Sequence record: ON540300.1 | Source: Escherichia phage ECOH1 | Length of the DNA stretch: 64,000 bases | Direction: 5' to 3' (one strand) | Shown: positions 1 through 64,000 of the stretch, one piece after another | Position numbering within the stretch: position 1 is the first letter of the stretch | Layout of the letters: each line of letters opens with the position of its first letter | Translations under genes and position numbers: made by a program | Notes under the pieces: model-generated | Databases searched by the model: none | What the model saw: the letters and a program-made list of their open reading frames with translations, nothing else | What the model was told of the DNA's origin: nothing

Positions 1-1110
1 AGAGATGCCCCTTAACATTTTCTTAACAATTTCTTAACAATCCCTACATAGTTATGCTTTTAAGGCACTTGTTAGAGACTTGTTAGCCCCTTGTTAAATC
101 TCTGTTAAGACCACGTAAAAGCCTTGTAAGAGTCTTTAGCATAGCCTTTAAAGCCTCTGTAAAGCTCTATAAAGAGGTATCTATACAGTTGGGGTGTAAT
201 TCTAGGAAGAGACTTAAAAGAGCTTACAAGGAGCTATAGAGAGCTTTTAAGAGGGCTATTTAGAGAATCACTAAGAGGGAAAGGGAACGATAAGGAAGAG
301 ATAGTGACCATGTTAATAGCTTGTTAAAAAGATTAAACACTTGTTAGAAACTTATTAATTACCTTAACAAAATAACTCTTAAAAATTAACTTGTTAGCTC
401 TTGTTAGTCATCTGTTAAGATTCTGTAAAGCACTATCAAGCCTTGTTAAGAAACTGTTACGTTCTTGTTAGTTATGTTAAGAATCTGTTAAGACCTTTGG
501 AGAGTTGTTAAGAAGATGTGAGAACTGTTAAGAGATTGTTAAGGATATTTTAAAATTTTGCAAAGGGGGTGTTAAGGAGCTGTTAAGGGCTACCAAGCAG
601 ATATACATCCTAGACAGATATTTTTCAGTTCCTTCAAAGACCCTAAAAAATGACTTGATAGTCCTATTTTATAAAAATTTTAAGATTCTGAATAATTACC
701 TAGACAGTCTTTTAAAAATACAGGCATAAACAGGCTTATAAGATACCTTGTTAGTACCGTGTTAGACCTTGTGAGATAAGGTCTGTAAAGATATTCCTGT
801 TAAGTTTGTTAAAACAGTCTATATAGAGGCTTAGTAGTGCCTAGTGAACACCTATAGAGAGTATCATAGCTGACATAGAGATTAAGGGGTGTATAGAGGC
901 TTCTAAGAGCGTATAGAGAGATGGTTAAGGTGATTGTATAGGTTGTTAAGATGGCTTGTTAGAAGAGTGTTTAGAAGGCTTATTAAAGGGCTATTTAGAA
1001 GGGTTATACAGAGGGGCTATTAAGACCACTAGATAGTTACTAAGATACTATATAGTATTATATAACTATATAGAGAGTAAGATTAAGAAGGTTGTTAAGA
1101 AGGATAGATA
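1..1110. repeat. ORF-free array of more than 30 short degenerate motifs (C/T)TGTTA(A/G)(G/A)A in both orientations, interspersed with TATAGAG-type motifs
   Basis: Read directly: tcttaacaa at 32-40 and 42-50, ttgttaga 70-77, ttgttaaat 91-99, ctgttaaga 102-110 and 412-420, ttgttaaga 505-513 and 1091-1099, many others; no ORF >=60 aa in track. Confidence 0.7.
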
Positions 1111-1163
1111 TTTTATTCACATATGATGGTGACCCAGAGGTTGGGACAACCGATAAAATTTTA

Positions 1164-1195
1164 TAAAAATTAAAAAGCCCCCAATTAAGGAGGCT
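1164..1195 (-). terminator. Rho-independent terminator after leftward gene 1207..1800
   Basis: Minus-strand hairpin AGCCTCC-ttaatt-GGGGGCT followed by T-run. Confidence 0.6.
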
Positions 1196-1206
1196 CTTAA
1201 GATATT

Positions 1207-1800
1207 TTAAATCAGTGTTTCCAGAACTGTTTTTAGTGATGACTTGGTTGTCTGATAAAAATGAGTAAAGCCATTGTTGTTATCAAATACCTGCATCATG
1301 ATATCATCTCCCTTGATTGGGTACACTCGGATATCATAGTGGAAACCATTAAAGACACAAGAGCCATTACAGAATGCACTAAAGTCATCCACTGAGATAT
1401 ACTCTTCATGTCCTGTGATTTTTATACAGATACCTTTACTCGGTCTCTTAGGATTAATATCTTCCATCACAGACATATTCTGTCCACCAAGAGATACCAT
1501 AGTGACCACTTTACGGTTCTTCTGTTTAAAGTACATCTTAACTTTCTGCAAAGTGTCTTCATAGAACGGATAAGACTTCTCTACAAAGATTCCTTCAAGT
1601 GGCTCTTTACCATTTTCAACTTCTCTGGTATGCCGTACTGCAAAGATAATTTGTTGGAACCAGTCAAGATTTTCTTCGGAGAGTGCTTCTCGAACATCAC
1701 TCCAGTCAAGAACTAGGTAGTTGCCTTCAACTTCTTTTAAGTTATCTTTTTCCATATCTATCACACCATTATCGTAAAACTTGGTAAGCTGGTACTGCAA
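1207..1800 (-). CDS. hypothetical early protein (197 aa)
   Basis: ORF track; terminator immediately downstream. Confidence 0.6.
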   Translation of the reverse strand: MQYQLTKFYDNGVIDMEKDNLKEVEGNYLVLDWSDVREALSEENLDWFQQIIFAVRHTREVENGKEPLEGIFVEKSYPFYEDTLQKVKMYFKQKNRKVVTMVSLGGQNMSVMEDINPKRPSKGICIKITGHEEYISVDDFSAFCNGSCVFNGFHYDIRVYPIKGDDIMMQVFDNNNGFTHFYQTTKSSLKTVLETLI

Positions 1801-2233
1801 ACTTGTTGCTATTGTTCCTAATAAGGTCTTCTTCTGTTACTAAGAATGTAATCCCACATAAGTGCGTATAGTGGCTGTCATACTCAAATATTTTAAGTAA
1901 GTATTTACCATCATGATAAACAGATTCTACTACACCTTTTGCAACAATCTTTCCAGTCTTGAAGTCTTTAAGAGGGTATGTATTACCAACTTTAGGGACT
2001 GTTTTCACTTCAGGTTCTTTTAGCTTCTCACTAGCTTCTACATCACCTAGTAAGTTAGAACTTTCAAAAGCTCTGAATCTCATATAAGCTTCTGAACATT
2101 CCCAGATAAAACAATGTACAAGAACCTTAGCAGCATGTCTTGAGCAATTCAACTCATCACAGATTTCTTTGTACATTTCATCTTTAGTTGAATTGGTAAG
2201 CATTGCTTTTCGAACTGTTTCTTTAATTTTCAT
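1769..2233 (-). CDS. hypothetical early protein (154 aa)
   Basis: ORF track; tight packing in leftward block. Confidence 0.55.
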   Translation of the reverse strand: MKIKETVRKAMLTNSTKDEMYKEICDELNCSRHAAKVLVHCFIWECSEAYMRFRAFESSNLLGDVEASEKLKEPEVKTVPKVGNTYPLKDFKTGKIVAKGVVESVYHDGKYLLKIFEYDSHYTHLCGITFLVTEEDLIRNNSNKFAVPAYQVLR

Positions 2234-2651
2234 AAGCTCTCCGAATAACCCTATTAAGCATCTCTAAAGTCAGCTTTCCAGATTCTAAATGTGGCACAAT
2301 AAGTTTTAAAGCTTTTTCAACATCATGCACAACATCTATTATACCTTCTGCATAGGCTTCTACAAGGATATCTTTTACATTTTGTGATTTACCTTTTTGT
2401 GGTATCACTAGACGCATATCAAACTCATTTGCTTGAGGATGGTTCTTACCTTGCCAATAACCATCTTTGTTAAAGCTGATGTAGTCACCGTGGTAAAAAT
2501 GTACACCATTAGCTTTAAACTTCTCCAGCACAAGGCATTGAATTGGGTATTCAGTATTCCACTCCCTGACTCCTATAACCTTCACTGTTGCGATGTACTC
2601 CTGTGTTTTTGCATCTATGATGTCAAGTTCTTGACCAGCTATGATTTGCAT
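2223..2651 (-). CDS. hypothetical early protein (142 aa)
   Basis: ORF track; overlap with neighbour typical of coupled genes. Confidence 0.55.
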   Translation of the reverse strand: MQIIAGQELDIIDAKTQEYIATVKVIGVREWNTEYPIQCLVLEKFKANGVHFYHGDYISFNKDGYWQGKNHPQANEFDMRLVIPQKGKSQNVKDILVEAYAEGIIDVVHDVEKALKLIVPHLESGKLTLEMLNRVIRRAYEN

Positions 2652-2704
2652 ATTCGCTACCTTCTAAGTTCTACAAAGGGGCTATCAAGTAACCCCTCAA
2701 GTTA

Positions 2705-2929
2705 TTACTCAGACTTTTCAGTCTTCTTGTCGGATTTCTTACTAGTCTTCTTCTCAGCTTTCTGCTCAGGCTCCTTCTCAGAAGTTGCCTTGATAACCAT
2801 ATCAAGAAGCTCTGATAAGTCACTCTTCAGTAAAGTAACAGGCTGCTCGTTGTAGAAGTTTTTGTCAAGATAAACTTTGAACTCTTCTATAGAAGGAAAT
2901 CCAAAAATTGGTACAGGTGTCTTAATCAT
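2705..2929 (-). CDS. small protein with lysine-rich C-terminus (74 aa)
   Basis: ORF track; C-terminal KKTSKKSDKKTEK. Confidence 0.45.
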   Translation of the reverse strand: MIKTPVPIFGFPSIEEFKVYLDKNFYNEQPVTLLKSDLSELLDMVIKATSEKEPEQKAEKKTSKKSDKKTEKSE

Positions 2930-3005
2930 TACTTAGTCTCTCCATAGGCATCTTTTAAGATTGCCTTGTTAATCATTTCAGCGATTGCAAAACGAACACA
3001 TACAG

Positions 3006-3539
3006 CTATAATTGTAGGTTGCATTCTTTACTTACCTCTTCAAGTTTAACCTCAGAATCCTTAAGTCGTTTCTTATGAACTCTGAACCTTATTAGTGAGA
3101 TGATGATAACAGCTAAAGGAACAGCATACAAGTACCAAACAGCATATACCTTTGCAGTAATCTGTGTAATGGTCAAGTCTTGAGCTATACAACTGATTGC
3201 TGATACTGCCAGTAACATTGCTAAGAAGAACGCCAGTACCATAACAATACTTAGGCATCCTCTAGCATGGTGTTCATGCTTAATGCACTTATTCTTTTCG
3301 TCAACAACCCTGTTGTAGTCATTTGTAAAGTCTCTGTAGAAAGCTTTCAAGTATTCTTGAGTGTAGCCTTCAAAGCAACCTGTACCATACCAATAATCAC
3401 CACCAAAATGTGCTATGATACCAGTATCTCCATTTGGTTTAGTTACTCTCAAAGATGTGTGATGACGAGTATCTTGATAGTCTATTTTGTATCTTTCTTC
3501 GTAAATCATTTCCCAACCCCTCTCAATCGCTTGTTCCAT
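3006..3539 (-). CDS. membrane protein (177 aa)
   Basis: Hydrophobic segments LSIVMVLAFFLAMLLAVSAISCIA and VWYLYAVPLAVIIISLI. Confidence 0.55.
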   Translation of the reverse strand: MEQAIERGWEMIYEERYKIDYQDTRHHTSLRVTKPNGDTGIIAHFGGDYWYGTGCFEGYTQEYLKAFYRDFTNDYNRVVDEKNKCIKHEHHARGCLSIVMVLAFFLAMLLAVSAISCIAQDLTITQITAKVYAVWYLYAVPLAVIIISLIRFRVHKKRLKDSEVKLEEVSKECNLQL

Positions 3540-3724
3540 TCAAGGTCAATAAACCTTTGCAGGACTTTCCCTCTAGGTGTTACACCTTTTAAATCTGCAT
3601 CGTAACAATGGTAAAAGTCACCTTCAGCGTGTTTACCATAGCATTTTCTGATATTCTGGCTTCTGCGATACTGTTCTAACAAGGACAGTTTGTAGTAATC
3701 TTCAACTGTAGTTAGTTTTTTCAT
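3506..3724 (-). CDS. hypothetical protein (72 aa)
   Basis: ORF track. Confidence 0.4.
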   Translation of the reverse strand: MKKLTTVEDYYKLSLLEQYRRSQNIRKCYGKHAEGDFYHCYDADLKGVTPRGKVLQRFIDLEWNKRLRGVGK

Positions 3725-3807
3725 TCTTTCACCGTAGTGTTTCTCCAGAAACTAAAAAGGGAACTACCTCTCGATAGCTCCCATCATAATCAATATTGTA
3801 TACTCGG

Positions 3808-4389
3808 TCAAGAGTATTTTTTAGGCAGTAATGCGCTACGCTTGTTACTCTCTTCACTCAATAGTGCGATAAATTCATCACCTTTCCCTTTCCACGGACT
3901 GAATGTAGGGATGTGCTCTCTGATAGCCTCAATCACTGTTTTCAGGGCATTGTTCTTTAACCACCAATCAGACACTGCCGAAGCTACGATGTAGTAAGCA
4001 CCGTCATCTGTGAAGATTGGCTCAGAGATACATGGTGAAATCATAGTGGTGATGATAGAGCCATTATTCATGTAATATGTTCTTTTTTCAACCTTATCAA
4101 GAAGCTTGTGAAGGTCTGCAAAGAGACTTACCACCTCTTTATGGTCAATATCTTTTTCAAGATTTGCTCTATACTTTAATAGTGCAGCATCAACCTCTTT
4201 ATCATTAAATTTGAAGTACTGGACTTCTTCATTCACACATACACTGATGTTGTTGGTGTTTATCGTCAATTTGCACAGTTTGACTGGAGAGTTAATGTTG
4301 GTCTGAAAAAGTGCTACACAGCCTTCTACATTTCCGAAATGCTTGACTAATGTAACTTCTGGTTGGATATGCTCATGTTCTTCTGACAT
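3808..4389 (-). CDS. hypothetical protein (193 aa)
   Basis: ORF track. Confidence 0.55.
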   Translation of the reverse strand: MSEEHEHIQPEVTLVKHFGNVEGCVALFQTNINSPVKLCKLTINTNNISVCVNEEVQYFKFNDKEVDAALLKYRANLEKDIDHKEVVSLFADLHKLLDKVEKRTYYMNNGSIITTMISPCISEPIFTDDGAYYIVASAVSDWWLKNNALKTVIEAIREHIPTFSPWKGKGDEFIALLSEESNKRSALLPKKYS

Positions 4390-4733
4390 TACAGTTTCCT
4401 CATTAAATACTTTTTAAGTTGTGTGTTAGGTTTCTCAAAAACTTCTATAGAAGATATCTTAACAGACTCACCACGCATACCAGTATGTTTGAATATGTAG
4501 TACTCTAACATCCCTATGGACTTTGCTGGTAAGTCATGCTTGACATACACCGTTACAGAATCTTCAAATTCAACAACTTTTGTACCATCTTTGTAGTTGA
4601 ACTCTTTAGGATGGTTGTAATTGTCTATGTCATACATTAAAAAGAGTCTTTTCCGTTGCATATCAAGCTTGTTTGTTAAAGACTCTTTGATATCTGAGAA
4701 GTTTTTGTAAACTGTGACATGGAGCTTACTCAT
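4389..4733 (-). CDS. hypothetical protein (114 aa)
   Basis: ORF track; start overlaps upstream stop. Confidence 0.55.
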   Translation of the reverse strand: MSKLHVTVYKNFSDIKESLTNKLDMQRKRLFLMYDIDNYNHPKEFNYKDGTKVVEFEDSVTVYVKHDLPAKSIGMLEYYIFKHTGMRGESVKISSIEVFEKPNTQLKKYLMRKL

Positions 4734-5019
4734 CGTTAAACTCTCTGACGAAGAAATAGTTGACTTTGTTATTACCTACCATAAGGTCAAAGCAGGTATT
4801 TTCAAAAGGTTTGTTGTAGGCATCGTATGAAATATATGGGTCAGCTACTTGCTTAGTGCTTAACTTCTTACTTGATGGGTTTAAGAGGCCACCATACAGC
4901 TTCTTGATAGCCTCTTCTACAACAGACCAGATAATTTCGTCAGTAATTTCTTCGTACAGGTCAAGTTCACGCTCTAGTGAGAAGTCACAAATAGGGAAAA
5001 TAACCTGTACTTTACTCAT
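4726..5019 (-). CDS. hypothetical protein (97 aa)
   Basis: ORF track. Confidence 0.5.
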   Translation of the reverse strand: MSKVQVIFPICDFSLERELDLYEEITDEIIWSVVEEAIKKLYGGLLNPSSKKLSTKQVADPYISYDAYNKPFENTCFDLMVGNNKVNYFFVREFNDE

Positions 5020-5408
5020 TAACGAATAACCTGTGTGACTTGAATTGCTTCAGTTACTGATAAGTCACCTACTTTCTCTTCTTTGATAAAGGTGAAGGTG
5101 AGTTCAACAGGTTCTTGCTCTTCTTGCTCAACTGGAATGCCATTAAGCTCATCAAAGATTGATTGAGTTGTCCAGTCTTCTCCACCATCTGGATAGTGGA
5201 TTGCATAAAGAGGAAATTCCACGTCATACCAGCCAAATACAGGGCAACCGTCTACATCATCACGTACTCGTCGAAGAGTGTTGCCTGATTCTGTAAATCG
5301 AAGGCTGAGATTACCATTACACTCAAAAATTACTGCATCAGCAGGCCCAACATTTTCTCGACCATCATGACCAAATGTGTCAACCTTTACTTGAATCTCG
5401 TTATTCAT
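5019..5408 (-). CDS. hypothetical protein (129 aa)
   Basis: ORF track. Confidence 0.5.
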   Translation of the reverse strand: MNNEIQVKVDTFGHDGRENVGPADAVIFECNGNLSLRFTESGNTLRRVRDDVDGCPVFGWYDVEFPLYAIHYPDGGEDWTTQSIFDELNGIPVEQEEQEPVELTFTFIKEEKVGDLSVTEAIQVTQVIR

Positions 5409-5799
5409 AAAAACCTCTCTCTGCTTGTTCGATTTTTGCTCTTAAATTTTCGCAATGCTGTAGATGGTAGTTAGCTTCTTGTTCATGTGTTGCTAACTGC
5501 CTTTCCAGAACAGTTTTATAGTAACCTGCAAGTTGCTCTTTTGTCAATGGGTGCTCTGAAATAATATCAAGTCCACTTTCGCCAAGAGGGTTGAATTGTC
5601 CATGCTCATTGACATGGTAAGTTTCAAACTTGAACAGACCGTTGTTAGCAGATTCAATAGGTGAGAGTTCAGCCAACTCAACAGTGAACATTGTGTGTAC
5701 CCTATCACCAACTGTAACAATGTTACTACCAATGATTCTCACCATTGAGCCATTGCGAGTGTACTTAAAAGTTCCAAAGTCACTAGCCCAAAGTTTCAT
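5401..5799 (-). CDS. hypothetical protein (132 aa)
   Basis: ORF track. Confidence 0.5.
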   Translation of the reverse strand: MKLWASDFGTFKYTRNGSMVRIIGSNIVTVGDRVHTMFTVELAELSPIESANNGLFKFETYHVNEHGQFNPLGESGLDIISEHPLTKEQLAGYYKTVLERQLATHEQEANYHLQHCENLRAKIEQAERGFYE

Positions 5800-5807
5800 A
5801 GTTTTCT

Positions 5808-5845
5808 CCTTAGAAAATAAAAAGGCTCCCGAAGGAGCCTATGAA
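5808..5845 (-). terminator. Rho-independent terminator after endolysin gene
   Basis: Hairpin GGCTCC-cgaa-GGAGCC with T-run on minus strand. Confidence 0.6.
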
Positions 5846-5849
5846 GATA

Positions 5850-6314
5850 TTACTTTGGGTATACACTGTCAAGATAAATGTCAGCTTCCATTCTACGTCT
5901 GTTTTTCAGGCCGTTTGAAGTGACCTTCTTACCTTTGACTGTAACCTTGTTCCACCATTGCATAGCTTCTGCACAACCTACCTTATTACCATCATTGTGG
6001 CGCTTGATAAATGTAGAATCCTGCATAGCTGTGATACCGATGTTGTATGTTTCACTTACAAGTGCATCGAACTCGTTCTGAGTAGTTGGAGCCTTGATAG
6101 CTTTATTCACTGCTGCAACGAATTTCTCAACATCTGCGAGAAGATACTGTTCAGCTTGTTCAGCCGTGATTTTCATACCCATCTTAACAGGTTTTCCGTC
6201 AATACGGATTGTACCATACCCGATTGTTGGGATTCCGGCAGAATCTTTGTAAGCCTCTAACTTCAGACCTTCAAAGAACTTAATGGCTTCTAAGCCTTTT
6301 CTTGAGAGTTGCAT
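5850..6314 (-). CDS. phage lysozyme (T4 e-type, GH24) endolysin
   Basis: N-terminal FEGLKLEAYKDSAGIPTIGYG matches the Glu-Asp-Thr catalytic region of T4-type lysozymes. Confidence 0.8.
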   Translation of the reverse strand: MQLSRKGLEAIKFFEGLKLEAYKDSAGIPTIGYGTIRIDGKPVKMGMKITAEQAEQYLLADVEKFVAAVNKAIKAPTTQNEFDALVSETYNIGITAMQDSTFIKRHNDGNKVGCAEAMQWWNKVTVKGKKVTSNGLKNRRRMEADIYLDSVYPK

Positions 6315-6946
6315 TATGCCTCCCCTGCTGGGTTAACTGTAACTGTTGCTGCATTAGATGTCACAGAGCCACCTGCACCAGTAACTACACAGGTGTAGCT
6401 TCCTGAATCAGCAGTTGTTGCACCTTCTTTGGTGTAAGTTGCAGTAGTTGCATCGAGGATGTCTTCCTCACCTTTCTTCCATTGGTAACCTGTCGCACCT
6501 GTTGCCACAACATTCAGTGTTAAGGTCTCACCTTCAGTGATTTCTTGATTGGCTGGTTGCTGAGTAATTGCTGGTGGCTTAATAGCATCTTTCAACTTAG
6601 CATTCAGCATTGAGAACGGCTTAACTCTTGCCAGCCATTCACAGTAAATTGTGTCAACATCTTTACCATTGATAATTGCATATTGTAAGTCCATGAAGAA
6701 GTCAGAAGTTCTCATTTGAGCACCAATGCTGTAAAGCAGCTCATCACTAAATGGAACTTTATAGTCTGGTTTGTAGTCAAACTTCTTAACTTCTGCAATG
6801 TCAGCTTCAGGCCAATACGAACTATAGGTGAGTGGTAAAATAGACTCTTGATATGTTCTAAAATCATATCTCTTACCAGTCTTTACATTTGCAATGAAGC
6901 CCTTCACAAACTCTTTGAAGTCTGGGTAAGTCTTTGCTTTAATCAT
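6314..6946 (-). CDS. protein with C-terminal Ig-like domain (210 aa), paralog of 6943..7314
   Basis: C-terminus EGETLTLNVVATGATGYQWKK...DSGSYTCVVTGAGG is Ig-like; N-terminal 120 aa align with the adjacent ORF. Confidence 0.6.
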   Translation of the reverse strand: MIKAKTYPDFKEFVKGFIANVKTGKRYDFRTYQESILPLTYSSYWPEADIAEVKKFDYKPDYKVPFSDELLYSIGAQMRTSDFFMDLQYAIINGKDVDTIYCEWLARVKPFSMLNAKLKDAIKPPAITQQPANQEITEGETLTLNVVATGATGYQWKKGEEDILDATTATYTKEGATTADSGSYTCVVTGAGGSVTSNAATVTVNPAGEA

Positions 6947-7314
6947 TTCTTTTTAGCCTCTAAATGTGCGTTTAGTCTAAAATAACCTTTGTGGTGTGGA
7001 GATACATCACCAACAACAACACCTTTAACCTTATAACCTTTACCAATTACATACTGGATATCCATAAGGAATCTACCAAGACCAACAATATGGAACATTG
7101 GATATAATAGATTCTCAGAGTCTGGAATATTGATTTCAGGTTTGTAGGTGCGTTGTTCGATTGTTGGTGTAATATCTTCTTCAGGCCATTTACTGAGTCT
7201 CCATGTCAAAGGTGTTGGGATAACATCATTAAGGTTGTATCTTTCACCATTTTGCACGGAATTGATATAGGATTGTAGGAAGCAATAAAAGTCTTTTGCA
7301 CTCTTAGCTTTCAT
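6943..7314 (-). CDS. hypothetical protein (123 aa), paralog of N-terminal domain of 6314..6946
   Basis: Shared blocks WPE(E/A)DI, YKP, LLY, F(L/F)MD(I/L)QY, LNA(H/K)L. Confidence 0.55.
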   Translation of the reverse strand: MKAKSAKDFYCFLQSYINSVQNGERYNLNDVIPTPLTWRLSKWPEEDITPTIEQRTYKPEINIPDSENLLYPMFHIVGLGRFLMDIQYVIGKGYKVKGVVVGDVSPHHKGYFRLNAHLEAKKK

Positions 7315-7329
7315 TAAATATCCTTATAA

Positions 7330-7356
7330 ATAGTTAAAGGGGCATCAGCCCCTATT
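7330..7356 (-). terminator. terminator-like hairpin
   Basis: AGGGGC-atca-GCCCCT hairpin with T-rich tract on minus strand. Confidence 0.4.
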
Positions 7357-7361
7357 CACAC

Positions 7362-7952
7362 TTAAGCTTTGGTCTTAAGTAGGTTCTTAAGTTTTTTAAG
7401 ATTCATACTCTCATCAAACTTAAAACCAAATACATTGACATAATCAATGAACTCGGATTTCTTACTGAGTGACAATGCGTAATTCATATCAAAGTTCTTA
7501 CTTGTTTCTGCGTCTGGACTAGAGTTCACATCAAATGAGATTTCTGTAGGCTCTTGCTTACTTTTTCTCATATTATCAGTCAACAAACATGTATAGTTTG
7601 CTGGATAGAAGTTTACACTACCATCAACGTAGCTGTACTTATTATTATGGATAAGGTTGGAAAATACCTTAAGGAATGTTTCTGAGTCGTGGCAAACAAG
7701 TTTGAATTGGCTGCTCTCTCCAAGTGCAACTAATGAGTACGGACTTTCACTATCGAAGTCATAGTTTGGATTCGATGTCGTCACTGTTACACGCATCAAG
7801 TTATTAGCAATAGTCTTCTGTTTAAAAGAATTTGGAACATAGTGAAGACCTCTACCACACTGATTGACTAGCTCTTTAAGTAGGTCATTTGCATACGGTG
7901 AATTAATTGATACAGAGCCATCACTATTGTAATTAAAACTTACTGTTAACAT
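7362..7952 (-). CDS. hypothetical protein (196 aa)
   Basis: ORF track. Confidence 0.55.
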   Translation of the reverse strand: MLTVSFNYNSDGSVSINSPYANDLLKELVNQCGRGLHYVPNSFKQKTIANNLMRVTVTTSNPNYDFDSESPYSLVALGESSQFKLVCHDSETFLKVFSNLIHNNKYSYVDGSVNFYPANYTCLLTDNMRKSKQEPTEISFDVNSSPDAETSKNFDMNYALSLSKKSEFIDYVNVFGFKFDESMNLKKLKNLLKTKA

Positions 7953-8179
7953 TTTTCAGTTCTCCTGCGATTTATAATTTTGCTGCAATAGAGAAACGAA
8001 GTAAACTCACTGGAAGAAACCATTAAGTGTTGTTCACTAGATTGAGCCATTGCCCTGAAATACATTCCAGTCAAAGCATCATAGTGACTATTCTTTCCAA
8101 TTGAGGTTATATAGCCATGACTCTTTGCAGTTTGATATAAATCTATAATATCTGCGATTTCTAATTGGGAACTACACAT
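7946..8179 (-). CDS. hypothetical protein (77 aa)
   Basis: ORF track. Confidence 0.4.
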   Translation of the reverse strand: MCSSQLEIADIIDLYQTAKSHGYITSIGKNSHYDALTGMYFRAMAQSSEQHLMVSSSEFTSFLYCSKIINRRRTEKC

Positions 8180-8343
8180 AGATAATCCTCTTGTCTTCTG
8201 TAATTTTGAAAGAACAGGTACAGACCAATTTCAGAGGATGAATAGTAGATTAACTCTACCCTTTTTGATTCCTTACAGTGATTGGTATTCTTACCTTTCT
8301 TAGGTTTATTTGATTTTCTCATTAAGTCTCCTTTGTAGAACAA
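8161..8343 (-). CDS. small basic protein (about 53-60 aa)
   Basis: ORF track; first gene of leftward block. Confidence 0.4.
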   Translation of the reverse strand: MFYKGDLMRKSNKPKKGKNTNHCKESKRVELIYYSSSEIGLYLFFQNYRRQEDYLCVVPN

Positions 8344-8420
8344 GGCAGACCTACAGCTTTAAGTAAGATGGTACAGTAATCCATACAACAAGTCAAGAAC
8401 TATTGCAAGTTAAAAAAGTT

Positions 8421-8460
8421 GTTGACAAGGTACTTGACAAGGTGTAGGCTTATAAATACT
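8421..8460 (+). promoter_or_regulatory. tandem TTGACAA boxes (GTTGACAAGGTACTTGACAAGGTGT) followed by TATAAAT; divergent early control region
   Basis: Near-identical element recurs at 49714-49750 in the other divergent intergenic region. Confidence 0.5.
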
Positions 8461-8571
8461 TAGAAGATAACTTAAAAGGTTCCTCTAAAAAGGCTATTTA
8501 AACAGATATCTTTCTGGATATCTATCTTTTATCTTAAAAGCCTTTTAAGAGGTCTTATAAGAGGCATACCA

Positions 8572-8943
8572 ATGAAAAACAGAACAAACAAAGGCCAGTT
8601 TAAAAAAGGCCAGTCTGGAAACCCATCTGGGAGACCAAAAGGCTCTCGTAACAAAAGCTCACTCGTAAAAGCTCAACTGACCATTGATAATTCTGCTGAG
8701 TTTGCTGCAAAGCTGTTTGAGGCGATTGTTACAAGGGACGCTGCTAAGCTTGCAGAGTTCGGTTTGACGACTGCCGATGTAAACCTGAAGTCGATGATGG
8801 AAGCTGGTAAAACTATCATGACCCACTCAGCAGGTGAGATGAAAGCGATTGCAGCAGACACTAAGAAGACCCCTGATAATGGTGGTCAGTCACAGACAGA
8901 TAACAAACCAACGTTCTCTGCTGTAGCGACTCTCAAAAAATAA
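8572..8943 (+). CDS. small basic protein with N-terminal GQSGNPSGRPKG motif (DUF5681-like)
   Basis: Motif FKKGQSGNPSGRPKG read in translation; family assignment from memory. Confidence 0.6.
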   Translation: MKNRTNKGQFKKGQSGNPSGRPKGSRNKSSLVKAQLTIDNSAEFAAKLFEAIVTRDAAKLAEFGLTTADVNLKSMMEAGKTIMTHSAGEMKAIAADTKKTPDNGGQSQTDNKPTFSAVATLKK

Positions 8944-8955
8944 TTTTAAAAGGTG

Positions 8956-8991
8956 TTGACAGACTCTACAGAGTTGCTCTAAAGTCTGTCA
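8956..8991 (+). promoter_or_regulatory. TTGACA box embedded in perfect 9-bp inverted repeat TGACAGACT / AGTCTGTCA
   Basis: Read directly; lies 35 bp upstream of the 9025 gene. Confidence 0.45.
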
Positions 8992-9024
8992 CATCAAACA
9001 ACAAATGAGAGAAGAGAGTAAAAT

Positions 9025-10440
9025 ATGAGCGAATTATTTAAACATGCGCACCTTCATGCAGGTCGAACTGAAAATGGTGCTGTAAACCATACTTCATCAA
9101 TGTCTGCTCTTGTGGACTTTTACAAAGCTGCTGGTTCCAGCCGTAGCAATGTAGAAATCTTACCAGACCTGTTCTACAAAGCTTTGCGTGAGGATGTTGA
9201 TGTTGCAGTTCGTATTTTACTGCATATGCGAGATGTACGAGAAGGTATGGGTGAGCGTAAAGCTTTCCGAACTGTTTTACTTCAAGCGATTGAAGATAAA
9301 GTTTTAGAGCCTACACAGGTTCTTCGCATTATGGATAAGATTGCAGAACTTGGTCGTTTTGATGACTTCAAAATCTTCGTAGGTACTCGTTTTGAGACAG
9401 ATGCCTTCAAACATTTAGAAGCAGCATTACTAGACCCTGCAACAGCAGGTTTAGCGGCTAAGTGGTTACCACGAGTAAAACCACGCCACAAACAGTTTGT
9501 AAAACGTTTCTGTAAGTTTGCAAACTTAAGTGAGAAGGAGTATCGCACACTGTTATCTGCACTGTCTGATACGGTTGAGCAAAAAATCTCTGCTAATGAG
9601 TTTGGTAAGATTGACTACAGCAAGATTCCTTCACTCGCTGCTGCACGTTACCAAAAGCTCTTTAACCGTAAAGATGGGGAACGTTACAAAGCTTACATCG
9701 AGTCCCTCTCAAAAGGTGAGGTTAAGATTAACGCTGGTGCTGTTTACCCATACGATGTGATTAAATCTATCAAGTATGGTAATGCAGATGTTGCTAATGA
9801 GCAGTGGAAAGCACTACCAAACTGGATGGCAGAAGGTGAGAACATCTTGTGTATGACTGATGTTTCAAGCTCAATGTCTTGGGTGAATCTTGGTTCAATC
9901 ACTGCCCTTGATATTGGTGTATCACTTGCTTTGTATGTAGCAGAACGCAACACTGGTTGCTTTAAGAATGAGTTAATGGTTTACTCAACAAACCCTCACT
10001 TCATCGAACTGAGTGGTGATTTACGAAACCGTCATCGTCAGGTAATGCGTCATGTTGAATATGGTTCAACTAACTTACAAGCAGCTTTTGACCGTATTCT
10101 TGAGGTAGGTAAGCGAAACAACTTGACTCAGAAAGATATGCCAAGTAAGCTTATTATCTTCTCTGATATGGAGTTCACTCAGGTTGATGGAGCTAACGGT
10201 CGTACAAACTTTGAAGCAATTCAGAGTAAGTACAAAAAAGCTGGATACGAAATGCCACAACTAGTATTCTGGTACTTAGCAAACCGTAATGGTACTTGCG
10301 AAGTATCTGTTAAGGATAATGGTGTAGCGATGGTATCAGGGTTCTCTCCAGCCACTTTAAAAGCTCTGCTTGGTGGTGAGAAGTTTGACCCAATCAGCGT
10401 AATGCTCAAAGCAGTAATGATTGACCGTTACATCTGGTAA
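9025..10440 (+). CDS. vWA-domain protein with MIDAS motif; architecture resembles Ro60/TROVE (Rsr-like) RNA-binding proteins
   Basis: DxSxS motif DVSSSMS near residue 280, later hydrophobic IIFSDMEF strand, helical N-terminal 270 aa; homology unverified. Confidence 0.7.
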   Translation: MSELFKHAHLHAGRTENGAVNHTSSMSALVDFYKAAGSSRSNVEILPDLFYKALREDVDVAVRILLHMRDVREGMGERKAFRTVLLQAIEDKVLEPTQVLRIMDKIAELGRFDDFKIFVGTRFETDAFKHLEAALLDPATAGLAAKWLPRVKPRHKQFVKRFCKFANLSEKEYRTLLSALSDTVEQKISANEFGKIDYSKIPSLAAARYQKLFNRKDGERYKAYIESLSKGEVKINAGAVYPYDVIKSIKYGNADVANEQWKALPNWMAEGENILCMTDVSSSMSWVNLGSITALDIGVSLALYVAERNTGCFKNELMVYSTNPHFIELSGDLRNRHRQVMRHVEYGSTNLQAAFDRILEVGKRNNLTQKDMPSKLIIFSDMEFTQVDGANGRTNFEAIQSKYKKAGYEMPQLVFWYLANRNGTCEVSVKDNGVAMVSGFSPATLKALLGGEKFDPISVMLKAVMIDRYIW

Positions 10441-10458
10441 AAAGTTTTAAAAAGGGTA

Positions 10459-10488
10459 TTGACAATGTGTTTGATACCCTTTAATATG
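10459..10488 (+). promoter_or_regulatory. sigma70-like promoter inside palindrome AAAGGGTAT / ATACCCTTT
   Basis: TTGACA 10459-10464, TAATAT about 18 nt downstream; flanking 9-bp inverted repeat. Confidence 0.45.
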
Positions 10489-10549
10489 TTCTACATAGAA
10501 ACGAAATGAGAGCTTTTCTAAGATACTGAAAAATATTTTAAAAAAGTTC

Positions 10550-10578
10550 TTGACAACCACTAAAAAATAATGTTAAAG
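10550..10578 (+). promoter_or_regulatory. candidate promoter for tRNA array
   Basis: TTGACA at 10550-10555; weak -10; 30 bp upstream of first tRNA. Confidence 0.35.
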
Positions 10579-10605
10579 TGGTTACATAGAGTTTGAAAAG
10601 TTTAT

Positions 10606-10682
10606 CTCTGTTTAGCTCAGCTTGGTAGAGCGTTCCGTTTGGGGCGGTAAGGCCGGAGGTTCAAGTCCTCCAACAGAGACCA
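10606..10682 (+). tRNA. tRNA-Pro (anticodon TGG)
   Basis: Cloverleaf by eye: acceptor 7/7, D-stem gctc/gagc, anticodon loop ttTGGgg, T-loop TTCAAGT, CCA encoded. Confidence 0.8.
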
Positions 10683-10689
10683 AATTAAT

Positions 10690-10767
10690 GTTCCAGTAGA
10701 CAAAATGGTAAAGTCACCACTCTTTCAAAGTGGATATTTGAGGGTTCAAATCCCTTCTGGAACGCCA
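10690..10767 (+). tRNA. tRNA-Glu (anticodon TTC)
   Basis: Acceptor 7/7, perfect anticodon stem, loop ctTTCaa, T-loop TTCAAAT, CCA encoded. Confidence 0.8.
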
Positions 10768-10858
10768 GTTTTGACAGAAGACCAATTGCAGCAAACTTAA
10801 TCTTATTCATCTGACACGAAATCGGACAAAGAAGAGATTTGGTCTGGTCATTAAGAAT
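10768..10858 (+). ncRNA. structured spacer element A (5' ACAGAAGACCA ... 3' TGGTCTGGTCATT)
   Basis: Terminal stem AGACCA/TGGTCT; same family as elements at 10936 and 11441. Confidence 0.4.
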
Positions 10859-10935
10859 TGCGGGTATAGAGAAAGGGCGTCTCACATGTCTCATTAGCAT
10901 GGTATCGGCAGGTTCGACTCCTGCACCCGCCTCCA
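10859..10935 (+). tRNA. tRNA with CAT anticodon (Met or Ile-lysidine type)
   Basis: D-stem gaga/tctc, anticodon stem catgt/gcatg, loop ctCATta, T-loop TTCGACT; acceptor has one mismatch. Confidence 0.6.
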
Positions 10936-11018
10936 AATTTACAGAAGACCGTTTACAGCAATATTTATTAAATTTTTAGCGGAAAAATTGAAAGATACGG
11001 TCTGGTAATACTAAACAT
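10936..11018 (+). ncRNA. structured spacer element B (5' ACAGAAGACCGTTTACAGCAA ... 3' ACGGTCTGGTAAT)
   Basis: Terminal stem AGACCGT/ACGGTCT enclosing internal hairpin AATTTTT-agcgg-AAAAATT. Confidence 0.4.
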
Positions 11019-11095
11019 GGTTAGGAAGCACATAAGGTATGTGCGGTCGCCTGTTAAGCGAATGGCACAGGGTTCGAATCCCTGACTAACCGCCA
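11019..11095 (+). tRNA. tRNA-Asn (anticodon GTT)
   Basis: Acceptor ggttagg/actaacc, anticodon loop ctGTTaa, T-loop TTCGAAT, CCA encoded. Confidence 0.75.
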
Positions 11096-11104
11096 AATTT
11101 AAAT

Positions 11105-11192
11105 GTGTCGTTATCCCGTAGATGGTAGCGGTGGGGACTGTAAATCCCTTGTCATTGAGACTCGGTAGGTTCGACTCCTACACGGCACACCA
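11105..11192 (+). tRNA. tRNA-Tyr (anticodon GTA), long variable arm
   Basis: Acceptor gtgtcgt/acggcac, anticodon loop ctGTAaa, 15-nt variable arm, T-loop TTCGACT, CCA. Confidence 0.7.
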
Positions 11193-11198
11193 AATAAA

Positions 11199-11276
11199 GG
11201 TTATGTAGTTTAATCTGGTTAAAATACTCCCCTGTCACGGGAGATGATGAGGGTTCAAATCCCTTCGTAACCGCCA
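11199..11276 (+). tRNA. tRNA-Asp (anticodon GTC)
   Basis: Acceptor ggttatg/cgtaacc, anticodon stem ctccc/gggag, loop ctGTCac, T-loop TTCAAAT, CCA. Confidence 0.75.
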
Positions 11277-11440
11277 AATTATAATAAGTATTTCAAAATG
11301 ATGTTTGAGAGGGCTATTTAGCCCCTCCCTTAAAGAGTTCTTACGAGTATTCTTTAAAGGAGCAGAAGGCCAAATTCAGCAAGTTACTTAAAATTTCAAG
11401 CCAATTTAATTTTGAAAAATTTAAAACTTGGTCTGGCTCA

Positions 11441-11597
11441 ACAATTTTACAGAAGACCGTTTACAGCAAAACTTAAACAATCTATTTCTCCGGTAAAGAA
11501 AAGGCGAAGGTTCGATTCCTTCACTCGGCAGATGTCGAGTTGGTGTAATGGTAGCACTTAAGATGATAAACAACGGTCTGGTAATTATCTTTGTAGG
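11441..11597 (+). ncRNA. structured element C: permuted tRNA-like module (T-arm, closed acceptor-like helix, D-arm; no anticodon arm) inside a spacer-repeat stem
   Basis: T-arm GAAGG-TTCGATT-CCTTC 11517-11533; acceptor 3' strand ACTCGGC 11534-11540, loop agat, 5' strand GTCGAGT 11545-11551; D-arm GTGT-aatggta-GCAC 11554-11568; enclosing stem AGACCGTT 11466-11473 / AACGGTCT 11583-11590. Confidence 0.55.
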
Positions 11598-11730
11598 TGA
11601 GCTATTAAGCTTACCTGTGAGTATGCGACCACAAAGGGTGAAAGGGTAAATTCTAGATTTAAACCCAACAAGGCACATCGCTACAGACCTTAAGCAAGTC
11701 TGGGTAGCTTATCTACAAAGATAATTTAAT

Positions 11731-11806
11731 GGAAGTGTAGCAGAATGGTGATGCGGCAGACTTTTAATCTGACAGGCGATGGGTTCGAATCCCTCCACTT
11801 CTACCA
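11731..11806 (+). tRNA. tRNA-Lys (anticodon TTT)
   Basis: Acceptor ggaagtg/cacttct, anticodon loop ctTTTaa, T-loop TTCGAAT, CCA; T-stem has 2 mismatches. Confidence 0.65.
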
Positions 11807-11810
11807 ATAT

Positions 11811-11887
11811 GGTTCAGTCGCAGATAAGGTAATGCAGGGGTCTCATAAGCCCTATGAATGTGGGTTCGATTCCCATCTGAACCTCCA
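11811..11887 (+). tRNA. tRNA-Met (anticodon CAT), second copy
   Basis: Acceptor ggttcag/ctgaacc 7/7, anticodon loop ctCATaa, T-loop TTCGATT, CCA. Confidence 0.7.
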
Positions 11888-11888
11888 A

Positions 11889-11964
11889 GCTGGTATAGTT
11901 AAGAAGGTTATAACACTCCCCTGATAAGGGAACATCGGTGGTTCGATTCCACCTACCAGTACCA
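11889..11964 (+). tRNA. tRNA-Ile (anticodon GAT)
   Basis: D-stem gtta/taac, anticodon loop ctGATaa, T-stem ggtgg/ccacc, CCA. Confidence 0.75.
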
Positions 11965-11979
11965 ATTTCAATAAAGTTG

Positions 11980-12008
11980 TTGACATTGAGATGTGACTAC
12001 TTTATAGT
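11980..12008 (+). promoter_or_regulatory. sigma70-like promoter inside tRNA array
   Basis: TTGACA 11980-11985, 17-nt spacer, TATAGT 12003-12008. Confidence 0.6.
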
Positions 12009-12331
12009 AACTGAAAATGATTCAGCATATGTATAATTCAAACACCAATACATGAGCATTAGACGTAATGCAATGTGGGGAAATTTGTTGTACATATTCT
12101 GAATAGTTTTCGTTGCGTAGCGTCTATTTTGCAAATTTAAAATAAATGCAAACGACAATGTTTTTCTGGCAGTAGCTTGATAGGCTAAACACCAGTGAGG
12201 TCTTCCAATCCCTCATCAAAGAATTTGGCGTACTAGCCCACGGTATGATTAATAAGGTGGGCAACATTTTAAAGGGTATCCCTTATTGGGCTTGGCTTAA
12301 ATGCAATGAGTACCCTTTAAAATGTTAATTA

Positions 12332-12413
12332 CGGGGCGTATCTCAGCGGTCTTCTAAACCGCCGTTAACCGAGTAAGTGGAGTATGCGGGTTCGAGTCCT
12401 GCCGCCTCGACCA
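12332..12413 (+). tRNA. non-canonical tRNA-like gene, anticodon arm consistent with TCT (Arg)
   Basis: Perfect arm gcggt-ctTCTaa-accgc, T-arm and acceptor cggggcg/cgcctcg with CCA; D-arm region only about 7 nt and about 23-nt variable region. Confidence 0.45.
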
Positions 12414-12556
12414 ATTTAGTTAGCAGATTGCTTAGACGACCTTATCGGGTCTCCGTGTAAGGAGGTGGTCTGTATCTCATGTTTTCCAGAACATGTAAAT
12501 AATCTGAGAAGGGGCTTTACAGTGTTGTGAAAATACGGTAAGCTTCGAATTACAAT

Positions 12557-12639
12557 ATGGGACGATGTTAAGACTCTAAGGCATGAGCAACGGCTTCCAA
12601 CACCGTTTCAAAGGGGTTCAACTCCTCCGTCCCATGCCA
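12557..12639 (+). tRNA. tRNA-Trp-like (anticodon CCA) with extended D region
   Basis: Acceptor atgggac/gtcccat 7/7, anticodon loop ttCCAac, T-loop TTCAACT, CCA; D region about 7 nt too long. Confidence 0.5.
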
Positions 12640-12652
12640 AAGTCTTATTAGG

Positions 12653-12740
12653 GGTAGGTAGCGGCTAATGGTAGCCAAACTGTCTTGAAAACAGTTGCCA
12701 CTGTAGAGATACGGTGAGGGTTCGACTCCTTTACTTACCG
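12653..12740 (+). tRNA. tRNA-Ser (anticodon TGA), long variable arm
   Basis: 3-bp D-stem, anticodon loop ctTGAaa, about 20-nt variable arm, T-loop TTCGACT; CCA not encoded. Confidence 0.7.
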
Positions 12741-12997
12741 CCTAATAAGATTTACACCGTCCATGCTTGCTCGCATTTTCGGTTTATCCATCGTGTATTG
12801 TCGTACACACTGATAAAGCACCTAGTAGGTGTCACGGAGAAGAGATAATATCAAGCTCTCCAAAGGTTCTAGTCACCGGATTAAACAAGACTATGCAAAG
12901 ACCTATTTAGGTCTTTTTAGAGGGCTTCTAAGGTTATTACAGCTTGTTGTGGAACCTTGTTGCTTAGGTTCTTAGAAGTTCTCTAAAAAGATTTAAT

Positions 12998-13075
12998 GGG
13001 AGATTGACGGTAATTGGTAAACCTACCATCCTTAGAAGTTGGTGTTTGAGGGTTCGAATCCCTTGTCTCCTACCA
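12998..13075 (+). tRNA. tRNA with anticodon TAG (Leu box), short variable loop
   Basis: Acceptor gggagat/gtctcct, Leu-like D-loop taattggtaaa, anticodon loop ctTAGaa, 5-nt variable loop, CCA. Confidence 0.55.
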
Positions 13076-13082
13076 AATTAAT

Positions 13083-13158
13083 GCAGGTGTAGCAAAATGG
13101 TTATGCGGCTGACTCTTAATCAGTAAGACGATGGGTTCAATTCCCTCCACCTGTACCA
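13083..13158 (+). tRNA. tRNA-Lys (anticodon CTT)
   Basis: Paralog of Lys-TTT gene; anticodon loop ctCTTaa, T-loop TTCAATT, CCA. Confidence 0.7.
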
Positions 13159-13164
13159 AACATT

Positions 13165-13240
13165 GGGGATGTAGTTTACATGGTTAAAACATAAGTTTTG
13201 CAAACTTAAGTACAGGGTTCAATTCCCTGCTTCTCCACCA
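13165..13240 (+). tRNA. tRNA-Ala (anticodon TGC)
   Basis: D-stem gttt/aaac, perfect anticodon stem taagt/actta, loop ttTGCaa, CCA. Confidence 0.75.
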
Positions 13241-13246
13241 ATTAGT

Positions 13247-13321
13247 GCATCCATAGTTTAAACGGGAAAATTACAGTCTTCCAAACTGAGGTTGAGGGTT
13301 CGATTCCCTCTGGATGCTCCA
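13247..13321 (+). tRNA. tRNA-Gly (anticodon TCC)
   Basis: Acceptor gcatcca/tggatgc 7/7, anticodon loop ctTCCaa, T-loop TTCGATT, CCA. Confidence 0.75.
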
Positions 13322-13328
13322 AATTAAT

Positions 13329-13404
13329 GCTCCTATCGTATAATTGGCTATTACGGTTGCCTTGTAAGCAACTTATCAGGGTTCGAATCCTTGTGGGAGC
13401 ACCA
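13329..13404 (+). tRNA. tRNA-Thr (anticodon TGT)
   Basis: Anticodon stem gttgc/gcaac perfect, loop ctTGTaa, T-loop TTCGAAT, CCA. Confidence 0.8.
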
Positions 13405-13499
13405 ATTCAGAGGTCAAGTGAAAGACCGCTGGTGTCAACTGAAGACCGTAACAAATTCCACGGAGTTGAGTTAGCGGCACAACTTCAGACCTCTTCCAT
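13405..13499 (+). ncRNA. structured spacer element D, degenerate relative of element C
   Basis: Contains CTGAAGACCGTAACAA (5' motif variant) and GGAGTTGAGTTAGCGGCAC resembling the acceptor-5'/D-arm part of element C; outer stem AGAGGTC/GACCTCT. Confidence 0.35.
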
Positions 13500-13574
13500 A
13501 CTCGCTTAGTTTATATGGTAAAACATCACCCTTACAAGATGAAGAAAAAGGTTCAAGTCCTTTAGTGAGTACCA
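13500..13574 (+). tRNA. tRNA-Val (anticodon TAC)
   Basis: D-stem gttt/aaac, anticodon loop ctTACaa, T-stem aaagg/ccttt, CCA. Confidence 0.7.
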
Positions 13575-13575
13575 T

Positions 13576-13653
13576 GTTCCAGTATCCCAATTGGCAGAGG
13601 ATGCAAGCTCAAACCTTGTACTAGTGACGGTTCGAATCCGTCTTGGAACACCA
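13576..13653 (+). tRNA. tRNA with anticodon CAA (Leu box), short variable loop
   Basis: D-arm tcc-caattggcaga-gga (Leu-like), anticodon stem gcaag/cttgt, loop ctCAAac, 6-nt variable loop, CCA. Confidence 0.6.
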
Positions 13654-13658
13654 ATTTT

Positions 13659-13734
13659 GCAGGATTAGTTCAAATGGATAGAGCAACAGTCTACGAAGCT
13701 GTTAATAGGGGTTCGAATCCCTTATCCTGCGCCA
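13659..13734 (+). tRNA. tRNA-Arg (anticodon ACG)
   Basis: Acceptor gcaggat/atcctgc 7/7, anticodon loop ctACGaa, T-loop TTCGAAT, CCA. Confidence 0.75.
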
Positions 13735-13753
13735 AGTTAAAGAGGCTATTTAG

Positions 13754-14311
13754 ATGAGATATTTGAAGTATGCTTCATGGATTTTCTTAGCTTTGTTAGA
13801 ACCATTTGCAGCAATCTTAGCAGTTATCTTAGCACCTTTTGTAGTTCCATTCTACAGTGAGAAGAAAGGACATCTACCTTTCGGGTTCAGATGGATGGAA
13901 ACTTATGACAACCCAATTGATGGCGATGAAGGTCATGTCAAAAGATGGGCTAAGATTAGAAAGATTGGTAAGCTTGGTATCTATATGCAGAGAGTCGGTT
14001 GGCTCTGGAGAAACAAAGCTTATAACTTCTCTTACCATGTGTTAGGAAGAGATGTAAAAGATGTTACTAAGTGGAAAGGTAATATCAATGTAAGTTCTAA
14101 CCCTGAAGATAATCAGACAGGTTATCTCCTAATGTGGAACAGTAATGCTTGGGGGTTATTCGCTTTTGTACCATCAATTAAAATCTTTGGTAAACAATTC
14201 TACTGGAGAATTTATGTTGGATGGAAACTTAAAAGTGTTGTCCCAGAAGAAAGAGCATTCTCAAGGGAAAGAGTTATGTTGGCATTCTTTATCCATCCAC
14301 TAAGAAAATAA
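13754..14311 (+). CDS. membrane protein encoded inside the tRNA array (185 aa)
   Basis: ORF track; N-terminal hydrophobic segment WIFLALLEPFAAILAVILAPFVVPF; preceded by AGAGGCTATTTAG motif. Confidence 0.6.
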   Translation: MRYLKYASWIFLALLEPFAAILAVILAPFVVPFYSEKKGHLPFGFRWMETYDNPIDGDEGHVKRWAKIRKIGKLGIYMQRVGWLWRNKAYNFSYHVLGRDVKDVTKWKGNINVSSNPEDNQTGYLLMWNSNAWGLFAFVPSIKIFGKQFYWRIYVGWKLKSVVPEERAFSRERVMLAFFIHPLRK

Positions 14312-14319
14312 AGATTTAA

Positions 14320-14395
14320 AGGGGATTAGTTTACAAGGTTAAAACCTCGGTCTTTGAAATCGAAGAAGTTGGTTCAATTCCAACATCCCCCGCCA
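14320..14395 (+). tRNA. tRNA-Gln (anticodon TTG)
   Basis: D-stem gttt/aaac, anticodon loop ctTTGaa, T-stem gttgg/ccaac, CCA. Confidence 0.75.
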
Positions 14396-14397
14396 AT

Positions 14398-14476
14398 GCT
14401 CCATTACTCCAATTGGCAGAGAGGCCAGACTTAAAATCTGTGTTATGTATCGGTTCGAATCCGATATGGAGTACCA
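14398..14476 (+). tRNA. tRNA with anticodon TAA (Leu box), short variable loop
   Basis: D-arm ctc-caattggcaga-gag (Leu-like), anticodon loop ctTAAaa, 7-nt variable loop, T-stem atcgg/ccgat, CCA. Confidence 0.6.
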
Positions 14477-14481
14477 AATTT

Positions 14482-14557
14482 AGCGGTATAGCATAACTGG
14501 CAATGCAGCAGTCTCTGAAGCTGTCTTATTAAGGTTCAAATCCTTATGCCGCTGCCA
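14482..14557 (+). tRNA. tRNA-Gln (anticodon CTG)
   Basis: D-stem gcat/atgc, anticodon loop ctCTGaa, T-stem taagg/cctta, CCA. Confidence 0.75.
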
Positions 14558-14588
14558 CTTCTAAGGATTCTTACGAGAGTCCTTAAAT

Positions 14589-14664
14589 GTGGCCTTATCA
14601 TAAATGGTAATGACCCATGCTGTGAACATGGTCTATACGGGTTCAAATCCCGTAGGTCACCCCA
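14589..14664 (+). tRNA. tRNA-His (anticodon GTG)
   Basis: Perfect anticodon stem ccatg/catgg, loop ctGTGaa, discriminator C, CCA; no encoded G at -1. Confidence 0.75.
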
Positions 14665-14669
14665 ATTTA

Positions 14670-14744
14670 TAGTCCAAGTAGCTTATATGGTTAAAGCGCG
14701 TGTCTGAAAAACATGAGAAGAGGGTTCAAATCCCACTGGGCTAC
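14670..14744 (+). tRNA. tRNA-Phe (anticodon GAA)
   Basis: Acceptor tagtcca/tgggcta, anticodon stem cgtgt/acatg, loop ctGAAaa, T-loop TTCAAAT; CCA not fully encoded. Confidence 0.65.
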
Positions 14745-15013
14745 CAATTTCAAAGGTGCTTAATGAAAGAGATGACAGAACAAGGTAAGGAGATTTTTAA
14801 TCTCTTAAAAACCGGTAGAGGGTTTTCTAATCCCTTATTACTGGTGCAGCAGTTCTCGGTGGAACCGTAGCTGCCTCTACATCACTTGTAAGCTCTATTA
14901 GCTCTGTAACAGACCCTACAATAAAGGATAAACTTGTTGCTGCTGGACTTACAACAGTTCTGCTTAACAGCTTTACAACGAGTCTGACAAGCACTACATC
15001 AACCACTAAGACA

Positions 15014-15496
15014 TTGGCAGATTACGGTCAAAAGTCCATTGATGAGTTTTCATCACGTATGCAGGTAGCAAAAGGATATTCCAATGTTATGGGTGCAGCA
15101 GGAGAGCAAGTCGGTTGCACACCATTTAGTGGTATTATGGGTGTTGCTACAGAGTACGGTCAAAAAGCTATTGACACAATTAACAGTACACTAGATGGTG
15201 TTAATGATGTATTAAGTGACTTACAAGATGCTATTGATAAAGGTCTTGATACTGTTTCTGATTTAGCTAATCAAGCTGTTAGTAAGATTAATGAAGGTAT
15301 CTCGAAGATTACAGCTTATGCAGATGAAGTTGTGCAGATGATTGAAGAAGAAGCTGCCCTTATTGCAGAGTACCTTAAAACGAATATCAATGGGTTCTTA
15401 GCAGGTATCTTACCAGACTGGTTTGATGATGCTTGTAAAACTGGTGTAATTGACACTATTGCAACACCAGAAATGAAGAACGCATTACAGAAATAA
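15014..15496 (+). CDS. hypothetical protein (at least 160 aa); N-terminus uncertain
   Basis: ORF track start is TTG; the same frame stays open and protein-like back to 14831 with no ATG or GTG. Confidence 0.5.
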   Translation: MADYGQKSIDEFSSRMQVAKGYSNVMGAAGEQVGCTPFSGIMGVATEYGQKAIDTINSTLDGVNDVLSDLQDAIDKGLDTVSDLANQAVSKINEGISKITAYADEVVQMIEEEAALIAEYLKTNINGFLAGILPDWFDDACKTGVIDTIATPEMKNALQK

Positions 15497-15497
15497 T

Positions 15498-15590
15498 GGA
15501 AGATTAACCCTAAAAGGTAAGGGAGCAGTTTGCTAAACTGCCAGTAGCTGAGAAATCGGTGTACCAGTTCAAGTCTGGTATCTTCCTCCA
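15498..15590 (+). tRNA. tRNA-Ser (anticodon GCT), long variable arm
   Basis: Acceptor ggaagat/atcttcc 7/7, perfect anticodon stem gcagt/actgc, loop ttGCTaa, about 21-nt variable arm, T-loop TTCAAGT, CCA. Confidence 0.75.
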
Positions 15591-15594
15591 ATTT

Positions 15595-15670
15595 GAATCC
15601 GTGACAGAAATGGCTATGTACCTGTCTGCAAAACAGGTTTATAAGGGTTCGAGTCCCTTCGGATTCTCCA
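15595..15670 (+). tRNA. tRNA-Cys (anticodon GCA)
   Basis: Acceptor gaatccg/cggattc 7/7, perfect anticodon stem cctgt/acagg, loop ctGCAaa, T-loop TTCGAGT, CCA. Confidence 0.8.
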
Positions 15671-15705
15671 AGTTATTTTACTCTCTCTCAATTAAAATAA
15701 TAATA

Positions 15706-15768
15706 ATGCCCTGCTATAAGTATTCTTCCTTTCGCTACCGAAGAGTATTTTTAGACAGGGCTTTTTTA
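15706..15768 (+). terminator. long-hairpin Rho-independent terminator closing the tRNA array
   Basis: GCCCTG ... CAGGGC imperfect long hairpin followed by TTTTTT. Confidence 0.65.
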
Positions 15769-15830
15769 CAGAGTTATACTTTATAAGAAGACTTATACAG
15801 TATGTCTCTGACGTACATTGTGGTTTCTCC

Positions 15831-15857
15831 TTGACGGTCTCTGTACCGTCTTTTTTA
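15831..15857 (+). terminator. second tandem terminator
   Basis: GACGG-tctctgta-CCGTC then TTTTTT. Confidence 0.6.
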
Positions 15858-15892
15858 AGGAGAAACATGGTTAACTATTTGGAGAAAACATA

Positions 15893-16093
15893 ATGAGCGA
15901 GACCGTTTATAAAGAACTTTATGAAGCTAATAAGAAGCTAGAATTTATGCAGAATACTATCATGGCAATTGCAGACAGATTATCTGTAGCAACAGGTATT
16001 GATATTAAAGAAGCGTCTATGGATGCACTTCTTGACGCTGTTGATGCAAAGTTCGAAGTTAAGAAAGAAGAGACTGCTACAGACTCTGAATAA
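15893..16093 (+). CDS. small acidic protein (66 aa)
   Basis: ORF track; immediately upstream of terminase large subunit; no diagnostic motif. Confidence 0.45.
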   Translation: MSETVYKELYEANKKLEFMQNTIMAIADRLSVATGIDIKEASMDALLDAVDAKFEVKKEETATDSE

Positions 16094-16114
16094 TTCTATT
16101 TGCGGAGGTGCTTA

Positions 16115-17716
16115 ATGGACTTAAATGCTGTTAAGCAGAAGCGAGTGGAAGATGTTAGGAAAGTCCTAGCTGGAGAGTTGGGGCTTTCTGATGAAGTAAA
16201 AGAAATTATCAAATCATTCGGTAAAGACCCCTCTAAATTCCTTCCAACTCAAATTCTGACTTTATTAAGATACACACCAGACCAAGTTAGACTTATCTTC
16301 AAATTGATGACTGATAAGAACTATGTAGCCCCTCAGCCGGGTTCTCAAGAGGTCTTTTTAAATACTAATGCTGACTTGGTTCTCTATGGTGGTGCTGCGG
16401 GTGCTGGTAAGACTGCTGCATTGTTGATGGATTCTTTAAGATTTATTGAAGACCCTAACTATAATGCTGTGTATTTCCGTCGAAACACGACACAGTTACA
16501 AGGTGGTTTATGGCCTGCTGCAAAGAAACTATTTGGTAAGTTTGGTGGGGTTCCTCACGAGCAGAAGATGACTATCACATTCCCTTCTGGGGCCACTATC
16601 AAGTTTACCTACCTAGAACTTGAAAAGCACGCTGAAGGTCATCAGGGTATTGAATACTCAGCTATTTACTTTGACGAAGGTACGCACTTCTCTGCTTCAC
16701 AGATTTCATACCTACAGACTCGTCTACGTTCTGGGGCTGAAGGTGATTCATACATGAAGATTTCTATGAACCCAGACAGAGACCATTTTATTTACGATTG
16801 GGTAGAGCCATTCTTAGATGAAGAAGGTTACCCAGACCCTGAAAAGTGTGGTCGTATTCGTTGGTATGTAATGAATGATGGTGTTATGGTTTCTGATTGG
16901 GAGAGAGACAAGATTCTTGAAATGTTTCCTCTTGAGATTCCTCAAACATATACATTCATCTCTGGTACGATTGATGATAACCCAATTCTTGACTTCTTAG
17001 AACCTAAATATCGTGGTAAGTTGGAAAACAACACCCCTGTAAACGTTGCAAGACTTCGTTTCGGTAACTGGAAGGCTCGTGCAGAAGGTTCAAACTATTG
17101 GCAAAGACAATGGTGTGAAATTGTTGATTCACTTCCAGAAGATGTATTCGATGTCAGAGCATGGGACTTAGCAGCAACTTTACCATCTGAGATTAACCCT
17201 AATCCAGACTGGACAGCAGGTGTTAAGATGGGTAAATCTAAAAAAGACGGTTGCTATTATATCATTGATGTAGTAAGATTTAGAGATAGACCCTCTGGAG
17301 TCGAAACACAAATTAATTTGACTGCTGAAAGTGACGGTAAGCGAACTGGTATTTTTATCCCTCAAGACCCAGGCGCTGCTGGTAAATCCTACGCAACATC
17401 CCTCATCAGGAAACTTGCCGAGAAAGGTTATCGAGCAAGGGCTAAACCAACAAATAAAGATAAAGTTACCCGATTTGCGGGGTTTTCTGCTGCTTCTGAA
17501 GCTGGACTTGTAAAAGTCTTGAGAGGTAGTTGGAACGAAGCTTACTTCCAAGAACTTGAAGGTTTTTGTGGTGATGGTAAAACTAAAGATGACCAAGTGG
17601 ATGCTACCAGTGATGCTTTCAACAGTCTTAACGAAGTTAAATTATTCAAGCCACCATCAATGGGTGCTCACACAGACTTAGTGAGAGGAAACCCATATGA
17701 GGGGCTTAGACGTTGA
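16115..17716 (+). CDS. terL: terminase large subunit
   Basis: Walker A LYGGAAGAGKTAAL; GGAGG RBS 6 nt before ATG 16115 (track start 16100 is TTG); about 534 aa. Confidence 0.85.
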   Translation: MDLNAVKQKRVEDVRKVLAGELGLSDEVKEIIKSFGKDPSKFLPTQILTLLRYTPDQVRLIFKLMTDKNYVAPQPGSQEVFLNTNADLVLYGGAAGAGKTAALLMDSLRFIEDPNYNAVYFRRNTTQLQGGLWPAAKKLFGKFGGVPHEQKMTITFPSGATIKFTYLELEKHAEGHQGIEYSAIYFDEGTHFSASQISYLQTRLRSGAEGDSYMKISMNPDRDHFIYDWVEPFLDEEGYPDPEKCGRIRWYVMNDGVMVSDWERDKILEMFPLEIPQTYTFISGTIDDNPILDFLEPKYRGKLENNTPVNVARLRFGNWKARAEGSNYWQRQWCEIVDSLPEDVFDVRAWDLAATLPSEINPNPDWTAGVKMGKSKKDGCYYIIDVVRFRDRPSGVETQINLTAESDGKRTGIFIPQDPGAAGKSYATSLIRKLAEKGYRARAKPTNKDKVTRFAGFSAASEAGLVKVLRGSWNEAYFQELEGFCGDGKTKDDQVDATSDAFNSLNEVKLFKPPSMGAHTDLVRGNPYEGLRR

Positions 17717-17732
17717 TAGCTAGGTGAGAAGA

Positions 17733-19199
17733 ATGGCAGATATTACAGAAACACAAGAAAGCTTACCACCATTTAGAATGGGTGAAGTAGGTTCTTTGGG
17801 TCTGAAGGTTAAGAATGGAAGAATCTATGAAGAACCTCGTCAGGCACTAAGGTTCCCTGAAAGTATTAAAACTTTCCAATTAATGATGCGTGACCCTGCT
17901 GTAGCAGCATCTGTAAATATTATTAAGATGTTTGTCAGAAAAGTCAACTGGAGATTCGTACCTCCAAAGGGAAAAGAGCAAGACCCTAAAATGCTTGAAA
18001 GAGCAGACTTCTTTAATTCTTTAATGGATGACATGGAGCATGATTGGGCAGATTTTATTAACTCTGTAATGTCATTCTGCACTTATGGGTTCTGTGTTAA
18101 CGAAAAGGTTTATAAGAAACGTCAGGGTAAAAAAGGAAAGTATCAGTCAAAATTTGATGATGGTCTAATTGGGTGGGCTAAATTACCAATCAGAAACCAG
18201 TCAACACTTGATAAGTGGTATTTTGATGAAGACTTTAGAAAAGTTACTGGTGTCAGACAAAATCTAAGAAATGTTTCACATATTGCTGGAGCAATTAATC
18301 TTGGAGAAAGACCACTAACAAGAAAACTTCCACGAGCTAAATTCATGCTGTTTAAGTATGATGATGAGTATGGTAACCCAGAAGGTCGTTCACCATTACT
18401 TAATGCTTATGTACCGTGGAAGTATAAAGTACAGATTGAAGAGTACGAAGCTGTTGGTGTTTCAAGAGACTTGGTAGGTATGCCAAAGATTGGTTTACCA
18501 CCAGATTATCTTGATGAAAATGCAGAGCCTGAAAAGAAAGCTTTCGTACAATACTGCAAAACTGTTGTTAATGATATGATTGCTAATGACAGAGCAGGTT
18601 TAATCTGGCCTAGATATATCGACCCAGATACTAAAGAGGATATTTTTGAGTTCTCATTAGTTTCTAGACAGGGTGCTAAAGCGTATGACACAGGTTCTAT
18701 CATTGACAGATATTCTAAGCAGATTATGATGGCATTTATGTCAGATGTTCTTGCTATGGGTCAGTCAAAATATGGTTCATTCTCTCTTGCAGATTCTAAG
18801 ACAAGTCTATTAGCGATGTCAGTAGATATTCTGCTGAAGCAAATTAAGAACGTAATTAACCGTGATTTAGTTGCACAGACTTATGCTCTTAATATGTGGG
18901 ATGACGAAGAACATGTACAAATCACATATGATGATATCGAAACTCCAGACCTTGAAGCAATTGGTTCTTATATTCAGAAGACTGTTGCAGTAGGTGCTTT
19001 GGAAGTTGACAAAGAGCTATCTAACAAACTTAGAGAGCATATTGGTCTCCCTCCTGCTGATGAGTCTCAGCCAGTATCTGAAAAGCTTTCTCCAAATAGC
19101 CAAAGCCGCTCAGGAGATGGTTATAAGACCGCTGGAGAAGGTACTGCAAAGACACCTTCAGCGAAAGACCCAAGCACAGCAAATAAGGCAAATAAATAA
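17733..19199 (+). CDS. portal protein (putative)
   Basis: About 490 aa directly downstream of terL; ATG 17733 with RBS; no motif check possible by eye. Confidence 0.6.
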   Translation: MADITETQESLPPFRMGEVGSLGLKVKNGRIYEEPRQALRFPESIKTFQLMMRDPAVAASVNIIKMFVRKVNWRFVPPKGKEQDPKMLERADFFNSLMDDMEHDWADFINSVMSFCTYGFCVNEKVYKKRQGKKGKYQSKFDDGLIGWAKLPIRNQSTLDKWYFDEDFRKVTGVRQNLRNVSHIAGAINLGERPLTRKLPRAKFMLFKYDDEYGNPEGRSPLLNAYVPWKYKVQIEEYEAVGVSRDLVGMPKIGLPPDYLDENAEPEKKAFVQYCKTVVNDMIANDRAGLIWPRYIDPDTKEDIFEFSLVSRQGAKAYDTGSIIDRYSKQIMMAFMSDVLAMGQSKYGSFSLADSKTSLLAMSVDILLKQIKNVINRDLVAQTYALNMWDDEEHVQITYDDIETPDLEAIGSYIQKTVAVGALEVDKELSNKLREHIGLPPADESQPVSEKLSPNSQSRSGDGYKTAGEGTAKTPSAKDPSTANKANK

Positions 19200-19699
19200 T
19201 GGCTGAAATTATCTCTATTTCAAATGCTACACGAGTGCATTCGTATAGGGGTGTCCTTATCATTACTGATAAGCTATCTGTAGAGGCTGGCTCAAGGGTC
19301 AGCCTTTCAGGTTATGTTAGTGATGGTGGAGTCTCTGACGTTTTCACTATTTGCAGGTTACTTGATGCACCAATGAGTGGAAAACCGTTTATTTCAGGAA
19401 ATTGTAGTGAAATTGTTAAAATTCCATTTGACAGTTCATGCCTTTTGGGTGTAAAGTTATATAACTGCGAGAATAAACGTATCAATGTTAATAGCATTGA
19501 AGCCGCTTTCATTACCCTCGACACTGCATTTCAATCCCCAATGACAGTTAACAAAGAAACAAACAGACTTGAATACATTTTTTCACAAAATGATTACAAA
19601 GTACTTGTCAAAGGTAAAGTATATGATATGATTGTAAATGTGGTAGATGAATCTGGTAACCATTCAACAGTCCTTAAACAAAAAGTAAGGTTTAATTAA
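19199..19699 (+). CDS. hypothetical head-module protein (166 aa)
   Basis: ORF track; position. Confidence 0.5.
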   Translation: MAEIISISNATRVHSYRGVLIITDKLSVEAGSRVSLSGYVSDGGVSDVFTICRLLDAPMSGKPFISGNCSEIVKIPFDSSCLLGVKLYNCENKRINVNSIEAAFITLDTAFQSPMTVNKETNRLEYIFSQNDYKVLVKGKVYDMIVNVVDESGNHSTVLKQKVRFN

Positions 19700-20031
19700 T
19701 GGGAACATTAACTATTGATGGTAAGAATAAAATCCTCGCCACGCTAACCCCAACGACTATTATTTTACACAATGTAGACCCAACGGCAGACCCTACAGCA
19801 AATAAGGTTACTCAGCCAGTGGCTATTTATTTTTCTGAACCGGATAATGGCTTAATTGCCTCAGAAGACACAGTTAATATTACTGTTCCAGCTTCTGCAA
19901 CGGTCTCACACTATAGCTTGTGGGATGCTAACGATAAATGCGTGGCAACTGGTGCTCTTAGCAAACCTCAATTCTTTGCTGAAGAAGGTATCTATGTTAT
20001 CTCTTCAGTCTCTGTAGATTTAAACAAATAG
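19699..20031 (+). CDS. hypothetical protein (110 aa)
   Basis: ORF track; position. Confidence 0.5.
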   Translation: MGTLTIDGKNKILATLTPTTIILHNVDPTADPTANKVTQPVAIYFSEPDNGLIASEDTVNITVPASATVSHYSLWDANDKCVATGALSKPQFFAEEGIYVISSVSVDLNK

Positions 20032-20042
20032 GGTGAGTAAAA

Positions 20043-21389
20043 ATGAGTTCGAATATCTTCAGACTTGCTGATAGATTATTCAACCAACCTTTACTAGCCA
20101 CTGAATCATTAGCTCACTCAGCAGCAACTTATGTGAATAACAGATTGCTGGGTGATGTCCAAGCAGCAGTAAACTTTGATAAACCCAAAGGTGAAGCAAG
20201 AAGTCTTTTAAAAGTAAAAGATGACATTGCTATTATTCCTATTATGGGTGGTTTAACCCATCGTATGACATTCATTGATGCAATGTGTACAGGTGGATTA
20301 AGCTCTTATGAAGGTTTGCGTAGAGGCTTTGACGAAGCTTTAGCAGATGAGTCAATTAAGACTATCGTTCTGCATATTGATTCTGGTGGTGGTGAAGCTT
20401 CAGGTTGCTTTGAATTAGCACGTCACATTATGGCTTCAAGAGGCCAAAAGAAAATTATTGCTTATGTAGATGAGTTCGCTTGTTCCGCTGCATATGCTCT
20501 TGCATCTTCTGCTGAAGAAATTATTGCATCACCAGATGCAGATGTTGGTTCTATTGGTGTAATCATGGTTCATCAGGAATTAACTAAGGCATTTGAAAAG
20601 AATGGCGTAACAATTAACGTCATCAAAGCTGGTGAGTTTAAAGGTATGGGTTCACCATTCCAAGCACTCTCAGAAGAAAGCAAAGAAAGACTTCAAAAGA
20701 GAATTAATGATACCTACGCAACCTTTACAGGTTTTGTAGCTGAATCTCGTAATCTCTCTGAAGAAGCTGTAAAGAATACTGAGGCGAATGTTTATTCTGC
20801 TCAGGAAGCTCTTGAACTTGGTTTAATTAACTCAATCATGTCTCAAGATGATTTCTTAAATTACTTACAAGGTTCTGAAGAGGCTCCTGTAAGTTTAAAC
20901 GTTAACAATTCAGGTGAAGAAATGACTGAACAAGAAAAGCAAGAACTAGAAGCTTTGCGTCTTCAGGTTGCTCAAATGAAAGCTAAAGAACAGGAAGCTG
21001 CTTTGTCAGATTTGACTAATAAGATTTCTGCTTCTGCTGAAGCTTTTGGATTTGATGCAAAAGAAGCTGCAACGACTATTTTAGGTGCTGGTCTTGATAA
21101 CCCTCTGAGTGTTCTGTTTATGAATGCTATGGAAGGTGCTAACCAGAAACTTAATGAAACTATCGCATCCCATGCTTCTGCAATGGAAGAAAAAGAATCA
21201 GAAATTACCAAGCTGAAAGAAACTGCTGGTGCTGTTCTTGAACATTCCAACGCTATGGAAGAAGTGGGTAATGACGGCGAAGCTGATTTGGTTGAAGAAG
21301 AAAAAGAACCAGCTAAGAATGCTTCCGAAGACACCGCTGAACAACGCAAACTGGCTCTCCAGAATGCTCTAAAATCTCTTATCAAATAA
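20043..21389 (+). CDS. prohead protease (S49/ClpP-like) fused to scaffold-like coiled-coil C-terminus
   Basis: IVLHIDSGGGEASG and AYVDEFACSAAYALASSA resemble S49 peptidase core; C-terminal 150 aa Ala/Glu-rich coiled coil. Confidence 0.7.
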   Translation: MSSNIFRLADRLFNQPLLATESLAHSAATYVNNRLLGDVQAAVNFDKPKGEARSLLKVKDDIAIIPIMGGLTHRMTFIDAMCTGGLSSYEGLRRGFDEALADESIKTIVLHIDSGGGEASGCFELARHIMASRGQKKIIAYVDEFACSAAYALASSAEEIIASPDADVGSIGVIMVHQELTKAFEKNGVTINVIKAGEFKGMGSPFQALSEESKERLQKRINDTYATFTGFVAESRNLSEEAVKNTEANVYSAQEALELGLINSIMSQDDFLNYLQGSEEAPVSLNVNNSGEEMTEQEKQELEALRLQVAQMKAKEQEAALSDLTNKISASAEAFGFDAKEAATTILGAGLDNPLSVLFMNAMEGANQKLNETIASHASAMEEKESEITKLKETAGAVLEHSNAMEEVGNDGEADLVEEEKEPAKNASEDTAEQRKLALQNALKSLIK

Positions 21390-21400
21390 GGAACACAACA

Positions 21401-21778
21401 ATGGCATATCAAGGTTTTACTAAGTTAGGTAAAAGAGAACCTCTGAATGATATCATTCTTTGGGAACAGGTTACCCCAACAGGCCACTCTCGTAAAGAGT
21501 ACACCCCACAGGCATCTACAGAATATCGTGTAGGTGAAGTTCTGAAAGCAGACGGTACTAAGGTTACAGCAGGGCAAGAAGCTCAGGCTGACTCTGTATG
21601 TATCGTTAACTTCTACGCAGACTCACAACTGTCTTATCATGGTCAGTTGAAAGTTGTTGGTATTTACCGCGACGCAGAACTGAAAGACATGCTTACTCTT
21701 GAAGCAAGCGTTGACGCTGCCGAAGTCAAGAAAGCTCTGGCTGCCAAAGGTATTGATTTCGTACCAACTGGCCTGTAA
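21401..21778 (+). CDS. hypothetical head protein (125 aa)
   Basis: ORF track; between protease and capsid genes. Confidence 0.5.
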   Translation: MAYQGFTKLGKREPLNDIILWEQVTPTGHSRKEYTPQASTEYRVGEVLKADGTKVTAGQEAQADSVCIVNFYADSQLSYHGQLKVVGIYRDAELKDMLTLEASVDAAEVKKALAAKGIDFVPTGL

Positions 21779-21811
21779 TAAAAATAATAAGACATTCTGG
21801 AGAATTTTACA

Positions 21812-22918
21812 ATGTTGACTAATTCTGAAAAAAGCAGATTTTTCCTTGCTGACCTGACTGGTGAAGTCCAGTCTATCCCAAATACTTATGGGTATATTTC
21901 CAACTTAGGTCTGTTCCGTTCAGCACCAATCACCCAAACTACTTTCCTGATGGATTTGACTGATTGGGATGTTAGCTTGCTTGATGCGGTAGACCGTGAT
22001 AGCCGTAAAGCAGAGACTAGCGCACCTGAGCGTGTTCGTCAAATCAGCTTCCCAATGATGTACTTCAAAGAAGTTGAAAGCATCACTCCTGATGAAATTC
22101 AGGGTGTACGTCAGCCAGGCACTGCAAACGAACTGACTACTGAAGCTGTAGTACGTGCTAAGAAGCTGATGAAGATTCGTACCAAGTTCGATATTACTCG
22201 TGAGTTCCTGTTTATGCAAGCTCTGAAGGGTAAAGTTGTCGATGCTCGTGGTACTCTGTACGCTGACCTGTACAAGCAGTTCGACGTTGAGAAGAAGACT
22301 GTTTACTTCGACCTTGCCAACCCTAATGCTGACATCGACGCTTCTATCGAAGAACTGCGTATGCACATGGAAGATGAAGCTAAGACTGGCACTGTAATCA
22401 ACGGTGAAGAAATTCACGTAGTCGTTGACCGTGTATTCTTCAGCAAACTGGTTAAGCACCCTAAGATTCGTGACGCTTATCTTGCACAGCAGACTCCGCT
22501 GGCTTGGCAACAGATTACTGGTTCTCTGAGAACTGGTGGTACTGACGGCGTTCAGGCTCATATGAACACCTTCTACTACGGTGGTGTTAAGTTTGTCCAG
22601 TACAACGGTAAGTTCAAAGACAAGCGTGGTAAGGTTCACACTCTGGTTGGCATTGATGGTGTAGCAGCAACTGTTGGTGTTGGTCATGCCTTCCCTAACG
22701 TATCTATGCTGGGTGAAGCTAACAACATCTTCGAAGTGGCATATGGCCCATGTCCTAAGATGGGTTATGCAAATACACTTGGTCAGGAACTGTACGTATT
22801 TGAATACGAAAAAGACCGTGACGAAGGTATTGACTTCGAAGCTCACTCTTACATGCTGCCATACTGCACTCGTCCTCAGTTGCTGGTAGATGTTCGCGCT
22901 GACGCTCAAGGTGGCTAA
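21812..22918 (+). CDS. major capsid protein (putative)
   Basis: 368 aa downstream of protease/scaffold with strong codon usage; by position. Confidence 0.65.
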   Translation: MLTNSEKSRFFLADLTGEVQSIPNTYGYISNLGLFRSAPITQTTFLMDLTDWDVSLLDAVDRDSRKAETSAPERVRQISFPMMYFKEVESITPDEIQGVRQPGTANELTTEAVVRAKKLMKIRTKFDITREFLFMQALKGKVVDARGTLYADLYKQFDVEKKTVYFDLANPNADIDASIEELRMHMEDEAKTGTVINGEEIHVVVDRVFFSKLVKHPKIRDAYLAQQTPLAWQQITGSLRTGGTDGVQAHMNTFYYGGVKFVQYNGKFKDKRGKVHTLVGIDGVAATVGVGHAFPNVSMLGEANNIFEVAYGPCPKMGYANTLGQELYVFEYEKDRDEGIDFEAHSYMLPYCTRPQLLVDVRADAQGG

Positions 22919-22938
22919 TAAACTTAGGAGGGTTATGA

Positions 22939-23388
22939 ATGTGTTATACAGGCGACCCAGCCAATAACCCTCTTGATAGAGTAAGAATCCTCTGCACAGA
23001 CACTAATAATGATGAAATTCTTATTGAGCAGTCTGTGCTAGAGTGGTTCTATCAAGAATCTGGAAAGGATGAAAAGAAAGCAGCCATCAAAGCTCTTAAA
23101 TATTTACTCTTTCAAGTAGCCAAGATGGGAGATGAGAAGGTTGGTGGTGTTTACTTACGTAACTCTTCCAGATTCAAATCTCTGAAAGCTGTTTATGACG
23201 ACCTTGTTAAAAGCTCTGTTTCAGGACTACCCTATGCAGGTGGTATTAACCAGTGCGACATTGATATGCGTCGTCAGAATCCTTGCTCTGTCAAGAAATA
23301 CACAGAATATGGTGATGCTGCCAGATACGAAGGCAGAGATTACTGCAACCGTGTTAATGGCGTATTTATTATCGAGCGAGATGAATAA
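22939..23388 (+). CDS. head-tail connector or completion protein (putative)
   Basis: ORF track; position. Confidence 0.45.
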   Translation: MCYTGDPANNPLDRVRILCTDTNNDEILIEQSVLEWFYQESGKDEKKAAIKALKYLLFQVAKMGDEKVGGVYLRNSSRFKSLKAVYDDLVKSSVSGLPYAGGINQCDIDMRRQNPCSVKKYTEYGDAARYEGRDYCNRVNGVFIIERDE

Positions 23389-23870
23389 TGGTTAAAAGGG
23401 TTATTCACCCCGCTAGAGCAAAATTAGTCGGGGCTATGAAGAACTTGCAAACGGCTAATGCTCAAGTTGGGTATTTTCAAGAACAAGGTCAACATAGCTC
23501 TGGTTTTTCTTATCCTGCTTTAATGTATTTACAAGAAGTTATTGGGGTTCCTTCAGCTTCTGGTAAAGTATATCGTAGGTTGTTTGAAATCACTATGATG
23601 CTAAACAAACAGACCTTGTTAGAGCAGACTAAGAAGAATCTATATAAGCAACTTAGCAGTCTCAACACAGACCCTTCAAATACCTTAGAAGCATTTGCAA
23701 AGAATGCTCAAAAGGCAATTAAAAGAGGTTTTGGTAATTCTGCTATCCTCCCTCCTAACGCACCTTCCACAGTCAAGAAAAAAGGCTTTAATGCACCTCT
23801 TGTTGAGACAGGTGACTTAAGAGATAGCCTTGCTTATAAAATTTCTACTAAGAAGGGTATTAAGAAATGA
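23388..23870 (+). CDS. head-tail joining protein (putative)
   Basis: ORF track; position. Confidence 0.45.
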   Translation: MVKRVIHPARAKLVGAMKNLQTANAQVGYFQEQGQHSSGFSYPALMYLQEVIGVPSASGKVYRRLFEITMMLNKQTLLEQTKKNLYKQLSSLNTDPSNTLEAFAKNAQKAIKRGFGNSAILPPNAPSTVKKKGFNAPLVETGDLRDSLAYKISTKKGIKK

Positions 23871-24268
23871 GACTCTTAAACAGACACAGCTTTATAGTAA
23901 AGCGTAAAGTCTCTGAAGACGGTTATTATAATGATGATGGTGATTGGGTAGCTTCACAAGATATTGTAGAGGTTAACTGCAAAGGTAATATCCAGCCATA
24001 TATCAAAGGTTCTGTAAAGAATGGTACACAGATTGCTTTACCGGAAGGTATTAGGCTTACCGATACAAGAATCCTGTATACCACATATAAACTTAGAACT
24101 TCAGATGATGTAGAGTGGAATGAGTCTGACATTGTTATGATTGATGGTCATGAGTATGAAGTATTTATGACTATGGATTGGTCACAGCAATTAGCCCATA
24201 CGTCCCATTATGAATATATCATTATTAGAAGGGATAAAATGAATGCAGTTAGAAACAGCAGAACTTGA
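23867..24268 (+). CDS. hypothetical structural protein (133 aa)
   Basis: ORF track. Confidence 0.45.
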   Translation: MRLLNRHSFIVKRKVSEDGYYNDDGDWVASQDIVEVNCKGNIQPYIKGSVKNGTQIALPEGIRLTDTRILYTTYKLRTSDDVEWNESDIVMIDGHEYEVFMTMDWSQQLAHTSHYEYIIIRRDKMNAVRNSRT

Positions 24269-24842
24269 AAAAGGTCTAGTTAGAACCTTAGTGGATGTTA
24301 TTGGTCACAGACTAACTCGTGATAAAAATAATAGACCAAATGTAATTAGAGCTTACCCTTCTGATAACTCAAATGACAAAGGTTTAAAACCTGACCAGCC
24401 ATTTATTACCGTATATTGTCAAGATGCTGCAACACCTTATGGTTGGGTTCTTGATAAGTTTGTTGAGGATGATGTAGTTTGCTACAGAATTGCTTTTCAG
24501 ATTCCTGTACTAATTACGGTGAATGGTAAAGGTGCTCACAGTATTATGCTTGAGCTTAAACAACGATTAGAGATGAGTTCAGTCAGGGATTTAATTCTTG
24601 AAGAAACAGGGGCAACAGTCTTAGACACTGGAGCTATCCCGAATGACTATACTTATCTTAATACAGATTTCGAAAATTCTGCGCCTCTTGTTGTAACTCT
24701 TGTAAAAAATTCAGTCCTGAAAGATGAACGTGGAGGTATTATTGAACGTGTCATTGTTGATGGTGAATTAGTTTACGAAGAAGGACAAGAGCCACCAGAA
24801 TATACTATCCATCTAGATGTAGACTCCAAAGGGGTAAAATAA
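24243..24842 (+). CDS. hypothetical structural protein (199 aa)
   Basis: ORF track. Confidence 0.45.
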   Translation: MQLETAELEKGLVRTLVDVIGHRLTRDKNNRPNVIRAYPSDNSNDKGLKPDQPFITVYCQDAATPYGWVLDKFVEDDVVCYRIAFQIPVLITVNGKGAHSIMLELKQRLEMSSVRDLILEETGATVLDTGAIPNDYTYLNTDFENSAPLVVTLVKNSVLKDERGGIIERVIVDGELVYEEGQEPPEYTIHLDVDSKGVK

Positions 24843-26195
24843 ATGTGGAATCCAATTGTTAATGTAGATATTACATTGAACACCGCAGGAACTACAAGAG
24901 AAGGTTTTGGGCTACCACTATTTTTAGCTTCAACAGATAACTTTGAAGAAAGAGTCCGTGGTTACACTTCCTTAACTGAAGTTGCTGAAGATTTCGATGA
25001 AAACTCTGCTGCATATAAGGCTGCTAAACAACTTTGGAGTCAGACTCCTAAAGTAACCCAGCTTTATATTGGTAGACGTGCTATGCAGTACACTGTATCA
25101 ATTCCTGACTCTGTTACTGAAAGTACCGATTATTCTTTGACTGTAGCTGTGAGCGGTGGAATCTCTCAGCCATTCCAGTATACTTCAAAGACATCAGATA
25201 CTGCTGAGAAGGTGTTACAACAGCTTAAAACACAGATTGAAGCTGACCCAACAATTAAAGATAAGGTCACTGTGAATGTAACTGGTGCTGGCGGTTCAGC
25301 CACAATGGTAATCACCAAAGCTGGTGTGAACGACTTCGTGAAGGTTACTTCTACAGCACAAACAGTGTCAATTGCAAGTACAACTGCTGACACAGCATCT
25401 ACTGCTTTGGCAGCTATTGAAGCTTATTCAACTGACTGGTATTTCATTGCAGCAGAAGACAGAACTCAACAGTTTGTCTTAGCAATGGCTTCTGAGATTC
25501 AAGCTCGTAAGAAGATTTTCTTTACAGCTAACTCTGATGTAACAGCACTGCAAGGTACAGAATTAGCTAGTGCAAATGATGTTCCAGCACAGCTTGCTAA
25601 GAGTCAGTACACTCGTACCGTTTGCTTGTGGCATCACACGGCAGCAGAAGACTATCCAGAAATGGCATACATTGCTTATGGTGCTCCATATGATGCAGGT
25701 TCGATTGCTTGGGGCAATGCACAGCTAACTGGTGTAGCTGCTTCTCTACAGCCAGCTAATAAGAGACCTCTGACAAGTATTCAGAAGTCAGCTTTAGATG
25801 CACGTCACTGTAACTTTATTGACCTTGATGGTGGTGTTCCAGTGGTTCGTAGAGGGATTACTTCTGGTGGGGAATGGATTGATATCATCCGTGGTGTTGA
25901 CTGGTTAGAATCAGACCTGAAAACTTCTCTGAGAGACTTGCTAATTAACCAGAAGGGTGGTAAGATTACTTATGATGATACTGGTATTACCCGTATTCGT
26001 CAAGTCATTGAAACCTCTCTGCAAAGAGCAGTCAACAGAAACTTCCTGTCATCTTACACAGTTAATGTTCCTAAAGCCTCTCAAGTTGCTTTAGCAGACA
26101 AGAAAGCTCGTATCCTGAAAGATGTTACCTTCTCAGGTATCTTAGCAGGGGCTATCTTGGATGTTGACTTGAAAGGTACAGTGGCTTACGAATAA
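24843..26195 (+). CDS. tail sheath protein (putative)
   Basis: 450 aa immediately upstream of a 148-aa tube-sized gene, chaperone pair and tape measure. Confidence 0.6.
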   Translation: MWNPIVNVDITLNTAGTTREGFGLPLFLASTDNFEERVRGYTSLTEVAEDFDENSAAYKAAKQLWSQTPKVTQLYIGRRAMQYTVSIPDSVTESTDYSLTVAVSGGISQPFQYTSKTSDTAEKVLQQLKTQIEADPTIKDKVTVNVTGAGGSATMVITKAGVNDFVKVTSTAQTVSIASTTADTASTALAAIEAYSTDWYFIAAEDRTQQFVLAMASEIQARKKIFFTANSDVTALQGTELASANDVPAQLAKSQYTRTVCLWHHTAAEDYPEMAYIAYGAPYDAGSIAWGNAQLTGVAASLQPANKRPLTSIQKSALDARHCNFIDLDGGVPVVRRGITSGGEWIDIIRGVDWLESDLKTSLRDLLINQKGGKITYDDTGITRIRQVIETSLQRAVNRNFLSSYTVNVPKASQVALADKKARILKDVTFSGILAGAILDVDLKGTVAYE

Positions 26196-26210
26196 TAGAG
26201 GTAAATTGGA

Positions 26211-26657
26211 ATGGCTATGTATCAGCAATATTCCCCTAAAGACGTTGTATGTAGCTGGAACGGCATTGCTATTGAAGGCTTTGCTCCAGATTCATTCTTA
26301 CGTCTACAGAGAACATCACCACTTATCACACCAGTTGTAGGTGCGGGTGGTCAAGTTGCTCTGACAAGAAATGCAGACAAGACAGGTACTATTGAGATTG
26401 AGCTAATGCAGACTTCTCTCTCTAATCAGATGCTTTCTGCAATTCAAGCTAAACAAGACAATATGGAACTTGAAGAAGATATCTCTTCTAACTTCGTAAT
26501 CTACGACCCATCAGGCTCTGTTCTGGCAACTGGTATTAATGCTTGGTTGCAGGAATTACCGCAGGTTGAACTTGGTCGTGACCAGAACTCTAAAACTTGG
26601 ATTTTTGGTTGTGAGAAGCTAGACTACACTTCTACAATTCCAGCGTCAAGTGTTTAA
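26211..26657 (+). CDS. tail tube protein (putative)
   Basis: Size and position. Confidence 0.55.
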   Translation: MAMYQQYSPKDVVCSWNGIAIEGFAPDSFLRLQRTSPLITPVVGAGGQVALTRNADKTGTIEIELMQTSLSNQMLSAIQAKQDNMELEEDISSNFVIYDPSGSVLATGINAWLQELPQVELGRDQNSKTWIFGCEKLDYTSTIPASSV

Positions 26658-26667
26658 TAAATCCTAT

Positions 26668-26705
26668 AAGGGGGAGACTTTAAAAGGTCTTCCCCTTTTT
26701 TGTTT
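26668..26705 (+). terminator. Rho-independent terminator
   Basis: GGGGGAGAC-tttaaaag-GTCTTCCCC followed by TTTTTTG. Confidence 0.65.
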
Positions 26706-26730
26706 CTTTTAAAAGTATTAAGGAATCACA

Positions 26731-27129
26731 ATGAAAACAGAATCTAGAGTAATTAATGGTAAGAAAGTAAATATCATTCTGCTTGGGGCAAGAGATGGTA
26801 TTAAGATGTCTATGAAGTTGGGTAAAATTGTTGTTCCAACCTTTGCACAGATGCTATCAAGTCTGACTGATAAAGATAAGAAAGAAGCTCCAATGGTTCC
26901 ATTTAAAGAACTTGTTGAAGCTTGTTTTGACAGAATTGAAGAAATTAACCTTGAAGAAATGGCTAACTTGTTATTTCAAGGGGCAACTGTTGATGACTTC
27001 CCACTTAATATTGATACGTACTTCCAAGCAAACTACGGTGAGTTTATTGATTACTTAGCATTTGCGCTGGAGGCAAACTTCGGAAGTTTTTTCGAAGCAA
27101 GCATTTTCAAAAGCCTAACTTCTCAGTAA
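26731..27129 (+). CDS. tail assembly chaperone (G-like)
   Basis: Position before tape measure; slippery site near 3' end. Confidence 0.6.
   Translation: MKTESRVINGKKVNIILLGARDGIKMSMKLGKIVVPTFAQMLSSLTDKDKKEAPMVPFKELVEACFDRIEEINLEEMANLLFQGATVDDFPLNIDTYFQANYGEFIDYLAFALEANFGSFFEASIFKSLTSQ
27087..27093 (+). other. candidate -1 programmed ribosomal frameshift site T TTT TTC
   Basis: Heptamer in X XXY YYZ register; the -1 frame is open from 27087 into ORF 27132..27371. Confidence 0.55.
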
Positions 27130-27131
27130 AC

Positions 27132-27370
27132 ATGGGTAACACTCTACAGACACCACTAACTGATGCTGCTGTAGAGGCAACCTATGAAGAAGCAGACGAG
27201 ATGAAATTTGTGCTTGCTATTTATGGTATGGAAGGGTGTAAAGAAACACTTGACCAACTCTTTGCTATGACATTCTCTGATTTATTATCATTGAGACAAT
27301 TTCTTGAAATTCAGAGGTCGTATAAAGAGGAAATTGCTTACAACGAACTTAGAAGAGCAGGAAAAATGTA

Positions 27371-27371
<1 letters not shown>
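27132..27371 (+). CDS. tail assembly chaperone extension (T-like; likely made as G-T fusion)
   Basis: -1 frame relative to upstream chaperone; open from the slippery site. Confidence 0.5.
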
Positions 27372-32734
<5,363 letters not shown>

Positions 32735-32735
<1 letters not shown>

Positions 32736-34204
32736 TGGCAGGACTAACTACAACAGGATTACAAACTCTAAGATATCAGGAGATTTTTGATAATATCAAA
32801 TCAAGACTTCTTAGAGATATTTCACCAAACCTTGACGTTTCTGAAGACAGTCAATTAGGACTCTTCCTAGCTTCAATTGCAAGGTCTTTAGCAGATACTC
32901 ATGAGATTCTATCAGAAGTCTATGACGGTGGAACAATTGACAAGGCCGAGGGTTTTAACCTTGACGATATTACAGCTTTGAACGCTGTCTACAGATATGT
33001 TGCTCAGGCAACAAGAGGTCAAGTTGAGTTTACTGGGACTACTGGTGCTACCATTCCTTCAACAACAAGATTAAGAAGTACTGCCGGAAACATCTTTTAT
33101 CCAGTTAATAACATCACCCTTACTCCATCATATTGTGTTGAAGCTACACTTGAAGTTAACTCTTTACGAACTGATGCAGATTATGTTATTATTATTGATA
33201 ACGTCATTTTCTCATATAAACCAACCTCATTAGACACAATCACCACGCTGCTAACAAAATTAGCAGAAGCTATTAATGGTGGTATTGTAGCAAAAGCAGA
33301 AGTCATTAATGATGGAGCCGCATTAAGAGTCTATAAAGACGAAGGTGATATCATTGCAAGAACAAACCCTATGGTTGTCACTGCAACAACGTTTCTGACC
33401 TTTACAAAGATTACAACTATTTCAGATGTAGTAGCTGAAGAGGTGGGTGCTACCCCTGCTTTGGCTGGTACGCTTATTGAGATTGAGACAACTGTTGATG
33501 GTCTTGACAGTATTTATAACAGATATGACTTAACAACTGGTAGAAACGAAGAAACTGACACAGAACTTAGACAGAGATATTTAGAGTCCTTAGCAGTTAC
33601 TGGTGTGGGTACTTTGGATGCAATTGTAGCTGCTGTTAAAAGAGTTCAAGGTGTCTCAGATGCTTCAGGTGTTGAAAATGATACTGAAGAGACAAACTCA
33701 GAAGGTCTTCCACCAAAATCTTTTAAGATTGTCGTAGTTGGTGGTCAAAATGATAATGTTGCTCAGGCAATCTGGGATACAAAACCTGCTGGTATTAGGG
33801 CTTATGGCTCAATTTTTGGTACAGCCCATGATTTAGGTGGTTTGGCACATAATATTTATTTTAGCAGACCAACACCAAAATACGCATTTGTTAAGGTGTC
33901 TTACTCACTATACGACGAAGAAAACTTAACAATCCCTGAAGAGGATATCAGAGACAGCATTGTACAAGGTATTAATGCCTACGGAAGAACTCTTAAGGTT
34001 GGTAATGACGTTATCCCTAACAGAATCTATGGACATATCTATGACGTAATTAAAGGTATTGAGATTAATGAAGTTAAAGTGGCATTATCAAATAACCAAT
34101 CAGTTCCACCTAGTGACGGGCAGTATACTACAGCAAGAATTACTGTTGACGGTGACCAATATACTGTTTGGGAAAGTAGCCAGTATACCATCACTAAGGA
34201 GTAA
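32735..34204 (+). CDS. baseplate J-like protein (489 aa)
   Basis: Size and position. Confidence 0.45.
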
Positions 34205-34206
34205 TA

Positions 34207-35061
34207 ATGTTTGAAAAGATTGATAGTGTTTATTATAAAACACTTGATGAAAGGACTGTAACACAGTTTAAAGATAAATTTATCTATACAAGTCTCTTGA
34301 AAGCAATCACTGATGAGCTACAAACACTAGAGGATGTTTGCTGGCAGATGCACACAGAGAGAAATATCAGGACGTCAGTAGGTCAACAACTTGATAATAT
34401 TGGCTCACTGATTAAAGTTCCTAGACCTTTAGGTGCTGATGATGAAACATACAGAGCTATGCTTTATATCCAAATCTTCCTAAGACGTTCTGATACTACT
34501 CCAACATTCTTGCAAAAAGCAATTATGACATTGTATGGTGCAACTTTCTCTCAGATTTTTGAGCATATTACTCCTAAGACTGGTGGTATCGTTATCCGTA
34601 TTAATACTAGAAAAAGCGTTCTTGATGCTGCATATACACTGTCAAAGATTTCTGCAACAACCACTGGTTCCGCTGTTATCTTAAGAGATGTTACTTTAAA
34701 TGGGACTGCTTGGACACCTGTAGAGGTTGCTGATTCATCACTTGCTATTGTTGATGATAAAGAGAACTGGTTTGTAACTGATGCTAACAGGGGTCTGGTA
34801 ACAAATAACACTGGTGGCTCTCTGGAGTCCAACCTAGTAGGGAGTCTTGCAGATGCTGGTGTTATTGATGGTTACTTTAAGGTTGACAGAACAGCAAACC
34901 CACAGAGCGATGATTATATGACTGTAGATAGGTCCAATAATAGTGGCTATTTCATTGCTGGTAAAGAAGCTATTGCAGGTGGTGCATATGGAATCATGGC
35001 TGAGGTTGCACAAATTGTCAAAGGCAGAAAAGATAAATCACAACAAGAAGGAAATTCTTAA
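34207..35061 (+). CDS. baseplate/tail protein (284 aa)
   Basis: Position. Confidence 0.45.
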
Positions 35062-35363
35062 TGGCAGTTCTAAATTGGTCTACAAACGAAGTAGATACTG
35101 ATGGTAATCAGTTAAAAGTTTTACCACCACCGGAAGTTCAAGAGACAGGTCTTTTAAAGGGTGAGCCTATGGGTAGACAGTGGTTCAACTATATTATCAA
35201 CTACCTGCTGAATAAAGTAAATGGCACTGTTGGTGAAGTTCGTTCATATGCAACTGAGCAACCAGATTTAGTGGCTAATGGCTGGAATCTCATTAAGTCT
35301 GAGACAGGGACTGCATCAACAAGTACAAGAAACCTTTACACATATGAATATGTAGGAGCTTAA
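35061..35363 (+). CDS. hypothetical protein (100 aa)
   Basis: ORF track. Confidence 0.45.
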
Positions 35364-35365
35364 TA

Positions 35366-36541
35366 ATGGCAGTAGGTGAAATTCAAATTAGTGCCTTGCC
35401 ACAAGCGGCCTTACCAGTTGATTTGAGTGATATCTTCCACCTTAAGCAAGGTGTTGAGGATAAAAGATGTACGCTTGAGCAGTTGTTAGCACCTCACGCA
35501 TCTTTGAGGAATAACCCTCATGGTGTAACTAAATCACAAGTAGGTCTTGATAATGTTATTAACTCTCTTCAATTAGTTGCAGCTAATAACTTGTCAGATA
35601 TTGTAAGTGTTGCTGAGGCAAGAGCAAATCTACAAATTATGTCGTCAGAGGAAGTGAATAACTTAATTCAGCAACATATTGACGACAAAAGTAACCCACA
35701 CAATACAACGAAAGCACAGGTTGGTTTAAGTAATGTTCAGAACTGGACAACATCTAATCTGTACAATGAAGATGCTGATAAGTATGCTACCGCGAAAGCA
35801 GTTAATAATTTATACAAAGCTATCCAAGCGTCATATCCAGTAGGGACTATTCATCTATCTGTTAACTCTGCTAACCCATCCACTTACTTGCTTTGTGGAG
35901 GTACTTGGGAGTTAGTTTCTAAAGGTAGAGCACTAGTTGGTTATGATACAGATTCTAGACCTGTTGGTTCAACGTTTGGTTCTCAGACTGTAGCATTAAC
36001 AAATAATAATTTACCAGCACATACTCACTCTATCTATCTAACAGGTGGTGGTCATACACACTCTGCAAGTGTATCTATCTCTAGTTTTGATTATGGTTCA
36101 AAAAGTACATCAACTTTTGATTACGGTACAAAAACGACTAATAGTGCTGGTGCTCACACTCACACGTTTAGTGGCACAACAAGTAATGCTGGTAACCACA
36201 ACCATAGAGTCCCTATGAGGGGTAATGATAGGGGTGGCACAAACGCTATCACTGCATCTGCTGATGCTGGTGTTGGTAATGCTATGTATACTGATTTAGC
36301 TGGTGCTCACACCCATAGCTTCTCAGGTACAACTGCATCATCTGGTGCTCATAGCCATACTGTCGCAATTGGTGCTCACAGCCACACTGTTAATATTGGT
36401 TCGCACAGTCATACAGGCACTGTTACTGTTTCTAGCTCTGAGCATACACACTCAGGGACATCTGGTTCTGTTGGTGGTGGTCAAGCTTTCAGTGTTGAGC
36501 AGCCATCTTTTGTAGTGTATGTGTGGCAGAGAACAGCTTAA
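35366..36541 (+). CDS. tail fibre protein with C-terminal His-rich HxH repeats
   Basis: LPAHTHS...GAHTHTFSGTT...GAHSHTVAIGAHSHTV...AFSV...WQRTA; C-terminal motif shared with next gene. Confidence 0.7.
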   Translation: MAVGEIQISALPQAALPVDLSDIFHLKQGVEDKRCTLEQLLAPHASLRNNPHGVTKSQVGLDNVINSLQLVAANNLSDIVSVAEARANLQIMSSEEVNNLIQQHIDDKSNPHNTTKAQVGLSNVQNWTTSNLYNEDADKYATAKAVNNLYKAIQASYPVGTIHLSVNSANPSTYLLCGGTWELVSKGRALVGYDTDSRPVGSTFGSQTVALTNNNLPAHTHSIYLTGGGHTHSASVSISSFDYGSKSTSTFDYGTKTTNSAGAHTHTFSGTTSNAGNHNHRVPMRGNDRGGTNAITASADAGVGNAMYTDLAGAHTHSFSGTTASSGAHSHTVAIGAHSHTVNIGSHSHTGTVTVSSSEHTHSGTSGSVGGGQAFSVEQPSFVVYVWQRTA

Positions 36542-36587
36542 TTTCTTTACAGGGGCTATAAAGCCCCTTTTAAGAGGAAAATTCATA

Positions 36588-39137
36588 ATGGCAGATTACA
36601 AATTGAGTCAATTAAACTCAATCGACACAATTCGTTCAGAAGACCTATTGCACATCAGAGTTAAGAAAAGACCTGAAATGTTGGGTGACGAAGACCGTAG
36701 AATGACCTATCAAGACTTCTTAGCTTCCTTCAAACTAGAAAGGTTTGTTCAGATTGCTGGGAGTACTATGGTTGGGGATTTAGGTATTGTCAAGTTACTT
36801 TACGGTGGTAAGGCAGTATTTGACCCAACAGGCTCTTCTGAGATTACTATTGGGGATATTTTAAAGACTTTTAAAATTAACTCAAATGGGCTTAAACTCA
36901 CTATTGCAGATGCCACAAGGTCGGCAACTGTTTATCATACTTTGAATAAACCAAGCCCTAATGAACTTGGTATGAGAACTAATGAAGAGAATGATGCAAG
37001 ATATGCAAGGCTTGCTGTTACAAACACATTCTCTGGAACTCAGAACATTCAAGGTGATGCTAACTTACTTCGTCTTAGAAACCAGAATGCAAATAATGCG
37101 CAATATATTGAGGGTGTGAACTTAGATGGTTCAGCTAGATGGTGGGTTGGTATTGGTAGTAATGGCTCTGATGAAGTAAAACTGTACAATAACAAATACA
37201 ACTCAGCTTTGACTATTGCAAGCAATATCTCTGTTAATAAGTCTTTAGCAATCACTGGACAAGTTCAACCTTCAGATTTCTCTAACTTAGATGCTAGATA
37301 CTTCACTCAGACAGTTGCTAATCAGAGATTTGCACAGTTAGCTGGCAATAATACTTTTACAGGTGCTAACACATTTAGGACTATGAGTGTTATTTCAAAT
37401 GCTGCTGCTATCACACTGCAATGTGCATCAGCAAACGAATCCCTGTATCTACTTGCAAAAGATTATGAAGGTGGAAACTTATGGTATCTTGGTAAAGGTA
37501 GTTCAGGTGCTGGTGTAACTATCTACAACTATACCACTGACACCTCTTTGGTCTTAGATGCTGCTGGAGTATCAGCAAATAAAAATGTCAGAATCACTGG
37601 ACAAGTTCAACCTTCAGATTGGGCTAACATTGACTCTAGATATATTCCGGCAGCAACATTAAGTACAATTGCAAGAACTAATGCAAGGAATACTTTTAAT
37701 GGTGTACAGACAGTTGTTACGGATAATGAAGGTCTGATTGTTAAAAACTCTACTCAGAATAGACCATTATATATTCGTGGTGTGGACACTACTAATGTAT
37801 CAAGATGGTGGATTGGTGTTGGTGGTGCTGATACGAATGATGTTACCCTAAATAACAGTTATTCTGGAACCCAATTGGTTCTCGGAAATACAACATCATA
37901 CATTAACAAAACATTGACTATTGCTGGACAAGTTCAACCTTCAGATTTCTCTAACTTAGATGCTAGATACTTTACGCAAAGTGCTAGTGATAGCAGATAC
38001 CTAAGAATCAGAAGTACTAGTTTTAATTTAGGAAACGGTGAAAAGTGGGCTAAAATCGCTACTGTTGTAATGCCACAATCAACATCTACGGCAGTCATTG
38101 AGGTTTTTGGAGGTGCTGGTTTTAATGCGAATAACCCATACCAAGCAGGTAAGTGTGAAATTGTTTTACGAACGTCAAATAATAATACAAAGGATTTAAA
38201 TGCTGTAGCTTGGAGAACAGCAGATAATGCCCTCATCACGGATATTGGTTATATTAACACTTCTGGTGACACTTATGATATTTACTGTAAGGTTGGTGGC
38301 TACCAAAATTCTACGGTATCTAGGGTTCAATCTTCTAGTAATGCAAGTGTACAGTTGTTTGAAGTCCCGCAAACATTTGATGATGCTCCACAAGGTATTG
38401 TGAAGGGTACACTTGCAAGGTACTACACAAGTTTGCAAAAACCAACCCCTTCAGATATTGGTGCATACACTAAAGCAGAGACTGACCAGAAAATTGCAGA
38501 AGCGATTAGTGACTCTACAGACCTGAATAAAATCTATCCAGTAGGTATTGTGACGTGGTTTAACAGCAATGTTAACCCTAATACAGCACTTCCTGGGTTA
38601 ACTTGGACGTACCTGAACAATGGTGTTGGCAGAACTATTAGAATTGCAGCAGCAAATGGTTCAGATGTTGCTACAACTGGTGGTTCAGATTCTGTAACGT
38701 TATCTGTTGGTAACTTACCTTCACACACGCACAGTTTCTCTGCTACCACTTCGACGTTTGATTATGGCACTAAGCACACAGATGGTCAGGGTGCTCACGA
38801 CCATGATAGAGGTAATATGGAAATTCATGGTGATTTTGGTTTCTTCAGGAGTGACACATCAAGCTTCTACACTGCTAGTGGGTCTTTTGCTATCTCAGGT
38901 TCACAAGCATCTAGAGGATACACAGGTAATAACTTCACTTACGGTACTCCTGTTAATTTCTATGCCTCTAGAACTTGGACAGGTAGAACAAGTTGGGTAG
39001 GTGCTCATACACATGGTGTAGGTATTGGTGCTCATAACCATACGGTAAGTGGTAACACTGGTGGTACAGGTTCTGGTTCAGCATTTAGTGTTACTAACCA
39101 GTTCTACAAGTTAATGGCTTGGGTAAGAACTGCTTAA
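36588..39137 (+). CDS. long tail fibre protein with internal triplicated repeat and His-rich C-terminus
   Basis: ITGQVQPSDFSNLDARYFTQ repeated three times; C-terminus LPSHTHSF...GAHTHGVGIGAHNHTV...AFSV...WVRTA; ATG 36588 with RBS. Confidence 0.7.
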   Translation: MADYKLSQLNSIDTIRSEDLLHIRVKKRPEMLGDEDRRMTYQDFLASFKLERFVQIAGSTMVGDLGIVKLLYGGKAVFDPTGSSEITIGDILKTFKINSNGLKLTIADATRSATVYHTLNKPSPNELGMRTNEENDARYARLAVTNTFSGTQNIQGDANLLRLRNQNANNAQYIEGVNLDGSARWWVGIGSNGSDEVKLYNNKYNSALTIASNISVNKSLAITGQVQPSDFSNLDARYFTQTVANQRFAQLAGNNTFTGANTFRTMSVISNAAAITLQCASANESLYLLAKDYEGGNLWYLGKGSSGAGVTIYNYTTDTSLVLDAAGVSANKNVRITGQVQPSDWANIDSRYIPAATLSTIARTNARNTFNGVQTVVTDNEGLIVKNSTQNRPLYIRGVDTTNVSRWWIGVGGADTNDVTLNNSYSGTQLVLGNTTSYINKTLTIAGQVQPSDFSNLDARYFTQSASDSRYLRIRSTSFNLGNGEKWAKIATVVMPQSTSTAVIEVFGGAGFNANNPYQAGKCEIVLRTSNNNTKDLNAVAWRTADNALITDIGYINTSGDTYDIYCKVGGYQNSTVSRVQSSSNASVQLFEVPQTFDDAPQGIVKGTLARYYTSLQKPTPSDIGAYTKAETDQKIAEAISDSTDLNKIYPVGIVTWFNSNVNPNTALPGLTWTYLNNGVGRTIRIAAANGSDVATTGGSDSVTLSVGNLPSHTHSFSATTSTFDYGTKHTDGQGAHDHDRGNMEIHGDFGFFRSDTSSFYTASGSFAISGSQASRGYTGNNFTYGTPVNFYASRTWTGRTSWVGAHTHGVGIGAHNHTVSGNTGGTGSGSAFSVTNQFYKLMAWVRTA

Positions 39138-39216
39138 TCCCTTATTGACTGATTGTTAAGATGGTGTTAATATTCTTTATGGGTATTCTCACCATCTTGG
39201 CTGATGAGGTGATTAA

Positions 39217-39414
39217 ATGCCTACAATCCTAGCAATTCTTCTAAAAAATCTAGGTAGCTTCTTCTGGAAACTCATTTTATCCCTTCTAAGTGAATACATG
39301 ATTGAGAAAGTGTTCTTTAGGCTTGCAAGATACCTTGCGAGTAAAACAGACACACCTATTGATGATGAGTTCGTAGATAACTTAGAGAAAGCTTTTAAGG
39401 GGGAGAATAAATGA
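39217..39414 (+). CDS. holin-like small membrane protein (65 aa)
   Basis: Hydrophobic N-terminal half, charged C-terminus; follows tail fibre genes. Confidence 0.4.
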   Translation: MPTILAILLKNLGSFFWKLILSLLSEYMIEKVFFRLARYLASKTDTPIDDEFVDNLEKAFKGENK

Positions 39415-39782
39415 AGTGGCTAGAGGAAGCTTTTAAAAATAATATTGGTGCAATTGTAGTTGGTATTTTTAGTGTTATTGGGATGTATACCACGATGCAA
39501 GTTTCAAGTGGTAAACAAGAAGTGTCTGTCTCAACAAAGTTACAGCAGCTAGATAATTATTCAAAAAGTAATTACTCAGCTATTCGTGATTTACAGTCTG
39601 ACATGAGACTGCTACAGCTAGGGATGGAGAACCAGAAAGTCCAGTTAGAGAATGTTAAGGGTGAGAACGCAAAACTTACTAAGACTCTTGATAAATTCTC
39701 TGATAGTGTGAACAATCTGGCTCAATCAGTATCAGCCCTCCAAGCTATTACTGAAAAGAACACAAAGAATACTGAAAAGTAA
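39411..39782 (+). CDS. membrane-anchored coiled-coil protein (spanin-like)
   Basis: N-terminal TM IGAIVVGIFSVIGMY then coiled-coil region. Confidence 0.4.
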   Translation: MKWLEEAFKNNIGAIVVGIFSVIGMYTTMQVSSGKQEVSVSTKLQQLDNYSKSNYSAIRDLQSDMRLLQLGMENQKVQLENVKGENAKLTKTLDKFSDSVNNLAQSVSALQAITEKNTKNTEK

Positions 39783-39787
39783 AGTTT

Positions 39788-39818
39788 AAGGCTCCTTTTT
39801 ACGGGAGCCTTTTTTGTT
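39788..39818. terminator. bidirectional terminator between convergent genes
   Basis: GGCTCC-tttttac-GGGAGCC flanked by T-run on plus strand and A-run upstream. Confidence 0.65.
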
Positions 39819-40718
39819 TTATTTACCTACTGACAAAGGTGCTTCAATCTTTCCTGCATGTTGGTAATTGTTAATACCACCAATAAAGTCACTTGCAGTG
39901 AGATGTTTTAAGTCACTTAAAGTGTTAAGTGGGATACCAATCTCAAAAGTTGGTGCATGGAACTCTTCATTGTTCATCAGTTCATAAACCTGTTTCATAT
40001 GGTTCTGATAAATCTGAGTATCTCCAAAGACACCTATCAAGTACCGTGGAGTATATCCAGTCATCTTACAAAGAACTTCCAGAATAAAACCGTAAGATGC
40101 AATATTAAATGGAAGTCCTAAAAAGGTGTCTACTGAACGCTGATACCATTGTAAGTCAACTTCACCCTCGTTAGTAATATAAATCTGAAACAGAACATGA
40201 CAAGGTGCTAGAGCCATTGAGTTTGCTGCAATATCTGCCGCATTCCAAGCATTAACAAGCATGTAACGGTCTGTGATATCACCCTTCATCTTCGTTACTA
40301 AGGTCTCTAACTGGTCTACAACACAACCGTTATGACCTTCAAAGTTTCTCCACTGAACACCATAAATTCTTCCACCCGCATCTTCTAACCAATCTTGTTC
40401 AGAAGAGTAATTAGAGCTTAACCAGCGTTTAAAATCATCTGACCAGATAGTCCAGCGTTCTCCATCATTCTCACCCCAAGTACGGTAACGGAGTTCACCC
40501 AGCTTATTCTCACCATTCAGGAACCATAAAGCTTCCCCGATAACTTGCCGTGTAAACACCTGTTTAGATGTTAAGAGCGGGAAACCAGTTCGCATATCAA
40601 AACGAAACTGAGGTGGAGCAAATGCAGAGATAACATCTCCAGTTCGTGTAGTACGCAGTTCACCAACTGATAAAACATGGTTCAGGATATTTTTGTAACT
40701 CAAATCTGCTTGTGACAT
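39819..40718 (-). CDS. thyA: thymidylate synthase
   Basis: Active-site LAPCHVLFQIY and conserved NIASYGFIL region. Confidence 0.9.
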   Translation of the reverse strand: MSQADLSYKNILNHVLSVGELRTTRTGDVISAFAPPQFRFDMRTGFPLLTSKQVFTRQVIGEALWFLNGENKLGELRYRTWGENDGERWTIWSDDFKRWLSSNYSSEQDWLEDAGGRIYGVQWRNFEGHNGCVVDQLETLVTKMKGDITDRYMLVNAWNAADIAANSMALAPCHVLFQIYITNEGEVDLQWYQRSVDTFLGLPFNIASYGFILEVLCKMTGYTPRYLIGVFGDTQIYQNHMKQVYELMNNEEFHAPTFEIGIPLNTLSDLKHLTASDFIGGINNYQHAGKIEAPLSVGK

Positions 40719-40719
40719 A

Positions 40720-41265
40720 TCAAAAGTGTCCTTTTACTTGTGGAACATAAATTTCAAAAGTTGCTTTACCATCCTCTGATGGTTTTGACTGTACCTTTGT
40801 AAATACACGGTTATCATACAGCTTCTCAAAGAAGTTTTCAAAAGGTAAATGCACAGTGGCCTCTTCAGTAACTTTATGGAAAACTGTATGAAACACTACA
40901 TCAGCATACGGTAAAGCATTGACAAGGACACCTGCACCACCAATTACAAAGACATCTTCATCAATAGAGCTATCAAGATACTTCAAAAATGCTCCAAATG
41001 ACTCTTTACTGGCTTTAGCATACATTACCTCATCTTTACCAAAGTCTATGCCTAAGTATGGTACAGAGTTTGTTAAGATTAGGTTTGCACGTTCTGGTAA
41101 AGGTTTACTACCCAGAGTCTTAAAAGTCTCATTCCCCATCACTACTAAGTTATTTTTAGTGAGTCTCTTAAACTCTTGCATATCCTGTTTATGTCGAGGC
41201 CACGGCATACCAGTTGGAGTACCAAACTCACCATTTTCACCACTTGCAAAGATTAATTTAATCAT
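40720..41265 (-). CDS. frd: dihydrofolate reductase
   Basis: N-terminus MIKLIFASGENGEFG...GMPW and VVMGNETF typical of DHFR; adjacent to thyA. Confidence 0.85.
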   Translation of the reverse strand: MIKLIFASGENGEFGTPTGMPWPRHKQDMQEFKRLTKNNLVVMGNETFKTLGSKPLPERANLILTNSVPYLGIDFGKDEVMYAKASKESFGAFLKYLDSSIDEDVFVIGGAGVLVNALPYADVVFHTVFHKVTEEATVHLPFENFFEKLYDNRVFTKVQSKPSEDGKATFEIYVPQVKGHF

Positions 41266-41522
41266 TTTGTAAACCCTTTCTTAATGAACCAGTTGATAAC
41301 ATTCTTCACAGCTTTATTGCTATGGTAGATTAGGTGTGGTGTAGGCTGGTATGAACCATAGGCCCAGAATGATAGATGCTCACCACAACCAACACATGTA
41401 GTACTTTCTTCAGCTATATGACCATTAACAATCACATGAACTTCACCTTGCAAGTCTGTACACCCACAATGTGGGCAACGGATAGGTGTTCCATCAGACT
41501 CATAGCAGTGTTCAATTTTCAT
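41262..41522 (-). CDS. zinc-ribbon protein (86 aa)
   Basis: CPHCGC ... CVGCGEH cysteine pairs. Confidence 0.5.
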   Translation of the reverse strand: MKIEHCYESDGTPIRCPHCGCTDLQGEVHVIVNGHIAEESTTCVGCGEHLSFWAYGSYQPTPHLIYHSNKAVKNVINWFIKKGFTK

Positions 41523-42038
41523 TTATTTAACCTCAAAAACTGGCTCAAGAACCAATATAAAGTCTACACAATCATCTTCTTCATCCAGAATACCATCAAA
41601 GTTCTTAGGAACGAAGTCGAAGAGGCTCATAACAAAACAGTCAGAAGTAACCCTGATAGTTCCTCCCATGTTCTCTACAGTCAACACTGTACGACTTTCT
41701 TTTACCTCTCTCAGAAGATTACTCACAAAGTCATCTAAGAAGTACTTCATCAGTGACTTAAAACCTTTAGGGTAATCTGTACCAGAGTATGTTTCAATCT
41801 GGGGTACAAGCTTAACATTTATACTAGTCTTTGTTAAGAACGTGCTAGAGAACATGCTATCAGGTAACTTACAAACAATCTTTCCAGTACCTTCATGCTC
41901 AATCTCAACAAAACCAGCTTCGTCGCCACATGTAACTATTTTAAAAGATGCTTCATTCTCATGCTGTGAAGCCATAAACTTTTTAAGCATCACTTTAAGG
42001 AAATCTGCATGAGCATCTTGTAAGTAGATATCAATCAT
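41523..42038 (-). CDS. hypothetical protein (171 aa)
   Basis: ORF track. Confidence 0.5.
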   Translation of the reverse strand: MIDIYLQDAHADFLKVMLKKFMASQHENEASFKIVTCGDEAGFVEIEHEGTGKIVCKLPDSMFSSTFLTKTSINVKLVPQIETYSGTDYPKGFKSLMKYFLDDFVSNLLREVKESRTVLTVENMGGTIRVTSDCFVMSLFDFVPKNFDGILDEEDDCVDFILVLEPVFEVK

Positions 42039-42051
42039 AGTTAATCACCTA

Positions 42052-42411
42052 TTATGGGAACAGACACTTGATGTCATCATTTTTGAAAACAAAACTTGTG
42101 TAGTTGTGACCATCAACATCCAGCCAAACAGCCTGAACATCTACACCATCAAGATTGTGGTAAAGCTCTTTGATGAAGTGGTCTTTCACAACCTGACTAC
42201 TAGTTGTTTCCAGCTTAATGTTTGAGATTGCTGAACCTACAGCCATATAACCCATGACACGTTTCTTCTCAGTATGCTTAATCTTACCATCTTTGTAAGC
42301 CATAATGAGATTGGAAAGAATCTTCACACCATAATACTTTTCAAGGTGAGTAGGTACACCGTAAAAACCTAATGCGAAGTTTTCAGAGTGGATAATGTTT
42401 TCACGTTTCAT
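42052..42411 (-). CDS. hypothetical protein (119 aa)
   Basis: ORF track. Confidence 0.5.
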   Translation of the reverse strand: MKRENIIHSENFALGFYGVPTHLEKYYGVKILSNLIMAYKDGKIKHTEKKRVMGYMAVGSAISNIKLETTSSQVVKDHFIKELYHNLDGVDVQAVWLDVDGHNYTSFVFKNDDIKCLFP

Positions 42412-42412
42412 A

Positions 42413-42742
42413 TTAATCTGCCAACCTTAAATTAAAATTAACACCAAATTTTTCACATACTTCCAACATAAACTCAAGAGAGACATTACCAGTGAGGTTG
42501 ATTATGTTGGATACACGAGCTTGAGAGATACCACAAATCTTAGCAACTTGCTCTTGAGAAAGACCTCTGGATTTAATCTCTCTCTTAAAACGATGTGCAA
42601 CGAAGTCTCTCATTTCGTCTACATCCATTGGACAAATATAACTCTCCATTTCAGCTTCTCTGTCAGCCTCCCAATCATCTTGTGGAGCATAAGGGTCAAA
42701 AACCTCATTCATCTTTCTTCTTCCGTTTACGTGAAGCATCAA
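42413..42742 (-). CDS. XRE-family helix-turn-helix DNA-binding protein
   Basis: C-terminal LSQEQVAKICGISQARVSNI is a typical HTH_3 segment; acidic N-terminal 45 aa. Confidence 0.65.
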   Translation of the reverse strand: MMLHVNGRRKMNEVFDPYAPQDDWEADREAEMESYICPMDVDEMRDFVAHRFKREIKSRGLSQEQVAKICGISQARVSNIINLTGNVSLEFMLEVCEKFGVNFNLRLAD

Positions 42743-42917
42743 TCAATGAATCTATGTTTGTAGCTCTAACCTTTTCACGTTCATCGTTAAGATAATCATC
42801 AAGAGCCTTCTCAATCTGTGAATCATCTTGACAGATAACTGTAAAGACTGTAAAGCCATCTATATCATCAATTATCTTACCATAACCGCTTCTGGGATGT
42901 AACTTTTTAAGAGCCAT
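42705..42917 (-). CDS. small protein (70 aa) overlapping the HTH gene start
   Basis: ORF track; KR-rich C-terminus. Confidence 0.4.
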   Translation of the reverse strand: MALKKLHPRSGYGKIIDDIDGFTVFTVICQDDSQIEKALDDYLNDEREKVRATNIDSLIDASRKRKKKDE

Positions 42918-42918
42918 A

Positions 42919-43302
42919 TCAAATACCTGTGCAGCTTCTGTTTTCTAAGAAATACTCAACACCATACATAGCTTTTTGCATCAAGTCTTCTTTAAACTGA
43001 ATACGATGATTGAGCATAGCCTGTACATCAATATCTTCATGGTGCTTCTCTTTAATGTTTGCAGATTGCAGGAAATACTCTGCAAGAACACGATACTGAT
43101 AGTCAGTTACCTTATCAGTCATCTCTGTTAAAGACTCTTCAGAGATTGGTTTAAGTAACTCACCATTAGCCAAAGCAACACCTTTAACAATCTGACAAGT
43201 GTCTTCTGGAACACCTGATAAGTCCACATTTGGGAGTTCTGTTGCATTGACTGGTAAATTCATTGACATAACCATTGCAGCAGCTAATAAAATCTTTTTC
43301 AT
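42919..43302 (-). CDS. secreted or periplasmic protein (127 aa) with N-terminal signal peptide
   Basis: MKKILLAAAMVMSMNLPVNA signal-peptide-like N-terminus; GAGGT RBS. Confidence 0.55.
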   Translation of the reverse strand: MKKILLAAAMVMSMNLPVNATELPNVDLSGVPEDTCQIVKGVALANGELLKPISEESLTEMTDKVTDYQYRVLAEYFLQSANIKEKHHEDIDVQAMLNHRIQFKEDLMQKAMYGVEYFLENRSCTGI

Positions 43303-43329
43303 AATGACCTCAAAGTTATATTAAATTTT

Positions 43330-43860
43330 GTATTACATTGAGTATAAAAATAAGCTATAACACCTGATTTGTCAACAGATTTTATAGCTTATTTGGCAGA
43401 TTTTTTTTATAAGGCTACTGCCATCCTTCCATACCAAACCATACCAGACATAGCCATACCCGACCGTACCTCGCCTCACAACACTTAAAAATCCTCTTAG
43501 AAGACTCTTAAGTGATGTAATCGAATTTTAATGTAGCTCCGATTAACTACCCATACCTCACCTCATCCAACCATACCATGCCTTACCAGACCGCACCTTA
43601 CCTTATTAAAAGACCCTATTTAAAGACCTTTTAAAAAGGTGAGTCTCATTTTAAATGTAGCTGAGACTAACTACCCATACTGTACCGCACCTGACCCGAC
43701 CTGACCAGACCTAACATTACCGTGCCACACCGTACCGAACAGAACATTGCCATACCTCGCATCACTTAAAAACCCTTTTAAAAGACTCTTAAGTGATGCT
43801 GGTGAGTACCCGTCGGTTTATGCTGCTCAGTATACTCACCAAATTTTCTATGTCAACAAC
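43330..43860. repeat. 530-bp strand-biased (C/A-rich on plus) intergenic region with direct repeats and two covarying hairpins with conserved loop
   Basis: Direct repeat AAAAA(T/C)CC...AAGACTCTTAAGTGATG at 43486-43516 and 43768-43798; hairpins 43518-43545 (TAATCG/CGATTA) and 43641-43668 (AGTCTCA/TGAGACT) share loop TTTTAA(A)TGTAGC and 3' flank AACTACCCATAC. Confidence 0.6.
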
Positions 43861-43862
43861 TT

Positions 43863-44966
43863 TTATTCATAATCCCTAATAACTAGTCCGACAGGGAACT
43901 GTAAAGAACCCTTACGAGTCATCTTCTGGAACTGTACCGTTAAAGGCTTCCCGATAAACTCTTCAGGATGCTCAGCAAGATACTGTTTCTTCTCATGAGT
44001 AGTCTTCCATGAGACATCTACAAAGACGTTAGGAAGAGTCTCTACAACGAACTTGCCATGACCACGCTTATCAGTCTTTACACCAGTCACTTTAAACTCT
44101 TCAGTGTGCATCTTCTTGTGCTTAATCAAGAAGTATGAACGGTGACAACACTCATAGAAGGAGTCTTCAGAGATTGAACGGTACATTGCACCTTCAAACT
44201 TAGCTTCAACCCACTTATCATGAGCTTCATCAAACTCTTCCCAAGAATTTACACGACGAGACTTAACAGGAACAACTTTACAGCCGTCTCTGAAGTCATT
44301 CAATGGTGAAGTCTCAATAATATCTCTACGCTCAGGCCACGTCTTAGTACTATCACAGATATCGTACCAGTAAAACTTGAGCAAGTGTCTGTCAGGATTG
44401 TCTTCATTTTTAATCATGGAGACGATATCTTCTAAGTCCCACCCATGAGCATAAATCTCTCCATCAAATTCATCAACATCTTTGTGGAGCCTTAGCATTG
44501 CCATAATGTCAGGTATTAGTTCGGCAGGGATTTTATAAACAGTATTTTCACGAGAATATGCTGTAAATACACTGCCAATACTTAAGTGTCTTGAAATTCT
44601 ACAACGGACACCATCAAGTTTTGGTTGAGCATCAGCAGGGAACTTCAGATACTTTGCATGACTAACCTTTGCAGCATCATGAGCAAGCTGCACACCTACC
44701 TTCTCAGTATTCTGTGCAGACTCTTTTGTGTAAGCATAGCCTTTGCGGTCAACCTGCTTTTTATACTTAGCAGCAACTTCAAAGAGAGCTTGCTGTTCAG
44801 CGTTACGCTCATTCTTTTTACCGATGTTTTTAGGTTCTGCTGTATACTCTTCAAACATCATCTTGCCATTTTCTTTGCCATACGTGGTAACAACTTTGTC
44901 ACCTACAGCGACACATGACCAGACGTTAAAAGAGCCATCTTTATTTTGTTTGTACAGTATTGTCAT
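43863..44966 (-). CDS. ATP-dependent DNA ligase
   Basis: Motif I PKLDGVRC, motif III FDGEIY, motif V EGAMYRS; start set at Met with GAGGA RBS (track ORF extends to 45002). Confidence 0.8.
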   Translation of the reverse strand: MTILYKQNKDGSFNVWSCVAVGDKVVTTYGKENGKMMFEEYTAEPKNIGKKNERNAEQQALFEVAAKYKKQVDRKGYAYTKESAQNTEKVGVQLAHDAAKVSHAKYLKFPADAQPKLDGVRCRISRHLSIGSVFTAYSRENTVYKIPAELIPDIMAMLRLHKDVDEFDGEIYAHGWDLEDIVSMIKNEDNPDRHLLKFYWYDICDSTKTWPERRDIIETSPLNDFRDGCKVVPVKSRRVNSWEEFDEAHDKWVEAKFEGAMYRSISEDSFYECCHRSYFLIKHKKMHTEEFKVTGVKTDKRGHGKFVVETLPNVFVDVSWKTTHEKKQYLAEHPEEFIGKPLTVQFQKMTRKGSLQFPVGLVIRDYE

Positions 44967-44967
44967 T

Positions 44968-45159
44968 TTATTCCTCTGAGTGATACCAAGTATTGCAAGC
45001 ATTACATGCGTAAAGCTCTAAGTCATTTTTATCTGGTTTATGAAAACAGTTTGCTCCGCAGTGGCAACGAAACGGCTTTCCACCAACTGTCAGGATGAAG
45101 GATTGAACCTTTCCATCAGGAGTCCGTACAGCATTTTTATGCTTGTCTTCTTTATTCAT
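44968..45159 (-). CDS. zinc-finger protein (63 aa)
   Basis: CHCGANC...CNACN cysteine motifs. Confidence 0.45.
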   Translation of the reverse strand: MNKEDKHKNAVRTPDGKVQSFILTVGGKPFRCHCGANCFHKPDKNDLELYACNACNTWYHSEE

Positions 45160-45315
45160 TTGTGCTATTGCCTTTGTCAGATTTCATATAGGACATGTTA
45201 CTATGCCTTTTAATAAAATGTACAACGCATTTTGGTGTATCTTTTGTGTCTTTGATGTGCAATCTATCGAAACTGTGTACTGTGAAGGTTGCATCTGTCA
45301 TTGTCTGCTTAGGTT

Positions 45316-45522
45316 TCATTTTCTTTTACCACCAATCTCTACGTCAATAACTTGAACATCACCAGCAACATCAAACTTATGAATGATGCTTTCCACAGTG
45401 TAAGTCCAACCCTCAATGCGAACCAACTCACCTTCTCGTGGGACGATTGGGTTACGTTGAGCTACGGTTGTAGTGGAGTGAACAACATCATAACAGTAGA
45501 TATAGTTTACTAGGACTTCCAT
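45316..45522 (-). CDS. hypothetical protein (68 aa)
   Basis: ORF track. Confidence 0.4.
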   Translation of the reverse strand: MEVLVNYIYCYDVVHSTTTVAQRNPIVPREGELVRIEGWTYTVESIIHKFDVAGDVQVIDVEIGGKRK

Positions 45523-45948
45523 ATCTTCACCTTAAAAGAATAAGTCAGATGCTTTTGGGTTGATTAAACTCATGCAGTTTTGAAGCATGGCTTCATTGTA
45601 CCCATCTTGGCAAACTACGTAGAGTTTATCGAAAGTTTCTTTTGATGCTGGGTAGACTGATAACTCCTGGCATACACTAAGATACCATTAGTAATCTAAG
45701 CCTCTGCTCCAAGCGTCAGCGATTAGGGCTGTAGCTTTGTCTTTGCTTCTGATAACTTCATCAGACTTTTCAATTTTACTGTTCACGATGTTCTACCTCT
45801 CTGTACGTTCGTCGATAGTATATGATAAGCTGTGCTAACTCGTTGCTTTTAACATCTGAACGTAGCAGTTGCCAATCAAAACCTTTACCGACTCTTCCAT
45901 ATAAGCTAAATAATTTTACTTTGCGTTTCATTTTGGTACTCCCAATAC

Positions 45949-46176
45949 TCAGAGGCCAATACTAATACGTTCACCCTTGAGGACTCCTGTACGGTCTCTT
46001 GCAATCTTGCCGTCAACAATAAGGATATGCGCAGACCTTAAAGATTCACTATTAAAACCTTTTACGAACTTGCTAGGCATCACTACAATGTACATCTTCT
46101 GAATCAACTCTGGAGTGTAGCAGTTATCATGAAGTTGCTGAATAACGTCTGCAAGTGTCATTTTTGATGTCTCCAA
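45949..46176 (-). CDS. hypothetical protein (75 aa)
   Basis: ORF track. Confidence 0.4.
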   Translation of the reverse strand: METSKMTLADVIQQLHDNCYTPELIQKMYIVVMPSKFVKGFNSESLRSAHILIVDGKIARDRTGVLKGERISIGL

Positions 46177-46367
46177 TATTCAATATCTACAAGTTCTTGT
46201 GCAATGCTTTTCAGATTACCTTTCAAGAAAACCTTCTCAGAACCTGAAAGAGATGAATTGTCAATTAACCTGTTCATCCTCTCAAACAACTTCTGTTTAC
46301 GGTTCTTGATAGTTTCCTTTGAAGCACCTTTCATCATCGCTGCATGGGTTCTTCCACGGTGGCTCAT
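46158..46367 (-). CDS. hypothetical basic protein (69 aa)
   Basis: ORF track. Confidence 0.4.
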   Translation of the reverse strand: MSHRGRTHAAMMKGASKETIKNRKQKLFERMNRLIDNSSLSGSEKVFLKGNLKSIAQELVDIEYWRHQK

Positions 46368-46418
46368 AAGCCCTCCTATATAAGATATTGTATAAGGTAC
46401 TCTTCCCTGAGCACCTTG

Positions 46419-46952
46419 TCAACTTAGTTTTGCAAACTCTCCGTGGAGTTTCACAGCAGCTTCACAGTAAGCTTTATGGGCTTCTTCAGGTGTGTCATGG
46501 TGACCTAAAAACATCTTCTTACCTTTATAACTTATCTGTGCGACCCACTTACCAGACTTCTTCTTAAGGCTTACACCCTTGTACCCAGATTTATTGGTGG
46601 CTAGTTTACCTTTATTCCAAGCACTTTGGAAGTCATCTGCTTCCCTTAAGTTTGCAATCCTGTTGTCAAGAGAGTCTCCGTTGATATGGTCAATGATACC
46701 TTTTGGCATCTTGCCATATACATAAAGCCATGCGAGTCTGTGTGCTTTATGTGCTTTCTTGTCAAAATAGATACTAATCTGTTTATGACCAGTTGAATCA
46801 GTCTGGATATTACCTGCCACCTTTCCTGCATAATTACTGTTAAAAACACTAACAGCTCTTGATTTACCTTCTCTACGAAGCCAAGTAAAGACCCCTGTTT
46901 CGGGGTCATAGTGCAGCAGCTCCTTTAAACGTTTTTGTAAAATTAAATCCAT
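46419..46952 (-). CDS. HNH homing endonuclease with AP2-like DNA-binding domain
   Basis: HINGDSLDNRIANLR HNH motif; GYKGVS...KWVAQISYKGKKMFLGHHDTPEEAHKAY AP2-like segment. Confidence 0.75.
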   Translation of the reverse strand: MDLILQKRLKELLHYDPETGVFTWLRREGKSRAVSVFNSNYAGKVAGNIQTDSTGHKQISIYFDKKAHKAHRLAWLYVYGKMPKGIIDHINGDSLDNRIANLREADDFQSAWNKGKLATNKSGYKGVSLKKKSGKWVAQISYKGKKMFLGHHDTPEEAHKAYCEAAVKLHGEFAKLS

Positions 46953-46955
46953 TAA

Positions 46956-49685
46956 TCAATGTACCTCCAACCAGCTCTTACCAACCTTTGCTGTACCAGT
47001 TACAAGTGTTTCTTTCCTCAAACCTAAGTTTTTTGAAGCTTGTCCATACATCCAGTCAGCAATTGCTTTCATATCCTGTGTCATACCCTCTGGACATTCC
47101 CAACTATTTTCATCGTGATATGCCAGAAGTAACCTTGCTCCGATAGCTGGTTTTCGAGCATTCAGTTTTGTCAGGCCATCTTCACAGGCTTTTCTTGCTG
47201 CTAGGTTGATAGCCTCATTCTGAATCTGTGCTTCCGAACTCATCAGGAGGTAGTTCAGTAGTTTATGTGGAGATTTGCACCATATCCATGCTCCAGCGAC
47301 CCTGATATAACCACCTTTAGCAATTGAAGAATTCTTCCCAAAAACCTCTTCCAGAGCCTTTTTAGACGCCTTAAAATCGGCTTCTAAGCTATCAAGTAAC
47401 TTCTTAATCTTTGGCAGACGCATATAGTAAGTTTGTTTAGTCAATGCACCCTCTTCCGTAGATGATGCCTTGATAGTTTTTGCAAACTTCTCGTCTCCGG
47501 CTCCAAATAACAGGGCGTAGATGCCATTTTTGCTCTTCTTACGACCTTTTGTAATCTCGTGAAGAAGTTCCTCATCCTGTGTCTCCCTGCAACGAACAAT
47601 ATCCTCTTCTTTGTTAAGACCAAAGTAAATACTGTTCAGTGTATGCGCATCAGTCCCTGTGTAGACTTCATAGAGGTCATTTTCAGCATCATAACGCAGA
47701 TACTTGTCAGTTTCTGGGTTAAGATACTTGTCAAGATGTTTACAGTAGTATCTACCATCATCTTGCTTAGTGAACTCCACTGACTCTTTACCCTCAGTTA
47801 CCGCTTTAGTGAAGTCTTCATCACCCATAAAGTTACAAAGGAGAACTAGCTGGGCTGAGTTTTGGTCAACAGAAACAATGTTAGTCCCCTCTTCACAAAT
47901 CCACACTGCCCTCATAGGTGCTCCGTAGACAGCAGCACCAGACGGTACGTTTACAATACCATACTGTGTCATACGTCCAGTTGAAGTACCAAACACCATT
48001 GCACCAGCACTAAGGCGACCATCAGGACGAATCTGGTTCAACCAACCTTTTTCATCATCCTTTGAGTTCTCAATAGTTCTGCGTCGGTGCATCAAAGTAT
48101 AGTACTTTGCAATCTTCTGTCCAAGTTCACCTTCAATCGTATCATAAGATGACTCAGTAAGCTTTGGTGAAGTACGGATTAAGCAAGGCTCAAGCAAATC
48201 TGTGTACTTCTTCACAGACCAGTTATGCTCAATGTACTGTATACCTTCATGTTCAACATAACTCAAACCACACCGCTCAACCATTTCCTGCCACTTAGGA
48301 TGTTTTGTAATCATCTTTTTATTGTCTTTGAAACGACAAACTTTGACAGGGCGACCGTCTGAGTCTTTCTTGTAGTTCCAGTCATCTGGAATCCAACCAA
48401 CTGATTTCAAGTAGTCTTTAACAACGGCTACCTGAGTCATACGAGAAACTTCAAACTCAATTGGTGTATATGGTGCATCAATCAAACCTGTGTAGCGACT
48501 TGACTCAAGTTCAAAGTGGTTAACAACGTGACTGTTATAGTACTTCACAGTCTTGACTGTTTTTACTGGTTTCCAGTCTTTGCATTTCTTACCAATCTTT
48601 GCGTTCAACTCATTGCAAATTGCACGAGCATCCTTCATTGCTACAAAACCTTCCTTGTACTCTTCACCAGTTACAGTGTTGGTTGGTGTATAGCAATTTC
48701 TCTTTTCAATGTTAAAAATCTTTGTAGTTGGCTTACCAAATGGTTTAATTTCGTATGTCTGCATCTCACCATTACGTACCTGCTGACGATACTTTGTCTT
48801 AGGGTACTTGGTAATTCTCTTCAGTCCATCTGCATGACCAAATGTTTCAACATACTCATTCCAAGCTTTTGCAAACTCTTCTCCAGTGACTTTACCTTTG
48901 GTCTTAATAGTTGGAGGCAGGTGTGGTTCAACCTCTGAAGCAAGCTCATTAGTCAACTTGTCAAGTTCCTTTACATGGAACTCCATAAGCTCTTTATCAG
49001 CTTTCCAGCCATTGATAGCTTGTTGACTCATCCAGAAAGATGTTTCTTTAGCTCGCATATAGGTTTCATAAGTGTCTATGCCACACTTCTTTAGCTTCAG
49101 ATATTCATTATCCAGTGCGCGTTTAGTTTTGGCGTTAATACGGATATCTTCTACAACACGAGTGAAGATTTCTGCATTCCACACACCCCAATGTTCAATC
49201 TCTGGTTTACGGACACCAACACGAGCACCCCATGCAGCCAAACCATGAGCACCTTTATAACCCTTTGGAGTTGGTCTATCCATCCACTGAACACGAGACT
49301 GGATAAGAGAATCCTGAAAGAAATTACTCCACGGCTTGCACTTTGGATTATCAAAGTTCCATAAATCAGGTGCAATGTGATTGAAAACCCACCAGTCATA
49401 ACCCAGACCATTATGGATGCAAAGTCGTTTTGCCTTTAACGCAAACTCAATACCTTCACGTAAGCCACCCTTGATGTACTTGGTATACTTGTGACCGAGG
49501 ATAGGTTCATCTGTAAAGACCCATACAGGTGGCTCTTCATCGTCAGATTTATAGTCTGCGAAAGCCATTACGTGCACTTTAGTGAACTCAAGGAGTAAAC
49601 CATCAGTTTCTGTATCACCAACCAAATGTAAGTTTTTAAAATCTACGTTTTCCATTTTTACTCCCTCTAAAATCATTAACCTCAT
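46956..49685 (-). CDS. family A DNA polymerase with 3'-5' exonuclease domain
   Basis: Exo motif GDTETDGL; pol motifs VDQNSAQL, K...YALLFGAG, YHDE. Confidence 0.85.
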   Translation of the reverse strand: MRLMILEGVKMENVDFKNLHLVGDTETDGLLLEFTKVHVMAFADYKSDDEEPPVWVFTDEPILGHKYTKYIKGGLREGIEFALKAKRLCIHNGLGYDWWVFNHIAPDLWNFDNPKCKPWSNFFQDSLIQSRVQWMDRPTPKGYKGAHGLAAWGARVGVRKPEIEHWGVWNAEIFTRVVEDIRINAKTKRALDNEYLKLKKCGIDTYETYMRAKETSFWMSQQAINGWKADKELMEFHVKELDKLTNELASEVEPHLPPTIKTKGKVTGEEFAKAWNEYVETFGHADGLKRITKYPKTKYRQQVRNGEMQTYEIKPFGKPTTKIFNIEKRNCYTPTNTVTGEEYKEGFVAMKDARAICNELNAKIGKKCKDWKPVKTVKTVKYYNSHVVNHFELESSRYTGLIDAPYTPIEFEVSRMTQVAVVKDYLKSVGWIPDDWNYKKDSDGRPVKVCRFKDNKKMITKHPKWQEMVERCGLSYVEHEGIQYIEHNWSVKKYTDLLEPCLIRTSPKLTESSYDTIEGELGQKIAKYYTLMHRRRTIENSKDDEKGWLNQIRPDGRLSAGAMVFGTSTGRMTQYGIVNVPSGAAVYGAPMRAVWICEEGTNIVSVDQNSAQLVLLCNFMGDEDFTKAVTEGKESVEFTKQDDGRYYCKHLDKYLNPETDKYLRYDAENDLYEVYTGTDAHTLNSIYFGLNKEEDIVRCRETQDEELLHEITKGRKKSKNGIYALLFGAGDEKFAKTIKASSTEEGALTKQTYYMRLPKIKKLLDSLEADFKASKKALEEVFGKNSSIAKGGYIRVAGAWIWCKSPHKLLNYLLMSSEAQIQNEAINLAARKACEDGLTKLNARKPAIGARLLLAYHDENSWECPEGMTQDMKAIADWMYGQASKNLGLRKETLVTGTAKVGKSWLEVH

Positions 49686-49713
49686 ACATTACTGCAAAAA
49701 ATTATAAAAAGCA

Positions 49714-49750
49714 AGTTGACAATGCACTTGACAAGGTGTTAATCTTTGCG
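49714..49750 (+). promoter_or_regulatory. tandem TTGACAA boxes (GTTGACAATGCACTTGACAAGGTGT), second copy of element at 8421
   Basis: Direct comparison of the two intergenic sequences. Confidence 0.5.
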
Positions 49751-49850
49751 AAGTGGGTTTTTACTTAAAAGGTTACTTAACAGTTTAAATATACAGATAC
49801 TTTAAAACTCTTAAAAGATTATTTAATAGCTTTTAAAAAGCTTTAAAGTA

Positions 49851-49870
49851 TAACGTATAGAATACGTTAA
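49851..49870. promoter_or_regulatory. operator-like perfect palindrome TTAACGTAT-aga-ATACGTTAA
   Basis: Read directly; AT-rich divergent region between polymerase and 49913 gene. Confidence 0.45.
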
Positions 49871-49912
49871 GATAAAAGATTAAAACTTAATAGTTACTTA
49901 AAAGAGGCTTAC

Positions 49913-50335
49913 ATGCAGAAAATGTTTGTTCACCCAGACATAGCTGACTTTGTTAGAGCTTTGCAGAAGTTGGAAGAACTTGACATTGCTGCTCAACGGG
50001 AATATGCTCACCATCACAGGAGAATGGTTGATATACAACATGAAATAGAGTTGTCTGAAAACTATGAAGATGACTTAAAATGCTCTGTATTTGAGCATAT
50101 GAAAGATGTTGCTACAGCGAGACGTAAAGCTAAAGACACAGTTGCTTTACTAGATTCTCTTAAAAAGAGGTTGCAAAGTGGTACAGACCTGTGTAATCTA
50201 GCATCACTGATTAACGATGTTGAAACTTCTTGGGATAGGCACTATTATCCACGTTCTGAAAAGACACTTGACTTTTCTTCATCCGAAAACTTAAAATGTT
50301 CTAGAAAGAAACTCAACCAACTGAGAGAGAAATAA
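49913..50335 (+). CDS. hypothetical protein (140 aa)
   Basis: ORF track. Confidence 0.55.
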   Translation: MQKMFVHPDIADFVRALQKLEELDIAAQREYAHHHRRMVDIQHEIELSENYEDDLKCSVFEHMKDVATARRKAKDTVALLDSLKKRLQSGTDLCNLASLINDVETSWDRHYYPRSEKTLDFSSSENLKCSRKKLNQLREK

Positions 50336-50336
50336 T

Positions 50337-51149
50337 ATGAATATCAATGTAGAAAAGATGCTTGAAGAAAAAGGTATTGACGAAGCGTTCTTAATCAATG
50401 CCGTAGAAAGCATGGCTATGATTCTTCGTGGCAACAACTACACAGAACAGTTTATGCCTGCAAGCTATAACTTGCCTAAAGATAAGTCTGATAACGGTGC
50501 TTTTGCAGAACAGGTTAATATGATGCTGTGTGATAAAACACTTGCTTTAGCATCTATCGTTGTAGGTGTTGATGCTCTTGCAGAGTTCATTTTTTATGAG
50601 ATGCAGAAAAATGACTATATTGCCATGACCTCTGAAGAAAAAGACTCGCTACTGCTCTTAGGTTATGATGAGCTAGTTAACCTGTTAATTTCGTCAACGA
50701 GTGCTGTTATGGCTGCTCTTGAGAAGCGAATGGAAGAGAAGCTGTCACGATATGAAAAGCTTGATTGGGGTGTAGAAGAGTTAAACCCACGAATCAAAGA
50801 GATTATCCAGCAAACCAAAGATTCTTTGGAAGAAGCTGTGAAAAATGATTCTGTAGCTGACATAGAGCCACTTCAGGTGAAAGTTGCATTGATGATTCCA
50901 GCCATCTCCACGATGATGAATATCGTTGCACTAATCCAGCTTTCACAGATGATGGGCACAAGCATTGAGTTCATTGAGAGTATGACTGGTGGTGTGAGTA
51001 TGCAAGCAATCAATGATGTTCTGGTGAGCATTGGTGCTTCAATCATTGAAGAGAAGCTGCGCATTAACTTTGGTGATGATTTTGTGAAGCAAATCTCAGC
51101 TATGGCTGAAAAAGAGTATTCACAGGCTAATACTGACCAACTGCACTAA
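50337..51149 (+). CDS. hypothetical protein (270 aa)
   Basis: ORF track. Confidence 0.55.
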   Translation: MNINVEKMLEEKGIDEAFLINAVESMAMILRGNNYTEQFMPASYNLPKDKSDNGAFAEQVNMMLCDKTLALASIVVGVDALAEFIFYEMQKNDYIAMTSEEKDSLLLLGYDELVNLLISSTSAVMAALEKRMEEKLSRYEKLDWGVEELNPRIKEIIQQTKDSLEEAVKNDSVADIEPLQVKVALMIPAISTMMNIVALIQLSQMMGTSIEFIESMTGGVSMQAINDVLVSIGASIIEEKLRINFGDDFVKQISAMAEKEYSQANTDQLH

Positions 51150-51175
51150 GTCTTTATAAATTTTACAAGCCTCCT

Positions 51176-51202
51176 TAGTTGGGGGCTTTTTAGTAATTAA
51201 GG
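51176..51202 (+). terminator. Rho-independent terminator
   Basis: AGCCTCC-ttagtt-GGGGGCT then TTTTT; near-identical to the minus-strand terminator at 1164-1195. Confidence 0.65.
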
Positions 51203-51210
51203 GAGATAAA

Positions 51211-51954
51211 ATGAGTAATATTATCGCATTTACTGGAAAGGCACGTTCTGGAAAAGACACCTCATGTTCTATTGTGAAGAATATCTTAGAGGATGAGTAC
51301 GGCTACAATGTTGCAGTAATGGCCTATGCAGACAACCTTAAACTCTCTGCTTCAAAGATATTTGACCTGACTTGGAATGACCTGTACGGTGAAACTAAAG
51401 AGACTCCACAGGTTTTTGATTTATCATACTCTGAACTTATGCCTAAAGTTACGGAGGCTATCGAGTTCACCTTCAGAGATGAACGTTATCATATGGACTT
51501 TAAGCTTATGTCAGAGTTAACCGGACGATTAGTCATGGAGCTTAAGAAGGTCGCTAAACCGACTCTATTGACACGTCTAGGGTTTAGTAAAAAGTATAAA
51601 TTCTCATCAAGGCAAATTCAACAGATTTGGGGTACTGAAGTCATCCGTAAAGTTATGGGTGACAAATTCTGGGCTAAAGACCTTGAAAAACGAATGGCTC
51701 GCTTCTTTGAATCTTGTTCACTTATGAATCAAGAGGGTGTTGTTTTAATCAGTGACTTAAGGTTTGACTCTGAAGCGGAGTGGCTGAGTAGATTTGCACA
51801 CCAGACTATTGAAGTAAAAAGAGACAATGTGGATAAGGTTTCATCACATGTTTCAGAAAATGGGATTTCTACCAAATATGCGCGTGACATTATCCATAAT
51901 AATGGTACTCTTGCAGACCTTGAAAGTAAGCTAAGAGCTATCCTTAAAATTTAA
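51211..51954 (+). CDS. deoxynucleoside monophosphate kinase (T4 gp1-like)
   Basis: P-loop AFTGKARSGKDT closely resembles T4 dNMP kinase N-terminus (from memory). Confidence 0.7.
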   Translation: MSNIIAFTGKARSGKDTSCSIVKNILEDEYGYNVAVMAYADNLKLSASKIFDLTWNDLYGETKETPQVFDLSYSELMPKVTEAIEFTFRDERYHMDFKLMSELTGRLVMELKKVAKPTLLTRLGFSKKYKFSSRQIQQIWGTEVIRKVMGDKFWAKDLEKRMARFFESCSLMNQEGVVLISDLRFDSEAEWLSRFAHQTIEVKRDNVDKVSSHVSENGISTKYARDIIHNNGTLADLESKLRAILKI

Positions 51955-51962
51955 AAGAGAGC

Positions 51963-52163
51963 ATGAAGATGAGAGTAAAAGATAATTTCAAAGTTATTGA
52001 CCATCGTTTAGTGGAACTCTCATCTCTTTCCAATGAGGTAATGATTGAACGTCTTAAGAGAGTTGAATCACGAAGGAAAGAGATTGCAGATGAAATCCAT
52101 GAACTGGACAAGATTGAAAATGGATTGAAGGCAGAACTACAACGAAGAGGTGCTAATGTCTAA
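51963..52163 (+). CDS. small coiled-coil protein (66 aa)
   Basis: ORF track. Confidence 0.4.
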   Translation: MKMRVKDNFKVIDHRLVELSSLSNEVMIERLKRVESRRKEIADEIHELDKIENGLKAELQRRGANV

Positions 52164-54141
52164 AGGTCGTAAATTGAAAGAGGCTGGTCAGTTTGTTGGT
52201 CATTGTGCATGTCCACGTTGTGGTTCATCAGATGCTGGTTCAATCTACCACCATGACGATGATTCTTATTCGATGACTTGCTTTAGCTGTAACAAAGGTT
52301 TCCCAGAGTGGGATTTTGATAAAGGACAGATTGTGAGCACTTATTCTACTGGTTCAGATAATAAAAACCGTACTTTCCGTGGGATGGATTTAGACGATGT
52401 AAAAGAAAACCTTGAAGCAATGGACTTGAAAGACAGGAAGATTCCTGCAAAAGTTCTTGAACGCTTAGGTATCAAGGTCGACATTGACAGTGATGGTGAA
52501 ATTGATGCACATTTCTATCCGACTTACAAACGTAATGAAGATGGCAAGCTAGAACATGTTGGCTACCGTGTTCGTCACCGTTACCCAGAAGACCATCCAA
52601 AAGAACACCTACGTGGTAAGTTAAAAGACTTTTCAGGTGGTGTTGGAGACATTAAAGGTGAACTGGCAATGTTCGGTTCATGGATTGCTCCAGAAGGTGG
52701 CAACCGTCTATTCATCTGGGAAGGTGAGATGGAGTGTGCTACAGCAATCTACATGACTTCTCTGGCAATTAAAGACAAGTCTCGTCGTAAGAACTACTGT
52801 CACGTATCTGTTCCATCAGGTGCAAACATTAAGTCTATCAAAGACAACTATCAGTACATTACATCATTTGATGAGATTTACTTGTGCTTTGATAACGATG
52901 AAGCAGGTGCTAAAGCAACAAAAGAGGCTGCTGGCATCCTACCTATTGAGAAGGTTCGTTTATTCCAGTATCCAGAAGGTGTAAAAGACCTTAATGAATG
53001 GTGGACAAAGTTCTATAAAGAGAAAGACACAGTTCTGGAAGGATTTAAGCAGCGTATCTACAATGCACCTCGTTATTGCCCTGCTGGTATCAAGAACTTT
53101 GCAGATGGTTTTGAGGCAATGAAGAATCGTGGTCAGATTCCATTGATTCCTTTCCCAGAATCTTTCGGGGATTTGAACAGACTAACTTACGGTGGTTATG
53201 GTTTAGGAGAGATTACAACTCTGGCAGCACCATCTTCAGTAGGTAAATCAGCTTACACTCGTGAGATGATTTATTCAGCTTGGAAGGAAACCGATTACAA
53301 TATTGGTGTAATTCCGGTAGAAGATACTTACGAAGAACTTATGGAAATGCTCTGTGCAATCCACCTGAGCAAGCAGATTTCTGAGATTCCTTATGATGAA
53401 CGTGATTGGGATGAACTAAAGAGAGCACACGCAGAACTATCTAAAGGTCGTCGTATCCATATCGTTGACCATCAAGGGGCAATTGACCAAGATAACCTGC
53501 TGGAATTTGTTGACTATCTTGTTAATAGTTTAGACTGTAAGATTATCATTCTTGACCCTATTACGTTGGCTCTGTCACGTTCAGATACTGATGAAGAGGA
53601 AGTTTTGTCTGAGCTATTGCGTCGTTGCAAACGCTACCAGTATGCACAGGTAAACGTCTGTCACGTTCGTAAGAGTGCAGGTGGTCAGAAGGCTAACTCT
53701 GAAGGTGGGGATATCTCTGAAGAGGATATTAAAGGTTCTGGTGCGTATTTCCAGATTTCTATGAACAACATCCTGTTAATGCGTAACAAGGTTGACCCAG
53801 ACCCTGTTAAGAAAAACTTGACAAAAATCAAGCTAACTAAATGTCGTCGGCATGGTAAGTCAACGGGTATTGCTGGTCATACTTGGTACAATCCAGATAC
53901 AGGACGCCTCATCAAAGCATCTGGTTGTGGAGTTGACATTGATGGTGCAGCAGAAAATATTCGCCAACAGTTTGGTATTGGTGAAGTGGAAGACCATTAC
54001 GATGACTCTTTGCCACATTATGAGGATGAAGTGTTTGACCGTGAGACTGGTGAAGTCTATACTGAAGAGCAGCGTCAAAGCTCAACAATTCCACCTGTAT
54101 TAAGTGAGGATGCAGATGACTGCCCATTCGAAACTGAGTGA
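52150..54141 (+). CDS. bifunctional DNA primase/helicase (T7 gp4-like)
   Basis: N-terminal zinc ribbon CPRCGS...CFSCNKG, TOPRIM-like DNDEAG, Walker A AAPSSVGKSAYT. Confidence 0.8.
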   Translation: MLMSKGRKLKEAGQFVGHCACPRCGSSDAGSIYHHDDDSYSMTCFSCNKGFPEWDFDKGQIVSTYSTGSDNKNRTFRGMDLDDVKENLEAMDLKDRKIPAKVLERLGIKVDIDSDGEIDAHFYPTYKRNEDGKLEHVGYRVRHRYPEDHPKEHLRGKLKDFSGGVGDIKGELAMFGSWIAPEGGNRLFIWEGEMECATAIYMTSLAIKDKSRRKNYCHVSVPSGANIKSIKDNYQYITSFDEIYLCFDNDEAGAKATKEAAGILPIEKVRLFQYPEGVKDLNEWWTKFYKEKDTVLEGFKQRIYNAPRYCPAGIKNFADGFEAMKNRGQIPLIPFPESFGDLNRLTYGGYGLGEITTLAAPSSVGKSAYTREMIYSAWKETDYNIGVIPVEDTYEELMEMLCAIHLSKQISEIPYDERDWDELKRAHAELSKGRRIHIVDHQGAIDQDNLLEFVDYLVNSLDCKIIILDPITLALSRSDTDEEEVLSELLRRCKRYQYAQVNVCHVRKSAGGQKANSEGGDISEEDIKGSGAYFQISMNNILLMRNKVDPDPVKKNLTKIKLTKCRRHGKSTGIAGHTWYNPDTGRLIKASGCGVDIDGAAENIRQQFGIGEVEDHYDDSLPHYEDEVFDRETGEVYTEEQRQSSTIPPVLSEDADDCPFETE

Positions 54142-54211
54142 TAGTTATAAAAGAGAGGGGTTCATACCCTTCTTTGAAGAAAAAAGTTTAAATAAATTTC
54201 AGGAAGAGTGT

Positions 54212-54240
54212 TTGACAAAGATTGATAGGTTCTATAGAAT
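54212..54240 (+). promoter_or_regulatory. sigma70-like promoter
   Basis: TTGACA 54212-54217, 17-nt spacer, TAGAAT 54235-54240. Confidence 0.55.
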
Positions 54241-54247
54241 GCTCCTC

Positions 54248-54397
54248 ATGAAATGTGATGGGGAGGTTGCTATAAAAGAAGATTCCTACCAAAGCACGAT
54301 TACAGTCATCATTACACTGCCTCAGCATAATATTAGTTGGCTGTTTATAATTAAAGAAAATGTGTTTGAATATCAAGTATATCGGAGAATACCATGA
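54248..54397 (+). CDS. small protein (49 aa), possibly leaderless
   Basis: ATG 8 nt after promoter -10; ATGA overlap with next small ORF. Confidence 0.35.
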   Translation: MKCDGEVAIKEDSYQSTITVIITLPQHNISWLFIIKENVFEYQVYRRIP

Positions 54398-54543
54398 AAC
54401 ACTCTAAAGCATTTGAAAAAGTTTTTGGGGATTCCTTAAAAGCCACTGCTGGAAAACCAGCAAAATACTATGAAGAAAAACGTGTAAGAACTGGAAAAAC
54501 TGCACGTAAAGCAGCTTCTAAAGATAAGCACAACTTCCAGTAA
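54394..54543 (+). CDS. small lysine-rich protein (49 aa)
   Basis: GGAGA RBS; translation MKHSKAFEKVFGDSLKATAGKPAKYYEEKRVRTGKTARKAASKDKHNFQ; below track size cut-off. Confidence 0.4.
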   Translation: MKHSKAFEKVFGDSLKATAGKPAKYYEEKRVRTGKTARKAASKDKHNFQ

Positions 54544-54550
54544 TTAGTAT

Positions 54551-54579
54551 TTGACAATAGAGTATCAACAAACTAGAAT
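54551..54579 (+). promoter_or_regulatory. sigma70-like promoter upstream of SSB gene
   Basis: TTGACA 54551-54556, 17-nt spacer, TAGAAT 54574-54579. Confidence 0.55.
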
Positions 54580-54615
54580 TGGTACTCTTCATAAATTGAG
54601 ATAGAGGTTTAAATA

Positions 54616-55473
54616 ATGTCTAAAGTTGTTAAAATGAAAGCTCCGGTAGAGAAATACAATGGTACTGAACGCCAAACTCTGCGATACCTGCTGAAAGATG
54701 TCTGGTTTTATTACCTGAACACTTCACCACGTCCGGGAAAAGGTAAGTCTATTGATAAGAAATTCCCAGGCAAAGACTGTAACTACAGCGTATCAATTCT
54801 GGCAGAAGACGGTAACAAGCTGTTTAAAGAATTTACTAAGTCTAAGAAAAACCCAGAAGGTTGGGATAAAGTTACTACTGAAGCAGTTGATGCAGATGAC
54901 TTCGAAGAGAAGTTTGGTTGCAAACCACCATTTGAAGCAGATACTTACTACATCTTGAAAGTAAGTCGTGCAGCAGCTTATAAAGATGGTGCTGTATGGA
55001 CAGCTAAACAGTCATTCCCTGTAATGCTGATTGAAGAAGTAAATGGTAAGCGTGTAGCTGTTAAGCAGCCGATGAAGAAAATCAAAGCTCAAGCATCTGA
55101 TAAACATGAAGATGACAAGAACTATGATGTAATTCATCCAGATATTGCAGTTGGTAACGGTTCTTTTGGTAGCGTGATTCTTTCTACTCACTTCTACACT
55201 TTTGAGAACAATGTTCTGACAAAACCTATTCAGGAACAGTTTATCATTGATACTCTTGTACCTTACACTGGTGGTAACGGTGCTAACGGAGAACCTGAAC
55301 TGGATGAAGACGAACTGGCTATGCTTGGTCTTGATGGTGTCGAAGATAACGGTGAAATCACTGAAGAAGACGCAACAGACCATAAATCTTCGAATGATTC
55401 TGATGATGGTGATGATGAAGATTTGCCAGACCCAGATGACGAAGAAGATGAAGACTTCGATACAGAAGATTAA
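54616..55473 (+). CDS. single-stranded DNA-binding protein with acidic C-terminal tail
   Basis: C-terminus DSDDGDDEDLPDPDDEEDEDFDTED; between helicase and exonuclease. Confidence 0.65.
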   Translation: MSKVVKMKAPVEKYNGTERQTLRYLLKDVWFYYLNTSPRPGKGKSIDKKFPGKDCNYSVSILAEDGNKLFKEFTKSKKNPEGWDKVTTEAVDADDFEEKFGCKPPFEADTYYILKVSRAAAYKDGAVWTAKQSFPVMLIEEVNGKRVAVKQPMKKIKAQASDKHEDDKNYDVIHPDIAVGNGSFGSVILSTHFYTFENNVLTKPIQEQFIIDTLVPYTGGNGANGEPELDEDELAMLGLDGVEDNGEITEEDATDHKSSNDSDDGDDEDLPDPDDEEDEDFDTED

Positions 55474-55488
55474 TCTCTAAAGTTACTT

Positions 55489-55519
55489 TAAAGCCCTGTA
55501 CTCCGTATGGGGCTTTTTC
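55489..55519 (+). terminator. Rho-independent terminator
   Basis: AAGCCC...GGGGCTT hairpin then TTTTT. Confidence 0.55.
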
Positions 55520-55534
55520 ATATGGAGAGCCATA

Positions 55535-56575
55535 ATGGAGAAGTACACATTAACAAAACTTCCCGATTCAGTTACACATGTTTTTATTGACTCTGACAGT
55601 ATTGCCTATAAAGGTGCTTGTGTAGTTGAGAAAGCAAAGTATAAATATGTCAATAAACTCACAGCAGAAGAGTCTGAGCCATTTGATAATGCGAAAGATG
55701 CTGCAAGATGGTTAGCAGACCAGAGAATCCTTGTGGAAGAGCTTGGCCTGACATTTGATGAAGATGAATGGGAAAGACAGACTTGGAAAGAAGCTAAGAG
55801 TGAAAAAGAAGCTATCATGGCTACTCAACAGGTGCTTCAGGAATGGCTTAAGGTTGTTGGTAAAGAGAGAACTTGGGTAGGTTACTTAACAGAGAAAGGT
55901 GTGCATAAACACAAAGACATTAAAGGTCTTGAGCACCAATATCAAGGTAACCGCAAAGATGCTGTCACACCAACACACTTAGTTGCTTGTCGTGAGTATC
56001 TTCTGTCAAGACCAGAGTTCAAGCTGATTCTTGATGGATTTGAAGCTGACTCTATCGTAATTGCTAAAGCTGAAAAGATGGGTAAAAAGGCTGCCTTAAT
56101 GAGTATTGATAAAGACCTTCGACAAGCTGAAGGTACTTACTGCATTGACATGACCTATGAAAAATCACCTTTAATTTTTATTGCTGATAACAATGTTGGT
56201 GAAATCTGGGATTGTCCAATAAAATCGACACCAAAAGCTAAGAAGACAGTTGGGGTAGGTTTTAAATTTCTTTGTTACCAAGCTGTGGCTGGTGATAATG
56301 CTGATAATTATTTTGGTTTAAAGGGCGTTGGTAAGGCTACTGTAATGAAAGCCCTTGAAGGGAAAACAACTTACAAAGAGTGTCTTGATGCTATCTATGA
56401 ACTTTATGCTAAGAAAGAGTCATACACTTATGTCTCGTGGGATGGTCAAACAATTACCAGAACACCTTTAGAGTTAATGCAGCAACACTTTTTCTTAGCT
56501 TATCAGGAAAGAAACAAGAAAGATGATTTCACTTTTAAGAAATATAATTGGGAGCCTTGTATGAATGAAGATTAA
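55535..56575 (+). CDS. 5'-3' exonuclease / flap endonuclease (FEN family)
   Basis: H3TH-type motif AGDNADNYFGLKGVGKATVMKAL; N-terminal acidic cluster FIDSDSIAY. Confidence 0.75.
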   Translation: MEKYTLTKLPDSVTHVFIDSDSIAYKGACVVEKAKYKYVNKLTAEESEPFDNAKDAARWLADQRILVEELGLTFDEDEWERQTWKEAKSEKEAIMATQQVLQEWLKVVGKERTWVGYLTEKGVHKHKDIKGLEHQYQGNRKDAVTPTHLVACREYLLSRPEFKLILDGFEADSIVIAKAEKMGKKAALMSIDKDLRQAEGTYCIDMTYEKSPLIFIADNNVGEIWDCPIKSTPKAKKTVGVGFKFLCYQAVAGDNADNYFGLKGVGKATVMKALEGKTTYKECLDAIYELYAKKESYTYVSWDGQTITRTPLELMQQHFFLAYQERNKKDDFTFKKYNWEPCMNED

Positions 56576-57062
56576 AGGATTTGGTAATTGCCCCACCTAT
56601 GGTCATTGGGTATCTTTATGTGGGGAAGTTGACCCCACTAAACATTTTGGTTTTGTCTATTTAGTACACTGTAAGAAAACCGGACAATATTATATAGGAA
56701 GGAAACAGTTTAACAGTGTTACCAAAAGAAAAGTTGCTGGAAAGACTCGGAAGAAGGTAGTCACTAAGGAGAGTGATTGGATGACTTATGAGACTTCTTC
56801 TGAGTATATTAAAAAAGATATTGAGAGCTTTGGAAAAGAATTTTTTGACTTTTACATCATTCAAACCTACTACACAAAAGGTGGCCTAGTCTATGGTGAA
56901 GCAAACCTTCAACATAAATTCGATGTAATGACAAAAAGGATTGACTCGAAGCTCAGACTCTTCTACAATGCCAATATTGCAGCAATTAAGTTTATTACTA
57001 AAGAAACTTATGAAGATGCTGAAAAAAGAATCCATAAGGTAATGAAAGCAAATTGTGCTTGA
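56565..57062 (+). CDS. GIY-YIG domain protein
   Basis: GFVYLVHCKKTGQYYIGRK resembles GIY-(10-11)-YIG motif. Confidence 0.55.
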   Translation: MKIKGFGNCPTYGHWVSLCGEVDPTKHFGFVYLVHCKKTGQYYIGRKQFNSVTKRKVAGKTRKKVVTKESDWMTYETSSEYIKKDIESFGKEFFDFYIIQTYYTKGGLVYGEANLQHKFDVMTKRIDSKLRLFYNANIAAIKFITKETYEDAEKRIHKVMKANCA

Positions 57063-57068
57063 TAACTA

Positions 57069-57314
57069 TTGAGAGAGAATAAAATGTTTAACAAAAGTAA
57101 AGCTGTGAGCCATGTAGCAAAAGTTGACAGCAAGATTGAAGAACTTGAGCGCATTCTTGCAAATGCCAGAGAGTCAATAATTAAAGAAGTTGAAGCTGTT
57201 GAATCTCAAATGCAGCACCTAATGCTTAAACGTCAAGAGTTACGTGAGCATCTGGAATATATTGAAACACGAGAGCTAAAAGTTAACAGATTTTTAAGGA
57301 GCCAAAATGTTTAA
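57069..57314 (+). CDS. small coiled-coil protein (81 aa)
   Basis: ORF track. Confidence 0.4.
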   Translation: MRENKMFNKSKAVSHVAKVDSKIEELERILANARESIIKEVEAVESQMQHLMLKRQELREHLEYIETRELKVNRFLRSQNV

Positions 57315-58062
57315 CTCAAGAGAGTCAGTAAAAAACTGGAACCTTCGTTGTGGAAACACTCAAAAGCAACCTTACAGTGATGAGTATTGGGAATCTTTAA
57401 AATCTCAATCTCTGTGTATGCTTGAAGAAGCAAAAGAGCTTGTAAAAGCAATTGAAGAGAAAGACCCCATTGAGACACTGGATGCTCAGGCAGATTTGCA
57501 ATATGTTCTTGATGGCTTGATTTATCTGTCACAACATGACCATAATGGCGCTATGAAAGCTGTTTGCCATAATAATGACCTGAAGTACACAGACGACTAT
57601 GAAGAAGCTTTAAAACGTCTTGCAGATATTGAGAAGCGTACTGGTCAAGAGTGTATCATCAGAATGTCAGTAGTTGATGGTAAAGAATGGTATGCAATTG
57701 TTCGTGCAGCCGATGGGAAGATTATGAAGCAATCTAATCTCCCTAAAGTTCAGCTTGGTGAATACATTGTAGAACTTGAAAGCCAAGAACTTTTTGTGGT
57801 AGTATCTGACACATGCGTTATCTGCAAAGGTATTGTATGTAGCTTAAAGGATTTGGGTGTAGATGGTTTTGTAGAAGTTAATCCAATTACCTCTAAAGCA
57901 GATAAAGATTTCTGTAAAGAGAATGGACTATGGATTGCAGATATTGTCTACTATGATGGTGAGCAGTTCCATGTAACCTCATACCCGAAACTGAATTATG
58001 ATGCTAATAACCTGAAGTGCTGGTTAAAAGGGGTTGGTTATAATGGATTCACAGAACATTAA
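57307..58062 (+). CDS. MazG-like NTP pyrophosphohydrolase domain fused to Cys-containing C-terminal domain
   Basis: N-terminal EEAKELVKAIEEKD...LDAQADLQYVLDGLIYL resembles all-alpha MazG/HisE fold motifs. Confidence 0.5.
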   Translation: MFNSRESVKNWNLRCGNTQKQPYSDEYWESLKSQSLCMLEEAKELVKAIEEKDPIETLDAQADLQYVLDGLIYLSQHDHNGAMKAVCHNNDLKYTDDYEEALKRLADIEKRTGQECIIRMSVVDGKEWYAIVRAADGKIMKQSNLPKVQLGEYIVELESQELFVVVSDTCVICKGIVCSLKDLGVDGFVEVNPITSKADKDFCKENGLWIADIVYYDGEQFHVTSYPKLNYDANNLKCWLKGVGYNGFTEH

Positions 58063-58366
58063 TAAAGAAGGTGTGGCTCAGAAGAGCCACTTCTCAAACT
58101 ACAATATTTCTATGACGGTGTTTATGAATGACCCGTTACTTGAGAAGTATGGTGAGACTCCAGATACACTTCTGGATAATGAACAAGTTTTAAAAGCAGT
58201 CCTGTACAAATACGGGATTGATATTGAGAAAGAGTATTCTTTTGAAATCTGTCAACACAGGAATACTTTTGGTAAAGTTGTAATGGCTCCACTCTTCATG
58301 GGTGTAGAAAGGACTGACTATGGTTGGTTATATCTAAAAAGAAACTTGGAGAAATACCGTGTCTAA
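58034..58366 (+). CDS. hypothetical protein (110 aa)
   Basis: ORF track. Confidence 0.45.
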   Translation: MVIMDSQNINKEGVAQKSHFSNYNISMTVFMNDPLLEKYGETPDTLLDNEQVLKAVLYKYGIDIEKEYSFEICQHRNTFGKVVMAPLFMGVERTDYGWLYLKRNLEKYRV

Positions 58367-58694
58367 AGCAAAAAAGTTATCTTATGATGACATTATCTCA
58401 GGTGCTAAATTAGGTGTTGATAGTATCGGACAAGATGTTAAGCACGGAGACACAGTTATGTACTGTGACGACCGAAGAGGCAGAAGTCCAATCTTGTTTG
58501 GAAGAGTTGTTTGCAAGATGCGAGGTAATTATGTTGTTTCAGATATGGATGTCAACGTCGCACAAAAGCTCAAAACAATCATGGATAGCAAGATTTCATC
58601 ATGGCTCTTAAATTGTATGCACGCATCGTCAATCACAAAGGTAAGTGATAAGTTTTACGATATGTGGCAGAATGAGCAAATTTTCAAGATTTAA
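58359..58694 (+). CDS. hypothetical protein (111 aa)
   Basis: ORF track. Confidence 0.45.
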   Translation: MSKAKKLSYDDIISGAKLGVDSIGQDVKHGDTVMYCDDRRGRSPILFGRVVCKMRGNYVVSDMDVNVAQKLKTIMDSKISSWLLNCMHASSITKVSDKFYDMWQNEQIFKI

Positions 58695-58698
58695 ACTA

Positions 58699-58724
58699 GG
58701 GAGCCTCTTCGGAGGCTCTTTTCA
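58699..58724 (+). terminator. Rho-independent terminator with UUCG tetraloop
   Basis: GAGCCTC-ttcg-GAGGCTC then TTTTC. Confidence 0.65.
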
Positions 58725-58740
58725 TCTGTAGGATTTAAAA

Positions 58741-60975
58741 ATGATTAAGACAATTAAAAAATCAAACGGTACAGTAGTAAGCTTTGACCCAGAAAGACTG
58801 AATAAATGGGCATCATGGGCAGATAAGCGTGGAATTATCTGGTCAGAAGTCACTATGGAAGCTATGAAACGTGTCTATGAAGGTTGCACCACAAAAGAGA
58901 TGCACCAAGCCATGATTGATGTTTGTGTTGATAAGCAAACTCAAGAGTACTCAGATATGGCTGGACGGCTACTTCTGGGAATTATCTACAAAGAAGCCTT
59001 TGGAGGTTTTACTAAGGTTCCTACGCTGGTTACCTTCGTTAAAAATATGGAGAGAGCAGGACTTTGGGAGAAGATGGATTATTCACAGGAAGAGCTTGAA
59101 TACCTGCAAGGTTACATCGTGCACTCAAAAGATATCTCTTACGGTTATGCAGTCTTGAAACAGTTCAGAGACAAGTATGGTATCCGTGATATTAAAACTG
59201 GAAGGCTTTTTGAGTCACCTCAATTTATGTTTATGGGTATGGCTATGAAAGCCTTTGAGAAGCAACCAAAGCACCGTAGACTGCAAGATGTTATCAAGCT
59301 GTACACTTACCTATCTGACCTGAAGATTAACGCTCCTACGCCTTATTTAAACGGTTTAAGAGCAACTAAATCAGGCTATGCGTCATGCTGTTTGATTAAG
59401 GCAAATGATACTGCTGAATCACTTGGTATTGCTGCAAAGGTTGCTTATGACATGACTACAAAGCAAGCTGGTATTGGTATGTTGATGGAGACTCGCACTA
59501 TTGGTGATGGTATCCGTCAAAATACTATTGAGCACATGGGTAAGCTACCTTATTACAAGCTTGTACGTTCATCTGTAGAGGCAAACAAACAGAAGAGTCG
59601 TGGTGGTTCAGCTAATAACTTCTACACTGCTCTAGACCCGCAGATTGAAGATTTACTGCGTTTGAAGCACCCTACAACGGTTCCTTCTAAACGTATTAAT
59701 GAGATGGACTACTCATTCGGTACAAACGATTATTTCTGGCAGTGTGTTCAGTATGATACAGATTGGTTGCTATTCTCTTACAAAGATGCACCAAAACTCT
59801 ATGACATGTTCTACACAGCATCTGCTGATGAGTTTGCTATGGCAGTTGGTCATGCAGTACATTCAGGTGTTAAACACAGACGAGTCAAGGCTCGTGAAAT
59901 TGCTAAGCTGTTTATTCAACAGCGTTATGCTACAGGTCGTGTGTATCCATTCTTCACTAACAATGCAAACACACATACACCATTTAAAGAGCCTTTGAAG
60001 ATGTCAAATCTTTGCATGGAAATTGTGTTGCCAGTGTACGGCTTTGAGAAAGAGACAGACCTTTACAGAGACGATGCTGTGAAGGAGGATGGTGAGGTAG
60101 CTCTTTGCTTCCTAGCTAGTTTGGTTGCAGGGAGAATTTCAGAAGATGAATACGCTGACGTTGCTTATTATGCTCTTGCAATGGTTGACTCCGTTATTGA
60201 CCTTATGGATTATCCGTATCCGTCGATGCGTAACCATGTTCAGAAGCGTCGCTCTGTTGGCATTGGCCTTACAAATGTGGCTCATTACCTTGCGAAGAAC
60301 TACGTGAACTACTCTTCACGAGCAGGTAAAACGAAACTTCATGAACTTGCAGAGATGCACTCTTACTATCTGCATGAAGCCTCTCTGAGACTTGCTAAAG
60401 AGCGTGGCGTTCCAGAGTACATGAAGTTCACTAAGTATCCTGAAGGCTGGGTTCCTCCAAAGACAGCTAACAAGAAGATTGATGAAAAGCATGATGCAAA
60501 ACTACGATATGATTGGGATGACTTAGCACAACGTATCAAAGAAAATGGTGGAATCCGAAACTCTGTATTAGAAGCTTACATGCCTAATGAGAGTTCTTCA
60601 CTAGCAACTAATACGACAAATGGCTTGTACCCAATTCGTGACTTTATTTTAACTAAAAAGTCTGCAACTGGTAACGTACTGTTTATTGTTCCAGATTATG
60701 AAGAACTGAAGTATGTCTATGAAATTGCTTGGGATATTGACACCTTTGATATGATTGATTGTTATGCAATTGTTCAAAAGTTCACTGGTCAGGCTATCTC
60801 TTCAGACTTCTATGTTGACTATGCAAAGTCTAAGAAGGTATCATTGGCTCAAGCTTTGAAGTACATGATTTATGCCAACTCGGTAGGTATGAAAACCATG
60901 TACTACCTTAACAGTCGCATTGGTGTAGGTAAATCTGCACTGCAAGATGCTTATTGCGAGGGTTGTGGTGTTTAG
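58741..60975 (+). CDS. nrdA: ribonucleotide reductase class I alpha subunit
   Basis: Active-site SNLCMEIVLP region; C-terminal CEGCGV cysteine pair; 744 aa. Confidence 0.85.
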   Translation: MIKTIKKSNGTVVSFDPERLNKWASWADKRGIIWSEVTMEAMKRVYEGCTTKEMHQAMIDVCVDKQTQEYSDMAGRLLLGIIYKEAFGGFTKVPTLVTFVKNMERAGLWEKMDYSQEELEYLQGYIVHSKDISYGYAVLKQFRDKYGIRDIKTGRLFESPQFMFMGMAMKAFEKQPKHRRLQDVIKLYTYLSDLKINAPTPYLNGLRATKSGYASCCLIKANDTAESLGIAAKVAYDMTTKQAGIGMLMETRTIGDGIRQNTIEHMGKLPYYKLVRSSVEANKQKSRGGSANNFYTALDPQIEDLLRLKHPTTVPSKRINEMDYSFGTNDYFWQCVQYDTDWLLFSYKDAPKLYDMFYTASADEFAMAVGHAVHSGVKHRRVKAREIAKLFIQQRYATGRVYPFFTNNANTHTPFKEPLKMSNLCMEIVLPVYGFEKETDLYRDDAVKEDGEVALCFLASLVAGRISEDEYADVAYYALAMVDSVIDLMDYPYPSMRNHVQKRRSVGIGLTNVAHYLAKNYVNYSSRAGKTKLHELAEMHSYYLHEASLRLAKERGVPEYMKFTKYPEGWVPPKTANKKIDEKHDAKLRYDWDDLAQRIKENGGIRNSVLEAYMPNESSSLATNTTNGLYPIRDFILTKKSATGNVLFIVPDYEELKYVYEIAWDIDTFDMIDCYAIVQKFTGQAISSDFYVDYAKSKKVSLAQALKYMIYANSVGMKTMYYLNSRIGVGKSALQDAYCEGCGV

Positions 60976-61030
60976 TTTTAACAACTATGAGGGTCGTAAA
61001 AGACCCTCTAAAAATAACTTTGGAGAGACC

Positions 61031-61288
61031 ATGAAAGATTTAATAGAAAAACATGAGCGACCTATATACTTGCTCCATAAGCCTCGGAAAACGATGTACT
61101 ATGTGAGTAGCACAGACATGATGATAAAACAAAATGATGACTCATGGGTCGATGGCGTCTCTTACATCTTTACAGCAGATGGTAAAATCTACGCAAGACC
61201 TTATGAGATGTTTAACAAAGAAAACTGGGAAGTTTTAGACAGAAAACAAGCCCTAGAAATGATAAAGAAAGGAGAAATCACGCTATGA
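61031..61288 (+). CDS. small protein between nrdA and nrdB (85 aa)
   Basis: ATG 61031 with GGAGAG RBS, in frame with track ORF 60947..61288. Confidence 0.45.
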   Translation: MKDLIEKHERPIYLLHKPRKTMYYVSSTDMMIKQNDDSWVDGVSYIFTADGKIYARPYEMFNKENWEVLDRKQALEMIKKGEITL

Positions 61289-62358
61289 TTAACCAGCACC
61301 CAATCTTTTTAGGTGGTGAGAGAAAAACTTTTGACTCACTTAATAAACACTACCCAAAAATCTTTGAACTTTATAAACAACAAAAAGCACAAGACTGGTC
61401 AGAAGATGAGTTCCCTTTTGAACAATCACGTCTTGATTTTGAGAGTGTCCCAGCATCAATGTCAGGTGTAATGCTTGAGATTCTTAAGTGGCAGTGGGAA
61501 GCAGATACCCAAGTTGCTAAGAGCTTGGCATTTGCCTTTGCACCCTTTATCTCTGATGACATCTATGCAACTGCAATTATGAAGCAGTCTGAGATTGAAA
61601 ACCTACATGCTCTTACTTACTCAGAGATTGTAAGGCAATGTATTAAAAACCCTGAAACCATCTTAGATGAGATTAACCAGAATGTTGCTGTGCAAGACCG
61701 ATTAAAAACTGTGAATCGTGTTCTTGAAGAATTACTGGATGAAGGTATAAACTACCGTCTGAGTTATGTGCGTGATTCACTTCTGGACAAAGACCCTTTA
61801 CACTTCCATAAAGTGATTCTGAAAGGTCTATTTGCAGTGACTGCACTGGAAGGTATATCTTTTATGGCATCCTTTGCATGTACTTTTGCACTTGATGCTC
61901 AAGATAAATTTCAGGGTATTGCTCAAGCTGTCCAGAAAATTATGCTTGACGAAATCCTTCACACTAAAATTGATATTGAAGTTTTAAAAGAAACTTTAAG
62001 AGATGATGAGTGGCAGAAAGCTTTTCAACAAATTCTTCCAGAGATTAAAGTAATCTTAGATGAAGTAGTTGAAAGTGAAGAGAAATGGTCGTATTATATC
62101 TTCTCCGAAGGACGTGCTGTAGTTGGCCTAAATACAAAGCTTCTTCATGAGTGGGTTTACTATAATGCTGCCCCACTGTATGATATGTTTGGCATTCAAA
62201 GAGATTTTGTAGCTCCTAAAGAACCACCTTTGAAATATATGATTAAGAAGATGGAAATTGATAAAGAGCAGAATGCTAATCAGGAGCAACAGAATGGCGC
62301 GTACCTATTGAATACTGTTGTAGATGATTTGAATAGTGGATTTTTAGAGGTTCCTTAA
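61285..62358 (+). CDS. nrdB: ribonucleotide reductase class I beta subunit
   Basis: 357 aa directly after nrdA with ATGA coupling; helical ferritin-like sequence. Confidence 0.75.
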   Translation: MINQHPIFLGGERKTFDSLNKHYPKIFELYKQQKAQDWSEDEFPFEQSRLDFESVPASMSGVMLEILKWQWEADTQVAKSLAFAFAPFISDDIYATAIMKQSEIENLHALTYSEIVRQCIKNPETILDEINQNVAVQDRLKTVNRVLEELLDEGINYRLSYVRDSLLDKDPLHFHKVILKGLFAVTALEGISFMASFACTFALDAQDKFQGIAQAVQKIMLDEILHTKIDIEVLKETLRDDEWQKAFQQILPEIKVILDEVVESEEKWSYYIFSEGRAVVGLNTKLLHEWVYYNAAPLYDMFGIQRDFVAPKEPPLKYMIKKMEIDKEQNANQEQQNGAYLLNTVVDDLNSGFLEVP

Positions 62359-62600
62359 TGACTTATGTAATTTACTCCAAAGCTGGATGCCCTCAGTGTG
62401 AGACTGCAAAGAATTTTGCAAAAGCTCGTGGTATTGGCCATGTTGTGAGAATGTTAGGGCAGGATTATGAACTATCAGACCTGATGGAGATTGCACAGAT
62501 GCCAGTTCGTCAGATGCCATTCATCATGAAAACTGATGGACAAAACCTAAAACCTGTTGGGACGCTACAGAATTTTATGGCAGAGGTGAATAATGCTTAA
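62358..62600 (+). CDS. glutaredoxin/NrdH-like redoxin
   Basis: CPQC active-site motif near N-terminus; 80 aa; RNR operon context. Confidence 0.7.
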   Translation: MTYVIYSKAGCPQCETAKNFAKARGIGHVVRMLGQDYELSDLMEIAQMPVRQMPFIMKTDGQNLKPVGTLQNFMAEVNNA

Positions 62601-62799
62601 ACGCATTTGGGAAGGTTTGGTTGTTGATGCACCAGCTATTGTGATTGGTATGCTTATTGTTAACCTATTTACTGACTTTGAACAAGGTTCATTGTTTGGA
62701 GCCATGTTACTATGGGTTATCTTTGAAATATTAGAGATACAGTTAGGTATCACTGAAAAACTAAGAAAACTCTTTGTGAAGTTTTCTAAAAAGATTTAA
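62593..62799 (+). CDS. small membrane protein (68 aa)
   Basis: Hydrophobic IVIGMLIVNLF and LFGAMLLWVIFEIL. Confidence 0.4.
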   Translation: MLKRIWEGLVVDAPAIVIGMLIVNLFTDFEQGSLFGAMLLWVIFEILEIQLGITEKLRKLFVKFSKKI

Positions 62800-62805
62800 A
62801 ATGAA

Positions 62806-62829
62806 AGGGTCTCTTCGGAGACCTTTTTA
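62806..62829 (+). terminator. Rho-independent terminator with UUCG tetraloop
   Basis: GGGTCTC-ttcg-GAGACC then TTTTT. Confidence 0.65.
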
Positions 62830-62847
62830 GCATGTAAAGGGGCAATA

Positions 62848-64000
62848 ATGAACAAAGTACAGATTATTAAAAAGAGTGGCTCACTCGAAGAACCTGATAT
62901 CAAAAAAGTTTTAGCAGCAGTCACAAAGTCAGCTAATAGGGTTGGTTATAAAGAGCTTCCACCAGATGTTACTCAAGCTCTTGAGTCAGCATTTATGAGG
63001 ATTCTGGTAAAATCTACTAAGCAGAATAATTTACTCGTTTCAGTAAATGATATTCACAGTATTGTTGAGGGTGCTTTGGCAGAAGTCAATCACGAGATTT
63101 ATGAGTCTTACTCAACATATAGAAATTACCGTAAAGAAGTTGCTCAAAATTGGGATGAACTTTACCAGAAGACCAAAGATACACTCTTCTTAGGTGACAG
63201 AGAGAATGCTAACTTTGACAGCAGTTTAATTTCTACAAAAGGTTCAATTATTCGTGGTTATCTGACTAAAGAAATCTTTAAACAGTACCATTTAACACCA
63301 GAGGAACTTGAAGCCATTGAAAAAGGGTTTATCTATATCCATGATTTAAGAGACCTAATTTTTGGTGGTATCAACTGTTGCCTGTTTGACATTGGTAAAG
63401 TCCTGAAAGGTGGCTTTGAAATGTCTGGCATCGAATATTGTGAACCAAAGTCTGTACTGTCAGCCTTACAGGTTATTGGTGATGTAGTTCTTTCAGCAAC
63501 TGCACAGCAATTTGGTGGCTTTACTTTAGCAGAGATTGATAAGGTACTTGTACCGTATGCTAAGAAGTCTCTACGCTATCATGCTGAGAAAGCAGCATCT
63601 TATGGTATTCCTAAAGAACATTACCACAATTATGTCATGGAGCAGCTACAGATTGAATTAACTCAAGGCTTCCAGTCACTAGAGATGAAACTGAATACTG
63701 TACCATGTAGTCGTGGGGATTTTGCATTCACAACTTTGACATTCGGGTTACTTGACTCAGATATGTCCAATGAAGATAACCGACTGCAATACATGATTGC
63801 AAGTACTCTCCTAGATGTTCGTATGAATGGACAAGGCAAGAGCAAGAAACCTGTTGTATTCCCTAAACTGGTTTATATCTATGACCAGAAGAGACATAAT
63901 GAGAATATCTGTCAAGGCCAACTGTACAGCAAAGCTATTGAGTGTTGCTCTAAAGCGATGTATCCAGATTTTTTAAGTGTATCTGGTCATGGTGCTGTAG
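62848..64000 (+). CDS. nrdD: anaerobic ribonucleotide reductase (class III), 5' portion; runs off window end
   Basis: ATG 62848 with AAAGGGG RBS; ATP-cone-like N-terminus; open to end of window. Confidence 0.65.
   Translation, partial: MNKVQIIKKSGSLEEPDIKKVLAAVTKSANRVGYKELPPDVTQALESAFMRILVKSTKQNNLLVSVNDIHSIVEGALAEVNHEIYESYSTYRNYRKEVAQNWDELYQKTKDTLFLGDRENANFDSSLISTKGSIIRGYLTKEIFKQYHLTPEELEAIEKGFIYIHDLRDLIFGGINCCLFDIGKVLKGGFEMSGIEYCEPKSVLSALQVIGDVVLSATAQQFGGFTLAEIDKVLVPYAKKSLRYHAEKAASYGIPKEHYHNYVMEQLQIELTQGFQSLEMKLNTVPCSRGDFAFTTLTFGLLDSDMSNEDNRLQYMIASTLLDVRMNGQGKSKKPVVFPKLVYIYDQKRHNENICQGQLYSKAIECCSKAMYPDFLSVSGHGAV

Follow-up and report, generated by a model that had tools for sequence, protein, structure and literature searches.

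The left edge of the DNA analysed here, a stretch of 64,000 nucleotides from Escherichia phage ECOH1 (record ON540300.1) that is referred to throughout as the window, is occupied by noncoding DNA in which a short motif recurs many times. The first gene, at 1207–1800, lies on the minus strand and is followed by a terminator-like hairpin at 1173–1198 and then by ORF-free DNA, and no ORF of at least 30 amino acids is found in 1–1206. An initial annotation of the sequence had described this edge as an ORF-free stretch of 1.1 kb; the lack of ORFs holds, while the noncoding stretch extends to 1206 rather than to 1110. The site homologous to the hairpin is annotated as a terminator in ASO1A, and an Rfam scan of 1–1300 returned a single sub-threshold match, located on the hairpin, and no known RNA family.

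The motif is 7–8 bp long, has the consensus (C/T)TGTTA(A/G)(G/A)(A) and is present mostly as head-to-tail copies. Counting TGTTA cores in 1–1110 gives 31, with 27 on the plus strand and 4 on the minus strand, in agreement with the more than 30 copies in both orientations first noted. These copies do not fill the 1.1 kb, as had been stated, but are clustered at 9–41, 67–110, 308–589 and 746–1110, with none in 595–745. The features of the region, from the left end inward, are these:

1–6, no strand: the first six bases, AGAGAT, which align with no relative.
7–594, no strand: segment homologous to a direct terminal repeat (DTR), with 20 TGTTA cores on the plus strand and 4 on the minus strand, and 34% G+C.
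9–41, minus strand: left-border array, consisting of CCCTTAACA and then three 11-bp units CTTAACA(A/T)TTT.
67–110, plus strand: cluster I, four direct CTTGTTAR units at an exact 11-bp spacing.
111–307, plus strand: low-density stretch with the looser units CTGTAAAG, CTATAAAG, CTTAAAAG, GCTATAGAGAG and AAGAGGG.
308–589, plus strand: cluster II, 16 TGTTA cores on the plus strand and 1 on the minus strand, with the consensus (C/T)TGTTAAGA.
570–607, plus strand: right DTR border, with TGTTAAGGAGCTGTTAAGGGCTACC before the border and AAGCAGATATACA after it.
595–745, no strand: motif-free spacer of 27.8% G+C, with a conservation of 0.915, just inside the left DTR copy.
746–1110, plus strand: cluster III, 7 TGTTA cores and 5 TATAGAG, all on the plus strand.
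1173–1198, minus strand: terminator-like hairpin, which ends the leftward gene block and is the inner limit of the noncoding module.

In the left-border array the motif is inverted and lies right at the terminus; the array has a conservation of 0.94, and the number of its units in relatives ranges from 2 to 5. The low-density stretch at 111–307 contains no exact TGTTA. Cluster II has spacings of 9–11, 20 and 31. Within it, sets of three units make up a higher-order repeat of 31 bp, which relatives carry in different numbers. The last motif copy at the right DTR border, TGTTAAGGGCTA, is the inverted counterpart of the left-border sequence TAGCCC(CC)TTAACA. Within the motif-free spacer CAGATAT is present twice. 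The second motif, TATAGAG, is recurrent as the annotation had claimed, with seven of its nine copies in the window falling in 165–1075.

At the position of the six bases AGAGAT, relatives read ...AAATGCTA immediately followed by GCCCCCTTAACA, and no IMG/VR contig holds the sequence GAGATGCCCCTTAACATTTTC. These bases are either the true junction sequence of this phage or an artefact of the record end. A scan of the region for GATC gave nothing notable. A promoter array was also considered and rejected: nine sigma70-like matches are present against 4.7 ± 2.0 expected, and the complement of the motif, TTAACA, mimics a −35 element, yet no gene reads outward.

Motif excess and helical phasing

The array is a real and strongly non-random feature. 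The 27 and 4 TGTTA cores compare with an expectation, from the rest of the window, of 1.84 per strand, and the exact 8-mer TGTTAAGA has 11 copies in 1–1110 against 5.1 expected over the entire 64 kb. When the region itself is simulated with a first-order Markov model, YTGTTARR is expected 0.5 times on the plus strand and 0.3 times on the minus strand, and is observed 17 and 3 times; with at most one mismatch the corresponding counts are 38 and 10, against 8.1 and 5.4 expected in the same simulations. The initial annotation had raised the question of whether the motif frequency exceeds expectation for DNA as rich in AT as this. As the excess lies far above simulations that share the composition of the region, AT-richness is not the explanation.

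The copies are also regularly spaced. The window has 14 TGTTA-N6-TGTTA pairs where 0.31 would be expected, and all but one of them, 13 in number, fall within 13–764. Autocorrelation of the region at a lag of 11 is 0.405, compared with 0.280 ± 0.0135 in shuffled sequences, and has harmonics at 21–22 and 31–33. The spacing between nearest neighbours is usually 11 bp and the longer distances are 20, 31, 42, 51–53 and 62, so that the best-fit period of the site distances is 10.2–10.4 bp (about 10.3), which is the helical repeat. Copies that are several turns apart therefore still lie on the same side of the helix. In a first-order wedge model the predicted curvature of the region is modestly raised (z = 3.3 versus shuffles) and is the highest among 59 blocks of 1.08 kb; the wedge angles are those of Bolshoy et al. 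1991, and the curvature is given little weight.

The terminal repeat and its conservation across the Ounavirinae

The first 1200 bases of the window match 255 phage records, 214 of which cover at least 80% of the query at 80–94% identity. Nearly all of these records are Felixounavirus, the Felix O1-like myoviruses of Escherichia, Salmonella, Shigella and Citrobacter. The closest match in the phage collection is 94% identical and none is identical; by this similarity the window is that of a Felixounavirus. Several of the relatives have records that are opened at their physical ends. The record of Ro111lw carries 613 bp that are 100% identical at both of its ends and align to 8–594 of the window. 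The record of ZX4221 ends at the base homologous to position 594, while one common left base is the first or the last of the records of I14.1, ECP2307, SPJ41 and Ro111lw. The DTR borders can thus be placed, on the left, between ...AAATGCTA (ending ...CTA) and GCCCCCTTAACA, and, on the right, between TGTTAAGGGCTACC and AAGCAGATATACA (beginning AAGC). The 23-mer at 585–607 that spans the right border is found exactly in 27 IMG/VR contigs, including those of Moogle and SUSP2, although its invariance in our alignment is partly a matter of ascertainment, because the loci were fetched with that 23-mer.

The terminal repeats reported for this group are of similar length. Bal31 digestion combined with run-off sequencing put the DTR of UAB_Phi87 at 608 bp (PMC4837284), PhageTerm put that of Pr103Blw at 581 bp (PMC8303462), and Felix O1 has been inferred to carry short terminal repeats (PMC3185647). 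Borders defined by homology give 614 bp in one contig and 558–658 bp across the other relatives. The repeats of UAB_Phi87, Pr103Blw and Ro111lw are homologous to the segment described here, at 88–94% identity and with the same borders, and they occupy the same position between two convergent terminal gene blocks. Taken together, homology to a repeat found at both ends of relatives and the published lengths identify positions ~7–594 of the window as the direct terminal repeat, an assignment made by homology only, the window being 64 kb of a genome of ~87 kb with the right end outside it. By the same comparison the start of the window is the physical left end or lies within a few bases of it. 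The genomic place of the array is therefore explained as the DTR and its flank, and of the several identities first suggested for it, terminus or packaging repeats comparable to those at T7-like ends is the one that agrees with this placement.

In relatives whose records are opened elsewhere, the homologous DNA is a noncoding gap of 1.5–1.7 kb between convergent gene blocks, both of which end in terminators. Some GenBank records tag “repeat_region” features within it. The motif and the lag-11 signal are kept in the equivalent gaps of four genera, Felixounavirus, Mooglevirus, Suspvirus and Kolesnikvirus. In these gaps 20–30 TGTTA cores on the plus strand and 5–11 on the minus strand are present in ~1.5 kb, compared with ~3–4 per kb, both strands together, in the flanks. 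Autocorrelation at lag 11 in the four genera is 0.36–0.41, against 0.27–0.28 in shuffles. The relatives that keep the motif include Erwinia phages, which share only a 76–86-base alignable stretch with the window. One of these, vEam_W_25, has an exact terminal repeat of 401 bp that is filled with TGTTAAGA, and its right border, between GCGGCCAC and TAAGTAGATATACA, is followed by a sequence (TAAGTAGATATACA) close to the Felix-type AAGCAGATATACA.

The comparison with related phages that the initial annotation had called for reveals that not only the region but also its layout is kept. Common to all genera are three inverted copies at the left border, direct clusters, a motif-free conserved spacer and a mixed cluster of TGTTA and TATAGAG. 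Individual arrays nevertheless gain and lose units among relatives, with 2–5 CTTAACATTTT units, 31-bp blocks and 22-bp AAAGTTACGTAAAAGGGGCTAT units all varying. In an alignment of 19 sequences the TGTTA cores are conserved at 0.958 versus 0.854 elsewhere, a comparison that is biased in that the cores were defined in the window. The test was repeated with cores defined in five sequences from other genera and with identity measured among 14 Felixounavirus sequences only; the cores were then 0.965–0.985 identical, against 0.92 for all columns (permutation p <= 3e-4). Evolution is slower in the motif cores than in the sequence around them.

The TATAGAG motif adds a further element of order. Among 18 relatives, its copies upstream of the DTR number 11 on the plus strand and 69 on the minus strand, while downstream there are 60 and 0. 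It is therefore inverted on the two sides of the DTR, and both virion ends are alike when read inward: the end itself, the repeat, and then the TATAGAG set. This mirror symmetry about the DTR suits a function that is tied to the ends themselves. Outside the Ounavirinae, an IMG/VR scan for four phased TGTTAR copies found no second large array, and returned mostly perfect 11-nt microsatellites together with a few intergenic clusters of four copies.

A proposed role in recognition and cutting of the genome end

The motif copies had been taken from the beginning for iterated binding sites. The motif itself, its phasing at one copy per helical turn, a layout conserved in four genera and the constraint on the cores all support this view indirectly. 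We infer that the copies are phased putative binding sites for a sequence-specific DNA-binding protein. The best overall explanation, to which we give somewhat better than even weight, is that the region is the left genome-end module, composed of a ~590-bp DTR and ~610 bp of adjoining unique noncoding DNA, and that it would act in cis in the recognition and cutting of the genome end and in packaging.

The protein that binds the sites would probably be the recognition partner of the large terminase, which in this phage is of the T4 type. An oligomer of it could coat or wrap the concatemer junction along one face of the DNA, and the resulting nucleoprotein structure may mark the junction for terminase and place the two end-forming cuts, one between ...CTA and GCCCCCTTAACA and the other between TGTTAAGGGCTACC and AAGC. 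At these borders the outermost copies of the motif are arranged as an inverted repeat. In this scheme they would lead to nicks in opposite strands, one at each border, and so produce the 5' ends GCCCCCTTAACA and GGTAGCCCTTAACA that are seen in the records. Fill-in synthesis after nicking would then duplicate the repeat. In the model for T7, likewise, nicks on opposite strands followed by fill-in duplicate the terminal repeat. A strictly symmetric cut is argued against by the distances to the motif, which in Felix-like phages are 6 nt for one cut and 8 nt for the other, and symmetry of the cuts relative to the motif is not evident in the Erwinia phage.

The packaging genes of the window include a T4-type large terminase (TerL) of the Terminase_6N/6C type at 16100–17716. 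Searches against Pfam and PHROGs recognised no small terminase (TerS) upstream of it, and assigned the genes upstream of TerL and on both flanks of the module to families of unknown function throughout. Felix O1 and UAB_Phi87 are likewise stated to be without a recognisable small terminase (PMC4837284). Of the genes tested, only the one at 42413–42742 on the minus strand has a product recognised as DNA-binding, an XRE-type HTH protein that nothing ties to the motif.

Short repeats close to a packaging cut are known from other phages. The pacL and pacR sites of SPP1 and the R sites of lambda cosB are short repeats by the cut that are phased on bent DNA. An oligomeric recognition subunit binds to them and sets the place at which the nuclease acts. 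These recognition regions use 3–7 sites within 100–250 bp together with a known small terminase, whereas here more than 30 sites are spread over 1.5 kb and no TerS is recognisable. The number of sites is in itself far larger than known terminase recognition sites use.

The closest resemblance is to the ends of T7, as had been suggested. Inspection of the T7 sequence finds an exact 160-bp terminal repeat and 15 copies of YHTAAAG (mainly CCTAAAG) in 1–400, so that in T7 too a 7-bp motif lies inside and just beyond the repeat, mostly in one orientation and in noncoding DNA. Both arrays have at least 10 motif copies in or adjoining the terminal repeat, which in the window amount to 24 TGTTA cores in 7–594 and 7 in 746–1110. 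The two differ in most other respects. The T7 motif is CCTAAAG at a 13-bp spacing that is not helically phased, whereas here it is TGTTAAG at 11 bp with a period of ~10.3 bp; copies number ~15 in T7 and 30–35 here; early promoters adjoin the T7 array, whereas terminators lie on both sides of this one; and T7 has the small terminase gp18 beside the large gp19, in contrast to a T4-type TerL with no recognisable TerS. With so many differences the array does not belong to the family of the T7 array, and the two are analogous rather than homologous. The T7 arrays are those named SRL and SRR by Dunn and Studier in 1983, and to our knowledge their function has likewise gone without explanation since the T7 sequence appeared. 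Insertions at most end loci of T7, a set of loci to which the short-repeat arrays belong, were tolerated (bioRxiv 10.1101/2024.10.10.617714), which means that such arrays may be dispensable.

Alternative readings and significance

Other roles for the region are taken here in descending order of probability. A replication origin, one of the identities first suggested, would use the repeats as iterons for a phage initiator and the AT-rich DNA at 595–745 as the unwinding element. The many direct repeats that look like protein sites, the adjacent stretch of 27.8% G+C, and a predicted curvature above that of every other 1.08-kb block of the window are points in its favour. Origins usually sit where transcription diverges, however, and transcription converges on this region from both sides, the divergence points of the window being at ~8 kb and ~50 kb and the skew minimum near 8 kb. 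There is no excess of DnaA boxes: a single box with one mismatch is present, at 1113, and the total for the window is below chance expectation. In the flanking genes no domain is recognisable, be it of an initiator, a helicase loader or any other kind, and the genes for primase/helicase and polymerase are ~45–55 kb distant. Iterons are normally fewer and longer, at 17–22 bp, whereas the units here are 7–8 bp and very numerous, and the mirror layout about the DTR has no rationale in an origin. We regard this reading as unlikely.

A second group of explanations keeps the function at the ends but assigns it to another process, either the control of ejection and entry, as in a T5-like stop or pause, or the loading of a protein that shields the linear ends from host exonucleases. 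Both virion ends share the inward-reading layout, and the terminal genes point towards the ends, which are thus without early promoters; in addition, a RecBCD inhibitor is reported to be missing from the Felixounavirus Bas63. The region has no Chi sites, however, and a two-step transfer has not been described for the Felix O1-like group in the literature examined. Such a role seems quite unlikely.

The array could also have no sequence-specific function, being degenerate tandem DNA that arose by slippage and unequal exchange in a noncoding gap where it is tolerated, and was kept perhaps only for curvature or as a spacer. The differences in unit copy number between relatives described above are what such DNA would display, and the predicted curvature is only modestly raised. 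Against this, lineages that have diverged too far for their DNA to be aligned still have the same core motif with the same phasing and layout, the cores are more conserved than the spacers between them, and the bias in orientation is strict. We consider neutral DNA of this kind an improbable account of the module.

A host regulator of the OmpR/PhoB class, among which PhoP matches the sequence best, might bind the sites instead, serving either as an architectural helper, of which IHF at lambda cos is an example, or as the target of decoy titration. The PhoP box is a hexamer direct repeat with a 5-nt gap, (T/G)GTTTA-N5-(T/G)GTTTA, that is bound head-to-tail, and GGTTAA and TGTTAAG are among the half-sites of Salmonella boxes mapped by footprinting (PMC3335776). 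The geometry of the array matches this, with a core of 6–7 bp repeated head-to-tail every 11 bp and with 13 TGTTA-N6-TGTTA pairs in 13–764 that are equivalent to a hexamer repeat with a 5-nt gap, and all known hosts are Enterobacterales. With a weight matrix built from 20 footprinted boxes, 7 sites in 1–1110 equal or exceed the leave-one-out median of the real boxes, which corresponds to 6.3 box-grade sites per kb versus 0.17 per kb elsewhere in the window; but this matrix is weak and of low information, and any TGTTxA-N5-TGTTxA pair scores well in it. The core here is moreover TGTTAA and not TGTTTA, there are up to 5–8 consecutive units where PhoP boxes have one or two dimer sites, and the sites lie away from promoters, with no gene reading out of the region. 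Unrelated viral contigs from other environments carry similar four-copy TGTTAA clusters, so that many proteins may read sites of this kind. If PhoP did bind, which we think very improbable, each replicating genome would bear dozens of box-grade sites. Their effect would be to bring in the regulator as an architectural factor for end formation, or else to titrate it and so blunt the envelope-stress programme of the host during infection.

The remaining suggestion, a partition centromere of the parS or parC type serving a plasmid-like stage, finds its only support in the presence of an array of repeated sites and can for practical purposes be set aside, since no ParA- or ParB-type genes are present among the flanking genes tested, the XRE HTH protein scores below the family cut-off as a ParB HTH, and the phages of the group are virulent with defined linear ends (PMC4837284).

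The reading that we prefer, a module for recognising and cutting the genome end, concerns a part of these genomes that has received little description. For the published Ounavirinae DTRs only lengths are given, and the motif, its phasing, the inverted repeat at the borders and the mirrored TATAGAG are undescribed in the literature searched. No description of the array was found in the papers on Felix O1, wV8, Moogle, UAB_Phi87 and PAK_P1; the PhageMaP preprint on Bas63 reports nothing on the region (bioRxiv 10.1101/2024.10.10.617714); and a full-text literature search for the motif string returned unrelated papers only. Within the literature searched, the anatomy of the terminal repeat thus appears not to have been described: a helically phased motif, inverted elements at the borders and an outer motif mirrored at the two ends, all conserved over the whole subfamily.

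Felix O1-like phages are the classic typing phages of Salmonella, are used in biocontrol and, in the case of Bas63, serve as genetic models. The array bears on how a T4-type terminase with no recognisable small subunit finds and cuts unique ends, and on the purpose of the short-repeat arrays found at phage ends more generally, as well as on how such ends may be engineered safely. Its sequence signature helps annotators to place the true ends in the many Felixounavirus records that are permuted.

Record ends and variable elements around the end module

The first six bases of the window (AGAGAT, 1-6) are matched by no relative in alignment. At the homologous position the relatives read AAATGCTA immediately followed by GCCCCC and carry GCTAGC, a sequence that the window lacks, and GAGATGCCCCTTAACATTTTC, when looked for in the IMG/VR contigs, was found in none of them. 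The record of Erwinia phage vEam_W_25 (PP079183.1; L011 2251-2259, right end) closes with AGATCGGAA, immediately 3' of its 401-bp terminal repeat, and this looks like the remnant of an Illumina adapter at a true physical end.

Two further elements vary among the relatives. The first is a palindromic insert of 24-29 nt, ATGAG(G/A)TAG..TCTA(C/T)CGAATC, which some relatives carry and others lack at two different positions within the end module; it may represent a very small mobile hairpin. The second is a repeat family of about 22 bp, AAAGTTACGTAAAAG(N)GCTAT, which lies outside the window on the right-unique side, directly ahead of the left border of the direct terminal repeat (DTR), and ranges from 1 to more than 6 copies according to the phage. 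In Erwinia phages the place before this border is taken by about 11 units of the CTTCTAAG type.

Variable elements by locus (L-numbers)
After window 610: palindromic insert; L019, L023, L034, L038
Right-unique region: palindromic insert; L021, L008
L003 2930-2998 and homologous DNA of relatives: AAAGTTACGTAAAAG(N)GCTAT repeats

Base composition and missing palindromes

Suspvirus genomes are reported to have a G+C content of about 47%, the figure given for the Suspvirus mistaenkt (bioRxiv 10.1101/2020.01.19.911818). Despite this, the end module of the Suspvirus SUSP2 (L007 1331-2997) keeps to 34.7% G+C, as in the genera with 39% G+C.

Across window 1-64000 GATC does not occur, against 190 +/- 12.6 copies in shuffled sequence, and 27 six-base palindromes, including AGATCT, ATCGAT, ATGCAT, TGATCA, GAATTC and CTGCAG, are scarce, with 0-1 copies each against 8.6-21 expected. 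GATC is likewise absent from the 45-kb locus of Bas63 (L040). The paper on the Felix O1 genome says nothing about this.

End-module motifs at other sites

The terminator sequence of the end module appears, from its similarity to a second site, to be used twice in the window: a 42-nt stretch around the hairpin has 86% identity to a reverse-oriented stretch at a gene-block boundary.

Related stretches in the window
1171-1211: stretch around the terminator hairpin
49653-49692, reverse: polymerase-side gene-block boundary

In the gap separating a tail-fibre-like gene from the ORF that follows, TTGACTGATTGTTAAGATGGTGTTAATAT (window 39140-39175) makes a good sigma70-like promoter. Inside it lies the sole TGTTA-N6-TGTTA pair that the window holds outside the end module, and a single pair of this kind falls within the range that chance would give. 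TGTTAA direct repeats one turn apart seem to be a recurrent format for protein sites in other phages, because IMG/VR contigs unrelated to the window (L070/L130/L137; L049/L074/L148; L085/L053; L078/L101) hold intergenic clusters of four TGTTAA copies with exact 11-bp spacing and non-identical spacers.

Follow-up and report, generated by a model that had tools for sequence, protein, structure and literature searches.

Ro60/Y RNA particles, long studied and still poorly understood, act in RNA surveillance and are connected with human autoimmunity and bacterial stress responses. The Ro60 site of Y RNAs consists of a 7-bp helix with a 3-nt bulge opposite a 1-nt bulge (PMC4726728). Among phages, Ro60 with YrlA has been described in a mycobacteriophage (PMC4201824), and a complex of Ro60, Yrl1/Yrl2 and PNPase in Thermus phage phiLo (PMC12135203). 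The closest described case is gp130 of Bas63 (Escherichia phage JohannRWettstein), which the PhageMaP study found to be structurally Ro60-like, to lie directly upstream of tRNA genes and to counter the Ppl defence, the effect being shown by deletion, complementation and transfer to T7 (PMC11482910). The authors also speculated that some of the Bas63 'tRNAs' are Y RNAs (PMC11482910). The hypothesis of a Ro60-like, tRNA-adjacent protein with possible Y RNAs is already published for gp130 and is not new; what is likely new here, judging from sequence, is its probable RNA partners, four previously undescribed elements.

The window analysed is a stretch of 64,000 nt from Escherichia phage ECOH1 (ON540300.1), a Felixounavirus (Felix O1-type). 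The ORF at 9025..10440 on the + strand begins with ATG and encodes 471 aa, as the first-pass annotation of this DNA had it, and its product is the orthologue of bas63_0130 (gp130), with 461 of 471 residues identical (98%). Pfam DUF7788 (E 4.8e-43, residues 275-455) and DUF2828 (E 1.1e-28) both match above their curated cut-offs (147.4 bits for a cut-off of 27.1 and 100.7 bits for a cut-off of 29), PHROG 850 covers residues 1-471 (E 1e-182), and relatives are present in 709 phage records whose hosts are Gram-negative, Gram-positive and actinobacterial. Because of these Pfam and PHROG matches and homologues, the ORF is taken as a real gene and not a chance one. On its profile matches the protein is a full-length member of DUF2828/DUF7788 (PF11443 and PF25043; PHROG 850), a family that is also found in giant viruses (BFVD). 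PHROG 850 carries the label 'RNA-binding protein' and mycobacteriophage members that of 'Ro-like RNA binding protein'; in the searchable literature the family has no described RNA partner and no experimentally defined biochemical function, DUF2828 receiving incidental plant and tardigrade mentions only. NCBIfam gave nothing relevant for the protein. The MIDAS motif pointed out earlier, DVSSSMS, is present as D279-V-S-S-S-M-S285 (9859..9879, +), and with T349 and D381 it makes up the complete DxSxS...T...D set of the family. D279, S281, S283, T349 and D381 are invariant across the 71 aligned family sequences and again in an alignment of 19 sequences that goes down to 30% identity. The N-terminal domain (residues ~28-263; 9106..9813, +), of helical-repeat (HEAT-like) type, has R69, R78, D114, K146 and E185 as invariant residues and D70, R72 and R111 as near-invariant ones. 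The vWA domain (residues ~274-464; 9844..10416, +) is placed by the DUF7788 match, by the matches of relatives and by vWA-only structural matches; 44 of the 71 relatives match VWA_2, and 14 match vWA_Ro60 (PF25045) weakly (best E 1.7e-4).

The interpretation of the protein as a Ro60 relative, also made in the first-pass annotation, holds on comparison of structures and fails on comparison of sequences. Pfam TROVE (PF05731) does not match the protein at E <= 10, nor any of the 71 relatives, phmmer found no match in the PDB, and profiles of the family reach Ro60 among the PDB sequences only at E 0.046-2.2, with 0.8 and 0.046 in two separate profile searches, which is not significant and is confined to the MIDAS strand (aligned to 'IDVSASM' of Ro60). 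TROVE membership by sequence was therefore rejected. In the AlphaFold2 model (pLDDT 90.1, pTM 0.89), residues ~28-263 are all-helical and ~274-464 are alpha/beta, so the proposed division into a helical N-terminal half and a vWA-like C-terminal half is borne out, and the predicted structure has the helical-repeat toroid closed by a vWA domain that characterises the Ro60 fold. The best 11 Foldseek matches in the PDB are all Ro60, Rsr or phage Ro60, all over the full length (E 1.5e-8 to 1e-6), while vWA-only matches are about 3 orders of magnitude behind; in a structural search of BFVD, TROVE proteins form the next tier below the family members. An HHpred link between a Listeria-phage family member and D. 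radiodurans Rsr has been published independently. The ORF product is thus predicted to be a Ro60-type protein, with a helical-repeat ring, closure by the vWA domain and an intact metal site (MIDAS), and DUF2828/DUF7788 to have diverged from classical TROVE/Ro60 almost past sequence recognition. The unmatched TROVE profile and the short, marginal Ro60 matches would also suit a generic vWA protein joined to an unrelated helical domain; the full-length structural matches to Ro60 and Rsr largely refute this for the protein, and the RNA side of such a reading is taken up below.

The gene was said to lie directly upstream of a tRNA array, and tRNA-Pro indeed starts at 10606, 165 nt past the stop codon, in an array of 25 tRNA genes (10606..15670, +; ARAGORN and Rfam tRNA matches), all on the strand of the ORF. 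On the other side is a 123-aa gene (8572..8943, +) with Pfam DUF5681 (E 1.6e-13), which is always directly 5′ of the Ro60-like gene in Felix-like phages (L013-L016, SUSP2, Sf17, Bas63) and is possibly co-transcribed with it. It was not found next to homologues of other lineages and was, for want of a cross-lineage neighbour, rejected as a general third component. A consensus scan gave a sigma-70-like promoter match, TTGACA-18-TAAAGT (8956..8985, +; 10/12), 40 nt upstream of the ORF and within an inverted repeat, and two more between the ORF and the first tRNA (10459-10487 and 10550-10579, +; 10/12 each). All three are consensus matches only, and the latter two likely drive the tRNA/Y-like RNA array.

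In the gaps of the first kilobase of the array we found four unannotated elements, E1-E4 (10768..11590, + strand only), the first of them 328 nt past the ORF stop codon. The array had earlier been described as containing tRNA-like structured elements; these are present, but they are the unannotated gap elements and not the tRNAs themselves. Common to all four are a terminal 7-bp helix, a 3-nt bulge opposite a 1-nt bulge, and then UUnCAGCAA. For scoring, covariance models (R1 and R2) were built from the Y-like elements of the array. E1, a short Y-like element (10768..10856, +) in the tRNA-Glu/tRNA-Met gap, scores 33.6 bits with R1 and 32.3 bits with R2, and has a closing helix at 10772-10850 (TGAC-AGA-AGACCAA ... 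TTGGTCT-G-GTCA) followed by UUGCAGCAA. E2, also short (10935..11014, +), lies in the tRNA-Met/tRNA-Asn gap, with a closing helix at 10939-11008 (TTAC-AGA-AGACCGT ... ACGGTCT-G-GTAA) and scores of 53.2 bits (R1) and 50.8 bits (R2; E 1.3e-8). The third short element, E3 (11356..11442, +), closed at 11360-11439 (GAGC-AGA-AGGCCAA ... TTGGTCT-G-GCTC), scores 29.1 bits with R2. The scores of E1 and E3 (29-33 bits) are in the range attained by true tRNAs; since by score alone E3 falls within the tRNA cross-match range, it is included because of its exact descriptor match and synteny. E4 is long and YrlA-type (11443..11590, +; R2 133 bits), with a weak Rfam tRNA T-arm match at 11473-11523. Its closing helix (11447-11584) is followed by UUUACAGCAA, a hairpin and a permuted tRNA-like domain with the order T-arm GAAGGUUCGAUUCCUUC, hairpin, D-arm GUGUAAUGGUAGCAC, a domain that E1-E3 do not have.

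With zero mismatch, a structural descriptor matched solely downstream of the gene (6 Felix-like genomes). A looser descriptor gave much background, and with one mismatch shuffled sequence yields ~2.9 matches per 64 kb; only zero-mismatch matches were used. Taken singly, the elements have weak thermodynamic z-scores (-0.7 to -2.1), which by themselves are no evidence. Rfam Y_RNA and YrlA had no match in the window (E <= 1) and none at E <= 10 in 2.2 kb, and weak Rfam matches in the window to 'Dicty class I', tmRNA-like and miRNA families were discarded as noise. The full element set is retained in 13 of 13 Felix-like contigs; E1 is kept in SUSP2, Sf17, L013, L016 and Bas63, and in Bas63 two elements underlie small minus-strand CDSs annotated as 'hypothetical protein' (bas63_0137 and bas63_0138).

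Compensatory changes occur among paralogues and among genera, all helices of E4 included. In the 19-sequence alignment of the RNA family 94.8% of the cells are paired as opposed to 66.5% after shuffling, and 29 of 35 pairs vary on both sides. Covariation in the family is strong, the score being 0.414 against 0.119 for shuffled sequences and 0.04-0.085 for slid partners, in an alignment that was itself fitted to the model. This covariation bears on the generic vWA reading, which would take the array repeats for decayed tRNA genes or chance. The tRNA-derived arms of E4 are in its favour, but with both the covariation and the structural comparison against it we regard this reading as very improbable.

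Beyond the Felix-like phages, R1/R2 matches adjoin the gene in Bacillus PK-3, Yersinia P778, Pseudoalteromonas J2-1 and mycobacteriophage Whirlwind, and at least 6 further lineages have a member of the RNA family next to a homologue. In 67 diverse uncultivated viral loci there were 22 non-tRNA matches in 13 loci, all on the strand of the gene, and the nearest gene-RNA distances were 9, 11, 49, 51, 110, 137, 196, 310, 320 nt and so on (6 kb of flank searched). The other 54 loci had no convincing RNA match within 5-6 kb of the gene, and the RNA model gave nothing convincing in the sampled Vibrio, Acinetobacter, Enterococcus, Listeria, Campylobacter and Staphylococcus phages. Matches of 26-30 bits in Listeria, Staphylococcus, Aeromonas, Aeh1 and Campylobacter loci were discounted because true tRNAs and tRNA dimers score equally. 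Of the 13 RNA-positive loci 10 also carry tRNAs; one locus (L039) has four RNA copies and zero tRNA, and two more (L084 and L086) are likewise without tRNA.

Relation to YrlA was seen through other phages. Directly 3′ of the DUF2828 gene, a Klebsiella phage has two matches to Rfam YrlA (RF02553), of 36.4 bits (local E 3e-6) and 34.3 bits (1.3e-5), and mycobacteriophage Whirlwind has one of 38.3 bits (E 8e-5); these are significant by E-value but below the gathering score of 69 bits. A model made from the Felix-like long elements only recovers the YrlA-like RNAs of the Klebsiella phage (66.7 bits, E 5.5e-12, and 41.7 bits). The link from the RNAs of the window to YrlA runs by a chain, via the Klebsiella-phage RNAs. 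The fold of E4 has the YrlA architecture, a terminal stem closing a permuted T-arm, stem-loop and D-arm, and E1-E4 are candidate Y-RNA-type genes adjoining the protein gene.

Our preferred explanation, which we consider reasonably probable, is a Ro60-type RNA-binding protein with four small non-coding RNA partners, three short and one long and YrlA-like. As the elements sit between tRNAs, they would probably be transcribed as part of the array and cut free by the tRNA-trimming enzymes, on one side by RNase P as it makes the 5′ end of the tRNA that follows and on the other by 3′ trimming of the tRNA that precedes. The protein may then bind the bulged terminal stem of these RNAs, with its MIDAS face open to a protein partner, and the resulting particle may act on RNA metabolism in infection; by analogy with Rsr/YrlA and the Thermus-phage Ro60, it could tether or block a host ribonuclease or handle damaged or misfolded RNA.

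In a variant of this explanation, protein and Y-like RNAs form a platform that works with RNA ligases on tRNAs cut by host anticodon nucleases, in quality control or repair, and the action against Ppl is one case of a wider RNA protection. The rsr-yrlA-rtcBA operon is the cellular precedent. In many lineages the gene is in or beside a tRNA array: of 9 non-Felix lineages sampled, 5 have same-strand tRNAs no more than 620 nt away, and among the 67 diverse loci 26 carry tRNAs at up to 6 kb, all 110 of them on the strand of the gene. RtcB and an RNA ligase are encoded 1.4-4 kb downstream in Listeria phage cka15, RNA ligase 2 at 3.7 kb in Aeromonas phage 4_4572 and a CCA-adding enzyme at 3 kb in Acinetobacter phage ME3, whereas the window encodes no RNA ligase, kinase or RtcB near the gene, has no rtcBA operon or RtcR regulator, and clustering of ~2000 ORFs from 82 loci gave neither a protein neighbour common to lineages nor a recurring ligase, kinase or RtcB. 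A comparative-genomics review has assigned phage TROVE proteins to RNA-repair systems, but the describers of Ppl proposed a DNA target and not RNA. We judge the repair variant unlikely.

A different alternative concerns the RNAs as such. Since gp130 by itself, whether plasmid-borne or carried on the T7 genome, restores growth of T7 on the Ppl strain (PMC11482910), with plating even above the no-defence control (PMC11482910), and T7 itself is without these RNAs, the only measured phenotype of gp130 can arise without the phage's own RNAs. The Ro60-like scaffold could thus directly inhibit Ppl or other host factors, for example via the MIDAS face, and the RNAs could be functionally independent of it, as tRNA-mimic decoys, processing spacers or array regulators that are linked to the gene merely by a common accessory tRNA module; host RNAs, however, could still serve the protein in the T7 experiments. 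Direct inhibition would be in keeping with the invariance of the MIDAS residues, with the usual role of such sites in binding protein ligands, and with the Rea1/Midasin MIDAS-UBL complexes that occur among the structural matches. The same may be said of the 54 of 67 loci without detectable RNA near the gene and of the co-occurrence of RNA and tRNAs in 10 of 13, but in several lineages the RNA abuts the gene (9-51 nt) outside tRNA arrays, and the gene-RNA linkage spans Bacillus, Mycobacterium and enterobacterial hosts while no protein neighbour is conserved. The terminal stem, moreover, copies the geometry of the Ro60 site (PMC4726728). We hold an action of the protein by itself to be somewhat unlikely and keep to the explanation with RNA partners.

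More generally, we put forward as a tentative possibility that DUF2828/DUF7788 proteins and the 'CAGCAA' Y-like RNAs make up an unrecognised, widespread viral RNP, a second and sequence-independent branch of Ro60/Y RNA, whose RNAs hitch-hike on tRNA processing and which phages, and possibly giant viruses, may use in counter-defence, e.g. by blocking or redirecting a host nuclease (Ppl, PNPase) or by shielding phage tRNAs. If so, a sequence-divergent second branch of Ro60 would be frequent among phages with widely differing hosts and extend to giant viruses, and it would have a defined genetic phenotype, the countering of the uncharacterised Ppl defence in E. coli. Bas63 in E. coli would then be a tractable model of the Ro60 particle, being genetically accessible, with candidate RNAs mapped to the nucleotide and with a bulged stem and CAGCAA that can be mutated. 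The 'tRNA arrays' of phages would conceal other structured RNAs that annotation misses or mislabels as small proteins, which bears on the interpretation of knockout screens and on the engineering of therapeutic phages.

Compared with Ro60 and Rsr, the phage protein is predicted to have the same two-domain ring and MIDAS, but it is shorter (471 aa against 500-538) and has no significant sequence similarity or TROVE HMM match. As with the Y RNA and YrlA genes of Ro60 and Rsr, the RNA gene, here that of a candidate partner, is adjacent and on the same strand; unlike those, the Felix-like elements are multicopy and embedded between tRNA genes. The terminal stem of E1-E4 has the Ro60-site geometry of Y RNAs (PMC4726728). 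E4 resembles YrlA in the order of its tRNA-like domain (T-arm, hairpin, D-arm) and differs in the UUnCAGCAA motif and an extra hairpin, neither of which is in the Rfam YrlA consensus. Like YrlA/YrlB of Salmonella, the locus has one long tRNA-like RNA and shorter ones with a common, putatively protein-binding stem, beside the protein gene, but its short forms number three and alternate with genuine tRNAs, and it has no rtcBA/RtcR. In Bas63, gp130 likewise stands between the DUF5681 gene and tRNA-Pro; the study of that phage identified no RNA partner, whereas the candidates presented here are unannotated gap elements and not the annotated tRNAs.

The genome is a Felixounavirus (Felix O1-like myovirus). 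Its region 8500-11500 matched 296 phage records and shares 98.9% identity with Escherichia phage vB_EcoM_E9. The first-pass annotation had placed a Ro60/TROVE-like vWA protein upstream of tRNA genes and was accurate in what it observed: the ORF at 9025-10440 (+) encodes 471 aa including the motif D279-VSSSMS, and 165 nt past it begins a same-strand array of 25 tRNA genes (10606-15670). The idea of a phage Ro60-type RNP that it drew from this is sound but already in print. The study of phage Bas63 (PMC11482910) reported gp130 as resembling Ro60 in structure and as encoded just before the tRNA genes, part of which it suggested to be Y RNAs ('some tRNA genes ... are possibly Y RNAs'). In that work, loss of gene 130 severely impaired the phage on a host with the Ppl defence gene and complementation rescued it; gp130 alone, plasmid-borne or inserted into T7, rescued T7 on the Ppl host. 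A Listeria-phage study gave HHpred similarity of a family member to Rsr and speculated on Y RNAs; a true TROVE Ro60 of Thermus phage phiLo binds two Y-like RNAs and host PNPase (PMC12135203); and YrlA RNAs adjoining mycobacteriophage TROVE genes were reported in 2014 (PMC4201824). On comparison, bas63_0130 (MZ501086) is identical to our protein at 461 of 471 positions, and the gene order is the same.

Around the gene an A/T-rich TTTTAAAAAG-type stretch with NTTGACA after it recurs as a promoter-like module at 8405-8420, 8944-8962, 10443-10465, 10533-10556 and 11965-11986. These copies precede a DUF5681 gene, the Ro60-like gene, the tRNA array (two copies) and a long stretch of non-coding DNA. 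The copies at 8956-8992 and 10451-10482 lie within inverted repeats that could act as operators or terminators. The best promoter match of the region (11980-12008, 11/12) precedes one of the long gene-free stretches of the array (11965-12331, 12411-12652, 12743-12997 and 14747-15497), which hold neither tRNA nor Y-like element and gave only insignificant Rfam matches (weak tmRNA-like ones at 12013-12330). A gene for an apparently membrane-associated protein of 185 aa (13754-14311, +; Pfam DUF7338, E 9e-62) lies mid-array. The array also holds a tRNA-like sequence at 12332-12410 (+) that scores 31.7 bits, over the Rfam tRNA gathering score, without an ARAGORN call; lying at about the position of tRNA-Arg(TCT) in SUSP2, Sf17 and Bas63, it is possibly a tRNA-Arg that has degenerated or been interrupted.

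Pfam assigned the protein to DUF7788 (E 4.8e-43, residues 275-455) and DUF2828 (E 1.1e-28) and matched neither TROVE nor VWA, while phrog_850, labelled 'RNA-binding protein', matched over the full length; NCBIfam and phmmer against PDB gave no useful match. Homologues were found by tblastn in 709 phage records (Escherichia, Salmonella, Mycobacterium, Vibrio, Listeria, Staphylococcus, Campylobacter, Enterococcus, Bacillus and Aeromonas phages), where their labels differ: hypothetical, vWFA, DUF2828, 'RNA-binding protein' or 'Ro-like RNA binding protein'. When 71 relatives were scanned singly, none matched TROVE; VWA_2 was matched weakly by 44 and vWA_Ro60 weakly by 14. Family profiles run against PDB sequences ranked Ro60/TROVE chains first, marginally and over the MIDAS strand only (E 0.8-2.2 with the 71-sequence profile, 0.046-0.22 with a more diverse 19-sequence one). 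The MIDAS residues D279, S281, S283, T349 and D381 are invariant down to 30% identity, as are the charged residues R69, R78, D114, K146 and E185 of the helical half. An AlphaFold2 model built from the 71-sequence alignment was confident (pLDDT 90.1, pTM 0.89), with an all-helical half (residues 28-263) and an alpha/beta half (274-464). The top 11 Foldseek matches of this model in PDB were all Ro60, Rsr or Thermus-phage Ro60, aligned full-length over 508-560 columns (E 1.5e-8 to 1e-6; TM 0.54-0.66, except 0.40 for Deinococcus Rsr 2nvo), and isolated vWA/MIDAS domains followed at E >= 1.3e-3. Because full-length Ro60/Rsr structures rank above vWA-only ones, the similarity is more than that of a generic vWA protein, and the protein is predicted to have the Ro60 fold while standing outside Pfam TROVE. 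In the viral structure library BFVD, family members came first, among them proteins of giant viruses of eukaryotes (Pithovirus, Mimiviridae, Cafeteria roenbergensis virus, Marseillevirus and Bodo saltans virus; some longer fusions of ~760 aa), followed by TROVE proteins of one crAss-like and one Gordonia phage. The annotation of Aeromonas phage Aeh1 records similarity to an Arabidopsis protein; together with the giant-virus relatives, this means that the family is not phage-restricted.

On reading the gaps of the tRNA array, we spotted a repeated motif, AGAAGRCCNNNNNCAGCAA, of which the 64 kb holds four exact copies and no others (10776, 10943, 11364 and 11451), each followed by GGTCTGG. The four candidate Y-like RNAs containing it, E1-E4, have weak single-sequence z-scores and share a closing structure with a 4-bp outer stem, an AGA-opposite-G internal loop and a 7-8-bp inner stem. 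E1 (10768-10856, +) fills exactly the gap between tRNA-Glu and tRNA-Met, and E2 (10935-11014, +) that between tRNA-Met and tRNA-Asn; tRNA end-processing would therefore release both. With zero mismatches, a structural descriptor (outer stem, A.A, AG+5 ... 5+CT, G, outer stem) matched just downstream of the gene, on the + strand, in our sequence, SUSP2, Sf17 and three relatives from metagenomes; the sequences examined held no other match. Compensatory changes separate paralogues and orthologues, both in the outer stem (TGAC/GTCA, TTAC/GTAA, TTGC/GCAA, GAGC/GCTC, GAAC/GTTC) and in the inner (AGACCAA/TTGGTCT, AGACCGT/ACGGTCT, AGACTAT/GTAGTCT, AGACTCT/AGAGTCT, AGTGTCT/GGACACT). In Bas63 the small minus-strand 'hypothetical protein' CDSs bas63_0137 and bas63_0138 overlie the long Y-like RNA and flanking sequence (6749-7023, equivalent to ~11420-11700 here); they are probably mis-annotations, in which case knockout phenotypes credited to them would really report on the candidate RNA.

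In the long element E4 (11443-11590, +) the closing helix encloses, in order, UUUACAGCAA and a hairpin, then the T-arm GAAGGUUCGAUUCCUUC and, past another hairpin, the D-arm-like GUGUAAUGGUAGCAC. Rfam YrlA was not detected in the window; sub-threshold but significant matches to it directly follow the DUF2828 gene of mycobacteriophage Whirlwind and that of Klebsiella phage phi1_175008, the latter with two, both full-length. A covariance model built solely from five Felix-like long elements found the same Klebsiella RNAs (66.7 and 41.7 bits), a Bacillus phage RNA (51), Yersinia phage RNAs (38 and 31) and the Whirlwind RNA (27). A second model of eight diverse members raised Whirlwind to 49.4 bits and added an RNA that lies ~200 nt upstream of the gene in Pseudoalteromonas phage J2-1 (60.5 bits). 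In the 19-sequence alignment of the RNA family, 94.8% of cells are paired (66.5% shuffled, 40-45% slid), both partners vary in 29 of the 35 pairs, and the covariation score is 0.414 against 0.119 shuffled and 0.04-0.085 slid, figures that are somewhat optimistic because the alignment is model-fitted.

Linkage was scanned in IMG/VR at 80 loci encoding family members. All 13 Felix-like contigs keep the RNA set. Around the 67 diverse ones (homologues at 39-46% identity, 6-kb flanks) the RNA model matched 23 times at E < 1e-3, in every case on the strand of the gene; 22 are clear of predicted tRNAs, spread over 13 loci, and no RNA was detected near most of these distant homologues. Nearest distances are 9, 11, 49, 51, 110, 137, 196, 310, 320, 751, 926, 1592 and 1784 nt, where simple arithmetic expects ~3% within 200 nt under uniform placement. 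tRNAs occur within 6 kb at 26 of the 67 loci (110 of 110 on the gene's strand) and at 10 of the 13 RNA-positive ones; in hand-picked Klebsiella, Campylobacter, Enterococcus, Bacillus and Listeria phages same-strand tRNAs lie <=620 nt from the gene. No protein-coding neighbour is common across lineages. A 122-nt annotated 'tRNA-Val' of Aeh1 (9184-9305), 2.8 kb downstream of the DUF2828 gene, has no ARAGORN call, an Rfam tRNA match with a large insertion and marginal scores with our models (22-28 bits), and is perhaps a tRNA with an intron or else a divergent tRNA-like RNA. In Listeria phage cka15 (OR088597) a full-length ROOL match (RF03087; 3428-3979, +; E 8e-17 and 90.1 bits, where the gathering score is 99.1) overlaps three tiny annotated ORFs, CKA15_059-061, ~1 kb upstream of the DUF2828 gene, and probably accounts for the 'three highly transcribed regions' left unassigned by the published multi-omics study.

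The most likely picture, held with moderate confidence, is a putative Ro60-type particle: the tRNA-processing machinery would produce its candidate RNAs, and its protein would counter Ppl. The main weakness of this picture is that gp130 alone is enough against Ppl in T7, so that the RNAs may act in some other role of the protein or have no function with it. Of the first-pass interpretation, then, the fold and the likely RNP stand, TROVE membership does not, and the protein idea is not novel; what is added here is a defined, testable set of candidate Y-like RNAs and evidence of an RNA family travelling with DUF2828 genes across phage lineages. The terminal stem of E1-E4, a 7-bp helix with opposed bulges of 3 nt and 1 nt, resembles the known Ro60 site of Y RNAs (PMC4726728), but letters and strand polarity differ, and the similarity is one of design, not proof of homology. 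The distant phage RNAs share in alignment a CAGCAA motif and an extra hairpin, which the Rfam YrlA consensus lacks. In E4 the T-arm precedes the D-arm, the order characteristic of YrlA, and with its preceding GGC it forms the GNCGAAG motif noted for YrlA.

Follow-up and report, generated by a model that had tools for sequence, protein, structure and literature searches.

Does each structurally odd member of the tRNA array of Escherichia phage ECOH1 (ON540300.1) work as a tRNA for the amino acid that its anticodon predicts? A first-pass annotation of the window, by which we mean the whole 64,000-nt stretch of DNA analysed, had listed 27 tRNA genes for all 20 amino acids, several of them non-canonical. 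The window represents a Felixounavirus (95–98% identity to KEP1, JN01 and Felix O1), and the 27-tRNA cluster of Felix O1-type phages is a long-known feature of this known genus: 405 phage records match the locus, 232 of them covering at least 80% of the query, and the same tRNA series is annotated in Felix O1, EcoM2, Moogle and SUSP1. ARAGORN identified 25 tRNA genes at 10606–15670, all on the plus strand, as are all features described below, and their coordinates and anticodons coincide with those of the first-pass annotation. The two additional genes that had been folded by hand, with anticodons TCT and CCA, are both real and complete the count of 27; by anticodon, the 27 genes do cover all 20 amino acids. 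Rfam RF00005 yielded 24 tRNAs at its gathering score, the TCT gene included, and a scan for T-loop motifs located 28 T arms, corresponding to the 27 genes and one tRNA-like module at 11505. Automated folding with ARAGORN and Rfam did not reduce the array to canonical structures. Four oddities stand, namely a re-wired tRNA-Arg, a cryptic tRNA-Trp, tRNA-Leu with short variable loops and tRNA-His without G-1, none of which we found described in the searchable literature. Judging from their sequences, the odd members are most likely working tRNAs, and less likely pseudogenes.

The array opens with canonical tRNA-Pro(TGG) (10606–10682; Rfam 57.7 bits) and tRNA-Glu(TTC) (10690–10767; 60.6 bits), both also found by ARAGORN. 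ARAGORN and Rfam agree on tRNA-Asn(GTT) (11019–11095), Tyr(GTA) (11105–11192; 88 nt, long variable arm kept), Asp(GTC) (11199–11276), Lys(TTT) (11731–11806), Met(CAT) (11811–11887), Ile(GAT) (11889–11964), Ser(TGA) (12653–12742; class II, 90 nt, CCA incompletely encoded), the canonical Lys(CTT), Ala(TGC), Gly(TCC) and Thr(TGT) (13083–13404), Val(TAC) (13500–13574), Arg(ACG) (13659–13734), Gln(TTG) (14320–14395), Gln(CTG) (14482–14557), Ser(GCT) (15498–15590; class II, 93 nt) and Cys(GCA) (15595–15670). tRNA-Phe(GAA) (14671–14746) was found by ARAGORN, as was an atypical tRNA with anticodon CAT (10859–10935) that lies below the Rfam gathering score; the latter has a U1·C72 mismatch, U73 and U37 (loop CTCATTA), and its minimum free energy structure is a clean cloverleaf. 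Matches to the sigma-70 consensus predict two promoters at 10459–10579 (TTGACA-17-TAATAT and TTGACA-18-TAAAGT), immediately 5′ of the first tRNA, and, upstream of the Arg and Trp slots, a site at 11980–12008 that resembles a promoter more closely than any other in the region (TTGACA-17-TATAGT, 11/12). The array further contains a 185-aa ORF (13754–14311; Pfam DUF7338, annotated as 'holin' in EcoM2) and four non-tRNA hairpin units (10775–10847, 10942–11005, 11363–11436 and 11450–11581), all of which combine the 5′ box CAGAAGRCC-N5-CAGCAA with the 3′ box GGTCTGG. Within the fourth unit lies a permuted tRNA-like module composed of a T arm, a capped acceptor and a D arm.

The three tRNA-Leu genes had been described as combining Leu-like D arms with variable loops of only 5–7 nt, which ARAGORN and RNAalifold confirm. 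ARAGORN places tRNA-Leu(TAG) at 12998–13075 (78 nt, 5-nt variable loop, A73, G1·U72), tRNA-Leu(CAA) at 13576–13653 (78 nt, 6-nt loop, A73) and tRNA-Leu(TAA) at 14398–14476 (79 nt, 7-nt loop, A73, G1·U72), the last two being recovered by Rfam as well. RNAalifold gives a class-I cloverleaf in which 18 of 20 pairs covary, and the anticodon stem of Leu(TAG) has been replaced wholesale in relatives. In addition to A73, the genes retain a Leu-type D loop (A14, A15, G18G19, A20a) and U48. The E. coli LeuRS requires A73 and D/T-loop tertiary pairs, the long arm being dispensable (PMC9976931), and all three tRNAs carry the E. coli leucine identity set. Phages of Erwinia, Aeromonas and Streptomyces, and uncultured phages, have short tRNA-Leu genes of this kind too. 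For each of the three Leu tRNAs of phage Sf14, Leu is the top-ranked isotype model in tRNAscan-SE (PMC12482277). We found no comment on the short loop in either the Felix O1 or the Sf14 paper, and the word 'variable' is absent from the latter (PMC12482277).

The tRNA-Arg(TCT) gene (12332–12413) was missed by ARAGORN and scores marginally in Rfam (12332–12410; 31.7 bits, threshold 29), where the D arm is deleted from the alignment, with 4 nt standing in for 15, and the variable region has an insertion of 20 nt; model R1 gives it 100.9 bits. Its structure was derived from family alignment A2 and pair counts. The acceptor strand 12332–12338, paired with 12403–12409, is followed by UAU and then by a helix of CUC (12342–12344) with GAG (12371–12373) that encloses the anticodon arm (12346–12362) and the linker CGUUAACC after it. 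A D-loop-like segment, UAAGUGGAGUAU (12374–12385), leads into the T arm (12386–12402), A73 and CCA. Across 41 distinct variants of the family, 98.4% of cells are paired and 17 of 20 pairs show double changes, a level reached by none of 500 shuffles. The enclosing helix (positions 11–13:40–42), which precedes the D-loop-like GUAAyUGGAGUAU, is paired in 100% of variants with exchanges UA/AU/GC and CG/GC/UA. The first-pass annotation was right about an abnormal D arm and a long variable region, but the D arm is not merely absent: its helix has been re-connected so as to enclose the anticodon arm. An alternative thermodynamic helix, 38–40:47–49, is 86% paired with zero double changes. Folding of the single sequence does not predict the re-wired helix and gives an energy indistinguishable from that of shuffles (z = 0.04). 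At 3 bp, the enclosing helix is short. The anticodon loop CUUCUAA and the UGGA that supplies the analogues of G18, G19 and A20 are invariant among the 41 variants, position 73 is always a purine (G in 25, A in 16), and CCA is encoded in 28. The Arg identity elements are retained, the E. coli determinants being A20, C35, U36 and A/G73 (PMC9976931). A second re-wired gene carries another Arg anticodon, ACG.

Full-length copies of the re-wired gene (82–100% identity) are present in 262 phage records, from Ounavirinae, T5-like Klebsiella and Serratia phages and Asteriusvirus jumbo phages to Justusliebigvirus, Vequintavirinae and a Streptomyces phage, as well as in 58 IMG/VR loci. In a genome set covering 185,579 species of bacteria and archaea, only three MAG contigs match. 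The gene is thus widespread in many unrelated phage families and hardly ever annotated. Most of its loci are same-strand tRNA arrays, where it exchanges with the canonical Arg(TCT) gene precisely at the gene boundaries: 15 Ounavirinae loci have the re-wired and 17 the canonical gene, none has both, and beyond this set the two occur together in only 1 of 61 loci. AGA is the commonest Arg codon in genomes with the re-wired allele, and no other AGA reader was found in them; the Felix O1 paper expected an AGA tRNA, yet did not find it (PMC3185647). Codon-usage compensation, suggested for the array from the outset, is how the Felix O1 and Sf14 clusters have been interpreted in print (PMC3185647, PMC12482277) and is plausible here, as AGA accounts for 43% of the Arg codons of the window. 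Seven of ten tested proteins encoded directly downstream of the re-wired gene are HNH proteins. This association is partial and statistical: among Ounavirinae, HNH genes follow 3/15 re-wired versus 0/17 canonical loci, and none adjoins the Arg(TCT) gene in the window. A precedent for homing is SegB in the T4 tRNA region (PMC2330249). The Trp and Leu(UAG) slots, with two alleles each, are polymorphic like that of Arg.

The tRNA-Trp(CCA)-like gene (12557–12639) was missed by both ARAGORN and Rfam, and its structure follows from covariation across 10 variants, with 99.5% of cells paired and double changes in 8 of 20 pairs. This conserved, cloverleaf-like RNA has an 8-bp acceptor, an invariant 11-nt linker (AUGUUAAGA..), a 3-bp D stem (CUC/GAG) with loop UAAGGCAU, a C31·A39 mismatch in the anticodon stem, a 5-nt variable loop, a weak 4-bp T stem, G73 and CCA. 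The extended D region reported earlier therefore exists, 11 nt separating the acceptor from the D stem. The 83-nt element is found in 235 records and is confined to Ounavirinae, ranging from Felixounavirus to Pectobacterium phages; none of the 40 records listed annotates it as a tRNA. Two Felixounavirus loci (L012 and L017) have a different, 71-nt Trp(CCA) gene in its place. The tRNA-His(GTG) gene (14589–14664; ARAGORN) indeed lacks an encoded G-1, having T at –1 together with C73, and T occupies –1 in 28 of 29 relatives. As the E. coli HisRS depends strongly on G-1 (PMC9976931), this tRNA may be poorly charged. The His gene of T5, annotated as an effective suppressor, likewise has T at –1 and no G-1.

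The earlier choice between identity changes and pseudo-tRNAs does not agree with genes that keep identity elements, covary in all helices and stand in slots where other genomes have canonical alleles. Decay into non-functional relics would explain why programs miss or barely score the odd genes, why RefSeq flags the His and Tyr genes of Felix O1 as pseudo and why the TCT gene folds with unremarkable energy. We nevertheless consider it highly improbable, because covariation extends to every helix, the sequences of loops, identity positions and linkers do not vary between phage families with no other DNA in common, the commonest Arg codon would be left without its reader, and the Trp element has been retained throughout its range. 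Slightly less credible still is a switch of amino-acid identity, for instance class-I tRNA-Leu charged by another synthetase, leading to recoding. The variable arm lost in the Leu genes is a class-II hallmark, and for 14 of 26 tRNAs of the Moogle-like Sf14 the best tRNAscan-SE isotype model disagrees with the anticodon (PMC12482277). However, the three Leu, Arg(TCT) and Arg(ACG) are 'consistent' in that same table (PMC12482277), the Leu, Arg and Trp genes each hold their own identity sets, and coding sequences give no sign of recoding.

It is also conceivable, if rather unlikely, that the re-wired Arg and odd Trp are mimics (decoys for modification enzymes or tRNA-targeting nucleases of the host, processing punctuation, or, like the tRNA-like Y RNAs, partners of the RNA-binding protein encoded nearby) or cleavage-immune alleles hitch-hiking with HNH homing endonucleases. 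The T5 tRNA region contains stable tRNA-like RNAs of unknown function, so that a tRNA shape need not mean a tRNA in such regions; in the window, the YrlA-like permuted module and the repeated hairpins adjoin a gene annotated 'RNA-binding protein', and outside the window the re-wired gene frequently has an HNH gene as its direct neighbour. Phages are known to use tRNAs in counter-defence: tRNA-Tyr acts against Septu (PMC13096335), and the Sf14 paper cites anticodon-loop escape variants (PMC12482277). A decoy, however, needs no invariant A20 analogue, purine 73, encoded CCA or freely covarying 7-bp acceptor, nor need its gene sit exactly in the slot of the canonical one and exclude it; two Arg anticodons, moreover, share the one architecture. 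Mimic and decoder roles are mutually compatible.

On balance, we think it probable that this Felix O1-like (Ounavirinae) cluster is driven by sigma-70-type promoters of its own and carries working, anticodon-faithful non-canonical tRNAs that host enzymes charge with the predicted amino acid. Their architecture would have drifted solely at sites that the cognate E. coli synthetase ignores. The Leu genes have lost the long variable arm and kept what LeuRS needs, and Trp retains CCA, G73 and A1-U72, with an 8/4 split of the acceptor/T helix and a linker ahead of its small D arm. In Arg(UCU), the strand after U8-A9-U10 pairs with the strand 3′ of the anticodon arm, and the AAyUGGA segment, with G18G19 and the ArgRS determinant A20, leads straight into the T arm. 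By geometric reasoning, this may be a normal tRNA with block 10–21 relocated between positions 48 and 49; since the three new junctions join neighbours in the L-fold, the normal three-dimensional shape could be kept. The polymorphic slots and the sharing of the re-wired Arg gene among unrelated phage families are likely due to gene conversion driven by free-standing HNH homing endonuclease genes within tRNA clusters, to whose cleavage the re-arranged Arg gene may be immune.

In animal mitochondria, the D-arm-less tRNA-Ser(AGY) is the classic tRNA without a normal D hairpin; in the phage Arg gene the D arm is re-connected, not lost. Absence of the long variable arm from tRNA-Leu had so far been stated solely for the class-I tRNA-Leu of animal mitochondria (PMC9976931). 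Unlike animal mitochondrial tRNAs, the phage genes keep a full T arm and a G18G19-type elbow sequence, and would use bacterial synthetases, EF-Tu and ribosomes. Permuted tRNA genes of Cyanidioschyzon and YrlA (order V-T-capped acceptor-D; PMC4201824) likewise alter segment order and retain the fold, but there a single permutation point rearranges the entire molecule and moves its ends, whereas the re-wired Arg has normal 5′ and 3′ ends and its D 5′ strand and D loop have swapped places with the block of D 3′ strand, anticodon arm and variable region. The literature searched did not describe an internal transposition of this kind, and a review of non-canonical tRNAs (PMC7609411) does not mention phage. 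T4 SegB and the T5 heg genes resemble the present case in HNH genes adjoining tRNA genes, mosaic alleles and whole-gene replacement at conserved flanks (PMC2330249); they differ in that a cleavage site, homing and immunity are presumed for the re-wired allele. The annotated 71-nt tRNA-Trp of T5 is also missed by ARAGORN, and its sequence is different from the 83-nt element.

Clusters of virulent coliphages (22 tRNAs reported in Felix O1, 26 in Sf14/Moogle, 24–25 in T5, 8 in T4) occupy the same locus as the array, between the 'RNA-binding protein' and terminase genes. Their gene order is likewise the same, their CCA ends are encoded, and small ORFs and HNH genes are scattered among the tRNAs. 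The Felix O1 list differs in its 'expected but missing' AGA reader and that of Sf14 in its 19 amino acids, with Trp absent. Published tRNA counts for such clusters omit the Trp and re-wired Arg genes; with these included, the array would give an AT-rich phage a full decoding set during infection, with readers of AGA, UUA, CUA, AAG and UGG among them.

The tRNA array (10606-15670, + strand) is in itself known and ordinary. A search with its 5.5-kb region hit 405 phage records; in 232 the match covers 80% or more of the query, with 94-98% identity to Felixounavirus genomes of Escherichia and Salmonella phages such as KEP1, JN01, EcoM2 and Felix O1. Since this tRNA series, flanked by genes for an 'RNA-binding protein' and the large terminase, recurs in EcoM2, Felix O1, Moogle and SUSP1, the cluster as such was already known. 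Felix O1 was published with 22 tRNAs (PMC3185647) and the Moogle-like phage Sf14 with 26 tRNAs for 19 amino acids, Trp being the missing one (PMC12482277). ARAGORN detected 25 tRNAs between 10606 and 15670, all on the + strand. With Rfam model RF00005, for which the curated gathering threshold of 29 bits served as the membership cut-off, 24 genes passed with 31.7-65.2 bits, the lowest score being that of the TCT gene (12332-12410); the CAT tRNA at 10859 and the Tyr tRNA at 11105 were reported by ARAGORN but fell below the RF00005 gathering score. A scan for the T-loop motif returned 28 T arms, corresponding to 27 genes and a tRNA-like module at 11505. Taken together, the three approaches locate in the sequence all 27 genes that the first-pass annotation had listed, with their coordinates and anticodons, and the four oddities it had pointed out (short variable loops in the Leu genes and unusual TCT, CCA and His genes) can all be seen there as well.

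The CCA end is encoded by nearly every gene of the array. A 7-bp acceptor stem, a 5-bp T stem with the GTTCRANYC loop, a discriminator and a CCA end were found in 26 genes, including the re-wired tRNA-Arg described below, and a canonical D hairpin (10-13:22-25 plus loop, between position 9 and the anticodon arm) in 25, the exceptions being the TCT and CCA genes. In the window, the Tyr tRNA and the two Ser tRNAs still have long variable arms. In the first CAT tRNA (10859-10935, +), which scored under the Rfam gathering threshold, U1 and C72 are mismatched, positions 73 and 37 are both U (loop CTCATTA), and the three G-C pairs of the initiator are lacking. Rfam run in E-value mode over 10300-15900 retrieved no further family and no significant Y RNA or tmRNA, and low-stringency ARAGORN (-ps80) added only a spurious 'tRNA-Pyl(cta)' across the Trp region and antisense artefacts, which were discarded.

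The TCT gene (12332-12413) had been described as lacking a normal D-arm. The D hairpin is indeed absent: just 7 nt separate the acceptor from the anticodon stem, and Rfam can align the gene only with the D arm deleted (4 nt against 15 model positions) and a 20-nt insertion 3′ of the anticodon arm. However, the gene has instead a covarying helix that spans the anticodon arm. We aligned 41 distinct variants of the gene. The acceptor stem (7 bp), anticodon stem (5 bp) and T stem (5 bp) all covary freely, and the blocks U8-A9-U10-C11, CUUCUAA, CGUUAA and GUAAyUGGAGUAUG are invariant. Columns 11-13 pair with columns 40-42 in 41 of 41 variants, forming 3 bp around the anticodon arm with exchanges among U-A, A-U and G-C and among C-G, G-C and U-A. 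Overall, 98.4% of cells are paired and 17 of 20 pairs show double changes; none of 500 shuffled alignments matched this, and slid controls collapsed. In the single-sequence minimum free energy (MFE) fold of the TCT gene the re-wired helix does not appear, and z-scores are weak. The alternative hairpin proposed by that fold (38-40:47-49) was rejected, as in the alignment it has no double changes, only 86% of its cells paired and 17 unpaired cells. A covariance model built from the alignment scores the TCT gene of the window at 100.9 bits vs at most 34 bits for ordinary tRNAs.

These data suggest how the gene is related to the usual tRNA. In the normal order of segments (1-9, 10-21, 22-48 and 49-76), the 5′ strand of the D stem together with the D loop appears to have been shifted behind the anticodon arm. 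The resulting order would be 1-10; a helix strand, A, the anticodon arm and an 8-nt linker; the other helix strand, the D-loop-like AAyUGGAG and UAU; and finally the T arm and acceptor. By strand polarity, CUC (11-13) would take the spatial place of 23-25 and continue into the anticodon stem, while GAG (40-42) would take that of 10-12 and continue into the D-loop analogue. Three new junctions would arise, from 9 to 22, from 44-48 to 10 and from 21 to 49. Because the two sides of each junction are neighbours in the core of the L-shape, the usual fold seems sterically plausible.

The determinants of arginine identity in E. coli are A20 following G18G19, C35, U36 (or G36) and A or G at 73 (PMC9976931). 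Correspondingly, all 41 variants have UGGA, CUUCUAA and a purine at position 73; the discriminator is G in 25 and A in 16, and 28 of the 41 encode the CCA end. The A following GG presumably sits in the position-20 pocket. When the covariance model was run on 69 other loci it recovered one Arg(ACG) example, and its scan of the window revealed no second re-wired gene. The ACG gene lies at 2689-2766 of L109, an uncultured phage contig that also bears a re-wired Arg(TCT), and has the same topology with a 3-nt instead of an 8-nt linker after the anticodon arm. This example ties the re-wired architecture to arginine. Of 581 Arg codons in 40 long ORFs of the window, 248 (43%) are AGA, more than for any other Arg codon, and genomes that carry the re-wired allele lack any further AGA reader. 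The identity set, the ACG gene, the AGA usage and the lack of another AGA reader all favour, and at the level of sequence argue for, a working tRNA-Arg(UCU). Among 61 further loci, a canonical Arg(TCT) gene adjoins the re-wired one in a single case (locus L079, 1522-1692), with the two genes 13 nt apart; this pair may represent an intermediate or a recent acquisition.

In Ounavirinae the canonical and re-wired genes alternate at one position of the array: the 77-nt canonical tRNA-Arg(TCT) was found in 17 loci, the 82-nt re-wired gene in 15, and both together in none. The flanking sequences of the two alleles can be aligned as far as the gene boundaries on both sides, to the base, so the exchange of one Arg gene for the other is exact. 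Searches with the 82-nt gene identified full-length copies (82-90% identity) in T5-like Klebsiella and Serratia phages, in Asteriusvirus and other jumbo phages, in Justusliebigvirus and Vequintavirinae, and in one Streptomyces phage. Among the matches listed, the copies are unannotated, covered by a CDS annotation (hypothetical protein or HNH endonuclease) or labelled 'tRNA-OTHER'. Pattern searches based on conserved segments yielded 58 loci in IMG/VR and only three MAG contigs among bacteria and archaea (185,579 species, one genome each). We found no description of this topology in the searchable literature, including searches with the conserved sequence strings, although papers in subscription journals were mostly beyond reach and such absence is not proof. 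The re-wired tRNA-Arg is a widespread, essentially unannotated topology.

At most loci the re-wired gene lies within a same-strand tRNA array. Of 10 tested proteins whose ORFs start 2-50 nt downstream of it, 7 are HNH endonucleases, and in Ounavirinae an HNH gene follows 3 of the 15 re-wired alleles vs 0 of the 17 canonical ones. Free-standing homing endonucleases, such as SegB of T4, are known to drive the inheritance of phage tRNA regions (PMC2330249; PMC13096335). Homing by the HNH enzymes could have produced the boundary-exact allele swap and the spread among phage families, with the re-arranged gene itself being immune to the nuclease. We give somewhat less than an even chance to the joint scenario, in which the re-wired tRNA-Arg is a functional, L-shaped tRNA of new topology, is charged by the ArgRS of the host, decodes AGA and has spread across unrelated phage families together with HNH genes, through escape of the gene or its RNA from a nuclease to which the canonical gene or tRNA is susceptible.

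The CCA gene (12557-12639) was reported by neither ARAGORN nor Rfam, with no RF00005 match even at E≤10; its sole Rfam score was 16.9 bits to tRNA-Sec. Copies of this 83-nt element were found in 235 phage records, each of the Ounavirinae type, and none of the 40 matches listed carries a tRNA annotation; a pattern search of IMG/VR returned only Ounavirinae copies and chance matches. Its structure was derived from 10 distinct variants ranging from Felixounavirus to Pectobacterium phage Arno18. The acceptor stem of 8 bp and the T stem of 4 bp add up to 12 bp, as in the usual 7 + 5. An extended D region had been pointed out, and the alignment reveals a D stem (3 bp, with an 8-nt loop containing GG) that is displaced by an invariant 11-nt linker (AUGUUAAGA..). 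The anticodon stem has 5 bp and a conserved C31.A39 (C.C in Arno18) beside the loop yUCCAAm, and the variable loop is 5 nt long. In this alignment 99.5% of cells are paired, double changes affect 8 of 20 pairs and occur in every helix, and none of 500 shuffles matched.

Tryptophan identity in E. coli rests on the anticodon CCA, G73 and A1-U72. In the element, anticodon CCA and G73 are invariant and pair 1-72 is A-U in six variants, G.U in three and G-C in one. Judged by sequence, the anticodon, G73 and A1-U72 as the first base pair agree with the tryptophan set described for bacteria (PMC9976931). Counting the Trp element, these phages are predicted to encode readers for 20 of 20 amino acids. 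Two other Felixounavirus loci (L012 and L017, ~11394-11464) have a different, 71-nt Trp(CCA) gene in place of the 83-nt element, and the annotated 71-nt tRNA-Trp of T5 (L039, 15178-15248) is also undetected by ARAGORN; non-canonical tRNA-Trp genes seem to be common in these phages. The odd Trp gene (12565-12587, AUGUUAAGA-CUC-UAAGGCAU) and the re-wired Arg gene (12363-12382, CGUUAACC-GAG-UAAGUGGAG) have in common a GUUAA motif with a helix strand and then a UAAG(U)GG loop 3′ of it, and 'tRNA-like RNA3' of T5 includes GAGUUAAGUAAAC. GUUAA/UAAG(U)GG may be a common tertiary module.

The three Leu genes, TAG (12998-13075), CAA (13576-13653) and TAA (14398-14476), have A73, a 3-bp D stem with a Leu-type loop, and variable loops of 5, 6 and 7 nt; none has the long variable arm (>10 nt, stem-loop) of bacterial class II tRNAs. 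RNAalifold applied to 24 short phage Leu sequences gave a class-I cloverleaf without a variable stem, in which 18 of 20 pairs covary. The E. coli Leu set comprises A73, the D-loop bases A14, A15, G18G19 and A20a, and U48, which forms the A15-U48 pair (PMC9976931). The phage genes retain A73, D loops of the form cAAUUGGcAGA or tAAUUGGUAAA and U as the final base of the variable loop. In Sf14 the Leu isotype model was the top-scoring one for all three Leu tRNAs (PMC12482277). E. coli LeuRS requires A73 and tertiary elements of the D and T loops (A15-U48, G18G19, A20a), whereas the variable arm is dispensable, and arm-less tRNA-Leu variants are still active (PMC9976931). Since LeuRS does not need the arm and the identity set is kept, arm loss appears to be tolerated precisely where the synthetase permits it. 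Leu genes of similarly short length (75-80 nt) are found in Erwinia Kolesnikvirus, in one Demerecviridae phage of Aeromonas, in one Streptomyces phage and on contigs of uncultured phages. In contrast, Leu(UAG) of T5 has kept a 13-nt variable region. One may speculate, by analogy with Septu, which cuts tRNA-Tyr (PMC13096335), that arm loss was an escape from defences that cut variable loops. Across the window and its relatives (L001-L031), the Leu(TAG) slot is occupied by either of two short alleles unrelated to each other, one beginning gggagat... and one gcacctat...; in the former, three different, fully compensated anticodon stems occur (CCATC/GTTGG with U.U, TCTCG/CGAGA and CCTCG/CGAGG). 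This pattern fits cassette-like exchange inside the array.

G-1 is the major determinant of histidine identity in E. coli (PMC9976931). The His gene (14589-14664) has C73 and the anticodon GUG, yet no genome-encoded G-1 lies opposite C73: the base found there is T in the window, as it is in 28 of 29 relatives, the exception having A. Reading G14589 as G-1 was rejected because the 3′ end would then no longer read C73-CCA. Elsewhere, position -1 is T in T5, G in Roscha1 and C in AhSzw-1, and the tRNA-His of T5 is annotated as an effective suppressor. By this comparison, the missing G-1, which may lower the efficiency of the tRNA, is common to the window and to a phage tRNA that apparently works.

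The possibility that the odd members are pseudo-tRNAs, raised in the first-pass annotation, is at variance with intact pairing maintained by compensatory changes (98.4% of cells paired and 17 of 20 pairs doubly changed in Arg, 99.5% and 8 of 20 in Trp, 18 of 20 covarying pairs in Leu). The odd members of the array are real and conserved, have structural support and, judging from this pattern, are most likely functional.

Several other conserved features accompany the array. Four hairpin units (10775-10847, 10942-11005, 11363-11436 and 11450-11581, all +) are interspersed with the tRNAs, each with a 5′ box CAGAAGRCC-N5-CAGCAA, which in its combined form is unique to these units in the 64-kb window, and a 3′ box GGTCTGG. 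Each may act as a stable RNA, a processing RNA or a site for protein binding. The fourth unit contains a permuted tRNA-like module (11490-11560, +), in which a T arm (GAAGG-TTCGATT-CCTTC) is followed by a 7-bp hairpin in the acceptor position (ACTCGGC-AGAT-GTCGAGT) and by a 3′ part made of TG and a D-arm-like GTGTAATGGTAGCAC. The capped 'acceptor' hairpin covaries, and in Moogle and Michonne it reads ACCCTTC-G-CCA-AACA-GAAGGGT, equivalent to an encoded discriminator plus CCA. YrlA Y RNAs have a T arm, a capped acceptor-like stem and a D arm within a long terminal stem (PMC4201824); further marks of this type are GNCGAAN0-1G close to the 5′ end and an adjacent Ro60 (TROVE) gene. Unit 11450-11581 resembles YrlA in layout, and its capped stem covaries; its sole GNCGAA match overlaps the T stem instead of lying at the 5′ end, and the module has no Rfam match. 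Directly 5′ of the array, a 471-aa protein (9025-10440, +) with Pfam domains DUF2828 and DUF7788 (PHROG 850, 'RNA-binding protein') carries a DxSxS (MIDAS-like) motif at 279-283. No sequence relative was found for it in the PDB with phmmer or a six-sequence profile, and AlphaFold without an alignment gave an unusable model (pLDDT 44). In an unrelated contig (L055), a DUF2828 protein follows a re-wired tRNA-Arg. Promoter-like sites lie at 10459, 10550 and 11980, the last being a strong one upstream of a conserved non-coding segment (12015-12330, +). Another such segment (12414-12556, +) separates the Arg and Trp genes and contains a further GACC...GGTCTG stem at ~12434-12475; neither segment holds an ORF or an Rfam family. 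The DUF7217 gene (14763-15496, +), which encodes 244 aa in EcoM2, has lost one C from a CCCC run near 14832 and is split into ORFs of 35 and 160 aa, through an error in sequencing or a genuine frameshift.

If these genes encode working tRNAs, cloverleaf connectivity would not be obligatory in bacterial translation, and an internal block of a tRNA would be transposable while the ArgRS determinants and the elbow stay in place. They would provide a natural test of which parts of the tRNA core are read by synthetases, RNase P, EF-Tu, modification enzymes and the ribosome, as well as a scaffold for engineered or orthogonal tRNAs. The long variable arm has been reviewed as present in tRNA-Leu everywhere but animal mitochondria (PMC9976931), a statement that would then call for a phage exception. 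tRNA inventories would be incomplete for hundreds of sequenced phages: Felix O1-like phages would read 20 rather than 19 amino acids and many phages would gain an unlisted AGA reader, which bears on analyses of codon adaptation and host range. The HNH genes, along with host defences that cut tRNAs, offer a testable evolutionary story. With the re-wired Arg, arm-less Leu and cryptic Trp genes considered together, phages would constitute a reservoir of divergent working tRNAs overlooked by standard finders.

Follow-up and report, generated by a model that had tools for sequence, protein, structure and literature searches.

Ro60 and its Y RNA partners form a conserved RNA-surveillance system, familiar as an autoantigen in lupus and Sjögren's syndrome, whose bacterial and viral biology is poorly understood. 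YrlA and YrlB RNAs are encoded next to Ro60 and carry a conserved 5' motif, GNCGAAN0-1G, the proposed contact for Rsr, and the YrlA of M. smegmatis is cut by RNase P (Chen et al. 2014, PMC4201824). The Ro60 of phage phiLo binds two adjacent Yrl RNAs as well as the host PNPase (PMC12135203). In phage Bas63, gp130 is Ro60-like by structure, is encoded upstream of tRNAs and counters Ppl; given alone, gp130 is enough to restore plating on Ppl hosts, whether from a plasmid or as an insertion in T7, which means that RNAs are not needed for that phenotype, and the authors only guessed that some of the tRNA genes might be Y RNAs (PhageMaP preprint, 10.1101/2024.10.10.617714).

The window analysed here is a 64-kb stretch of DNA from a Felixounavirus (Felix O1-like phage). 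It contains four true copies of a structured RNA element, A, B, E and C, all directly downstream of a Ro60-like gene. These elements are probably genes for Y-RNA-type small non-coding RNAs, putative partners of the Ro60-like ring protein encoded upstream, a conclusion drawn from sequence comparison and structure prediction. The best reading of their predicted folds is a putative Y-RNA-like set with one YrlA-like member (C) and three YrlB-like members (A, B and E).

A Ro60-like protein gene upstream of the tRNA array

The key context of the elements, absent from the first-pass annotation of this DNA, is the gene directly upstream (Table 1), with A-C lying 330-1150 nt 3' of its open reading frame. 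Its product combines a helical-repeat ring with a vWA domain at the C terminus. The latter bears the MIDAS motif D279-x-S281-x-S283, and 37 homologues all keep these three residues. The AlphaFold (AF2) model has a pLDDT of 85 and a pTM of 0.86, and the ten best Foldseek matches in the PDB are all Ro60/TROVE (E 9e-9 to 5e-7, 516-561 aligned columns), including the Ro60 of Thermus phage phiLo; their TM is 0.53-0.64 except for D. radiodurans Rsr (2nvo), at 0.37. Isolated vWA domains come next in the ranking, and the full-length structural matches of the predicted protein are Ro60/TROVE only. At the sequence level, Pfam TROVE was not matched at E<=10, only DUF2828 and DUF7788 being returned, and phmmer and a profile search against the PDB reached Ro60 only at E about 1, the profile search returning nothing but Ro60, weakly and at the MIDAS motif. 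Mycobacteriophage homologues are annotated as 'Ro-like RNA binding protein', and a DUF2828 gene is carried by 709 of 50,697 phage records. The model is best read as that of a divergent phage Ro60, the putative partner of the RNAs.

Both sigma-70-like matches fall between this gene and the first tRNA; they are consensus matches only, and would likely mark the start of the transcript bearing the tRNAs and A, B, E and C.

Table 1. Coordinates and features of the Ro60-like gene and the neighbouring RNA elements in the window
Feature	Position	Strand	Details
Ro60-like protein gene, 471 aa	9025..10440	+	Pfam DUF2828 + DUF7788; PHROG 850 'RNA-binding protein'
Candidate sigma-70-like promoters	10459-10487, 10550-10579	+	10/12 consensus matches each
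Element A, short YrlB-like form	10772..10850	+	R1 46 bits, E 3e-7
A outer stem	10772-75 / 10847-50	+	UGAC/GUCA
A internal loop	10776-78 opposite 10846	+	AGA opposite G
A inner stem	10779-85 / 10839-45	+	AGACCAA/UUGGUCU
A post-stem single strand	10786-94	+	UUGCAGCAA
Element B, short form	10939..11008	+	R1 59.7 bits, E 5e-10
B stems and loop			Outer UUAC/GUAA, AGA/G loop, inner AGACCGU/ACGGUCU, then UUACAGCAA
Element E, short form	11360..11439	+	R1 42 bits, E 2e-6
E stems and loop			Outer GAGC/GCUC, AGA/G loop, inner AGGCCAA/UUGGUCU, then AUUCAGCAA
Element C, long YrlA-like form	11447..11584	+	R2 125 bits
C outer stem	11447-50 / 11581-84		UUAC/GUAA; AGA 11451-53; G11580
C inner stem	11454-60 / 11573-79		Then UUACAGCAA 11461-69
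C closing helix	11472-76 / 11558-62		CUUAA/UUAAG
C V or anticodon-like arm	11485-11501
C T arm	11506-22
C 7-bp acceptor-like stem	11523-29 / 11534-40		Closing loop AGAU
C D arm	11543-57
Element D, not a family member	13405..13499	+	Separately conserved hairpin between tRNA-Thr and tRNA-Val

Four elements with a common, covarying terminal structure

Elements A, B and C sit where the first-pass annotation had placed them (10768-10858, 10936-11018 and 11441-11597), the first two filling exactly the tRNA-Glu/tRNA-Met and tRNA-Met/tRNA-Asn spacers, respectively; most other spacers in the array are only 1-9 nt long. The common ends ascribed to them, 5' ACAGAAGACC...CAGCAA and 3' GGTCTGG, are present and pair with each other as proposed. 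The 5' consensus then given captured a real motif but was one base short, since five bases, not four, lead from ACC to CAGCAA. Its set of four likewise holds for A, B and C, whereas D falls outside and the true fourth copy, E, had been overlooked. With E in place of D, the view that these are a paralogous family of structured RNAs with a covarying terminal stem, one member of which bears a tRNA-mimic module, is supported.

All four copies share a 4-bp outer stem, an internal loop with 5'-AGA facing 3'-G, a 7-bp inner stem that opens A-U, G-C, and then a single-stranded UU(A/U/G)CAGCAA, and their 5' ends read (U/G)(A/G)CAGAAG(A/G)CC. The window has 15 GGTCTGG sites where 4.2 would be expected; four plus-strand copies are clustered at 10841-11581, each 65-135 nt 3' of one of four clustered CAGAAGRCC sites. 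The covariation check that had been suggested shows the outer stem to be fully paired in all 36 copies from nine Ounavirinae genomes despite differing sequences, with four sets of pairs (UGAC/GUCA, UUAC/GUAA, UUGC/GCAA and GAGC/GCUC), of which UUGC/GCAA is compensatory in the B orthologues of CHB7, L006 and L009. The terminal helix thus covaries around an interior that can change freely; the corresponding count for the inner stem is circular because the sequences had been selected for pairing.

Element D was rejected as a family copy, as it lacks both UACAGCAA and the ...CU-G 3' strand; the GAAGACCGT noted earlier is indeed there, and is all that it has in common with the others. Covariance models R1 and R2 did not match it (E<=10 or E<=0.1). 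It folds with a z of -3.0 and is 93-100% conserved in 259 records and 81% in the Vequintavirinae phage TH18, and a search for covariation within it found none. The array also holds structured non-tRNA RNAs without the motif, namely F (11588-11721) and D. The minus-strand GGTCTGG sites at 43586 and 43705, taken at first for a recurrence of the motif in the 43330-43860 region, were dismissed as kin: they lie in a GGT-rich degenerate repeat of an intergenic region and are unrelated.

A permuted tRNA-like domain in element C

A complete circularly permuted tRNA-like domain is found only in C among the four copies, which confirms the restriction of the tRNA-like insert to this element. RNAfold, RNAalifold and comparison with the Rfam YrlA consensus give the order T arm, closed acceptor-like stem and D arm on the stem formed by the ends. 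Across 12 elements from eight loci, the long form shows compensatory changes in 21 of 24 pairs (RNAalifold) and keeps the T arm, the 7-bp closed acceptor and the D arm, and about half of the phage long forms carry N-CCA in the acceptor loop. The same arrangement, with the 3' half preceding the 5' half in the gene, characterizes circularly permuted tRNA genes (Cyanidioschyzon merolae) and the two-piece permuted tmRNA; in permuted tRNAs, the 3' half comprises the T arm, the acceptor 3' strand and often N-CCA, and the 5' half the acceptor 5' strand and the D arm.

C was rejected as an ordinary tRNA, given that the standard 5'-acceptor...3'-CCA topology is missing and its anticodon-like loop is variable. 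ARAGORN did not call it, the Rfam tRNA model matched it partially (11473-11523, anticodon arm and T arm; 22 bits against a 29-bit threshold), and a conserved anticodon loop is absent, the loop being GGU, UAU or 6 nt long among close relatives.

The module accompanies DUF2828 genes in diverse phages

A search of related phages, also suggested by the first-pass annotation, recovered the module beside DUF2828 genes well beyond this genus. At least 43 of 81 diverse phage loci, mycobacteriophages included, have the module AG-N5 … N5'-CU-G plus UACAGCAA no more than a few hundred bases away from a DUF2828 gene, invariably on the strand of that gene and in many cases without tRNA genes close by; only the AG at the start of the inner stem stays conserved from the 5' motif. 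DUF2828 protein identity across the module-bearing phages falls to about 30-40%, and their hosts range from Enterobacteria to Mycobacterium. A structural descriptor matched 164 times on the strand of the gene, 27 times on the opposite one and 10-19 times in shuffled sequences, and was positive in 60 of 89 DUF2828 loci. When sites were selected on the 8-mer T[AT]CAGCAA alone, an adjacent helix scoring >=7 was present at 60% of gene-strand sites (15% in shuffles) and at 18% of opposite-strand sites (17% in shuffles). Model R1 (E<=0.1) returned 57 matches, spread over 43 of 81 loci and without exception on the gene strand (57:0). R2, likewise confined to that strand (94:0), finds the long form in further loci, including mycobacteriophages Samty and CicholasNage, right 3' of their 'Ro-like RNA binding protein' genes. 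About a third to half of the loci had no match (29/89 with the descriptor, 38/81 with R1). Apparently, the module is a so far undescribed RNA family that accompanies a DUF2828-type protein in many unrelated phages.

These distributions bear on what the elements are. MITE/REP-like miniature mobile or repeat elements spreading in the array would, as here, have inverted ends and be repeated within one region, but this idea is refuted for practical purposes by the absolute strand bias with both models, by stems that covary rather than keep their sequence, by the confinement of copies within 64 kb to the side of one gene and by positions that are syntenic across genera. The processing-element alternative, already raised at first, holds that the elements are plain tRNA-precursor spacers with RNase recognition structures and no function of their own. 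The exact fit of A and B between tRNAs agrees with it; however, 25 of the 43 R1-positive loci lack a tRNA within 4 kb, there are tandem arrays with no tRNAs between their copies, the conserved motif lies away from tRNA borders and the other array spacers are mostly tiny, so that this alternative is largely refuted and very improbable.

The R1 matches lie at a median of 139 nt from the gene (44 of 57 within 300 nt, against 8% expected), 28 upstream and 29 downstream, where 5' or 3' UTRs would be, and in Aeromonas phage LAh_6 tandem arrays reach up to the start codon. Such positions would suit cis-acting, operator-like sites in the mRNA of the Ro60-like gene or in the tRNA precursor, through which the protein or another factor controls processing, stability or translation with no stable RNP. 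We consider this unlikely: the elements in the window lie beyond two promoter-like sites with tRNAs between them and the gene, many copies have elaborate conserved apical domains, tRNA-like and others, that a simple operator does not need, and the known Ro60 partners so encoded are stable RNAs (PMC4201824, PMC12135203). Quite improbable, too, is that they are independent phage small RNAs (tRNA-processing by-products or sRNAs, with the stable non-tRNA species of the T4 tRNA cluster cited as a parallel), linked to DUF2828 through shared transcription or a shared pathway rather than binding. The activity of gp130 against Ppl without RNAs and the motif-free RNAs F and D would accord with that view, but so tight a linkage, on one strand only and over such evolutionary depth, is hard to maintain without a direct functional tie, and the architecture fits YrlA.

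Proposed function of the Y-RNA-like set

As Y-RNA-type partners of the Ro60-like protein, the RNAs would be co-transcribed with the tRNAs, starting from the two promoter-like sites (10459 and 10550), and freed from the tRNA precursor by the maturation enzymes of the flanking tRNAs: RNase P would cut where the next tRNA begins, and the previous one would have its 3' end trimmed. The bulged helix and UACAGCAA may serve as the docking site for the ring, and the variable apical part may tether or gate other factors; in Ro60-Y RNA-PNPase (RYPER) complexes, Y RNAs do so with PNPase. Having an acceptor-like stem of 7 bp, C may be an RNase P substrate like M. smegmatis YrlA. The RNP would probably act in RNA (likely tRNA) surveillance or in counter-defence during infection, compare Bas63 gp130 against Ppl. 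The earlier suggestion that the elements represent stages of gain or loss of the tRNA-mimic module is less apt than this Y-RNA logic of a constant protein-binding stem with exchangeable apical modules (YrlA versus YrlB), since the same stem bears tRNA-like or quite different apical inserts in other phages.

More tentatively, and with all parts taken jointly, the elements may be local members of an undescribed phage RNA superfamily in which a DUF2828-Ro60 docking handle sits on exchangeable cargo. Its hallmark would be a 7-bp helix opening A-U, G-C, an unpaired G after the 3' strand, and then UACAGCAA. The cargo would range from nothing through unrelated structured domains and permuted tRNA bodies to otherwise intact CCA-ended tRNA bodies; in the last case (Klebsiella FBKp34, Cronobacter S13, Aeromonas LAh_6), the handle is set in after the D arm, ahead of the anticodon or T arm. 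Phages would then use tRNA look-alikes on a Ro60 ring for counter-defence or repair centred on tRNAs, for instance as decoys, as shields or for triage when anticodon nucleases cause damage.

In hundreds of phages, therapeutic ones of the Felix O1 type among them, the DUF2828 branch is mostly annotated as 'hypothetical' or 'RNA-binding protein'; identified RNA partners for this branch would turn the guess on Y RNAs in Bas63 into specific testable genes. The motif, combining sequence and structure, would help to annotate such RNAs in other phages and could account for odd 'over-long tRNAs' in phage annotations. In addition, the locus offers a tractable E. coli/Salmonella phage system in which to study the purpose of the tRNA-like module of Y RNAs and the benefit of a Ro60 RNP to a virus that faces host defence.

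Comparison with known systems

Metazoan Y RNAs (RF00019) have, like these elements, a bulged end helix, which is their Ro60 docking site, and a variable apical loop, which binds other factors; unlike them, the phage elements have a tRNA-like module and another bulge geometry, with no sequence similarity, and Rfam scans of all families at E<=10 gave no Y_RNA match. In a comparison from general knowledge, the long forms resemble permuted tRNA genes and tmRNA in placing the 3' half before the 5' half, but their anticodon-like loop is variable, their ends form a protein-type docking helix and nothing suggests a decoding role.

Bas63 gp130, also from a Felixounavirus and in the same place directly upstream of a tRNA stretch, is probably the orthologue of the window protein, judging by synteny and genus; unlike the present analysis, that paper concerns the protein only, and the spacer elements are not identified there. 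The phiLo Ro60-Yrl1/Yrl2 system (PMC12135203; PDB 9KOP, 9L5Y) likewise pairs a phage Ro60-fold protein, whose structures rank with the best Foldseek matches of the protein analysed here, with two adjacent stem-bulge-stem RNAs, which bind in phiLo. However, it was a CGAA motif that served to select the phiLo RNAs, their place is 5' of the gene, and the paper reports neither a tRNA array nor the UACAGCAA motif.

The closest likeness in architecture is to YrlA/YrlB (RF02553), from which the phage set differs in sequence and partner: GNCGAAN0-1G is absent (ACAGAAG here), its place being taken by an AG...CU-G helix and UACAGCAA, the partner is a DUF2828/DUF7788 protein, and four copies lie inside a tRNA array. 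The Rfam YrlA model gave no match on any of the four elements at E<=10 (5.4-kb and 271-nt scans) and none at the gathering score (69 bits) in 16 DUF2828 loci, two mycobacteriophages included. As with YrlA/YrlB, several RNAs per locus lie beside a Ro60-fold protein, within the distance of about 2 kb from a Ro60 orthologue used for that class, although the partner here is not Pfam TROVE. One RNA carries a tRNA-like domain, (V)-T arm-closed acceptor-D arm, on a bulged stem and the others are short hairpins; the 7-bp acceptor stem of C resembles that of the RNase P-cleaved M. smegmatis YrlA, and the order of stem, asymmetric loop, 7-bp stem, short stem, T, acceptor and D follows the Rfam YrlA consensus helix for helix.

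Four paralogous RNA elements in the tRNA array

The region shares 95-98% identity with Felixounavirus genomes, for example those of Escherichia phage KEP1 and Salmonella phage Felix O1, and ARAGORN called 25 tRNA genes on its plus strand between 10606 and 15670. Because most of these tRNAs are only 1-9 nt apart, the long spacers flagged by the first-pass annotation are conspicuous; the stretch assigned to element A (10768-10858) is exactly the tRNA-Glu/tRNA-Met spacer, and that of element B (10936-11018) exactly the tRNA-Met/tRNA-Asn spacer; the stretch assigned to element C is 11441-11597. The heptamer GGTCTGG occurs at 15 sites in 64 kb (4.2 expected), of which four plus-strand sites are clustered at 10841, 10999, 11430, and 11575. 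Mismatch-free CAGAAGRCC was found at 10775, 10942, 11363, and 11450, each 65-135 nt upstream of a clustered GGTCTGG, and these four pairs therefore define four element copies, A, B, E, and C (see table). A family of four had been proposed with A, B, C, and D as members; the number stands, but E had been missed and D wrongly counted in.

One fold is common to A, B, E, and C, comprising a 4-bp outer stem, a 5'-AGA/3'-G internal loop, and a 7-bp inner stem, AG(A/G)CCNN/NNGGUCU, with single-stranded UU(A/U/G)CAGCAA directly after the 5' strand (the 5' consensus had initially been written one base short). Across nine Ounavirinae genomes (Felixounavirus, Suspvirus CHB7, and Mooglevirus Sf14), 36/36 copies are syntenic. 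Their outer stems differ in sequence between paralogues and between orthologues, yet all are fully paired (UGAC/GUCA, UUAC/GUAA, UUGC/GCAA, GAGC/GCUC, plus G-U variants), and the interiors diverge freely. The first-pass observation, including the places and common pairing ends of A, B, and C, was largely right, and its interpretation as a non-coding RNA family is supported. A search of the region against Rfam, at gathering thresholds and at E<=10, returned only tRNAs and chance-level matches, with no YrlA, Y_RNA, or other family. A small-ORF reading was ruled out, as overlapping ORFs are only short and out of frame, and a mobile-element reading was also rejected.

Coordinates of the RNA elements, the Ro60-like gene, and related features
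Feature	Position	Strand	Description
Ro60-like ORF	9025-10440	+	471 aa; ends 166 nt ahead of first tRNA
Element A	10772-10850	+	short form
Element B	10939-11008	+	short form
Element E	11360-11439	+	short form
Element C	11447-11584	+	with tRNA-like insert
Element F	11588-11721	+	134 nt; directly after C; 19-bp terminal stem
tRNA-free stretch	11965-12331	+	367 nt; opens with the array's best promoter match, 11980-12008 (11/12)
Extra tRNA	12332-12410	+	Rfam only (31.7 bits); without ARAGORN call
tRNA-shaped sequence	12556-12640	+	acceptor AUGGGAC/GUCCCAU, then GCCA; 9-nt anticodon-like loop CUUCCAACA
Element D	13405-13499		separate hairpin
Over-long tRNAs	FBKp34 L004 5003-5113; Cronobacter S13 L088 4895-5015, 5025-5137; Aeromonas LAh_6 L089 494-610		non-permuted version
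Non-tRNA-like modules, two kinds	L012, L015, L018, L026 (e.g. L026 3725-3836); L043, L054, L059, L070, L080 (e.g. L054 3470-3650)		uncultured phages

The tRNA array of Felix O1 contains three HNH endonuclease genes (L001 3338-3823, 4311-4703, and 5621-6034) that are missing from the window, marking the array as a hotspot of homing-endonuclease gain and loss, despite which the four elements keep their places. Several other features of the array were recorded. The extra tRNA combines a UCU anticodon loop with a long extra region, and a tRNA-Arg(TCT) is annotated in the matching part of the array in CHB7 and Sf14. Within the tRNA-free stretch, 12185-12331 (+) is strongly structured (z -3.9), with a long hairpin at about 12263-12326; Rfam gave only chance-level tmRNA-type matches. 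The tRNA-shaped sequence was called by neither ARAGORN nor Rfam. A second hairpin with a CUUCCAA loop, the anticodon loop of phage tRNA-Gly(UCC), lies nearby at about 12196-12212 (+), and a similar sequence, GGCUUCCAAC, is present in Klebsiella phage FBKp34 (L004, about 5665-5680). The tRNA-Asp/element E spacer (11277-11358, +) holds two more hairpins, GAGGGCU...AGCCCCUC and CUUUAAAGAG...UUCUUUAAAG (z -2.8).

A divergent Ro60 gene upstream of the array

The ORF just upstream of the array carries Pfam domains DUF2828 and DUF7788 and belongs to PHROG 850 ('RNA-binding protein'). It has no Pfam TROVE match, even at E<=10, and sequence searches of the PDB (single and profile) gave nothing significant; only fold comparison was informative. 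An AlphaFold model built from 37 homologues (pLDDT 85, pTM 0.86) had Ro60/TROVE proteins as all ten of its best Foldseek PDB matches, including Xenopus and human Ro60, Deinococcus radiodurans Rsr, and Thermus phage phiLo Ro60 (E 9e-9 to 5e-7; TM 0.53-0.64, with Rsr, 2nvo, at 0.37; about 520-560 aligned columns); after these came only isolated vWA domains. The MIDAS residues D279, S281, and S283 are invariant among the 37 homologues. Homologues occur in 709/50,697 phage records, and those of mycobacteriophages, annotated as 'Ro-like RNA binding protein', share about 33% identity over 98% of the length. The modelled fold, MIDAS residues, and Ro-like homologues together identify the predicted product as a divergent Ro60. 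Four paralogous, structurally constrained RNA genes lie beside this Ro60-fold gene.

In the Felixounavirus Bas63, gp130 is Ro60-like by structure, is encoded directly upstream of a tRNA stretch, and is alone enough to counter the Ppl defence system (10.1101/2024.10.10.617714). On genus and synteny only, gp130 is probably the orthologue of the present protein. The literature searched for the Ppl mechanism yielded nothing beyond that preprint.

Linkage of the RNA module to DUF2828 genes in distant phages

The search for the module covered 80 IMG/VR loci with relatives of the ORF product (mostly 39-47% identity) and several GenBank phages. A descriptor ([AG]G-N5, 0-2 nt, T[ATG]CAGCA, 20-175 nt, pairing 7-mer, then G) matched 164 times on the gene strand and 27 times on the other strand, against 10-19 in block shuffles, with matches in 60/89 loci. 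For a non-circular test, sites were picked by the 8-mer T[AT]CAGCAA alone (159 gene-strand, 62 other-strand) and scored for a helix of >=7 between 14 nt upstream and 190 nt downstream. Such a helix was present at 60% of gene-strand sites versus 15% in shuffled sequence, and at 18% versus 17% on the opposite strand; this helix-score test took the place of an uninformative pairing test with a wrong register and free G-U pairs (55/159 versus 30-39 in controls).

Thirty-nine short elements were used to build a covariance model, R1, which gave 57 matches at E<=0.1 in 43/81 non-Ounavirinae loci, all on the gene strand; in the 64-kb window its matches were confined to A, B, E, and the 5' portion of C. 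The 57 matches lie a median of 139 nt from the gene, 44 of them within 300 nt (8% expected), and are about evenly placed upstream (28) and downstream (29). The elements might alternatively be processing elements, as the first-pass annotation suggested, or mere processing spacers. However, a tRNA was found within 4 kb in only 27/82 loci, and 25 of the 43 loci with R1 matches have none within that distance, which disposes of the processing-spacer reading. The elements track the DUF2828 gene, not tRNAs, and this linkage of the handle (the terminal bulged helix with its CAGCA-type motif) to the gene extends across distant phages.

The family consensus is (U)UUAA-[A/G]G-N5-(N)-U[A/U]CAGCAA ... A-rich ... 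N5'-C[U/C]-G-(U/A)UAA. Hardly any variation is seen in the first two pairs (A-U, G-C), in CAGCA, or in the unpaired G that follows the 3' strand, and the remaining five inner-stem pairs covary, although the pairing percentage is circular because the sequences had been selected for pairing. A scan of IMG/VR with one exact variant, TTAAGNNNNNTTACAGCAA, weakly supports the DUF2828 linkage: among the matches listed, most were due to chance and 13 had a proper stem; for three of these 13 the available DNA included a DUF2828 gene, and three further good-looking ones came from stretches that were too short for a verdict. The motif family is widespread beside DUF2828 genes and absent from Rfam; the literature searched contained no description of it and no paper naming the spacer elements or their motif.

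tRNA-like and other cargo on the handle

The insert of C comprises a short closing helix (CUUAA/UUAAG), an arm of 5 bp whose loop has 7 nt, a 4-nt linker, a canonical T arm (GAAGG-UUCGAUU-CCUUC), a 7-bp acceptor-like stem with loop AGAU, then UG and a D arm (GUGU-AAUGGUA-GCAC). The Rfam tRNA model aligned 11473-11523 as anticodon arm plus T arm (22 bits, below threshold). C is thus a complete, circularly permuted tRNA body with its ends between the D arm and the anticodon-like arm. It is a YrlA-like tRNA mimic. A decoding role is unlikely because the anticodon-like loop varies among close relatives (CCGGUAA in the window, a 6-nt loop in Felix O1, CUGGUAA in CHB7, and CUUAUAA in Sf14).

Twelve long elements from eight loci, selected on the terminal stem only and aligned with MAFFT, gave an RNAalifold structure with terminal stem, T arm, 7-bp closed acceptor stem, and D arm, with compensatory changes in 21/24 pairs. 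The covariance model R2, built from this alignment, had 94 matches at E<=0.1, on the gene strand only. Among the new full-length matches are sites immediately downstream of the genes annotated 'Ro-like RNA binding protein' in mycobacteriophages Samty and CicholasNage, where three tandem elements carry the motif GUGGAC-N4-(N)-ACAGCAAUUA ... GUCCAGU(U/A)AA. In about half of the long forms the acceptor-closing loop still contains N-CCA, which hints at an origin in tandem tRNA genes and at possible processing by RNase P and CCA addition, by analogy with Mycobacterium smegmatis.

In other long forms the handle bears conserved inserts of quite another kind. In uncultured phages it holds two conserved apical modules, neither of them tRNA-like: one contains GAACCUUUCUGGAGGGGAAAGCAAAAACUCGCCAA, and the other is an insert of ~165 nt opening with CAUAAUACUAUGAAC. 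Four over-long tRNAs (111-121 nt) are each ordinary in their acceptor stem, D and T arms, and N-CCA end, with an insert after the D arm consisting of a 7-8-bp hairpin ending ...CU, a 3-4-nt loop (G-first in 3/4), AG..., and then U(U)[A/U]CAGCA. That of FBKp34 retains an Asp GUC anticodon arm; GenBank labels those of FBKp34 and S13 as tRNA-Asp, tRNA-Ser, and tRNA-OTHER, and that of LAh_6 was called by the Rfam tRNA model only. Its presence on differing inserts and inside ordinary tRNA bodies makes the handle a portable module.

Structured sequences outside the family

Element D, also encoded on the plus strand, lacks UACAGCAA and the CU-G 3' strand, shares only GAAGACCGT with the family, and matched neither R1 nor R2. 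It forms its own hairpin (z -3.0; core GUCAACUGAAGACCGUAACAAAUUCCAYGG), which 259 records share at this tRNA-Thr/tRNA-Val position (93-100% conserved) and which also occurs in the cluster of tRNA genes of Vequintavirinae phage TH18 (L091 1501-1584, 81%), with no compensatory changes or covariation. The model scans and this separate conserved hairpin rule out D as a degenerate family member.

Element F has an MFE of -45 kcal/mol versus -28.7 in shuffles (z -4.1). Its stem is kept by compensatory changes in Felix O1, CHB7, and Sf14, while its interior varies; F lacks the ACAGCAA motif and matches no Rfam family.

A minus-strand recurrence of GGTCTGG within 43330-43860 had also been noted. The sites, at 43586 and 43705, lie in an intergenic GGT-rich degenerate repeat and gave no match to the models, and kinship with the tRNA-array elements was rejected on both grounds. 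The short repeats (GGTATGG, GGTCTGG, GGTCGGG, GGTGCGG, and others) there separate three hairpin-like CACTTAAGAGTCTT...AAGTG units, with promoter-like TTGACA sites at the flanks.

Comparison with Y RNAs

Ro60 binds the bulged helix formed by the ends of Y RNAs. In bacteria, two or more Y RNAs are encoded close to the Ro60 gene; YrlA bears a tRNA mimic of T arm, acceptor, and D arm, and YrlB is shorter, that of Salmonella being without the tRNA-like domain (PMC4201824). The acceptor stem of M. smegmatis YrlA has 7 bp, and this RNA is cleaved by RNase P and acquires CCA in vivo (PMC4201824), and the Ro60 of Thermus phage phiLo binds two adjacent Yrl RNAs and host PNPase (PMC12135203).

Against this background, A, B, E, and C are probably Y-RNA-like partners of the divergent phage Ro60. 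Transcription would start from promoter-like sites at 10459-10487 and 10550-10579, and, because A and B abut mature tRNA ends, the RNAs could be released by RNase P and tRNA 3'-end processing. The bulged helix and UACAGCAA would then dock on the Ro60-like ring, and the apical modules may recruit or gate partners such as PNPase, in surveillance of RNA, probably tRNA, or in counter-defence. As gp130 alone counters Ppl, the RNAs may serve another function of the ribonucleoprotein or merely tune it.

The Rfam YrlA consensus, read off through a chance-level alignment, consists of a 6-bp outer stem, an asymmetric internal loop, a 7-bp stem, 3 nt, a 4-bp stem, T arm, acceptor, and D arm, and C has the same order of parts. 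However, C does not score with the YrlA model and lacks GNCGAAN0-1G, and is therefore not a member of the Rfam family; no YrlA reached the gathering score in 16 DUF2828 loci. A, B, and E are the counterparts of the short, YrlB-type partners, and C, on present evidence and by analogy, would work like YrlA.
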